From: a virus
Lineage: Duplodnaviria; Caudoviricetes
IMG/VR virus record: IMGVR_UViG_3300017747_001801
Span: 1 to 34,273 of that record
Strand: one strand, 5' to 3'
DNA: 34,273 nucleotides
A program made the position numbers and the translations under genes. Each line of letters opens with the position of its first letter. Position 1 is the first letter of the stretch. The notes below the pieces were generated by a model. That model saw only the letters and a program-made list of their open reading frames with translations, ran no database searches and was not told where the DNA came from. Positions 1 to 34,273 of this stretch are shown in pieces.

Positions 1-264
1 GAGGAATACAAGTTCTTCAAGATCGTCACGGTTGAGCAGTTGGCTGATGCCAACGACAATCTGGGTCAGAAGTTTATGAGCTTCCACTCGGACAAGCAGA
101 AGGCCAAGGCATTCCTTGAGGTGGCTGCAGGCAACGCGCCTATCGAGAAGATGCACGCTGAGCTTGCCAAGCGTGATGAAGAAATTGAGACGCTGAAGGC
201 GCAGATGGCTGCGCTGATGGCCAACACCAAGCAGCGCAAGGTTGCGGCTACCGAAGAAGCCTAA
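1..264 (+). CDS. Conserved phage hypothetical protein, 5'-truncated (head module)
   Basis: Frame is open from base 1 (EEYKFFKIVTVEQLADAND...), C-terminal coiled coil, directly upstream of head-completion genes. Confidence 0.6.
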   Translation, partial: EEYKFFKIVTVEQLADANDNLGQKFMSFHSDKQKAKAFLEVAAGNAPIEKMHAELAKRDEEIETLKAQMAALMANTKQRKVAATEEA

Positions 265-279
265 CGTAAGGACTGAGCA

Positions 280-1029
280 ATGGCATTCCAGCTTGTAGAC
301 GACTCATCGCTGCTTGCCGTTGTTCAGAACATGGCGTCTATGGTGGGGTATCCGACCCCAGCAGACGCCGCTGGATCGACTGATCCGGCAGTGCAGCAGA
401 TGGTGCAGGCGGTCAACCTCGCTGGGGTTGATCTCCTGTCCATGCACGATTGGCAGGAGCTGACAAAGCCTTACACCATCAGCATCGTCTCAGACATGAG
501 CGGGCAGAAGGAGAAGGCGTTTGCGCTGCCGGATGACTTCTACGAGTTTGTTGACCAGACTCAGTGGAACGAGACGAATCAGTTGCCTGCGCTGGGTCCA
601 ATTAGTGCTCAGTTTTGGCAGCAGTTGTTGGTGCGTACCACGCTGCCAACGCTGTCCTTTTACTGGCAGGTCCGCGACAACCAGATTTACATCTTGGCGC
701 CGCCTGACAGTGCGCAAGACCTGACGTTCTTCTACTTGTCTATTGCGTGGGTCCGCGATGCGGATGACTCCACGCTGTACAAGAACCGCGTCACCAAGAA
801 CGGTGACGTCATCTTGATTGACCCGTATCTGGTCACACTGCTGGCGCGTGTAAAGTGGCTGGAGATGAAGGGCTTTGATTCCGCTGCGGCCATGCGTGAC
901 TTCCAAGTGAACTTGGAAAACCGCAAGGGCAACGAGCGAGGAGCACCCGTGCTGACGATGGTGCGGGACTACACGTTCCCATACCTGCAACCGCTGACGA
1001 ATACGCCTGACACCGGCTACGGAGCCTGA
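280..1029 (+). CDS. Putative head-to-tail adaptor / tail tubular protein A-like
   Basis: 249 aa, AAGGA RBS; size and position before a nozzle-like gene match podovirus synteny. Confidence 0.6.
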   Translation: MAFQLVDDSSLLAVVQNMASMVGYPTPADAAGSTDPAVQQMVQAVNLAGVDLLSMHDWQELTKPYTISIVSDMSGQKEKAFALPDDFYEFVDQTQWNETNQLPALGPISAQFWQQLLVRTTLPTLSFYWQVRDNQIYILAPPDSAQDLTFFYLSIAWVRDADDSTLYKNRVTKNGDVILIDPYLVTLLARVKWLEMKGFDSAAAMRDFQVNLENRKGNERGAPVLTMVRDYTFPYLQPLTNTPDTGYGA

Positions 1030-1030
1030 T

Positions 1031-2614
1031 ATGCCTCTGCAGGAGTTGGCTCCATTCAAGACGCCGCGTAGGGCAGCGGCTACGCAGACGTCATCTTTGG
1101 TCAACGTGCCCGCGCCTGTGGGTGGGTTGAACCTGCGTGACCCCATCAGCGCCATGTCACCGATTGACGCTGTGGTGCTGGACAACATGGTCCCGCGTCA
1201 GACTGGCGTCGAAATTCGTTACGGCTATCAAGTGTTTACGGAAGAGATTGGCTATGAGCCAAAGTCCGTGTTTGCGTATAGCGCGTTGAATGGCGAAGAC
1301 AAGCTGTTTGCGGCGGCCAACGGCAACATTTATGACATCACTGACGGCACGGTAACCGTCTCTCAGTCCGCGACTGGCAGTACCGATGACATCTGGTCTA
1401 CCACGATGTTTTCGACGGGCGCTGACAACTTCCTGCTGGCTGTGTCTGCGAGTGGCGGTTATTGGACGTATTCAAACGCAACCGGGTGGATCAAGCGTAC
1501 GCCATCAAGCCTGCCGACAACAGGATTGAATTCTGTAATGGTATGGAAGCAACGCGTCTTCTTTACCGTCAAGAACAGCGCCAACATCTATTACATGCAC
1601 AACGTCAATGTTGTGACTGGCGCGACGTCCGCGTTCAACATGGGCTCGCAGTTGCGCAATGGTGGCTACATCTGCGGCTTGATCAGTTGGACGCTGGACG
1701 CTGGCGTTGGCATTGATGATCACTTGGTAGTGGTTGGCTCGCAAGGCGACCTGTCTGTGTGGACTGGTACTGACCCGGCTAGCGCGACCACTTTTGCCAT
1801 CAAGGGCACTTGGTACGTTGGCCCTGTGCCGACCATCGGACGCTTTTTCACCGCGTTTGGCGGTGATGTGATGATCCTGTCTGAGATGGGTCTGGTGCCC
1901 GTCAGCAAGCTGGTCAACGGGCAGTTTGTTGAATCCAACAATGGCGTCAGCAGCAAGATTCAGTCTGTGTTGACGCCATTGGTGCGCCAACTGCGCAATG
2001 TCGAAGGCTGGGACATTTTTATTGTCCCGTCGCAGGACATTTTGGTTATCAAGCTACCGCCGCAAAACGGTGTGTATCAGCAGTTCGCCATGAACATCAC
2101 CACGGGCGCGTGGTGTACGTTCAGCAACATGCCAATGTTTGCGACGGCCATTTGGGATGGTGAGCTGTACTTCTGCACTGGTGAGGTTGTTTGTCACGGC
2201 TTGTATGGCAAGCGCGATGGAGTTGCGCTGGATGGCACTGGCGGTGACCCGATTGAAGGCGATGTGCAGACATCGTTTCAGTCATTTGACTCGCCTGGGC
2301 AAATCAAGCGCTTTGGTCTAGCTCGCCCAGTGTTTGTGGCACCCGAAGCGCCAAGCGTCAAGCTGCGCGTTAACACTCAGTATCAGTTCACTGGCGTTGA
2401 AGGCTCTCCAGCGTTCTCTCAAGACGCGTTGGCGTTTTGGGATTCTGCGGTGTGGAACGCTGCCTTGTGGGTGGGCGGGACTGACACTTATGAGTCTTGG
2501 GTTGGTGCAACTGGGCTAGGTTACTACGGCTCGATTCGCATGAAGGTGCGCGGCGTTCCGCAGACGCTATTCATGTCTTCGCACCTCATGGTCAATGTTG
2601 GGGGAATGATGTAA
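1031..2614 (+). CDS. Putative tail nozzle / packaged-DNA stabilisation protein (P22 gp10 / tail tubular B-like)
   Basis: 527 aa, N-terminal PAPVGGLN..D motif, beta-rich composition, synteny. Confidence 0.65.
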   Translation: MPLQELAPFKTPRRAAATQTSSLVNVPAPVGGLNLRDPISAMSPIDAVVLDNMVPRQTGVEIRYGYQVFTEEIGYEPKSVFAYSALNGEDKLFAAANGNIYDITDGTVTVSQSATGSTDDIWSTTMFSTGADNFLLAVSASGGYWTYSNATGWIKRTPSSLPTTGLNSVMVWKQRVFFTVKNSANIYYMHNVNVVTGATSAFNMGSQLRNGGYICGLISWTLDAGVGIDDHLVVVGSQGDLSVWTGTDPASATTFAIKGTWYVGPVPTIGRFFTAFGGDVMILSEMGLVPVSKLVNGQFVESNNGVSSKIQSVLTPLVRQLRNVEGWDIFIVPSQDILVIKLPPQNGVYQQFAMNITTGAWCTFSNMPMFATAIWDGELYFCTGEVVCHGLYGKRDGVALDGTGGDPIEGDVQTSFQSFDSPGQIKRFGLARPVFVAPEAPSVKLRVNTQYQFTGVEGSPAFSQDALAFWDSAVWNAALWVGGTDTYESWVGATGLGYYGSIRMKVRGVPQTLFMSSHLMVNVGGMM

Positions 2615-3660
2615 TGGCAACCGCACCGGCTACTGTGGCACCCGCCAACGCGTTGATCATGGCTTTGCGGGCTGCTACGCCAACGCAAGGGCAAGCGTCT
2701 ACGCTGCGTTTTTACGACAACCCTGAAAACAGCGTTTACACCCCGCGTGTGCGGCCTGTGTATGTGCCTCCTGCGTTGCCGCCTGGCCTGAATATTGGTC
2801 CGCAGTTGCCTGCTCCTGCGCCTGCTCCGACACCTCCCGCGCCTGCTCCTGTCCCTCCAGCGCCACGGCCTTCATTTATTCAGCCCAAAAGCACGCTCAT
2901 CTCGCTAGACGATGAGCCTGTTACGCCGGATGTTCCTGATTACACAGATGATTTGTTTGGCCCTGATGTAGGACCGCCTTCGCCTCCTGGGCCTGATGTC
3001 AGGCCACCAGCCCCGGTGCAAACTTATCCCGTCTATACGGCGCCTGCGTTCACATCAAGGTTGATTGAAGAAAAGTCGCCATCTGTTGAGGTCATCCAAG
3101 ATTTGCCTGTATCAACCGATCAGGTTCCTCCGACTGATGCTGCAGATGACTTTGAGATTGATCGAGAGCTTGGCATCGTGTCTCAGTACGATGTGTTTGG
3201 ACCGTTCTTAACAGCTAGCAACAAGCCGACAAAAAAGCCTTCTGTTGATGTCATTGAGGGGCTTGACGTCACCGACGCGCCTGCTGTCAAAACGGACCCT
3301 GCGGATGACTTTGAAATTGACCGCGAGGCGGGGTTGGTGCCTGAGTGGGATGTCTACGTTCCACCGCCTCCACCCCCCCCGCCGCCTCCTCCACCTCCGC
3401 CTGAGCCCAGCGCACCAGATGGCGGCGGCGAAGGTGATCCTGGCGGCTTTGGCGATTTCTACGTTCCTCCGACAATCATTCGCAGTGTGTCTCCAGACCC
3501 TCTAGATGAGTGGGATGAGATTGAGTTGCCAGAGCCTGAGATTCCATTGCCGGAAATCCCTGCGCCATCGCTCTCAATGTCTGATGCTTCCCTGCTTGAC
3601 CTGCTGATGGGCTTGGACATGAACGACATGGATGTGTCTTACATGAACTACGGACGATGA
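2614..3660 (+). CDS. Proline-rich acidic, probably disordered protein
   Basis: ATG at 2614 overlaps the upstream TAA (TAATG) and stop overlaps the next ATG (ATGA); 348 aa; 14-Pro run with mixed codons. Confidence 0.65.
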   Translation: MATAPATVAPANALIMALRAATPTQGQASTLRFYDNPENSVYTPRVRPVYVPPALPPGLNIGPQLPAPAPAPTPPAPAPVPPAPRPSFIQPKSTLISLDDEPVTPDVPDYTDDLFGPDVGPPSPPGPDVRPPAPVQTYPVYTAPAFTSRLIEEKSPSVEVIQDLPVSTDQVPPTDAADDFEIDRELGIVSQYDVFGPFLTASNKPTKKPSVDVIEGLDVTDAPAVKTDPADDFEIDREAGLVPEWDVYVPPPPPPPPPPPPPPEPSAPDGGGEGDPGGFGDFYVPPTIIRSVSPDPLDEWDEIELPEPEIPLPEIPAPSLSMSDASLLDLLMGLDMNDMDVSYMNYGR

Positions 3661-4073
3661 AGCTGGTCACGGATCAACCCGGCAGCCCGCCAGTCATTTG
3701 GGAGTGGATGAACAGGCAGACGCGTCTGCCTTGGTCGAGTGATCTGCGTTGCATTGCTGCGATGCGTGATGATGGAACGATTGCTTGTGCTGTTGCTTTC
3801 AATGCGTGGACTGAGCAAGCGTGCTGGATGCACGCGGCGTTTGATCATGAGCACGCGCTCACGCGTTCGCTGTGGCGTGCGGCGTTTGAGTATCCGTTCA
3901 TTACATGCGGCAAGTCTGCCGTGTATGGCCTGACGCCAAAGCACTTGGAAGAGGCGCTCAAGATGAATCGGAAGTTGGGATTTAAGGAGATCGCGCAGAC
4001 AATTGACTGCGTGATGTTCGAGATGAAAGTCGAAGATTGCCGTTGGCTAAAAGGAGCTAAACATGGGCGGTAA
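3657..4073 (+). CDS. GNAT-fold acetyltransferase-like protein (podovirus internal virion protein A-like)
   Basis: 138 aa with N..A.K.N.KLGF-like GNAT C-terminal motif (EEALKMNRKLGFKE); standard position between nozzle and ejection genes. Confidence 0.65.
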   Translation: MKLVTDQPGSPPVIWEWMNRQTRLPWSSDLRCIAAMRDDGTIACAVAFNAWTEQACWMHAAFDHEHALTRSLWRAAFEYPFITCGKSAVYGLTPKHLEEALKMNRKLGFKEIAQTIDCVMFEMKVEDCRWLKGAKHGR

Positions 4074-6540
4074 GGGAAGAGCGCCAGCCGCGCCGGATTA
4101 CGTCGGCGCTGCTCAGCAGCAAGCGGCAGCTTCCAGAGAGCTGACCAATGTTCAGAACTTTGCGAACCGCCCGACGATCAACACGCCGTTTGGTTCGCAA
4201 TCTTGGCAAACCGGCAGCACCGTTGATCCTGCAACGGGTCAGACGGTTACGTCTTGGACCCAAAACAACACTCTTGCGCCTGAGCTTCAGCAGGCGCTTG
4301 GGGCGCAGATTGGTTTGCAGAATGAGCGCAGCCAGCTTGCGTCTGACTTTATGGGGCGCGTGGAACAGGAATACCAGCGTCCGTTTGACTGGCAGAGCTT
4401 GCCCCAAATGGCTGGGCTCGATCAAACAACCAGCCTCAACACGCAAGTTGCTGATTACACGCCCGCGTTGCGCACAGATGTAGCTCAACAAGGTGTTGTC
4501 GGAGGTTTCAATTTTGGTGGCCCTCAAATGGGCGTTGCTTCGTTTAACGAGGCAATACAGGGTGGTGTTCCGCAGTACGGGTTGCAGACGTCATTTGATC
4601 CAATGATGTCTAGCCTTCGCACTAACACGCAGCAGTCTCCCGTATCCACATCGTTTGATCCGATGACGGGCGGCGTGCAGCGTGGCGTGCAAAACCTTGA
4701 CGTTAATAGGCAATTCAACCCTATGACTCAAGGAATCACATCGTCCTTGCAGAACACGAGTGTTGACACTGGGTTTACACCCATGAACAACAACATCAGG
4801 TCTTCAGTGCCCAACATAGCTGTTGACACTCAGTTTGACCCGATGGCTAACGACATCAGAAGGTCAGTTCAGAACTTCAATCTTGATGCCAGGTTTACGC
4901 CAATGATTGGCGATTTGAGCCGAGGCGTTCAAAGAGAGTCTTTGCAGCGCGGCTTGAATATGGGTGACAACCCAGCTTTGCCGCAGTTTGACTCTAGCTA
5001 TCGTGACACTGTGGCTCAGTCTTTGATTGAGCGTATGCAGCCTGTGCATGAGCGTCAACAACAGCAACTTGAGACGCAGTTGGCCAATCAGGGCTTTACG
5101 GTTGGTAGTGAAGGCTACACGCGTGCTTTGGCGGATTTACAGGCGCGTCAAGCTGCAGAGCGTTACAACGCTTTGGATACCGCAGGCAACGAAGCTCAGC
5201 GTCTGTTCAACATGGGCATGGGTGCGCGTCAGCAAGCCTTCCAAGAGGATGTGACTGGCGGTCAGTTTTCCAACGCTGCTGCCCAGCAAGCATTTCAGCA
5301 AGGTTTGTCTGCAAACCAGTTTCAGAACCAGGCTACGCAGCAAGCATTTCAGCAAGACATGGCGGCGCGTCAAGCGGCTAATCAAACGCTTGGACAGCAG
5401 TTTGGTCAGAATATTCAGTCCGCTAACTTTGGCAATCAAGCAATTCAGCAAGCGTTTAATCAGAACGTTGCTGCGCGTCAAGCTGCCAATCAAGCGCGTG
5501 GGCAGCAATTTGTACAGAACCTGCAATCAGCAAACTTTGCTAATCAGGCGTTGCAACAGGGCTTTCAGCAAGACATGGCTGCAAGACAGGCGGCAAATCA
5601 GGCCCGTGGTCAGCAGTTTGGACAAAACCTGCAAACCGCCAATTTTGGCAATCAGGCTTTGCAGCAGGCTTTTCAGCAGGATTTGGCTGCAAGACAGGCA
5701 GCCAACCAAGCGACCGGCCAACAGTTTGGGCAGAACTTGCAGGCGGCAAACTTTGGCAACGCTGCTTTGCAGCAGGCTTATCAACAGGCGCTTGGCGCTA
5801 CGCAGGCGGCTAACGCTGCACGCGGGCAGGAATTCCAACAAAACTTGGCTGGCAACCAGTTTGCCAATCAGGCTATTTCGCAGGGATTCCAGCAGAACAT
5901 GGCGGCTGACCAAGCCAGCAATGCCGCGTTGAATGCTCAATTTCAGCAGGGTCTGTCTGCCGGTCAGTTTGGCAACGCTGCTGCAAATCAAGCGTTCCAG
6001 CAAAACTTGGGCGCTGCACAATTTGGCAACCAAGCGCAGCAGCAGTTGTTTGGTCAAAACCTGTCACAGGCTGACTTGGCCAACCGTGCTGCAGCACAGG
6101 CATTCAGCCAAGACCTTGCAGCTAATCAGTTCAACAATCAGGCGCTGGGCCAAGCGTCTGCGTTGGATTTGGCGCGGATGCAAGCTCAAAACAACGCGCT
6201 TGCACAGCAGCAATCTCTGAATCAGAGCTTTGCTGACCAGCAAAACCGACTGCGCCAGCAGGCGATTGCAGAGCAGATGCAGCGCCGTGGCATGTCGCTC
6301 AACGAGATGAACGCGTTGCTGTCTGGTCAGCAGGTCGCTATGCCGCAAATGCCATCGTTTGTGTCTGCTGGCCGCGCCGAGACGCCCAACATCTTGGGCG
6401 CCACGCAGATGGGATATGACGCGGCTCTTGGCGCGTACAACGCTCAGCAGGCGGCTGGCGCCAATATGCTGGGTGGTCTGTTCTCTTTGGGTAGCGCGGC
6501 AATGGGTAATCCCGCTGGCTTGTTTGGATTTGGAAGGTAA
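4063..6540 (+). CDS. Internal virion / DNA ejection protein with Q/A/N-rich repeats
   Basis: MGGKG..PAAPDY start, TPFGS motif, LANQG...GSE.Y core and hydrophobic Gly-rich C-terminus typical of ejection proteins; AAGGAG RBS. Confidence 0.7.
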   Translation: MGGKGRAPAAPDYVGAAQQQAAASRELTNVQNFANRPTINTPFGSQSWQTGSTVDPATGQTVTSWTQNNTLAPELQQALGAQIGLQNERSQLASDFMGRVEQEYQRPFDWQSLPQMAGLDQTTSLNTQVADYTPALRTDVAQQGVVGGFNFGGPQMGVASFNEAIQGGVPQYGLQTSFDPMMSSLRTNTQQSPVSTSFDPMTGGVQRGVQNLDVNRQFNPMTQGITSSLQNTSVDTGFTPMNNNIRSSVPNIAVDTQFDPMANDIRRSVQNFNLDARFTPMIGDLSRGVQRESLQRGLNMGDNPALPQFDSSYRDTVAQSLIERMQPVHERQQQQLETQLANQGFTVGSEGYTRALADLQARQAAERYNALDTAGNEAQRLFNMGMGARQQAFQEDVTGGQFSNAAAQQAFQQGLSANQFQNQATQQAFQQDMAARQAANQTLGQQFGQNIQSANFGNQAIQQAFNQNVAARQAANQARGQQFVQNLQSANFANQALQQGFQQDMAARQAANQARGQQFGQNLQTANFGNQALQQAFQQDLAARQAANQATGQQFGQNLQAANFGNAALQQAYQQALGATQAANAARGQEFQQNLAGNQFANQAISQGFQQNMAADQASNAALNAQFQQGLSAGQFGNAAANQAFQQNLGAAQFGNQAQQQLFGQNLSQADLANRAAAQAFSQDLAANQFNNQALGQASALDLARMQAQNNALAQQQSLNQSFADQQNRLRQQAIAEQMQRRGMSLNEMNALLSGQQVAMPQMPSFVSAGRAETPNILGATQMGYDAALGAYNAQQAAGANMLGGLFSLGSAAMGNPAGLFGFGR
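4594..4953 (+). repeat. Six in-frame 60-nt (20-aa) repeats F[DNT]PM...
   Basis: FDPMM, FDPMT, FNPMT, FTPMN, FDPMA, FTPMI begin at 4594, 4654, 4714, 4774, 4834, 4894. Confidence 0.85.
5230..6255 (+). repeat. About 19 in-frame 54-nt (18-aa) repeats QQAFQQ.L...QF.N.A, including six 36-aa higher-order units at 5338-5985
   Basis: Direct reading of the translation; 54/108-nt periodicity in the DNA. Confidence 0.85.
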
Positions 6541-6543
6541 GCC

Positions 6544-6906
6544 ATGAACCAAGATGAAATGATGTTTGAGTACCTCTTGCAGATGGGCGCTATGCGCCCT
6601 GAAGAGGTGGAGATGATGCGCAAGCAAAAGCAGATCGATGCGTTGCGTGGCGCCTCGATGGAGACGCCGCAAGGGCAGATGATTGGCAAGCACTATGTGC
6701 CGCCGTCAATCACGCAGTACGCGGCGCAGTTGGGGCAGGGGTACATGGCTGGCAAGGCTCAAAAGGGCCAAGACACGGCCATGCGCGGCATGAACGAGCG
6801 TCAGCGTGCGTTGCTTGAAGAGATGCGCAAGCGCCGCATGGGCGGCATGACTGCTGGCGCGTATGGCATGCCCGACTCTGGCACTGGCGAAAGCTCCGTT
6901 TACTAA
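6544..6906 (+). CDS. Small putative ejection-module protein
   Basis: 120 aa, Met/Gln-rich, GQMIG.HYVPPS motif, tightly packed in the ejection cluster. Confidence 0.55.
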   Translation: MNQDEMMFEYLLQMGAMRPEEVEMMRKQKQIDALRGASMETPQGQMIGKHYVPPSITQYAAQLGQGYMAGKAQKGQDTAMRGMNERQRALLEEMRKRRMGGMTAGAYGMPDSGTGESSVY

Positions 6907-6915
6907 GGAGTGCTC

Positions 6916-8109
6916 ATGGCAACGAGCTTCTATGAAGACAGCATGGAGCGGCGGCGGCGCATGCTGCCCATGTCGCTTGGCGTGCAGTCGCCTGACGGCG
7001 TTCTGACACAGACGGTGCAGCCTGGGCAGGCCACGCAGGCCGCTGCTTCGTTGCCGCGCTCACTTGAACTGCGCCGCAAGATTGCCGAGCTGGAAGGCTC
7101 GCAGGCTGAAGACGATGGCGGCATGTCCACGCTGAACGCGCTGGCTGCGCAGTTCGCGGGCGAGTCATTCGCGCCCATCCAAGCCCAGTACCTCAAGCGT
7201 GCATCTGCATCGTCTCCGCAGGCGCGTACTCAGGCGCAACTGGCGCGGCTGATGCGTGAGGCTGAGATTGCTGACCGGCAGGAGGGTCAGCAGGCTTTGC
7301 AGGCTGAGCGATTGGCGGCGCAGCAGCAGGCAGAGGCTGAGCGGCGTGCAGCGGCTGCTGAGAGGGCTGCGCAGTCGGATCAACTGCGGCGTGATTTGGC
7401 GGGGCAAGCTGACGCCACGCGTCGAGATTTGGCGGCTATTGCACGATCCAGCCAAGGCGCACAGCCCTACTTCCAGCCGTTGCAGACCGCGCAAGGCGTC
7501 ATGGCCTTTAACAATCGCACGGGCCGCATGGAGCCTGTCATGGGCGCTGACGGCAGGCCGATTCTGGGCGCTGCTGCAGACCCGGCTTTGCAAGGCGCTC
7601 TGACAGGAGCACGCGAGACGGCAAAGGCTGGCGTTGAGTCCACCGTTGAGACGCGCAAGAACATCTCGCGTGCGGATGAGATGTTGGGCCAAATCAGGAC
7701 CGCAGAAACTCTGTTGTCGGCTGGCCCGACGCAGAGCGGCATTGGCGCCATGCGTGATGCGGCTGGACGGGTTGTTGGGCTGTCAACGCCAAGCGCCCGC
7801 GTTGCATCGCAGCTTGAGACTCTTTCGGGCTGGCTGGTTACCAACGTCCCGCGCATGAAAGGCCCGCAGTCGAACTTTGATGTGCAGGTCTACCGCGAGA
7901 TGGCCGGTAAGGTTGGCGACAGGACTGTGCCGGTTGCTGAGCGTAATGCTGCCCTGCAGACCCTTAAGGGCTTGCAGGAAAAGTACCGCGAGCTGAATCA
8001 GCAGAAGCTGAGCGGGGCATCTCCCGCGCCTGCGCCATCTCGCGCTGGCAGCTTGACACCTGCCGAGCAGGCAGAGCTTGAGCAACTGCGCAAGGCTTTG
8101 GGAAGGTAA
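6916..8109 (+). CDS. Putative DNA transfer / ejection protein
   Basis: AAGGAG RBS before ATG 6916; Ala/Gln/Arg helical; PRM.GPQS..DV motif near the C-terminus. Confidence 0.6.
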   Translation: MATSFYEDSMERRRRMLPMSLGVQSPDGVLTQTVQPGQATQAAASLPRSLELRRKIAELEGSQAEDDGGMSTLNALAAQFAGESFAPIQAQYLKRASASSPQARTQAQLARLMREAEIADRQEGQQALQAERLAAQQQAEAERRAAAAERAAQSDQLRRDLAGQADATRRDLAAIARSSQGAQPYFQPLQTAQGVMAFNNRTGRMEPVMGADGRPILGAAADPALQGALTGARETAKAGVESTVETRKNISRADEMLGQIRTAETLLSAGPTQSGIGAMRDAAGRVVGLSTPSARVASQLETLSGWLVTNVPRMKGPQSNFDVQVYREMAGKVGDRTVPVAERNAALQTLKGLQEKYRELNQQKLSGASPAPAPSRAGSLTPAEQAELEQLRKALGR

Positions 8110-8112
8110 AGC

Positions 8113-9687
8113 ATGGACCCGCGCCAAGAACTTGAGATGCTGCGCCGCTTGGCCGAGCTTGAGGCCAAAGCCGGGCGCCCTGTGCAAACTGAGCAACCGC
8201 AAGCCAAGCCAGAACCATCATTTCTGCGCCAAGCCGCTGGCGCGGTTGGCAACTTGGCTGCTGGTGCTCTGCGCGGCGCGGGCTCCATCGGCGCCACTTT
8301 GCTGGCTCCGCAGGACATGCTGCAGGATGCTCTGCAAGGTCGTGGCTTGTCGCTGCAAAGCAACCGCGAGCGCCGCGCTGCAATGGATGAGGGGCTGCGC
8401 TCAATGGGCGCTGATCCTGAATCGATGTCCTATCAGGCAGGCAAGATCGGCGGTGAGATTGCGGGCACTGCGGGTGCTGGTGGCGTGCTTGGCAAGGCTG
8501 TGGAAGTCACCGGCAGGGCTCCTATGCTGGCTCAGGCGCTGCGCAGTGGCGGCATGGCTGCAGGCCCTAACATGGCAACCCGTGTGGCTGGCGGTGCGGC
8601 TAGCGGCGGCGCATCTGCTGCGCTGGTCAACCCTGAAGAGGCTGGCACTGGCGCACTGATTGGTGGCGGCCTGCCGCTGGCAATGCGTGCAGCGCGTGGC
8701 GCGGTAAGTGCTGGTCGCAACATCGTTGGCGCGTCTACTGGCGCAGGCGAGCAGGCGCTAAAGACTGCGTATGAGTCTGGCAAGGCAGGCGGCGCTCAAG
8801 CCAAGGCATTCCGCGAGAACATGCGCGGCCAAGCCGACTTGACTGATGTACTCGATGACGCTCGCGCCAATCTGGACACGATGCGGCAAGCGCGTTCGGC
8901 AGAATACAGGGCCAACATGGCGCCTGTGACTGCCGACAAGACCGTGCTTGATTTGCAGCCTATCGGCAAGTCTGTTCAGGACTCCATCACCCAATTCACA
9001 TTCAAAGGCCAAGCGCGTAACCCGCAAGTTTTGAACGCGCTTAAGGACGTTGAGGAAGAGGTGCTGAACTGGAGCAAGCTAGACCCTGCTGAATTCCACA
9101 CGCCAGAAGGCTTAGACGCGCTCAAGCAGCGTATCAGTGCTATTCGTGAGCGTCAGCCCGTTGAGGCTACTGCGGTCCGCAAGGCCATTGGCAACGTCTA
9201 CAACAGCGTCAAGCAACAGATTGAGTCCCAAGCGCCTGACTACGCAAAGGCGATGAAGGACTACACGCAGGCGTCTGAGTTGCTGGATGAGATCACGCGC
9301 AGCTTGTCGCTGGGCAATCGAGCCAGCGCAGACACTGCCATGCGCAAGCTGCAGTCTGTGATGCGTAACAACGTCAACACCAACTATGGCGCTAGGTTGT
9401 CATCGCTGCAGGAGCTTGAGCAGCAAGGAGGGCGTCAGTTGATGCCGCAGTTGGCTGGTCAGGCTTTGAACGACTTTATGCCGCGTGGCATTCAGCGTGC
9501 AACGGCGCCGCTGGCATCGTTGGCAACAGGTTCTGTGGCGGGCATTCCTGGCGGCATTGCTGCGGCTGCCACATCGTCACCGCGTTTGATGGGCGAGGCT
9601 GCTTACTTTGCTGGCCGAGCTGATCCGTTCATTGAAGCACTCAGGCGCGGCACTCGGTATGCCGCCCCTGTTCTTGGCGCACAGTAA
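8113..9687 (+). CDS. Putative large DNA transfer / ejection protein
   Basis: 524 aa, Gly/Ala-rich membrane-like segments, helical C-terminal part with SPRL.GE motif; last gene before the tail fibre. Confidence 0.6.
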   Translation: MDPRQELEMLRRLAELEAKAGRPVQTEQPQAKPEPSFLRQAAGAVGNLAAGALRGAGSIGATLLAPQDMLQDALQGRGLSLQSNRERRAAMDEGLRSMGADPESMSYQAGKIGGEIAGTAGAGGVLGKAVEVTGRAPMLAQALRSGGMAAGPNMATRVAGGAASGGASAALVNPEEAGTGALIGGGLPLAMRAARGAVSAGRNIVGASTGAGEQALKTAYESGKAGGAQAKAFRENMRGQADLTDVLDDARANLDTMRQARSAEYRANMAPVTADKTVLDLQPIGKSVQDSITQFTFKGQARNPQVLNALKDVEEEVLNWSKLDPAEFHTPEGLDALKQRISAIRERQPVEATAVRKAIGNVYNSVKQQIESQAPDYAKAMKDYTQASELLDEITRSLSLGNRASADTAMRKLQSVMRNNVNTNYGARLSSLQELEQQGGRQLMPQLAGQALNDFMPRGIQRATAPLASLATGSVAGIPGGIAAAATSSPRLMGEAAYFAGRADPFIEALRRGTRYAAPVLGAQ

Positions 9688-9696
9688 GGAGTAAAC

Positions 9697-10884
9697 ATGC
9701 CTCGCAACGGTTCTGGTTCGTACTCATTGCCAACTGGCAACCCGGTAGTCACCGGCACCACGATTGAAGCATCGTGGGCCAACACCACGCTGAGCGACAT
9801 TGGCAACGAGCTTACCAACTCGCTGAGCCGCACGGGCGCTGGCGGGATGACGGGGGCATTTAGAGCTGCCGATGGTTCCAGCACGCTGCCTGGCATTGCG
9901 TGGGGGTCTGAGACTTCGACTGGCTTTTATCGCGCCACCACCTCGGACATGCGGGCTGTGGTGGCGACGGGGCTCATTCAGAAGTGGACGGCGGCAGGTA
10001 GTGAGTTCAACTCCAACGTCAACATCCCTGCCAATGGGCGTGTTGGCTACTTGGCGCAGTCTGATACTTCAACGGTTGCTGGTGTGACGATTCCGAATTA
10101 CGGACTCGGAGTCGGCGTGTTCACTGGCTTCACCAACCCCGGCGTATGGCTTGGCGGTTATGACGGGCTGTTGCTTGGAACCAACGGCGCTGAGCGCATG
10201 CGCATCAATTCCGCAGGCAACGTCGGTATTGGCGCTACTCCTAGCGCTTGGGGCAACGAGTTTGTTGCTTTGGAGTTTGGCGGCACAGGCGCGTCAGTGT
10301 CCTCTTACAAGTCAGCTCCGACTGCTGCAGAGTGGGCCTACTTCACATCCAACGCGTACAACGACAACACCAACTGGAAATTTATCCGCGATGGGCGTGC
10401 TGCCAATTACTCACTAAACGACGGCAAACACGTTTGGTACACATCCAGCGCGTCTGGGAGCATCGGCGGCAACGTCACCTTTAATCAGGTGATGGAAATT
10501 GACACGGCTGGCAACGTCGGTGTTGGCGTAGCCAGCCCGCAAGCCAAACTCGACGTTGGCGGCGACTACCGCGAAAAGGTCAATACCGCCAACACCGGCA
10601 CCGCGTACACCATCAACCTGTCTGACGGCACGATTCAGATTCTGACGCTGACTGGCAACTGCACGTTCACTTTCCCGACAGCAACTGCTGGCAAGTCTTT
10701 TATGATCTTGCTGAAACAAGACGGCACGGGCAGCAGGACTGTGACATGGCCTGCAAGCGTCAAGTGGCCTGGAGCGTCAGCCCCTACCGTTACAAGCACA
10801 GCAAGCAAGTTGGACAAGTACGTTTTTACCGCTGATGGAACCAACTGGTACGGCAGCAACGGCGGACAAAATTACACGGTGTAA
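9697..10884 (+). CDS. Tail fibre protein
   Basis: MPRNGSG.YSLP.GNPV..GTTI...WAN anchor, RMRI...GNVGIG fibre repeats, C-terminal LKQDGTGSRTVTWP.SVKWP module; TAAGGAG RBS. Confidence 0.8.
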   Translation: MPRNGSGSYSLPTGNPVVTGTTIEASWANTTLSDIGNELTNSLSRTGAGGMTGAFRAADGSSTLPGIAWGSETSTGFYRATTSDMRAVVATGLIQKWTAAGSEFNSNVNIPANGRVGYLAQSDTSTVAGVTIPNYGLGVGVFTGFTNPGVWLGGYDGLLLGTNGAERMRINSAGNVGIGATPSAWGNEFVALEFGGTGASVSSYKSAPTAAEWAYFTSNAYNDNTNWKFIRDGRAANYSLNDGKHVWYTSSASGSIGGNVTFNQVMEIDTAGNVGVGVASPQAKLDVGGDYREKVNTANTGTAYTINLSDGTIQILTLTGNCTFTFPTATAGKSFMILLKQDGTGSRTVTWPASVKWPGASAPTVTSTASKLDKYVFTADGTNWYGSNGGQNYTV

Positions 10885-10887
10885 ACA

Positions 10888-11706
10888 ATGTTTAGTTCTA
10901 ATACGGCTTTATACATAAAGCCTGGGCAACAGGCTTACACATCAGCAGGAACTTACAGCTGGACTTGTCCAAGTGATGTAACAAGCGTCAGTGTTGTTTG
11001 CGTTGGCGGCGGCGGGGGAGGCGGCGACAACAACGGAGATTACGGCGGCGGTGGCGGTGGCTTAGGCTATAAAAACAATATCTCTGTTAGTCCAGGAAGT
11101 ACATACACAGTAGTTGTTGGCGCTGGTGGTTTGGGTTTTACAGGTTCTCCAACAAGTTCTAGAAACGGCGGAGACAGCTACTTTATAAATTCTTCCACTG
11201 TTTGCGGATATGGCGGCAGTTCTACCGGGGGCTCATATGTCGGCGATGGCGGTGGTTCTGGAGGAAATCCGGCAACTGCTGGGGCTGGTTCTGGAGCAGG
11301 CGGCTACTCAGGTTCTGGTGGCGGCGGTACAGGAGGTGTTGCTGGATCAGGCGGTGGTGGTGGTAGTGGCAGCTATGGTGGAGTTGTTGGTAACGGAGCT
11401 GGAGGCGGCGGTGTTGGTCTTTTAGGTCAAGGAAGCAACGGCGCTGCTGGATCGCCAGCTAATGCTGTTAACTTTAACGAATTTATGGGCGGTGGCGGTG
11501 GAGGATCGGGGGGTTTTAATGGTAGCAGTACATATACTGTTGCTGGATTCCCTTACACGCCTACCAGTGGCGGCGCTGGTGGTCTTTATGGTGGTGGCGG
11601 TGGTTGCGCATATGACACCACTGGAGCCAATGGAGCCAATGGTGCTGTTCGTATCATTTGGGGCACTGGACGGGCCTTCCCATCAACTAACACAGCGGAT
11701 GTGTGA
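10888..11706 (+). CDS. Glycine-rich tail-fibre tip adhesin
   Basis: GTYSWTCP..VTSVSVVCVGGGGGG start and GANGAVRIIW end; polyglycine stretches; lower GC than flanks. Confidence 0.7.
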   Translation: MFSSNTALYIKPGQQAYTSAGTYSWTCPSDVTSVSVVCVGGGGGGGDNNGDYGGGGGGLGYKNNISVSPGSTYTVVVGAGGLGFTGSPTSSRNGGDSYFINSSTVCGYGGSSTGGSYVGDGGGSGGNPATAGAGSGAGGYSGSGGGGTGGVAGSGGGGGSGSYGGVVGNGAGGGGVGLLGQGSNGAAGSPANAVNFNEFMGGGGGGSGGFNGSSTYTVAGFPYTPTSGGAGGLYGGGGGCAYDTTGANGANGAVRIIWGTGRAFPSTNTADV

Positions 11707-11969
11707 TGACTGATGACGATTTCCGACGCCTAGAAAACAAGGTGGATAAGCTGACAGACGCGGTGACGCGTTTGATCTTGATCGAAGAACGCCAGTCATC
11801 GCAGGGCGAACGCATCGGTAAATGCGAATCAGCGATTGCCGTGCACGACATCTCCATCCACAAGACCGACCGCAAGGTGGACCAGTGGGTCAATCGCGGA
11901 ATTGGGGTGTGGGTAGCAGCCACCATGCTATTCGCTGTGGTGCAGTTTGGCGCAAGGTTTGTGAAGTGA
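11706..11969 (+). CDS. Small coiled-coil protein with C-terminal TM helix (holin/XhlA-like)
   Basis: TGATG coupling; coiled coil followed by hydrophobic GIGVWVAATMLFAVVQFG; first gene of the lysis cluster. Confidence 0.55.
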   Translation: MTDDDFRRLENKVDKLTDAVTRLILIEERQSSQGERIGKCESAIAVHDISIHKTDRKVDQWVNRGIGVWVAATMLFAVVQFGARFVK

Positions 11970-12433
11970 TTGAGGCGCTGTTCTCCTTCCTTGGCGGAAG
12001 CGTCTTCCGCATGATCTGGGGCGAAGTGTCTGCTTGGTACAACAAGCGCCAAGACCACGCTCATGAGATTGAGCGCATGCGCCTGCAAAGCGAGATGGAA
12101 GACAAGGCGCATGAGCGCATGCAGGCCGCGCTGACTCTGCAGCACCAGCTTGGCATCCAGATGGTTGAGGCCAAGGCCGAAGCGGACGTTGCCGTAGCCG
12201 AGGCCAGCGCGTTTGCCAAGGTTATGGAAAACGCCTTCAAGCCCACCGGCTGGGCTATCGTGGACATCTGGAACGGCATCATCCGCCCGTCTGCGGCCAC
12301 CATTGCGCTCACGCTGTGGGTGCTCAAGCTGGCTTCGCAGAACTGGAAAATGGATGAGTGGGACGTCACCTTGGCGGGCACCGTGCTGGGCTTCTTCTTT
12401 GCTGACAGGTCGCTTGGCAAGCGTGGGAAATGA
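11966..12433 (+). CDS. Putative holin (3-TM type)
   Basis: GTGA-coupled start MIEALFSFLGG; IRP...T and GFFF..RSL.K motifs; directly upstream of the lysozyme. Confidence 0.65.
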   Translation: MIEALFSFLGGSVFRMIWGEVSAWYNKRQDHAHEIERMRLQSEMEDKAHERMQAALTLQHQLGIQMVEAKAEADVAVAEASAFAKVMENAFKPTGWAIVDIWNGIIRPSAATIALTLWVLKLASQNWKMDEWDVTLAGTVLGFFFADRSLGKRGK

Positions 12434-12873
12434 GCGCCATACAGGTTGCGCGTGACCTGTGCTTGGTGTTTGAGGGCATGTACCTCAAGCCCTACCTGTG
12501 TCCCGCAGCAGTCCCCACGATTGGCGTTGGCAGCACGTTCTACGAGAGCGGCACCCGCGTATCGCTCAAAGACCCGCCTATCACGCGTGAGCGGGCTATG
12601 GCGCTTTTGGAGTGGGAGCTAGAGCACTGCCTGCCGCGTGTACTAAAGCTCTGCCCTGGGCTTCCTGCGTGGGGCGAGCAGGCCACCGGGGCCGTCCTTG
12701 ATTTTGCGTTCAATTGCGGCACAGGCGCCCTGCAGAACAGCACCCTGCGCAGGCGTATCAACGAGGACGATGACGCTGGCGCCCGCACAGAACTGATGAA
12801 ATGGGTGCGAGGTGGTGGTAAGGTTCTGCCCGGACTGGTCCGAAGGCGGGCCGCAGAATGTTCGCTCATTTAG
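12430..12873 (+). CDS. Endolysin, GH24 phage lysozyme
   Basis: E-8aa-C-5aa-T catalytic triad (FEGMYLKPYLCPAAVPTIG), DFAFN.G, STL.R.IN, KW..GGG.VLPGLVRRR.AE. Confidence 0.92.
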   Translation: MSAIQVARDLCLVFEGMYLKPYLCPAAVPTIGVGSTFYESGTRVSLKDPPITRERAMALLEWELEHCLPRVLKLCPGLPAWGEQATGAVLDFAFNCGTGALQNSTLRRRINEDDDAGARTELMKWVRGGGKVLPGLVRRRAAECSLI

Positions 12874-13055
12874 GGCACAAAAATGGCACACGGTGAGTGC
12901 CGAGGTGAGCTAAGTGCTTGATCGGAGAGGTGTCCGAGCGGTCGAAGGCGCTGGACTGGAATCGCGTTTTCGCAACAACAAAACCAAGCAAAACAAAGGG
13001 TTATCAGCACCTCACAGTTGCATTTCTCGCACAATCACGGCACACAAATGACACA
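12874..13055 (+). other. attP-like site 1: arm repeats, IHF-like sites and 39-bp core equal to the 5' half of tRNA-Ser(GGA)
   Basis: GGCACA-N5-GGCACA 12874-12890; TAAGTGCTTGAT 12911-12922; core GGAGAGGTGTCCGAGCGGTCGAAGGCGCTGGACTGGAAT 12924-12962; AAACAAAGGGTTA 12991-13003; CGCACA/GGCACA/GACACA at 13028/13039/13050. Confidence 0.8.
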
Positions 13056-13065
13056 AGGATGTGCT

Positions 13066-13251
13066 GTGAAAGATGACTCTTCCCAAGTTTGTCTGCGCGA
13101 GCTTAGCGAACTCAGAGACACCAACAAGAGACTGCTAGAGGTGCTCTGGCGCATTGCGGCTTCAGATCCAAATCACAAGCACTTCGCCACGTTGGTGATG
13201 GCCGAGGTCAGGGAGGCCATTGAGTTTGCTGAAGATTCCTCCCTGCTATGA
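13066..13251 (+). CDS. Small hypothetical protein (61 aa)
   Basis: AAGGA RBS before GTG 13066; stop overlaps the MTase start (ATGA). Confidence 0.55.
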   Translation: MKDDSSQVCLRELSELRDTNKRLLEVLWRIAASDPNHKHFATLVMAEVREAIEFAEDSSLL

Positions 13252-14252
13252 ACCGCGTCGAATTTGGAGACTGCCGCGACACGATGCGGCGCTGGGCTAT
13301 CGAAGGCGTGAAAGCCCAGATGTGCGTCACCAGCCCACCATACTTTGGCCTGCGCGACTACGGACATAAAGGCCAAATTGGGCTTGAGCAGACACCAGAG
13401 GAATACATTGCCGCGATGGTCGAAGTGTTCCGCTGTGTGCGCAATGTGCTGGCCGACGATGGGACGCTGTGGCTAAACATTGGTGACAGCTACAACAACT
13501 TCCGCAGCCAAATGGGGCCGGGACAATCCGTTCACGGGCGTGACAAACTGAACGGGAAACCAGACGTAAAGGCGAAAAAGCGCGGCGTCGACGGCCTGAA
13601 AGAAAAAGACCTGATTGGCATCCCTTGGATGCTCGCTTTCGCCCTACGCGCAGACGGCTGGTATCTGCGCCAAGACATCATTTGGCACAAGCCCAACCCG
13701 ATGCCTGAGAGCGTGCGCGACCGCTGCACCAAGGCGCATGAGTACATCTTCCTGCTGTCGAAGTCGGAGAGGTATCTTTTTGACAGCGAGGCGATGCAGG
13801 AGCCTGCGACGGGGCGTGACCCTGGGAACATCACGCCGCACAAGCACGCAGGAGAGCGGTTTGCGGAAACGAAGTCCAACCTAGCCAGCGTTGGGGCGCG
13901 TGAAACGCGCAATCGCCGCAGCGTCTGGACTGTCGCCACACGCCCCTACAAAGGCGCTCATTTCGCCACGTTCCCGCCCGCGTTGATCGAGCCCTGCATC
14001 CTTGCGGGTTCACGCCCTGGTGACATTGTGCTGGACCCGTTCATGGGGTCAGGAACCACTGCGCAGGTTGCCATGCAACATGATCGAAAATATCTTGGAT
14101 GCGAACTCAATGAGGATTACGCTACTTTGCAACAGCAGAGACTTTTTGGAATCCAGCAACAAACGCGCTGCTTGTTCGATCAAGCGGACAAGCTGGACTT
14201 CAACGGCACAAAAATGGCACATTGCATCCAGCACCCGCATGCAAGTCTTTGA
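13248..14252 (+). CDS. Orphan DNA methyltransferase, beta class N4-C/N6-A (N6_N4_Mtase family)
   Basis: Motif IV TSPPY before motif I DPFMGSGTT; IIW.KPNPMPES, H.ATFP; no cognate endonuclease adjacent. Confidence 0.93.
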   Translation: MNRVEFGDCRDTMRRWAIEGVKAQMCVTSPPYFGLRDYGHKGQIGLEQTPEEYIAAMVEVFRCVRNVLADDGTLWLNIGDSYNNFRSQMGPGQSVHGRDKLNGKPDVKAKKRGVDGLKEKDLIGIPWMLAFALRADGWYLRQDIIWHKPNPMPESVRDRCTKAHEYIFLLSKSERYLFDSEAMQEPATGRDPGNITPHKHAGERFAETKSNLASVGARETRNRRSVWTVATRPYKGAHFATFPPALIEPCILAGSRPGDIVLDPFMGSGTTAQVAMQHDRKYLGCELNEDYATLQQQRLFGIQQQTRCLFDQADKLDFNGTKMAHCIQHPHASL

Positions 14253-14385
14253 TTGGAGAGGTGTCCGAGCGGTCGAAGGCGCTGGACTGGAATTCGGTCT
14301 AGCCCAAAAAAAAGCCCCTGCAATCAGGGGCTTAACTCTTGCGAGAGGAGAGCTGCCGGTTAACCGGCGGCACGATTCTGGCACA
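14205..14385 (+). other. attP-like site 2
   Basis: GGCACA-N5-GGCACA 14205-14221; CAAGTCTTTGATT 14242-14254; identical core 14255-14293; AATCAGGGGCTTA 14322-14334; GGCACG-N5-GGCACA 14369-14385. Confidence 0.8.
14306..14333 (-). terminator. Intrinsic terminator for the leftward int transcript
   Basis: AAGCCCCTG-CAAT-CAGGGGCTT hairpin next to an A8 run (U-tract on the minus strand); overlaps an IHF-like site. Confidence 0.7.
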
Positions 14386-14388
14386 TGG

Positions 14389-14592
14389 TCACGGCCTAAC
14401 ATTACCCTCGACATTTTTCTCGATCCATCGGGTAAGACGCGCCAGTTCTTCCGCAGTTTTGTAATACCTCTTGGCAGTTTCATGGTTCCCGTCATGTCCT
14501 GCCGAGATGGACATTTCTTCAAAAAACTCCATCGCCATGCTGGCAAATGTGTGAGCGTCCAAGTTAATGCGCAGGGAGTTTGTGTAGTTCAT
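14389..14592 (-). CDS. Small hypothetical protein downstream of integrase
   Basis: 67 aa ORF with purine-rich leader, filling the gap between int and att2. Confidence 0.55.
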   Translation of the reverse strand: MNYTNSLRINLDAHTFASMAMEFFEEMSISAGHDGNHETAKRYYKTAEELARLTRWIEKNVEGNVRP

Positions 14593-14604
14593 AGTGCTCT
14601 TTCT

Positions 14605-15555
14605 TCAAAAATTGATGCGCTCTGCAGCCGCTGCCAGATGCGACGGCGCAAAAGCAACGTACCTCTGCACCATGCTGTGCGAGGCCCAGCCGCCAAGTTC
14701 CTGCAGTACCTGAATCGGCGTACCCGCCTGAGCGTGCCAGGACGCCCAGGTGTGGCGCAGGTCATGGAACCTGAACCCCGGCACGCCCGCCTTTTCGCAC
14801 GCGCTCTGCCACACGCTGCGGCTGATGTGCGCGATGCCAAACACAGACCCATGACGGTGCGGCAGCGCCTTCAGCAGCGCCACAGCGGCCTCATTGAGCG
14901 GCACAACGATCTGCTTGCCGCCCTTGGCGTCTTCAGGCGCCACCTTGGCCGTCGCCGCCTCAAGGTTGACAGCATCCCAGCGCAGGCCAAGGACATTGGC
15001 GCGGCGTAAGCCGGTGAGCATCGCAAACCGCACGGCAGGCCGGTACTTGGGCAGCAGGTTAGCCAACAGCGCCTCTGCCTGCTCACGCGTCAGGAACGTC
15101 TCGCGCTTGTTGTTCTCGCGCTCAGCCTTGATGAACGGGGCGCGGTCGATCAAGTCCCACTCGCGCTCTGCGGCCTTAAGGATGGAGCGGATGAGCGCCC
15201 GGTATCGGTTGCGAGTGGCGGGCTTGGCGTCCTTGGGAAGAATCTTCTCAACACGCTCCCGCGTGATCTCGCTCAACTGCCTGGCGCCCAGCTTGGGCTT
15301 GATGAGGCCAATGCGCAGCTTGTCTGTCTCTATGCTGCGCTTGCCTGCCTTCTCAATCAGCCAGCGGTCGCACGCCTGCCCAAACGTGCATTTTGGGCGC
15401 TCCTTGAGCACGCCCACGCGCCAGAGTTCACCAACGCGCATGTCATGCGCCTGCTTGGCTGCGGCTTTGTCGCCGGTCTTGAGCGATTCCCGGATGCGTT
15501 TGCCGTTGATCTGGACATCGAGCCAGTACACTTCATTACGCAGCTTGAGGGCCAT
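14605..15555 (-). CDS. int: Tyrosine recombinase / integrase
   Basis: N-terminal arm-binding beta domain (YWLDVQINGKRIRESLKT), TGLRRAN (R), K, HDLRHT (HxxR), LGGW (H/W), MVQRY (Y); CAGGAG RBS. Confidence 0.95.
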   Translation of the reverse strand: MALKLRNEVYWLDVQINGKRIRESLKTGDKAAAKQAHDMRVGELWRVGVLKERPKCTFGQACDRWLIEKAGKRSIETDKLRIGLIKPKLGARQLSEITRERVEKILPKDAKPATRNRYRALIRSILKAAEREWDLIDRAPFIKAERENNKRETFLTREQAEALLANLLPKYRPAVRFAMLTGLRRANVLGLRWDAVNLEAATAKVAPEDAKGGKQIVVPLNEAAVALLKALPHRHGSVFGIAHISRSVWQSACEKAGVPGFRFHDLRHTWASWHAQAGTPIQVLQELGGWASHSMVQRYVAFAPSHLAAAAERINF

Positions 15556-15573
15556 GTGAGTCTCCTGTGGTGT

Positions 15574-15608
15574 GGAGTCATTCTCACATCAAGGTGCGGA
15601 AAGCGCAA
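15574..15608 (-). promoter_or_regulatory. Putative int promoter overlapped by operator-like palindromes
   Basis: Minus strand TTGCGC-17bp-GAGAAT; TGCG-GAAAG-CGCA at 15595-15607 and degenerate GGAG-TCATT-CTCA at 15574-15586. Confidence 0.5.
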
Positions 15609-16074
15609 TACCCCAGTGTGCGATTAGGCAGGCTTCCGCCCTATCTGCGTCTTTGACGCGCTTGAACTCACCCGCCTGTGCGGGCCACAGCGCAATGGCC
15701 TTGGCGCGTGAGCCGTCTTTGCTCTGGTTCAGGTTCATGTCCCGCTTCCACTTGGCAGGCGGCACCAGCGTGACGGGTATGTGCATGGCAGCCAGCACGC
15801 CCTTGATGATGCCCAGCGCCTCGCCAAAAGCGAACGCGGATGTCACGCCCATCTGCGGGCTGGCGCTCACAGACTCGATGTAAGCGGCAACCGTGTACTC
15901 AGCGCGGCCTCGCAGTTCTGCGGCCAGCAGTTCAGGGCTGATGCGGTTCTTTGTGGCTTTGCCCACCTTCACCTCCATCGTGGGCATGTCGAACACCTCG
16001 ACCAGCTTGCCGTCCTGCGTCAGCACGGCCACCGCTCCGTGTATCCCTGGGTCTACCCCAATAACGTAGTTCAC
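15589..16074 (-). CDS. RuvC-like Holliday junction resolvase
   Basis: VIGVDPG..GAVA, YIE.V...P.MG..SAF.FG, P..WK, D.DRAEA.LIA motifs. Confidence 0.88.
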   Translation of the reverse strand: MNYVIGVDPGIHGAVAVLTQDGKLVEVFDMPTMEVKVGKATKNRISPELLAAELRGRAEYTVAAYIESVSASPQMGVTSAFAFGEALGIIKGVLAAMHIPVTLVPPAKWKRDMNLNQSKDGSRAKAIALWPAQAGEFKRVKDADRAEACLIAHWGIALSAP

Positions 16075-16319
16075 GCTTCGCCTTTCACCAGCTTCTCAAT
16101 CTCCCGTGCGAACTTGATAGGCGCTCGCCCAGTGAACTGCGTTCTGTCCCATGCGGCTTCAATGTCCTCGATGCACAGCGGGCTGAACAAGTGACTGCGT
16201 AGACGTTCTTTCTCAATGACCAGCTTGCGAATCTCCGCGTGCAGCTCCTTGCAGATGCGCTCATGCGTGTCTGCGCTGATGTAGTTGCCCGGTGGCAACA
16301 CCTCAAAGTTCCCGGTCAT
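16071..16319 (-). CDS. Hypothetical protein
   Basis: 82 aa, 4-nt overlaps with both neighbours; FAREIE ending common in phage early proteins. Confidence 0.6.
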   Translation of the reverse strand: MTGNFEVLPPGNYISADTHERICKELHAEIRKLVIEKERLRSHLFSPLCIEDIEAAWDRTQFTGRAPIKFAREIEKLVKGEA

Positions 16320-17485
16320 GGCTGGAAACTCCTCAACGTGTCGAGTGACTTGCTGATGCGCGTTTTCTTCTCGCGCACAGTCTGCGTGTCGCGCTTGGTG
16401 GGTATCGCGTCCAAGTCATCGCTGGGCATGTCGGGCCACGGGTCAACCGCCGTGGGCTTGACCACCTTGGCGGTGGTGAACACCTCTTTCATCGCGCCCA
16501 CATCCTCAATCAGTGAGCCTGGGCAGTGCTCCAGCTCACGCGATGAGAAACGCGGCTCAGGGCCGGGGCCGTTGCTGAACTGCTTGCCTGACGCCTTGTG
16601 CGTATAGATGACATAGTTGTCGCCGCCGTCTGTGGGCGTGGCATACGGCACCAACGCGGGGATCATCAGGTGGTGCTGACATCCGTGCCGCTGCATGTTG
16701 ATGGAAATTGCCTGTTTGTCGAGTTCACAGCGCCATTCAGCCTTTGTCGCTGGCGTGGCGTGGCAGCATGTTCTGCAGTTGGATTCCGCTGCCTTGTCGC
16801 CGTGGCACACGGGGTGGAAGTTGCACATCTTGCACTGCCAGTGCGCTGGGTCTTCTGACAGGCGCTGCGGGGGCTCTGTCATGTCAATGAGGCGCTGTGC
16901 CTTCAGCAGCAGTTGCTTGAAGCGATCCTCATCAAAATGGACCCATTCGGTATGCACATCATCTGTGTTCTTGTTGACCCCCATATACAGTGCGCGGTCA
17001 ATCTCCATGAGGCCCATGTAGACCTGCATCTGATCGTAGTGCTGGGGCTTGGCCTCTTTGACCTTCTTGGCAACAAGTGCCGTGTATGACTTGTCGTTGT
17101 GTGTTTTGAACTCCAGCACGCAGGGGGTCTTTGGCGCCTCTGGCACGCCTTGAGCCACGCCATCAAGGCTGCCGCCGAAGTGGCCGTTGCACGCGCTCAC
17201 GCGCCACTGTGCGCCCGTGTCAGGGTCTGTCTCCCAGACAGTCGCGCCAATGCCGCGCAGCTCTTCAATCAGGCGCGGCTCTTCGCGCACGCCACTGCTG
17301 AACAATCGCAGGATGCGGCCAGGAAACGATGGCTTGAGCGCCCAGCGCCATGTGTTCCAGATGTAGCGTTCGCACTCATGGCCGATAAGGCTGGCGCCCA
17401 TGTGCGGCCTGTGCTCTTGCGGCTTGCTCTCGTACCACTTGACGATGGCCGCGCTGGTTGTGTGTTGGCTCATGGGTATCTTCAT
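16316..17485 (-). CDS. PD-(D/E)XK exonuclease (Cas4-like, with Cys cluster)
   Basis: H.GAS.IG..C.R, GSLDG, LEFKT, QMQVYM, C..C.....C motifs. Confidence 0.85.
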   Translation of the reverse strand: MKIPMSQHTTSAAIVKWYESKPQEHRPHMGASLIGHECERYIWNTWRWALKPSFPGRILRLFSSGVREEPRLIEELRGIGATVWETDPDTGAQWRVSACNGHFGGSLDGVAQGVPEAPKTPCVLEFKTHNDKSYTALVAKKVKEAKPQHYDQMQVYMGLMEIDRALYMGVNKNTDDVHTEWVHFDEDRFKQLLLKAQRLIDMTEPPQRLSEDPAHWQCKMCNFHPVCHGDKAAESNCRTCCHATPATKAEWRCELDKQAISINMQRHGCQHHLMIPALVPYATPTDGGDNYVIYTHKASGKQFSNGPGPEPRFSSRELEHCPGSLIEDVGAMKEVFTTAKVVKPTAVDPWPDMPSDDLDAIPTKRDTQTVREKKTRISKSLDTLRSFQP

Positions 17486-17566
17486 GGTTAAGGAGGTGGC
17501 CCACGCGCAACCGTGGGCTATCGCGTCTCAGGAGAGCTAAAACGCTCACCGGGCTTCCGGCCACCT
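17486..17566 (-). ncRNA. Candidate cloverleaf structured RNA between the SSB and nuclease genes
   Basis: Closing stem AGGUG/CACCU enclosing three hairpins; G-U wobble pairs work only on the minus (transcribed) strand. Confidence 0.45.
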
Positions 17567-17571
17567 ATTGA

Positions 17572-18030
17572 TCAACGTGCCCAGGGGCGCGAACCACCGG
17601 CAGGCGCGGCGGGCTTGGCGGCAGGCGCTGGCGCTGCGGTTTTGGCGGCGCCGTACCCAACGATGCGATTGCGATCCGGCTCCTTCCGGTCGATCTCGAC
17701 CTGAATCAGGAACGGGATGTCATGCAGTTGCTCGGTGTCATCAAGGTGAATCACGCCTGTCGCCACGCATAGAGCGCCGAGTGCGGTTTTGGCAATGTCC
17801 TCGGCCTGCTTGTTGGGGTTGCTAATGTTCAGGCGCTCCCACAGGCGACGGCCTGAGAACTCGCCGTCAGTAATCTGCATCTCCAGCTCAATGTACTGCC
17901 CGGTCCCGGCCTTGGTGTCGCGGATGTCAGCCTTTGTGATGATGGCTTCGTACTTGCCAGGAGGCAGCGGGCCACGGGTGGGCGCTTGGGAAACGGGGGC
18001 GTCGTTGGCGTTGAAGGTAAAGCGGGCCAT
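17572..18030 (-). CDS. DUF669-family putative single-stranded DNA-binding protein
   Basis: PLPPGKY.A.I, TKAGTG.Y..L...I..G...GR.LW.RLN..NPN..A..IA, low-complexity tail ending PW; AAGGA RBS. Confidence 0.85.
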   Translation of the reverse strand: MARFTFNANDAPVSQAPTRGPLPPGKYEAIITKADIRDTKAGTGQYIELEMQITDGEFSGRRLWERLNISNPNKQAEDIAKTALGALCVATGVIHLDDTEQLHDIPFLIQVEIDRKEPDRNRIVGYGAAKTAAPAPAAKPAAPAGGSRPWAR

Positions 18031-18059
18031 GTTTGTCCTTTAGTTGGCTCGTTGATGAA

Positions 18060-18785
18060 TCAGGCGATTGCCTGAGCGAAAGACTCCCAAGACATCGGGA
18101 TTGAGTCAGGGAGCGAATAGCGGTTCTTTGCCATGTAAGCGGGGCGCTCGCTGGTGTACAGCAGGCGCTCTCCCGTGCTGATGCCACGGTTTGACGTCTT
18201 GTTGAACCCGACGTCATCCTTCTTGATCAGCGTCTTGTAGTTGGCGAACAGCACAGCGTCTGCCCACTCGCGCAGGATGGCGTTGCTACGCTCTTGCAGC
18301 TTGGGCTGGTAGCGGTCGAAGGGCTCAACCTCGGGCGAGTCAAACCGCTTGATCTGCGTATGCGCGATCAGTATGACCACCATGCCCTTGTCGTTGCGCA
18401 GCGTGTTCAGGCCAGCCAGCACCTCACGCCACTTGTCGGCGACGATCATGGCGCCCTTCCCGTAGGCCAAGTCTTTTGCGTCATGCGTGGCTTCGACCTC
18501 AGCCCAGATGAGGTTATCTAGCCAGTCCACGCTATCAAGCACCACAGTGCCGAAGTCATGGGGCTCAGTGACCAGCGAGCCGATGGCATCCAGCACTTCG
18601 CTGGCCTTGGTAGCCAGCGGGAAGTGATCGACCTGCAGCGAGCCAAGACCGTCTTCCGTGCAGATAAAGATGGGCTTTGGCGCTTGTGACGCGAAAGTTG
18701 TCTTACCGATGCCTTCGACGCCGTAGAGGAAGATTCTTGGCGCCGCGAGGGCTGTGTTTTTCTTGATGGACTTGAGGTTAAACAT
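18060..18785 (-). CDS. AAA_24 / Sak4-like recombination ATPase
   Basis: Walker A YGVEGIGKTT, TEDG, VVLDSVDWL, YGKG, AKNRY. Confidence 0.88.
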   Translation of the reverse strand: MFNLKSIKKNTALAAPRIFLYGVEGIGKTTFASQAPKPIFICTEDGLGSLQVDHFPLATKASEVLDAIGSLVTEPHDFGTVVLDSVDWLDNLIWAEVEATHDAKDLAYGKGAMIVADKWREVLAGLNTLRNDKGMVVILIAHTQIKRFDSPEVEPFDRYQPKLQERSNAILREWADAVLFANYKTLIKKDDVGFNKTSNRGISTGERLLYTSERPAYMAKNRYSLPDSIPMSWESFAQAIA

Positions 18786-19089
18786 GCGTGTTCTTTCTAT
18801 AGGTGCGAGTCAGTCGCGCATGCGCTGAAACGCGTTTGCTTTGTGTGTATCCGACAGGGGTGATGAGGTGTTTGACGCGTTGGGTAAAGCCGCCCCACGC
18901 GTTGACGTGATGGGGCTCCGACAATCCGTTGGCTTGCGCCCACGTTCTGAACTGCTCCAATGAGAACTCTTCAGTAGCGCAGTGCGTGAGCCAGTACGCA
19001 AACGCGGCTTGCGCGTCATCTGCCCACTCCTTAGCGGCTTGCATGACGCGATCAATGCCCGCGTCTCGCAGTGACGCGCCTAGCATCAC
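18778..19089 (-). CDS. Hypothetical protein
   Basis: 103 aa with PHH.NAWG motif, overlaps both neighbours. Confidence 0.6.
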   Translation of the reverse strand: MMLGASLRDAGIDRVMQAAKEWADDAQAAFAYWLTHCATEEFSLEQFRTWAQANGLSEPHHVNAWGGFTQRVKHLITPVGYTQSKRVSAHARLTRTYRKNTHV

Positions 19090-19472
19090 TTACCCGCAAA
19101 CTTAATTTCGACTGCGGTCTTGGCGGGCTTGGTTTCCACCGCTTGCGCGATGGAGCGCCACAGGTCAGGGCGCTCTGCGCGGATGGCTTTCAGCCGCGTG
19201 TCATCCGCTTCCACCTTTGTCTTGATGGGGCGGATGTCATCGGGCCATGAGCCCGTCAGCAGGATGAGCGCGTCAACATCGCACTTGTACGTCACCTTGC
19301 CGGTGAGCTTGATGCGCGTGCCCTTGTCCGTGGTGAACGTGTCGGATCCTTCTTCTCTTGCTGGGTGCAGCTTGAGGATTTTTTCCTCGATGCCGATGCG
19401 CTCTGCCTTGGCAGCTTCTTCTCGTTGCTTGGCAATGCTCCACAGCGTTGCCAGTTTGTCTATCTCGCTCAT
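19086..19472 (-). CDS. Hypothetical coiled-coil protein of the recombination module
   Basis: 128 aa, W..AK..E..A...R..IE helix; GAGG RBS; usual position upstream of Sak4-like genes. Confidence 0.7.
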   Translation of the reverse strand: MSEIDKLATLWSIAKQREEAAKAERIGIEEKILKLHPAREEGSDTFTTDKGTRIKLTGKVTYKCDVDALILLTGSWPDDIRPIKTKVEADDTRLKAIRAERPDLWRSIAQAVETKPAKTAVEIKFAGK

Positions 19473-19498
19473 GTTGGGCCTCGTTGGTTGTGGTGGGT

Positions 19499-19627
19499 CT
19501 AGAAGGGTGCGGCGGGGCCGTTTGCGGCTTCTCGCCTGAGCGCCGCCTGTGTCGGCGGCTTTACGGTTCCGAAGGGCCAGCCGGGTGGGGCGGTAGGCGC
19601 CTTTCGACCATTAGGGAGTGTGTTCAT
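19499..19627 (-). CDS. Small protein, 42 aa (MNTLPNGRKAPTAPPGWPFG...AAPF), not in the ORF track
   Basis: ATGA coupling to the upstream gene; hand translation. Confidence 0.55.
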   Translation of the reverse strand: MNTLPNGRKAPTAPPGWPFGTVKPPTQAALRREAANGPAAPF

Positions 19628-19818
19628 CGTTGGCTCGTTGGGTTGGGGATTGGATTGGAGCACGGTGATGCGGGAATCTCAATACTTGAGGCAACAACTT
19701 TCTCGACTGTTGTAAATCGGTGAAGGTTGGCGCACTGATAGCGGCGACGGGTTGAGTTGTCGCGGCGTTGCACGGTTTCCAGCACTTCGCACCATTTGTG
19801 GCAGGTTGGGCACTTCAT
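19624..19818 (-). CDS. Zinc-ribbon protein (NrdR N-terminal-like)
   Basis: MKCPTC....VLET.......RRR.QC...HRFTT.E; ATG at 19818 coupled to the upstream stop. Confidence 0.75.
   Translation of the reverse strand: MKCPTCHKWCEVLETVQRRDNSTRRRYQCANLHRFTTVEKVVASSIEIPASPCSNPIPNPTSQR
19654..19682 (-). promoter_or_regulatory. Putative internal promoter with operator for the recombination genes
   Basis: TTGAGA-17bp-TCCAAT on the minus strand; TGCG-GGAAT-CTCA at 19669-19681. Confidence 0.5.
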
Positions 19819-20000
19819 CTGTACAGGCTGACCAAAGCGACAACGGCGACGATCACGCACCCGGCAAGCGCAGAGGCCCACAGCAGGTCAACAAGTGAGG
19901 CTGTGATGCTTCCTTCTTCTGGCAGCTCGCACGCTTGGCGGGCTGAGCAGGCGCGGCCTTGTCTGCATTGGTGGCTGCAGCAGCTTTCTGTACGTTCCAT
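19815..20000 (-). CDS. Small Cys-rich membrane protein
   Basis: CC...C.QGR.C..R motif plus C-terminal TM helix; ATGA coupling downstream. Confidence 0.65.
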   Translation of the reverse strand: MERTESCCSHQCRQGRACSARQACELPEEGSITASLVDLLWASALAGCVIVAVVALVSLYR

Positions 20001-20287
20001 TGAATTCTTCTTGCGTATTCCCAGACCGACGCGGCCTGAATGATTTCCCTTGCGGGCGGGTTGCTGGCGTTCTTGCGCACCTCAAGCAGTTCAGACGCTC
20101 TTGGAATGGTCTTGTACTGCGCTTTGTACGCGTGGCCGATGTTGTGAATGTGGCCTTCGCGCACTAGGCGCTTGATTGTGGTTGTGCTGCAGTCAACGCG
20201 GTCAAGGATTTCACGCGTGGTGCGCGGTATCTTGCACAACTCAACGATCTCTTGGCGCTTGCGGGCGTATTCTTCGTAGGTGTTCAT
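19853..20287 (-). CDS. Putative winged-HTH DNA-binding protein
   Basis: PRTTREI...VDCS.TTIKRLVREG.I pattern; ATGA coupling upstream. Confidence 0.55.
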   Translation of the reverse strand: MNTYEEYARKRQEIVELCKIPRTTREILDRVDCSTTTIKRLVREGHIHNIGHAYKAQYKTIPRASELLEVRKNASNPPAREIIQAASVWEYARRIQWNVQKAAAATNADKAAPAQPAKRASCQKKEASQPHLLTCCGPLRLPGA

Positions 20288-20667
20288 GCGTTGCGCTCCT
20301 TCAGCGCGGCCTCGATGGCGCGGGCAAAGCCGATGATTTCAAGGTTGCTGGGTCCATCACTTCGCATGCCCCACAGCTTCAGCGATTCGTCCTTGCTCAG
20401 CCCTCTCCACTCGCGGCGGGGTTGGTGGGTGAAGAGGGCATGTTCCCGGCGTCCCGGTTCACTCCAATACCGTAAACCGTGGATGGTGCCGTCTTCCTCA
20501 ATGTCGCACCACGCCACCGGCTCCTGCTCCGGCTGCTTCAGTGCGGCGCGGAGGGAGGTGATGGCGTCAGCAACACGACGGCGCGGGTAGTGCTCATGCG
20601 CACAATAGAGCTGTGTGCTCTCCAACGCCTCCAGCGCCTGCTGGGCGGCTTCGCGTAGTGTGGTCAT
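20284..20667 (-). CDS. Hypothetical phage early protein
   Basis: LREAAQQALEALE...QEPVAW...REW.GL...FARAIEAALKERN modular motifs; GAGG RBS. Confidence 0.75.
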   Translation of the reverse strand: MTTLREAAQQALEALESTQLYCAHEHYPRRRVADAITSLRAALKQPEQEPVAWCDIEEDGTIHGLRYWSEPGRREHALFTHQPRREWRGLSKDESLKLWGMRSDGPSNLEIIGFARAIEAALKERNA

Positions 20668-20849
20668 ACCTCACCCCTCGCTTTCTGCGTGCAGTCGGCG
20701 CAGCGCCAGAGCTTGAGCCGCGTGTACAGCGAGCCGCCGCGTATCTCTTTCTTTTGGTTGCAGGCTGAGCAGTTCTTGCGAAACGCCATGCCGGGTCCAG
20801 AGCCGCGCTGGTTCATGGTGTAGTCGCGGACGTTGCTGTGGTTGCTCAC
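20664..20849 (-). CDS. Small zinc-finger protein
   Basis: 61 aa with C..C ... W.C..C; AGGAGG RBS; coupled to neighbours. Confidence 0.65.
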   Translation of the reverse strand: MSNHSNVRDYTMNQRGSGPGMAFRKNCSACNQKKEIRGGSLYTRLKLWRCADCTQKARGEV

Positions 20850-21037
20850 GATTCCTCCTGGCTCATCTGCTCAAGCTGAAAGCGCAGGCGGTCGATGCGT
20901 GCTTCGTGATAGCCCACCATCGCGGACGCGTAGTCGCGGGCCGTCTGTGCTTCCAGCAAGCCGCGTCGAGCTTGGTCCAGCTCGCGGGCGATCAGTTCTT
21001 CTGCGGACAGGTTGCGAAAGGGGTTCAGTAGCTTCAT
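20846..21037 (-). CDS. Small coiled-coil protein, first gene of the leftward early operon
   Basis: GGAG RBS before ATG 21037; ELDQARRGLLEAQTARDYA.AMV.Y...RI.RL. Confidence 0.7.
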   Translation of the reverse strand: MKLLNPFRNLSAEELIARELDQARRGLLEAQTARDYASAMVGYHEARIDRLRFQLEQMSQEES

Positions 21038-21063
21038 GGTTGCTCCGGGGTTGATGTGGCGCC

Positions 21064-21119
21064 ATCGTAATGAGGAAAGCGCACACACGGAGCATTGCCG
21101 AGTAATTCACTCGGGCAGT
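21064..21119 (-). promoter_or_regulatory. Leftward early promoter region with operator and inverted repeat
   Basis: -10-like TACGAT, TGAG-GAAAG-CGCA at 21071-21083, dyad CCGAGT-AATTC-ACTCGG near 21098-21114. Confidence 0.45.
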
Positions 21120-21129
21120 GGCGTATTCG

Positions 21130-21711
21130 CTACGGACGTATCCAGAGCACGGGAGATGCCCAGCTAACCTGCTGGTCTTGCAGCAGCTTGGCCGCGTCTG
21201 TGATTAGCGTGAGGTTGAACGTGTCGCGGCGATAGCCGCGCCGGATGTACGCCAGCACCTGACGCCCGTCTGTCAAAGCGCAGAGGTTCATAGCCTCTAG
21301 GCGCTCGCGGGGGTCTTGCTGGGCAGCGGAGATGAACAGCAACCAGCCATCTTTGCAGTGCCCTGGCTCGCGGCACTGGATGGCGTAGGAGTCCGAAGGG
21401 ACGTCTGCGGGCGCAACCACCTTCTCATGTGTACGCGCCGCCAATAACTGAACGATGCCTTCGCTGCCGCAGATGCCTGAGATGGGCACCTTGCGGATGC
21501 CGTCATCGGTGGGTATGCCAGCTTCCCGCAGCACTTCCGAGGTTGCAACGCCGAGGATTTCGCTAATACGATGCGCCTCCGCTAGCGTCATCCTGCGCTG
21601 TCCCCTGAGCATCAGGGAAACCGCCGCAGGGTCGATGTCTAGCAACTTGGCAAGGCCACGCTGGCTTAAGTGCTTGTCCTGAAGTTGTCGCCGGAACCAT
21701 TTGGTGTTCAT
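21130..21711 (-). CDS. CI-like repressor (XRE HTH plus degenerate S24-like domain)
   Basis: ATG 21711: MNTKWF...LSQRGLAKLLDIDPAAVSLMLRGQRRM; divergent from a Cro-like gene. Confidence 0.85.
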   Translation of the reverse strand: MNTKWFRRQLQDKHLSQRGLAKLLDIDPAAVSLMLRGQRRMTLAEAHRISEILGVATSEVLREAGIPTDDGIRKVPISGICGSEGIVQLLAARTHEKVVAPADVPSDSYAIQCREPGHCKDGWLLFISAAQQDPRERLEAMNLCALTDGRQVLAYIRRGYRRDTFNLTLITDAAKLLQDQQVSWASPVLWIRP

Positions 21712-21787
21712 CGGGATACATTGCACTACACTCACTATTGCGTCAATCGCATCAGGATCGATCCACATCACCACTCCCATTCTTCTT
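21712..21787. promoter_or_regulatory. Divergent CI/Cro control region
   Basis: Two operator-like palindromes, TGCA-CTACA-CTCA 21722-21734 and TGCG-TCAAT-CGCA 21739-21751. Confidence 0.65.
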
Positions 21788-22024
21788 ATGAGCATCGAAA
21801 CAAAACACAAGCTAGAGCCCGCCTTCAGCATCATTGAGCGCTTGGGCGGTAAGTCAGCCGTCTGCGCAGAACTCAAGGTTGCGCCGTCTACCTTGTCCCG
21901 CTGGTGTACGCCCGTGCCGGAAGGCACCGGGGGCACCGTGCCCGTGCGCCATTGGTCTGCGCTGCAGAAGATGGCAAAGGCGCGGGGCGTATCGGTCACG
22001 CTGTCAGAACTTGCCCGTCGTTGA
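21788..22024 (+). CDS. Cro-like HTH regulator
   Basis: 78 aa, IIERLGG.SAV..EL.V..ST.SRW.....GTGG.VP. Confidence 0.8.
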   Translation: MSIETKHKLEPAFSIIERLGGKSAVCAELKVAPSTLSRWCTPVPEGTGGTVPVRHWSALQKMAKARGVSVTLSELARR

Positions 22025-22030
22025 GGCCGC

Positions 22031-24049
22031 ATGGATGCAGCGGCAACAACGATGCAAAACAGCGACTTTCTGGCCGAGGTCTACGGCCCACTCGCGGTCG
22101 ATGAATACGGCTGGGTCTGTACGTTTAGGGCCTCTCCTGAGCACGGCGACTGGTCTGGCCGCGCTTACCGAGGCACTGACAGACAGGCGGAATTGATCGA
22201 TTCAGCCTCATTCGATAACACCTACTTTTCGGTTTCAGTCCTCGCGGGCTTCGCGGAGTCTGGCAAATGGGCGCGGCAGAAGTCCACATTCAAGCGCCTG
22301 GCGGCGCTCGTTGCGGACGATGTGGACCCGTCGCGGGTGCTGGGTTATTCATGGGCGCTGCAGACTTCGCCGGGTAAGTGGCAAGTCGGCGTCATGCTGG
22401 ACCCTGCAGACCCGGATTGCGCCGACATGGGCTTGGTTGACCGCGTCATGGCCTCGCTGGCTTCGCGTGGTCACTTGGGCGCGGACAAGTCGGGCAATGC
22501 CATTTCCCGCTATGTCCGGCTTCCGCATGGCACCAACACCAAGCCCAGAGCGGCAGGTCCGTGGCGGCACCAGCTCGCTGAATGGCACCCGTCAATCCGG
22601 TGGTCACTTGCAGACGCGTGCGCAGCCTTTGGCATTGAGCTGGACGATTTACGGGCTAAACCTGTCGAGGCGTTGCGTACGCGCAACAGCACGGATGGGG
22701 TTGTTTCGATGGGCTCGGCAGCGGGGGATGCGCTCTCCATGCTGTCGGCGCCGCTGTCGGAGCGGTCTTATCACGATGCTTTGATTCGCATGGCGGCTTC
22801 GCTGGTCAAGGGCGGCATGTATCCCGGCGCGGCGGTGGACTTCCTTTATTCACTGATGGATCAGGTAAAGCCTGCGGGGCCGCATGAGGAGGTTGCGCGG
22901 TGGGCTGCGCGTCGGGCGGAGATTCCGCGGGCTGTGCGGTCGGCTGAGAAGTTTGCGCCGGAGGATAGGGCGCCTGTGGCGGTCACAGTGCGGCTGGGCG
23001 ATGCGCCAGCAGTGGACGCGCCTGGTGACTTGCTGCTGAGCTTGGAAGAACTAGCCAAACGTTCTGCGGCTGTGCGCTGGCAGGTCAAGCATGTGATTCC
23101 TGCCGATAGCCTTGGAATGCTCTTTGGCGCGTCTGGGACGTTCAAGTCCTTTGTCGCGCTCGATCATGCCTTGCACGTTGCGCATGGCATGCCGTGGCTG
23201 GGCAAGAAGACTGCACGGGGCCACGTTGTCTACGTTGCTGCCGAAGGCGGGGCGGGCATCTATCGGCGCGTGGCGGCTTGGCATCAGGAGCGGGGGCTAC
23301 CTGTTTCTGACGCGTTCTCGGTCTGTATCACGCCCTTGGTATTGAGCTTATCTGATCAGGTGGAGCTTCTGGCATCGGCCATTGCGGCTATGCCGGTGGT
23401 CCCTGTCTTGGTCTATGTGGACACGCTCTCGCAGACCTTCGCGGGCGATGAGAACTCAGCGACCGACATTGCCGGGTATCTGCGCCAGCTCAACGCAGGC
23501 ATACGCGCACGCTTCAATTGCACGGTCATCGTGATCCATCACAGCGGACATGCAGCCACTGAGCGCCCGCGTGGCTCTTCTGCCATCACGGCTAACGTGG
23601 ACTTCATGCTGGGCGCGTATCGGCCCGATGCGGGCGCTCTCTTGGCCCGCTTGGACTTCATCAAGCAGAAGGACGGCGACCGGCTTGGCTCGCAGGGCTT
23701 TGAATTGCGCCGTGTCGTTCTCGGTCAGGATGAGGATGGCGAGGAGTTCTCTTCGCTTGTGGCTTGCTGGTCGGATGTGGCGCAAAGGGTGCTGGCGGCT
23801 TCCGCTGTGCGGCTGGCGGGGCATGAACAGACCGTCATGAAGCTCATCAATGAGGCGGGCGGGTTCATCATGGAGCGCGATTTGCGGCACCTGTTCTATG
23901 ACGCTGTAGCTAAGGAGTGCAAGGAGTCTGGTAAGGAATACAGCCAAGAAGCGGCCAAGAAAGCGATCCAACGCGCCTATGCGAGCTTGTCCAGTAAGGC
24001 TCTTGCGGCGCTCGGGACGGACGGAATTGTTCGCCGTTTGGGCTCCTAA
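22031..24049 (+). CDS. Primase-helicase fusion (RepB-primase-like N-terminus plus AAA_25/RepA-like helicase)
   Basis: LVADDVD, LQTSPGKWQ, RYVRLP.G.N.K primase motifs; Walker A FGASGTFKSF, YVAAEG, VYVDTL, IHHSG, RGSS. Confidence 0.88.
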   Translation: MDAAATTMQNSDFLAEVYGPLAVDEYGWVCTFRASPEHGDWSGRAYRGTDRQAELIDSASFDNTYFSVSVLAGFAESGKWARQKSTFKRLAALVADDVDPSRVLGYSWALQTSPGKWQVGVMLDPADPDCADMGLVDRVMASLASRGHLGADKSGNAISRYVRLPHGTNTKPRAAGPWRHQLAEWHPSIRWSLADACAAFGIELDDLRAKPVEALRTRNSTDGVVSMGSAAGDALSMLSAPLSERSYHDALIRMAASLVKGGMYPGAAVDFLYSLMDQVKPAGPHEEVARWAARRAEIPRAVRSAEKFAPEDRAPVAVTVRLGDAPAVDAPGDLLLSLEELAKRSAAVRWQVKHVIPADSLGMLFGASGTFKSFVALDHALHVAHGMPWLGKKTARGHVVYVAAEGGAGIYRRVAAWHQERGLPVSDAFSVCITPLVLSLSDQVELLASAIAAMPVVPVLVYVDTLSQTFAGDENSATDIAGYLRQLNAGIRARFNCTVIVIHHSGHAATERPRGSSAITANVDFMLGAYRPDAGALLARLDFIKQKDGDRLGSQGFELRRVVLGQDEDGEEFSSLVACWSDVAQRVLAASAVRLAGHEQTVMKLINEAGGFIMERDLRHLFYDAVAKECKESGKEYSQEAAKKAIQRAYASLSSKALAALGTDGIVRRLGS

Positions 24050-24233
24050 CCGGGACATTTCGCTAGTAGGGTCTTTTTGTGCCGGGACATTTACCGGGAC
24101 ATGAACCGGGACAAAGCCGGGACAAAGCCGGGACATCGGGACATCGGACAACTACGCACCGGGACAGACAGGGACATATACCGTAGGTATGTCCCGATGT
24201 CCCGGTAAGTGTCCCGTCCCGGTCCTGTGTCCT
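24050..24233. repeat. Putative replication origin with GGGACA iterons
   Basis: Nine GGGACA copies on +, then inverted TGTCCC copies around the palindrome GGGACATATACCGTAGGTATGTCCC (24171-24195), immediately after the primase-helicase stop. Confidence 0.75.
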
Positions 24234-24247
24234 GTTGTTTGGGCATG

Positions 24248-24270
24248 AAAAAGCCCGCACAGGGCGGGCT
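24248..24270 (-). terminator. Intrinsic terminator of the leftward micro-ORF operon
   Basis: AAAAAGCCCGC-ACAGG-GCGGGCT hairpin with minus-strand U-tract. Confidence 0.7.
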
Positions 24271-24274
24271 GGGT

Positions 24275-24400
24275 TCACTCTTCTATCAAAGCAACAATCA
24301 GAACAGCGGCTAGGGCGGCGATGGCTAGCGATCTTGTTAGCCAGTCATGAAAAAGCATTGTGGTCCACACAATGCCAAGCAGGATTTCGCGGTCGGTCAT
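24275..24400 (-). CDS. 41-aa hydrophobic peptide (MTDREILLGIVW...ALIEE), not in the ORF track
   Basis: ATGA coupling to the upstream ORF; ends just before the terminator. Confidence 0.5.
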   Translation of the reverse strand: MTDREILLGIVWTTMLFHDWLTRSLAIAALAAVLIVALIEE

Positions 24401-24663
24401 GCTGCCATTTGCATTGACCACCTTGCGAACGACTCGCCGCGTTTTGCGGCTTTGCCTGCGCTAATCGCTGCTTCGCGGCTGATCGGGTAGCGCTTGCCCA
24501 TGTAGTCCTGCCGTAAAGACTTGGCTGCGCAGTCCGAACCAAAGCGCACGATTTCTCCGCACTCAGATTCAAGAGTCACCGTCATCTTGAGGTTTGACTT
24601 TCCGCAGTTGTCGCACACGGTGCAGTCGCTGATTCCGCGAACTGTGTAGCGCTTATAGGTCAT
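24397..24663 (-). CDS. Small zinc-binding protein
   Basis: C..CGK.NLK.TV.L.......FGSDCA motif; GAAGG RBS. Confidence 0.7.
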   Translation of the reverse strand: MTYKRYTVRGISDCTVCDNCGKSNLKMTVTLESECGEIVRFGSDCAAKSLRQDYMGKRYPISREAAISAGKAAKRGESFARWSMQMAA

Positions 24664-24681
24664 GGTGGGCCTTCGTTGAGG

Positions 24682-24768
24682 TCAGATGAACGCGGCCAGC
24701 AGGAGGGCCAGGGCTAGGCCATAGGCGAGGGAGAAGGCGTAGTCGATGGGGCGGGGGGTGTTGTGCAT
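24682..24768 (-). CDS. 28-aa single-TM peptide (MHNTPRPIDYAFSLAYGLALALLLAAFI), not in the ORF track
   Basis: AGAG leader; fills the gap in the operon. Confidence 0.55.
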   Translation of the reverse strand: MHNTPRPIDYAFSLAYGLALALLLAAFI

Positions 24769-24791
24769 GGGGGGCTCTGTTGTGGGGGTGG

Positions 24792-24941
24792 TTAGGCTGG
24801 GATGAAATGACCGGCGTACACGCAGGTCAGACCGCCAGGCGTGCGAATCTCGTACATGTTGCCGTCGTAATGGCGAACGACAACAGCAGGAAAGCCGTTG
24901 TAGGTGCCGCGTTGGCCGGGGGTGAAATGGATGCGTTGCAT
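24792..24941 (-). CDS. 49-aa small beta protein (MQRIHFTPGQRGTYNGFPAVV...), not in the ORF track
   Basis: GGAG RBS; hand translation. Confidence 0.6.
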   Translation of the reverse strand: MQRIHFTPGQRGTYNGFPAVVVRHYDGNMYEIRTPGGLTCVYAGHFIPA

Positions 24942-25001
24942 GGTTGGCTCCGTTGCGTGGTTGGGGTTGGAAAGCCCGGCTGGGCCGGGCGGGTTGGTTG
25001 G

Positions 25002-25193
25002 TCAGATGATCCAGTCGTTGGAAGAGATCAGGCCGTATGCCAGGCCGATGGAGATCAGCTCGCGCTTCTGCGAATCCTTGAGGGCTGCGCGGTACAGGGC
25101 AGAGATGCAGCGGGCTGCATAGTCGTTGCCCAGCACAGCGATGCGAGCGATGGCGGTGTTGACTTCACGTTGTTGGTGCTTGTTGAGGGTCAT
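25002..25193 (-). CDS. 63-aa helical hypothetical protein
   Basis: GGAG RBS before ATG 25193 (MTLNKHQQREV...). Confidence 0.65.
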   Translation of the reverse strand: MTLNKHQQREVNTAIARIAVLGNDYAARCISALYRAALKDSQKRELISIGLAYGLISSNDWII

Positions 25194-25230
25194 GTCGTTG
25201 CTCCGTTGGGATTGCGTTGTCGATGGATGT

Positions 25231-25273
25231 ATTGTTGAGGTTTCCGCACGATGATGCAATAGGGCAAACCCTA
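25231..25273 (-). promoter_or_regulatory. Promoter with operator for the micro-ORF operon
   Basis: TTGCAT-17bp-AACAAT on the minus strand; TGAG-GTTTC-CGCA at 25236-25248; TAGGG-CAAA-CCCTA dyad at 25260-25273. Confidence 0.6.
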
Positions 25274-25301
25274 AGTTGAGTGATGTGGTAGGCTTTTGGG
25301 C

Positions 25302-25847
25302 ATGCAGGAAACGCAACATGTGACGGGGCTGATTTCCGCGCCGCTGCCGCCTCAGCCTCCGAAGAAGCAGCGGGGCAAGCCGTTTGTGAGCGGCGACCCA
25401 CGCGGCAACACCAAGGGGCGCCTGCCAGGGCAGCACAACGCCTTGACGCGCTCGCTCAAAGAGGCTGTGGAGATCGCCGCCAGGGACTGCCACCCGCAGG
25501 GGCTGGCGGGCTGGCTGGTGGACCGGGCCAATGGCGGCGTGCAGGACCGCGCCATCTTCGCCACGATGGTGTCGAAGGTCATTCCGATTCAGGTCAACCA
25601 GTCGGTGCAAGGCGGGATCAGCATCAGCTTGAACTGGCTTGCGGGCCGCAACATCGGCACAAAAACGGCACACGCCGAGATCGTGGACGCGCAAGTGGTT
25701 GATGCCATTGAGCATTCCCCGCAAAGTCACTGGACTAACAATGCTCAGCCTGATGCACAAGGGATTGCAGGGGCTACGAGCCACGCTGAGGACGTCAGGC
25801 TACCTATCCCTTCGCCGCCTGATTCAAGCGGGCCTGAGGGCCGCTAG
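25302..25847 (+). CDS. terS: Terminase small subunit
   Basis: KPF..G...N.KGR.PG..N..TR.LKEA basic N-terminus, K.IP.Q motif, upstream of terL; start uncertain. Confidence 0.7.
   Translation: MQETQHVTGLISAPLPPQPPKKQRGKPFVSGDPRGNTKGRLPGQHNALTRSLKEAVEIAARDCHPQGLAGWLVDRANGGVQDRAIFATMVSKVIPIQVNQSVQGGISISLNWLAGRNIGTKTAHAEIVDAQVVDAIEHSPQSHWTNNAQPDAQGIAGATSHAEDVRLPIPSPPDSSGPEGR
25656..25747 (+). other. att-like half site embedded in terS
   Basis: GGCACA-AAAAC-GGCACA 25656-25672, CAAGTGGTTGAT 25692-25703, CTGGACT 25730-25736. Confidence 0.5.
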
Positions 25848-25981
25848 GGGCCTTGGCGAGGCATCGGCGGCAGGACGCGACCCCCTACCCGGGTCAAAAC
25901 GCGGAGGGGGGGGGTAGGAGAAGCCGGGGCCCCCCACCTCCCTCTAGCATTTCAAAAAAGACCTTTTGCGAAAACAACAAC

Positions 25982-26185
25982 ATGCAAGACCCCATCAACC
26001 CACCACACTACAAACAGCACCCCAGCGGAGTCGAGTGCATTCAGATCACGGAGCACTTCAGCTTCAACTGTGGCAACGCCATCAAATACATTTGGCGCGC
26101 CGACCTAAAACACAGCGACCCAATCCAAGACCTGCAGAAAGCCAAGTGGTACATCGAGCGTGAGATCGCCAGGCTGAGCAAATGA
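25982..26185 (+). CDS. DUF3310-family protein
   Basis: D.INPPHY....GVECI, F..GNAIKYIWRA..K...QDL.KA.WY..REI. Confidence 0.88.
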   Translation: MQDPINPPHYKQHPSGVECIQITEHFSFNCGNAIKYIWRADLKHSDPIQDLQKAKWYIEREIARLSK

Positions 26186-27519
26186 AACTGCAGGAATACC
26201 AGCCCCGCGACGTCTTTCTGCCGCTGCACAACCGCAGCAAGCGCTGGACTACGGTAGTCGCGCACCGCCGCGCTGGCAAGACCGTGGCGATGTGCGCTGA
26301 CTTGGTGATCGGCGCCCTCGAAACCGCGAGGCCGCGCCCACAGTTCGCATACCTGGCGCCCTTCCGCGAGCAGGCCAAGCGAGTCGCCTGGCAGTATCTG
26401 AAGGAGCTGACAAAGGACTTCCAAGCCAGCCCGCCAAACGAGTCAGAACTCAGAATCGACATCCAAAACGGCCACAAGGACATCAGCCGAATCTATGTGG
26501 CGGGCGCTGATAACCCAGACGCGCTGCGGGGTATGTATTTCGACGGCGTAGTGCTCGACGAAACCGGGCAAATCAGACCCAGCGCGTGGTACAGCGTCTT
26601 AAGACCGGCACTCAGCGACAGAAAAGGCTGGGCAATCTTCGCCGGAACGCCCGCAGGCAAGAACTTCTTTTGGCAGATACGCGAAGAGGCGCGTCTAAAT
26701 CCAGACACGCACCTGCTGCTTGAGCTGCCAGCCAGTAAAACAGGCATTTTGGACGCCGAAGAACTGCGAGACGCGCAGGCGCAGATGACGCCCGAGGCGT
26801 ATGCGACGGAATATGAGATCAGTTTTGACGCCGCGATACCTGGCGCGTACTACGCCAAGCTGATTGGGCAGGCGTATGACGAACAACGAGTCGCCAAATA
26901 CCCAATAGACCAAAGTTTTCCGGTCAATCTAGCCGCAGACTTGGGATATACGGACTCCTGCAGTTGGTGGGGCTGGCAAGAGACGCCGGATGGCTACCGA
27001 ATCGTGGATTTCTACGAAGCCGACGGCCAGCCAATCCAACACTACATCGACTGGATCAAGCAAAGACCGTACAGAGTCGGCACGGTCTTCCTGCCGCACG
27101 ATGCCAAGGCCAAGAGCCTGCAAACGGGCAAGTCGATCATTGAGCAATTCCTGACCAACGGCATTCGCCCGCAGATCACGACCGAATTGAGCCTGCAAGA
27201 TGGCATCGAGGCGGCCAGGCTCATTCTGCCCAAGTGCTACTTTGATGAAGACGCGACCTACGAGGGCGTTGAGCACCTGCGGGCGTACATGCGCGAATGG
27301 GATGAGAAGACGCAGACGTTCCGCAACAAGCCCAAGCACGATCAACACTCACATGGATCGGATGCTTTTCGCTATTTAGCCCTGAGCGTGCGCCCACTGG
27401 TGGCAAAACGACAACATGTGGCTAAAATGGCTCCAAACGCGCCAGAGGGAGCGCATTACGCGTTCACGATGGACCAGCTTTGGGACACTGCCGTGCGTCC
27501 TAGTCAAAGGATTGGGTAA
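26182..27519 (+). CDS. terL: Terminase large subunit
   Basis: Walker A HRRAGKT, GADNPD.LRG, Walker B VVLDE, GTP.G.N, nuclease DLG..D, PHDA, H..DAFRY. Confidence 0.95.
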   Translation: MKLQEYQPRDVFLPLHNRSKRWTTVVAHRRAGKTVAMCADLVIGALETARPRPQFAYLAPFREQAKRVAWQYLKELTKDFQASPPNESELRIDIQNGHKDISRIYVAGADNPDALRGMYFDGVVLDETGQIRPSAWYSVLRPALSDRKGWAIFAGTPAGKNFFWQIREEARLNPDTHLLLELPASKTGILDAEELRDAQAQMTPEAYATEYEISFDAAIPGAYYAKLIGQAYDEQRVAKYPIDQSFPVNLAADLGYTDSCSWWGWQETPDGYRIVDFYEADGQPIQHYIDWIKQRPYRVGTVFLPHDAKAKSLQTGKSIIEQFLTNGIRPQITTELSLQDGIEAARLILPKCYFDEDATYEGVEHLRAYMREWDEKTQTFRNKPKHDQHSHGSDAFRYLALSVRPLVAKRQHVAKMAPNAPEGAHYAFTMDQLWDTAVRPSQRIG

Positions 27520-29729
27520 TGGAAGACGTCAACAAGATTGAGCGTGATGACCAGTTTGGCAGCACGCCGCAGGGTTTGGCGCAGCGTTGGGGCACGGAGA
27601 TTGAGGCTGCTGGCAAGGAGCTTAAGAAGTTCCATGACGATGCCGAGCGGATTCTGAAGCGGTATTTGGACAAGCGTGAGGACTGGGGGCGCGATGAGAG
27701 TCGCGTCAACCTGTTCTGGAGCACGATGAAGGTGCTGCTGTCCATGCTGTATGCGCGGCCCCCGAAGGCGGATGTGAGCAGGTCATTCCAAGACTTTGAG
27801 GATGACCAGGCGCGTGTGGCTGGGACCATGCTGCAGCGCATGTTGAACAAGGGCTTTGATGAGGACATCAGCGCTTGGGATACCGCTGTTCGTAACGGCA
27901 TTGAAGACTGGCTGGTGATTGGTCTGGGCCAGATTTGGATGCGTTACGAGGTCGAGATCGAAGAGGAGGAGGTTCCTGCGGTCTTTGATGAGATGGGCAA
28001 CGAGATTGCCCCCATGCAGATGGTTGAGCGCATCAAGGAAGAGGATGCGTGCGTTGACTATGTGCATTGGAAGGACTTTTTCTACAGTCCTGCTCGCACA
28101 TGGACTGAAGTGCGTTGGGTAGCCCGGCGCGTCTACATGACCAAGGACCAGCTAGAGGAGCGCTTTGGCGAAGAGATCGCCAAGGTTGTGCCTCTGCAAA
28201 AGCCTGCGTCCAAGACTGACGATAAGCAGCAGCCGCAGCACGACCCGTGGGCCAAGGCTGAGGTGTACGAAATCTGGTGCAAGGAGCACGAAAAGGTTTA
28301 CTGGTACTCGCCGGGTACTGAGGTCATCTTGGACGTCAAGGATGACCCGCTGGACTTGGAAAACTTCTTTCCGTGTCCCAAGCCCATTGCTGCGAACACC
28401 ACAACCAGCAATTTTGTCCCGCGTGCGGACTACATCTTTGCGCAGGATCAGTTCAACGAGCTGGATGAGATCAACACCCGTATCACCTGGCTCACGCGTG
28501 CGGCCAAGGTGGTGGGCGTGTATGACAAGAGCGCTGATGGTATCCAGCGCATGTTCCAGCAGGCGGCTGAGAACCAGTTGATCCCTGTGGATAACTGGGC
28601 GATGTTTGCTGAGTCTGGCGGCATCAAGGGCAAGGTTGACTGGGTGCCGATTGATCAGGTGGTGAATGCCATCAATCAGTTGCGCGTGTATCGCGGCGAC
28701 AAGACGCAGCAGATTTACGAGGTGCTGGGCATCTCGGACATCATGCGTGGCAGCACCAATGCCAACGAGACGGCGGCGGCTCAGCAGATCAAGGCGCAGT
28801 TTGGTTCTACGCGCATTCAGTTGATGCAGTTCTACATTGCTGAGTGGATCAGCGAGGCTTTGCGGATCAAGGCCGAGATCATCTGCAAGCACTTTCAGCC
28901 TGAGACGATCATTGAGCGCTCAAACGTCCTGCGCACGCCGGATGCGCCGTTTGCGCAGGCTGCGATTGCGTTGCTGAAGGATGAGCACGTTTCTCAGTAC
29001 CGCATCAAGGTCGAGGCTGACTCGATGGCCGCGATGGATTGGGCGGCTGAGCGTGACGCGGCTGTGCAGTTTATGAATGGCCTGGGCGCGTTCATTTCTC
29101 AGGTCGCACCGATGGCTCAGCAGGTGCCAGAGGCTGGGCCGTACCTGATGCGCATGATGCAGTGGGCGGTAAGCAAGTTCCGTGTGTCCACGCAGATTGA
29201 GTCGATCTTGGATCAAGCTGTTGCTGGCATGCAACAGAAGCTGCAGACGCCGCCTGCACCGCCTCAGCCTGATCCTGACACGGTGATCAAGGCGCAGATT
29301 GAGCAGGCCAAGATTCAGAGTGCAGAGAAGATTGCGATGATGGAAGCGCAGTCTGATCAGCAGATTGCGAGCCTGAAGGCCAGCGTGGAGCTGCAGAAGA
29401 TCGAGATGAAGGCCGCGCTTGATGGCGTGACTCAGCAGTACCAGCAGATCATGCAGGCCATGAACACAACGGGGCAGATGGCGCCGCAGTTGGAGCAGTT
29501 GGCGGGTGCTGTGGCTCAGTTGGCGCAGGGGTCTGCGCAGAGTAACGAGATGTCTGCAATGCAGATGCAGACGTTGATGGACAAGCTCAGTCGCAAGACC
29601 AAGCGAGTCCCAATCAGGGATGAAAACGGCGACATCGTTGAAGTTCGGGAAGTCGAGGATGACACACCGGACGGGATGGCGATGCTGCCGCAACCTCAAG
29701 GGGCGATGAATGCCGGATTTGTCGGGTGA
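27519..29729 (+). CDS. Portal protein
   Basis: 736 aa directly after terL (TAATG); ETA.AQQIK motif and long Gln-rich C-terminal barrel of podovirus portals. Confidence 0.85.
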   Translation: MEDVNKIERDDQFGSTPQGLAQRWGTEIEAAGKELKKFHDDAERILKRYLDKREDWGRDESRVNLFWSTMKVLLSMLYARPPKADVSRSFQDFEDDQARVAGTMLQRMLNKGFDEDISAWDTAVRNGIEDWLVIGLGQIWMRYEVEIEEEEVPAVFDEMGNEIAPMQMVERIKEEDACVDYVHWKDFFYSPARTWTEVRWVARRVYMTKDQLEERFGEEIAKVVPLQKPASKTDDKQQPQHDPWAKAEVYEIWCKEHEKVYWYSPGTEVILDVKDDPLDLENFFPCPKPIAANTTTSNFVPRADYIFAQDQFNELDEINTRITWLTRAAKVVGVYDKSADGIQRMFQQAAENQLIPVDNWAMFAESGGIKGKVDWVPIDQVVNAINQLRVYRGDKTQQIYEVLGISDIMRGSTNANETAAAQQIKAQFGSTRIQLMQFYIAEWISEALRIKAEIICKHFQPETIIERSNVLRTPDAPFAQAAIALLKDEHVSQYRIKVEADSMAAMDWAAERDAAVQFMNGLGAFISQVAPMAQQVPEAGPYLMRMMQWAVSKFRVSTQIESILDQAVAGMQQKLQTPPAPPQPDPDTVIKAQIEQAKIQSAEKIAMMEAQSDQQIASLKASVELQKIEMKAALDGVTQQYQQIMQAMNTTGQMAPQLEQLAGAVAQLAQGSAQSNEMSAMQMQTLMDKLSRKTKRVPIRDENGDIVEVREVEDDTPDGMAMLPQPQGAMNAGFVG

Positions 29730-29883
29730 TGTGGGTGAGTTGAGCTTCAAGGTTCAGATCACACGCGCTGAGACAGGGAAAGTCGAAGAGTTCACGCTCG
29801 TCGGCAAGATTACTGAAGCACAACTGAAGGAGTTGACCGATGGCGGTGACGCACTCGACGGCAGCACGGAACGCTGCAACTGA
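29710..29883 (+). CDS. 57-aa hypothetical protein (MPDLSGDVGELSFKVQITRAETGKVEEF...), not in the ORF track
   Basis: Fills the gap between portal and the next gene with short overlaps; protein-like composition. Confidence 0.55.
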   Translation: MPDLSGDVGELSFKVQITRAETGKVEEFTLVGKITEAQLKELTDGGDALDGSTERCN

Positions 29884-30229
29884 CGCTGTAACGGCGTTGA
29901 TTGGCACCAGCGGGCGGTTGGTGTTTCGCCTGTCCGGCACGGTCGGCTCGCCTGGCACGGCGGTGGCTACGTTGTTGCTGAGCGCCACTGCGTTTGCTGC
30001 CGCGTCTACCGGCACGGCCACGGCCAACGCGATTACCAGCGACACCAACGCTGCGGGTAACGCTTCGCCTGTGGCGACTGCAACCCTGCAGACGTCTGGC
30101 GGCACGGTGGTCATTCACTGCGCGGTAGCGGCGTCTGGCTCCGACATCAACATGACCAACGGCCTGACGGTGGCAGCGGGTGACACCGTGAGCTGCAGCT
30201 CGCTGACCTATACGGCGCTAAGCGCGTGA
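29840..30229 (+). CDS. Ala/Thr-rich putative virion accessory protein
   Basis: AAGGAG RBS; S.AARNA..DA start; beta-rich, 129 aa. Confidence 0.65.
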   Translation: MAVTHSTAARNAATDAVTALIGTSGRLVFRLSGTVGSPGTAVATLLLSATAFAAASTGTATANAITSDTNAAGNASPVATATLQTSGGTVVIHCAVAASGSDINMTNGLTVAAGDTVSCSSLTYTALSA

Positions 30230-30432
30230 GCCTGACCATCGGCCCGAGCGACATTGGCACGCGGCGCACGGACGCCGATGTGGTCGATGGCGTTGTGCAG
30301 TTCGCTGCCGTGGTCGATACGGGCAACGGCCAAGGGTACGTGCAGGTCCACACCGACTGGCAGACACCGGCAACGCTGCGCGACTACGCGGCACGGATCA
30401 ACGCAGCCGCTGACTGGCTGGAGGCAAACTAA
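30226..30432 (+). CDS. Hypothetical protein
   Basis: 68 aa, coupled to both neighbours. Confidence 0.55.
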   Translation: MSLTIGPSDIGTRRTDADVVDGVVQFAAVVDTGNGQGYVQVHTDWQTPATLRDYAARINAAADWLEAN

Positions 30433-31229
30433 TGGCAATCACCACACTCGACGGGCTCATTGCTGCTGCCAAGCAGCGGGTGCCGATCAAGAAGACCACC
30501 ACACGTACCACGGTAGCAAACGGCTGGTTCAGCCTGTTCGACATCGCGGGCGTTCCTGGCGCGGGCACGCTCGCGGGCACCAGCACCACCACGGGTGTCG
30601 TTCCTGATGACACCACGGCGGGCGTGCCCCTGCTCAATGCCTTCGGAGGCGGCAACTTTGGCTACCTGCAGAACGTCGAGTTCGCCTCGACGGTGGCCTG
30701 CCGCCTGATGATTTACGACCTGCTGTGGAAGGGCGGGGCGTATGCCTTCAACGCCAGCACCACCGGGCAGACGCCAGCGAGCTACAGCGCCCGCGTGCCT
30801 GGCGGCACCGATTTCACCAACACCGAGATTTGGGTCGAGCAGGTGACGGCGGCCACCGGCAACCAGGCCGTAAACGTCACCTACACCAACCAGTCAGGCA
30901 CCACGGGCAGGTCCACGGGTGCGGTGGGTATCGGTGCGGCGCCCACCGTGGGCCGGATGTGGCAGCTTCCGCTGGCGGCTGGTGACACGGGTGTGCAGGG
31001 CGTCACGGGCGTGGCGGGCACGGTGGCGACAGTTGGCACCTTCAACGTGCTGGTGATCCGCCCGCTGTGGTCAGGCCGGGTGATTGCGGCCAACTTTGGT
31101 GACCTGCACGACTACATGCGGGTGGGCCTGCCGCGCATGTTCGACACCTCGGCGCTGGCGGTGTGTGTCAACGCTGACGGCACATCGAGCGGCCTGCCTG
31201 AGCTGATGCTGACCATCGCCAACGGGTAA
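30432..31229 (+). CDS. Putative virion accessory protein
   Basis: GGAGG RBS; Thr/Gly-rich; YTNQSG..GR and LPLAAGD.GV motifs. Confidence 0.65.
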   Translation: MAITTLDGLIAAAKQRVPIKKTTTRTTVANGWFSLFDIAGVPGAGTLAGTSTTTGVVPDDTTAGVPLLNAFGGGNFGYLQNVEFASTVACRLMIYDLLWKGGAYAFNASTTGQTPASYSARVPGGTDFTNTEIWVEQVTAATGNQAVNVTYTNQSGTTGRSTGAVGIGAAPTVGRMWQLPLAAGDTGVQGVTGVAGTVATVGTFNVLVIRPLWSGRVIAANFGDLHDYMRVGLPRMFDTSALAVCVNADGTSSGLPELMLTIANG

Positions 31230-31232
31230 GTT

Positions 31233-32273
31233 ATGGCCGCGCCCAACCTCGGCCAAGGCATTGACCGGGGCAACTACCGGCGCCGCAACGGCATCACGCC
31301 GCCTGCGGTGCAGGGCAAGGCTGCGGGCGCGGTAGCCGAGACAGTCTTCTTCGGCGCCGCCACCGGGCCTGTCACGCACGCCACGACGGGCGCGCTGACG
31401 GGCCAGATCGGCTCGATTGTTGGTTCGGCGGCCAGGGTCGGCGGCGCAGTCACCCATGCCACCACCGGCGCGCTGACCGGCCCAAGCTCAACGGTTGCCG
31501 GGTCATCGGCACGGCTACGAGCTTTTGCCACTAGCGGCACGCTGACGGGTCAACTTGGCAGCGTTGCGGGTGCTGCGTCCAACTTCACGCCACACGCCAC
31601 CAGCGGCGTACTGGCTGGGCCTGGCGCATCCATCGCAGGCGCGTCTACCAACTTCCGTGCGTTTGCAACGTCTGGAGCACTGACAGGGCAAGGCTCTGCG
31701 GTCACTGGTTCGGCGCTTTACTCGCGCAAGCACACCACAGATGGTGTGTTGTCTGGAAGCAACGCCATCATTGTTGGCAGCGCGGATGTGCAGCCGTTCT
31801 CCGCACCTGTCCACGATACGTCGGGCGCGTTGGAGGGCAGTGGCGCGGTAATAGTTGGCGAAGCCGACCCGGTAGTGCCGCCGCAGTTTGTGCTGCAGGT
31901 TGGCGAAGGCATGATGGGCTTTCGCCAGCGCAAGAAAGAGCGCGAAGACCGCGAAGAGCTGCGCAAGATCATCGAGCGCACCGTTAACCCGATTCAGGCT
32001 CCAGCGGCCAAGGTTGTCACGGTCAAGGATAAGATCACCGTCATCCCCGAAGGCGGCGACAGCGTTTCGTTCCCGATTCCGCCGTCATTTGACCCGCGCA
32101 ACGTGGCGCGGATGGTGGTGCGGCATCTGGAGCGTATGGGCGTCGAGGCGCAGCGCACGCGCCAGGCGCAAGCCCGTGCTCAGGCTCGGATTGTCATCGA
32201 GCGCATTCGGGTGGAAAATGAGCATCGGTTGCGAAAACGCCGACGCGATGAGGAAATCCTCTTGTTGATGTGA
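31233..32273 (+). CDS. Repeat-containing putative fibre / decoration protein
   Basis: Seven approx. 23-27-aa repeats [HF]ATSG.L.G....I.G; charged C-terminal domain ending RRRDEEILLLM. Confidence 0.65.
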   Translation: MAAPNLGQGIDRGNYRRRNGITPPAVQGKAAGAVAETVFFGAATGPVTHATTGALTGQIGSIVGSAARVGGAVTHATTGALTGPSSTVAGSSARLRAFATSGTLTGQLGSVAGAASNFTPHATSGVLAGPGASIAGASTNFRAFATSGALTGQGSAVTGSALYSRKHTTDGVLSGSNAIIVGSADVQPFSAPVHDTSGALEGSGAVIVGEADPVVPPQFVLQVGEGMMGFRQRKKEREDREELRKIIERTVNPIQAPAAKVVTVKDKITVIPEGGDSVSFPIPPSFDPRNVARMVVRHLERMGVEAQRTRQAQARAQARIVIERIRVENEHRLRKRRRDEEILLLM

Positions 32274-32281
32274 GGCACTGA

Positions 32282-33838
32282 ATGAGCCTGTTCAATGTGG
32301 TCAATGACCAAGCGCAATTCGACGCGGCGTCCAACGTCAGCAGCGACGTCCACGGGGCCGGGATCAGGTTCACGCAGGCCGGTGCAGCTCGCGTGACGAC
32401 CAGCGCCGGGACGTTCTTCAACCAGGGCATCCCGATGTCTGACAGCGGCCAGGTGGCCATCGTGGACGCCACGGCGGGCCTGCCTTCTGACACGGTGTAT
32501 CTGAACGGGTTGCCGATCAGCGCCAACAGGGTCTGCGTGAGCCGCAATGCACGCTCAGTTGTCTCCAACGGCCTGCCGTTCGACAGCAACGGCGCCATCG
32601 CGGGCGCGATCAACTTTGATCTGAACTTCATCGGCACCGACACGCTCGACCCGCAGGTGACGTTCACCCGTGCGTCCACTGGCACGTTCTTCAACTCGGC
32701 TGGTGTGCTGACCAGCGCAGCGACCAACGCCCCACGGTTCGACTACAACCCTTCGACCCTGGTAGCTCAGGGCTTGTTGATTGAGGAGAGTCGGGCAAAC
32801 CTAGTGACGTATTCAGAGCAGTTTGATAACGCGGCGTGGACCAAAACAAACAGCAGCATTACTGCTAATGCAGCCACCGCGCCTAGCGGAACAGTTACCG
32901 CTGATAAGTTGATCGAAGCACTTGATGTCAATTTGGTCCACCAAACAACACAGAGCGTCACGGTTGTTAGTTTGGGGACCTACACGGCTTCTTGCTATGT
33001 AAAAGCTGATACAAGAACAAGAGTAAGAATTGGTTTTCTTGTTGGCGGAACCAGTGGCGTCGTTGCTGATGCTAATTTGACTGCCGGAACAATAACCGCT
33101 GCCTCTGCATTTGGTGGAGGTTCCGCAGTAGGATCTTCTATTCAGGCTATAAATAACGGGTGGTATCGGATCACGGTTAGCGGTACAGGTGCTGCCGGGA
33201 CTTCAGGCGAATGTCGTCTTGAACTGCTTGATGCATCCGGGAATCGTCAGTACAACGGAGACGGCACCTCTGGCCTGTTCCTCTGGGGCGCTCAGACGGA
33301 AGCCGGAGCCTTCCCCACCAGCTACATCCCCACCACCACCACCGCGCTGACCCGTGCAGAAGATAGGGCGTCTATCAACACGATGAGTCCTTGGTACAAC
33401 GCGAGTGCCTCGACTATTTACGCGGAACACTTCAGGCCACTGCCGACACCTGCGGGAACTTTCCCGCGTGCTGTTGATTTTGTAAGCACCGCGACATCAG
33501 ACAAACTCGGTATTAACCAGCTTGATAACAGGCCGACAGTTTCTTCACAGAATTTGTATCCTTCTGGACTGTCGTGGCCGTTTACTTCCGTTGCCGCTGA
33601 CGCGAACAATGTCATTAAGCATGCAATAGCAGCAACTGTTGGTTCCGGTAGGTACGCAGTCAACGGCACTCTTGGGGGCTCGGATTACGCAATTGCATCA
33701 ATCCCCGCTCTTGACCAAGTAGTGATCGGTTCCGGCAAAGGGTTTCTGTTCAACTCAACTTTGAACGGTTGGGTCCGCCGCATCACCTACTACCCCCGCC
33801 GCCTGAGCAATGCCGAGTTGCAGGCCATCACCGCTTAA
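32282..33838 (+). CDS. Fibre / spike protein with carbohydrate-binding and ConA-like domains
   Basis: TFTRAS.GT, PRFDY.P, GLLIEESR.N, GWYR..., WGAQ.E.GAFPTSYIPT, YYP.RLSNAELQA motifs; GAGG RBS. Confidence 0.75.
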   Translation: MSLFNVVNDQAQFDAASNVSSDVHGAGIRFTQAGAARVTTSAGTFFNQGIPMSDSGQVAIVDATAGLPSDTVYLNGLPISANRVCVSRNARSVVSNGLPFDSNGAIAGAINFDLNFIGTDTLDPQVTFTRASTGTFFNSAGVLTSAATNAPRFDYNPSTLVAQGLLIEESRANLVTYSEQFDNAAWTKTNSSITANAATAPSGTVTADKLIEALDVNLVHQTTQSVTVVSLGTYTASCYVKADTRTRVRIGFLVGGTSGVVADANLTAGTITAASAFGGGSAVGSSIQAINNGWYRITVSGTGAAGTSGECRLELLDASGNRQYNGDGTSGLFLWGAQTEAGAFPTSYIPTTTTALTRAEDRASINTMSPWYNASASTIYAEHFRPLPTPAGTFPRAVDFVSTATSDKLGINQLDNRPTVSSQNLYPSGLSWPFTSVAADANNVIKHAIAATVGSGRYAVNGTLGGSDYAIASIPALDQVVIGSGKGFLFNSTLNGWVRRITYYPRRLSNAELQAITA

Positions 33839-33847
33839 GGAGCACCT

Positions 33848-34159
33848 ATGTACACCGATTACTTCCTGAAATTCGCTGACGAAGCCGAGGCCAACGCGGC
33901 GCTGTTCGCCGAGCAGACCAACGTGCAAGGCGATGTGGTCGAGACGGTCTTGGTGCCCAAGTACGCGGCGGTGGATGTCATCGGCGTGATCTACAAGGCC
34001 ACGGGCAACGTGCTGCCTGCTGAGGACGGCAGCGGCGAAGCGGTGGATGAGATGGCTCCGATTGATGGCTGGCACGCCAATGTGCGCCACACCGAAGAGG
34101 CTCCTGAATTGGAGGCTTTCCGCGTGTTTCCGGCAACGCCTAGCAGGGCTTGGGCCTAA
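33848..34159 (+). CDS. Small acidic protein accompanying the fibre gene
   Basis: TAAGGAG RBS; D.IG.IY..TG, GWHANVR, P.TP.R.W motifs. Confidence 0.7.
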   Translation: MYTDYFLKFADEAEANAALFAEQTNVQGDVVETVLVPKYAAVDVIGVIYKATGNVLPAEDGSGEAVDEMAPIDGWHANVRHTEEAPELEAFRVFPATPSRAWA

Positions 34160-34162
34160 ATC

Positions 34163-34273
34163 ATGCCAAGCAAGTCACCCGAGCAAGCGCGGATGATGGC
34201 CGCTGCTGCGCACGATCCTGAGTTTGCCAAGAAGGTTGGCGTGCCTGTCAAGGTCGCTAAAGAGTACAACCAA
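34163..34273 (+). CDS. Conserved small phage protein, 3'-truncated (MPSKSPEQARMMAAAAHDPEFAKKVGVP...)
   Basis: Open from ATG 34163 to the window end. Confidence 0.65.
   Translation, partial: MPSKSPEQARMMAAAAHDPEFAKKVGVPVKVAKEYNQ

Follow-up and report, generated by a model that had tools for sequence, protein, structure and literature searches.

A putative integrase-less cassette between two attachment sites of a temperate phage at tRNA-Ser

The window, a phage record of 34,273 nucleotides (34.3 kb) that was analysed over its whole length, carries two two-armed attachment sites, att1 and att2, which bracket a unit of 1331 bp. We propose, with a probability of about 65%, that the 1331 bp between the cores are an integrase-less, att-bounded, CIME-like cassette that is gained and lost by the phage integrase (Int) at the anticodon loop of a tRNA-Ser gene. 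The comparison with related phages points to a site-specific slot, apparently built from the phage's own attP, which is filled or empty in natural populations.

The virion and lysis genes lie on the left of the record, followed by the att region and then by genes for integrase, resolvase, exonuclease, a Sak4-like protein, repressor, primase, terminase, and portal. The att region thus has the lysis genes on one side and int on the other, the order of an excised temperate phage genome. DNA related to the window was found mainly in freshwater sequencing runs. Four kinds of arm were distinguished: phage-left (PL), cassette-right (CR), cassette-left (CL), and phage-right (PR). The features of the region are listed below.

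12430..12873, + strand: endolysin gene (PF00959, E 3e-31; phrog_7), whose stop codon abuts the att1 left arm
12874..12890, + strand: att1 left arm pair (PL), likely Int arm-type sites; PL is 96-99% identical in 7 relatives of the window lineage
12911..12923, - strand: att1 left IHF-like box, 1 mismatch to the IHF consensus
12924..12962, + strand: att1 core, 5' half of tRNA-Ser(GGA) (tRNA genes in L002 and L179), with the anticodon loop, the likely place of crossover, at 12956-12962
12963..14293, + strand: cassette unit of 1331 bp, made up of the CR end, the cargo, the CL end, and the second tRNA half; its removal gives the L095/L106 junction
12991..13003, + strand: att1 right IHF-like box in the cassette end CR, 1 mismatch
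13028..13055, + strand: three att1 right arm words at 11-bp spacing (CR), from arm-word matches
13066..13251, + strand: 61-aa ORF in the cassette, no match in Pfam, PHROGs (77-aa form), or NCBIfam
13248..14252, + strand: orphan N6/N4 DNA methyltransferase, 334 aa (PF01555, E 1e-53), with SPPY before FMGSG
14205..14221, + strand: att2 left arm pair (cassette end CL), from arm-word matches and the alignment of relatives
14242..14254, - strand: att2 left IHF-like box, 0 mismatches
14255..14293, + strand: att2 core, which repeats the 5' half of tRNA-Ser(GGA), with the loop at 14287-14293
14304..14334, - strand: terminator-like hairpin facing int, in PR, overlapping the att2 right IHF-like box (14322-14334)
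14369..14385, + strand: att2 right arm pair (PR), from arm-word matches
14389..14592, - strand: 67-aa ORF between PR and int, no family in Pfam, PHROGs, or NCBIfam
14605..15555, - strand: tyrosine integrase, 316 aa (PF00589, E 6e-28; phrog_1), with the catalytic R, HxxR, and Y motifs in its sequence
16316-17485: exonuclease gene near the Sak4-like gene (phrog_124 / phrog_1990 searches)
18060..18785, - strand: Sak4-like annealing protein (phrog_124 / phrog_1990 searches), a possible rival route of exchange

The closest solved chain to the window integrase was that of HP1 integrase (E 8e-9), and no integrase of a cultured phage exceeded 42% identity to it. A 257-bp stretch at 14387-14643 is private to the window strain; it harbours the 67-aa ORF and alters the last codons of the integrase. 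In its place, 38 bases stand in the contigs X2-X4 of other sequencing runs, and it is absent from L001 and L011. Small ORFs between int and att were also variable in L049, L059, L063, and L077. A promoter scan gave 1 site against 0.8 expected, and ARAGORN and Rfam found no whole tRNA and no known RNA in the window. Elsewhere in the record, an 825-aa protein of the virion region (4063-6540) contains a long Gln/Ala/Asn-rich repeat with periods of 18 and 36 residues, and direct and inverted repeats of CCGGGACA cluster immediately after the primase gene at 24063-24220. This CCGGGACA cluster is likely a replication origin.

The two cores form an exact 39-bp repeat starting at 12924 and 14255, an offset of 1331 bp; the longest exact repeat in simulated windows (n=40) was 18 bp. 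A 17-bp arm pair lies at -50 from the core start in both sites, and the window holds five arm pairs, whereas 200 simulations gave 0.12 on average and never more than 2. IHF-like boxes stand directly before the core (1 mismatch in att1, 0 in att2) and at +67 (1 mismatch in each site), in a window that contains 29 such boxes on both strands. The earlier note on this DNA had described two two-armed att sites with a shared 39-bp core, and the repeat, arms, IHF-like boxes, and simulations confirmed this description. It had also placed GGCAC[AG] repeats at +114/115 and +125/126. The positions were correct (+115 and +126 in att1, with a third word at +104, and +114 and +125 in att2), except that the att1 word at +126 is GACACA, with one mismatch. 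The spacers between the motifs, which had been called unrelated, indeed share only 3/20, 12/28, and 5/24 identical bases between att1 and att2. Directly after the CR arm words follow a ribosome-binding-like word and then the first start codon.

The core pair is identical in the window record only, and 4-5 base differences were found in 8/8 two-site relatives. The allele shared by the two cores of the window occurs in no relative and no host site, and its private base, at tRNA position 10, would not pair correctly in the D stem. The shared private allele is due either to recent conversion or to a consensus made in assembly, and the system does not depend on it. As a separate observation, an arm pair that has no core but does have an IHF-like box at att-left spacing lies at 25656-25704 within ORF 25296-25847, a small-terminase-like gene. 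It was found at the equivalent place in G001, G002, and G003, with synonymous positions of the arm words conserved in 4/4, and may be a site for Int or a packaging protein or a by-product of the protein motif.

The core represents the 5' half of host tRNA-Ser(GGA), and its last seven bases are the anticodon loop, as read from the full genes in L002 and L179. According to the available part of PMC10865867, the usual attP core is the 3' half of a tRNA. In the available part of the Islander study (PMC4383910), 5' tRNA fragments are the rarer form (159/3919 islands) and the anticodon loop is one of three crossover subsites. An 18-base core word was present in 142/201 genomes of one family in the class of a Stenotrophomonas record (140/199 without the two unpublished genomes G902 and G827) and in 1/401 genomes drawn from the class at large. 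We infer that this family is the likely host group. No copy of the target tRNA was found in 301 genomes of the family of G007, in which none of 7 matches had the tRNA 3' stem in the matched word, nor in 5 further records searched.

An IHF-like box in this position is not peculiar to the phages: one also stands directly before the native tRNA-Ser, without arms, in 32/401 family genomes (L225-L254). These native boxes may have been left behind by past elements or may belong to attB. Two host loci carry a tRNA-Ser 5' fragment 141 or 167 bp upstream of the full gene (L199:1339-1480, + strand; L201, - strand, 1313-1480), which may be tiny 5'-type insertions or scars in host genomes. Furthermore, the 3' end of the same tRNA-Ser(GGA) is occupied, at L002:246-1588, by an unrelated integrative element, whose tyrosine integrase has 413 aa.

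Relatives were found by core and integrase scans; duplicate records were merged and the window's own record (L119/L120) was dropped, and 11 coding-noise metagenome loci and two error-rich host tRNA loci (L099, L122) were also left out of the counts. Eight distinct two-site relatives were obtained, with cassettes of 916-1662 bp (L012, 1662 bp; L016, 916 bp; L019, 1148 bp; L021, 1535 bp; L022, 1415 bp; L024, 1125 bp; L109, 1193 bp; L110, 1616 bp), and several of these arrangements occur in more than one record. Five distinct relatives had a single site (L017, L018, L095, L104, L106), and the arrangements in L108, L113, L118, and L020 were partial. The empty form reads PL-core-PR and the filled form PL-core-CR-cargo-CL-core-PR. 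L095 and L106 have exactly the att1-left of the window joined to its att2-right, namely the empty junction, and L104 is the empty counterpart of L021 with the same type of junction.

In the window lineage, in which the phage arms are 85-99% alike to those of the window and the integrase is 96% identical where measured, the slot contains the methyltransferase (window), a TGT-like gene with Vut_1 (L012), an ART-PolyVal-like gene (L022, L109, and L110, three different ones, with or without small ORFs), or nothing (L095, L106). The contents in other lineages are a second methyltransferase (L016), an ART-PolyVal-like gene (L019, L021), an HTH-like ORF with a GNAT-like gene (L024), or nothing (L104); only 1/5 of the ART-PolyVal matches was above the Pfam cut-off, and the GNAT match was just under its own. 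The earlier note had proposed a search for relatives with no, one, or several cassettes. Empty (5) and filled (8) forms with changing cargo were found, and no record had more than one cassette. A non-autonomous cassette, as it had suggested, was likewise supported.

The independent runs consist of contigs that mostly break at the core, and X2 and X3 look like one data set. In X2 the core is joined to the CR arm of the window. In X2, X3, and X4 the methyltransferase end, 91-93% alike, is joined to CL and an allele-B core. X6 contained the filled form as well as a host-allele core joined to PR, that is, the empty junction; a weak joint at 190-1284 (side 26) was left out of use. An assembly chimera of two phage variants, a concern raised earlier, could have produced the identical private-allele cores as a collapsed consensus, and no contig of the other runs spans the whole stretch. 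Even so, this explanation is hardly credible, since the two-site layout recurs in eight other arrangements and both cassette junctions are bridged in other runs, core-CR in X2 and methyltransferase end-CL-core start in X2, X3, and X4.

The arms of the cassette differ in history from those of the phage. Identity of CL to PL was 57% on average (maximum 69) and that of CR to PR 55% (maximum 67). PL and PR track the phage, whereas the cassette arms form separate lineages common to several phages: pairs of phages with 56-71% similarity in their own arms have cassette ends that are 83-99% alike. Between L022 and L021, for example, CR and CL are 97% and 94% identical, against 67% for PL and 63% for PR; between L109 and L019 the corresponding values are 99% and 96% against 70% and 65%. 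L113 carries 672 bp of the cassette of L012 at 99.4% ahead of a different phage-right arm (PR2 background), and integrase identity to that of the window is 79% in the PR2 background (L016) versus 96% in L012. At the sequence level, CR and CL carry the same core, arm words, and spacing as PL and PR. The CR types are 56-76% identical to each other, yet their arm words and IHF-like boxes stay at fixed spacing.

These data also bear on the alternative, offered in the earlier note, that the stretch is the relic of a co-integrated phage, fixed after tandem integration, trimmed by deletion, and immobile. The cargo genes are common in phages, and a co-excised tandem pair gives two hybrid attP sites; moreover, CIMEs arise by such decay according to the available part of PMC5704250, so that the first origin of the cassette may well be this. 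As an account of the present state, however, the relic is highly improbable, because no lysis or int remnant lies beside CL or CR in 9/9 complete cassettes and the CL and CR lineages are separate from PL and PR. As a recent event it has little support, and it is largely refuted by the near-identical cassette ends in different backgrounds (L113/L012, L022/L021); the existence of empty forms also weighs against it.

Next to the arms, the alleles of the tRNA half were compared. The 26 distinct sites comprised 10 PL-CR, 9 CL-PR, 5 PL-PR, 0 CL-CR, and 2 host-type sites, with arm classes defined from the same records and two edge sites skipped. Allele B of the tRNA half was found in 9/9 CL-PR sites and the host allele in 10/10 PL-CR sites; allele B occurred in 0/67 host sites read, and the att1 halves match host alleles A and C. 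The constant presence of allele B in CL-PR sites indicates that the cassette includes the second tRNA half, and that att2 crossovers lie mostly to the right of this half. Allele B also stood behind a phage-left arm in 2/5 single sites (L095, L018), which, together with the private allele shared by the cores of the window, requires exchange to the left of the loop. Taken with the cargo variation inside shared ends, these single sites indicate that homologous exchange also acts, perhaps by the Sak4-like protein. Indeed, the cassettes of L019, L109, and L110 have like ends and different interiors, so that cargo changes without Int as well.

Similarity changed at +39 to +43 in 14/15 att1 pairs and at +39 to +45 in 9/11 att2 pairs, the remaining change points (3/26) being at +81; these 26 informative pairs are not independent. 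Homologous recombination at any point of the core would equally leave a similarity break at its right end. In an alternative reading, cores and arm boxes would be mere short homology linkers, with the block swapped or deleted by the Sak4-like protein or RecA and only one site used by Int. The Sak4-like and exonuclease genes of the window, allele B in 2/5 single sites, the identical cores of the window, the mosaic cargo inside common ends, and the change points at +81 are all compatible with linkers. We nevertheless regard this explanation as unlikely, because linkers would not need arm words and IHF-like boxes at fixed spacing, which are kept across 56-76% CR identity, and because the alleles, linked 9/9 and 10/10 in filled phages, would be mixed if crossing-over within the core were free.

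If the 1331-bp unit is instead a CIME-like cassette moved by Int, a lysogen would excise via its inner site and leave the cassette stranded in the host tRNA as host-5'-CR-cargo-CL-B-host-3'. A later empty phage would integrate at the right junction of the stranded cassette, and both would excise together to give PL-core-CR and CL-B-PR; exit through the inner site would yield an empty phage. This accretion model predicts the layout seen here by ordinary reactions only, and the filled and empty forms match, in their sequences, the products of co-excision with a helper phage. Int-promoted exchange between att sites of co-infecting phages is known for lambda. Such recombination between co-infecting phage genomes could give the same products and would be indistinguishable here. 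Besides the Int route, homologous exchange, both in the core and within the cargo, likely contributes.

The methyltransferase has SPPY before FMGSG, the motif order of the beta class, and its last codons read through the att2 left arm (CL). Nine close relatives are 313-347 aa long. Among the best 80 phage relatives in the 10/64 parts of the collection scanned, none had two arm pairs within 1.5 kb. The enzyme thus ranks among the common phage genes. The cassette contains no restriction partner for it, and the methyltransferase likely shields the phage from host restriction. No recombinase match was found in the window cargo or in 16 cargo ORFs of relatives, which gave one weak HTH match and one HTH-like ORF. 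A switchable methylation module had been suggested for the stretch; since 6/8 complete cassettes of relatives have no methyltransferase, a general cargo slot fits instead. The cargo kinds are methyltransferases and ADP-ribosyltransferase-like, acetyltransferase-like, and TGT-like genes, and they seem to be ordinary phage accessory genes acting on DNA or host proteins.

Several proteins share a similar N-terminus and differ by a swapped C-terminal domain, either ART-PolyVal-like or GNAT-like (L003:1454-2416, L101:5106-6035, L094:566-1429, L109:275-1282, L110:281-1342, and L008:2848-3495). By analogy, such cargo may resemble polyvalent or injected proteins. One cassette also encodes an 82-aa HTH-like ORF without a family match (L008:2582-2830), which could be a directionality factor.

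In all cassettes the cargo runs in the tRNA direction away from att1 and begins right behind the CR arm words. A strong hairpin was present in 10/10 folded PR reference rows, and none was found beside the A-tract in the CR of the window. The two sites might therefore be alternative integration points, entry at att1 placing the cargo behind the host tRNA promoter and entry at att2 placing it at the far prophage end, which would make the stretch an expression switch more than a mobile unit. The cargo direction, the terminator-like hairpin in PR past att2, and the match of the att1 halves to host alleles A and C would agree with a switch. It is nonetheless quite improbable: the contig and family-genome searches gave no prophage junction for either use, the cargo of a sister clade is antisense to the tRNA, and the empty forms and the cassette ends common to distant phages are left unexplained.

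Integrated forms were searched for in several collections. Matches to attL were 0/19 in genome_contigs (all protein-coding noise) and 0/40 in metagenome_contigs, and arms were present in none of the 30 loci read from those 32 family genomes whose tRNA follows an IHF-like box. Five host genomes with two tRNA copies were rejected as integration cases because the copies were contig-end duplicates. L099, a candidate attR with an IHF-like box before the tRNA, was likewise rejected, as 32/401 family genomes have the box and arms occurred in 0/30 of those read. The earlier note had proposed to look for the cassette alone in host tRNA-Ser genes. Such a stranded cassette was found in none of genome_contigs, metagenome_contigs, and the 401 family genomes, and no prophage of the clade, the positive control for such a search, came up there either. 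The 1331-bp circle that it had predicted also received no support, since a CL-core-CR junction was present in 0/26 distinct sites and in none of the joints listed in the contigs of other runs. These circles are part of another, tentative reading, a phage analogue of the integron based on the lambda-type integrase of freshwater temperate phages. Cassettes of ~1 kb with genes that modify DNA or host proteins would form a pool common to several phage lineages and move between them as free circles or through exchange of one att site with another; whether the phage integrates by att1 or by att2 would decide if the cargo comes under the host tRNA promoter. We consider this reading possible at best, and the comparison with integrons is given below.

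A repeat scan covered 79 integrase loci, of which 14 were too short, and 55 distant loci were tested. Two of the 55 had a tRNA-derived double core, both in a sister clade, and two had chance repeats; the two-site trait is thus patchy. In this sister clade, whose integrase is 57-61% identical, the core is the 3' half of another tRNA-Ser and the two-site form occurred in 2/9 contigs; the hairpin lies in the phage arm, and the cargo begins behind the cassette arm, antisense to the tRNA. The same arm words accompany cores that, when read by eye, correspond to tRNA-Cys and the 3' half of tRNA-Ser(CGA) (L048, L072, L086, L087, L090; L041, L060, L063). In sister integrase loci whose target tRNA reads as His, an apparent whole tRNA copy lies beside a short att core downstream of int (L025, L049, L051, L059, L064, and L065), an arrangement reminiscent of tRNA-dependent lysogeny (PMC10865867). 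One arm code across tRNA-His, -Cys, and -Ser targets would suggest repeated retargeting.

Homologous or illegitimate recombination is commonly regarded as the main route by which phage accessory genes spread. If Int drives the cassette, it would provide a precise route by which phages trade counter-defence and host-takeover genes, and would extend CIME accretion from conjugative elements to virions. The system would then also offer a small natural substrate for asking whether an integrase of the lambda type handles a two-armed site like attL or like a second attP. In the literature searched, which was largely open-access, no case came to light of a phage genome whose two attP sites enclose an exchangeable cassette; supplementary island tables could hold such cases.

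Compared with known systems, the window sites resemble attP of the lambda/HP1 type, in which a heterobivalent integrase binds core and arm sites: they have a tRNA fragment reaching to the anticodon loop, direct repeats of arm type, and IHF-like boxes on both sides. They differ in that there are two attP per genome and the 5' tRNA half is carried. Integrons consist of IntI, attI, and attC cassettes. The cassette shares with them a promoter-proximal slot and exchangeable, apparently promoter-less genes beside a tyrosine recombinase, and differs in the lack of IntI and of attC hairpins, in its double-stranded arm-type sites, and in holding at most one cassette. The window integrase scored 30.9 bits against the integron-integrase model TIGR02249 (cut-off 265). 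When the bottom strand was folded, att1 did not stand out from shuffles (z -0.8, -0.6), and the values for att2 (z -2.3, -2.4) were owed to the terminator and the tRNA D arm. No cassette-cassette junction, as expected of arrays, was seen in 26 distinct sites. The term integron-like used in the earlier note thus holds as an analogy only, with the integrase below cut-off, no attC-type hairpin, and never more than one cassette.

The RS1 and TLC satellites beside CTX phage at dif are likewise tandem elements at one site that are mobilised by a helper, but in contrast to the cassette they depend on host XerCD, can replicate, and are packaged on their own. HE-PICIs, in the available part of PMC10111431, are passengers inside a helper phage genome that excise with it, as is proposed for the cassette; those elements bring an integrase and replication genes of their own and disrupt a late gene. 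The cassette, in contrast, has neither integrase nor replication genes and shares the att core of its helper. The closest parallel is with CIMEs. According to the available part of PMC5704250, these have lost integration and transfer genes and keep attL and attR, a new element integrates in attR, and the resulting tandems transfer together. Like the CIMEs in accretions of the ICESt1/ICESt3 type described there, the cassette has no integration or transfer genes, keeps its att ends, and lies at a tRNA target; it is also, to judge from its sequence, joined to an active element through chimeric att sites and would be moved with it. The differences are that the carrier is a temperate phage with the composite in free phage genomes, that the cassettes are ~1 kb with shared ends and polymorphic across phage lineages, and that the stranded chromosomal form, which defines a CIME, was not found for the cassette. 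Taken together, these comparisons suggest that the system works like a CIME joined to an attP of the lambda/HP1 type; it is neither an integron nor a HE-PICI.
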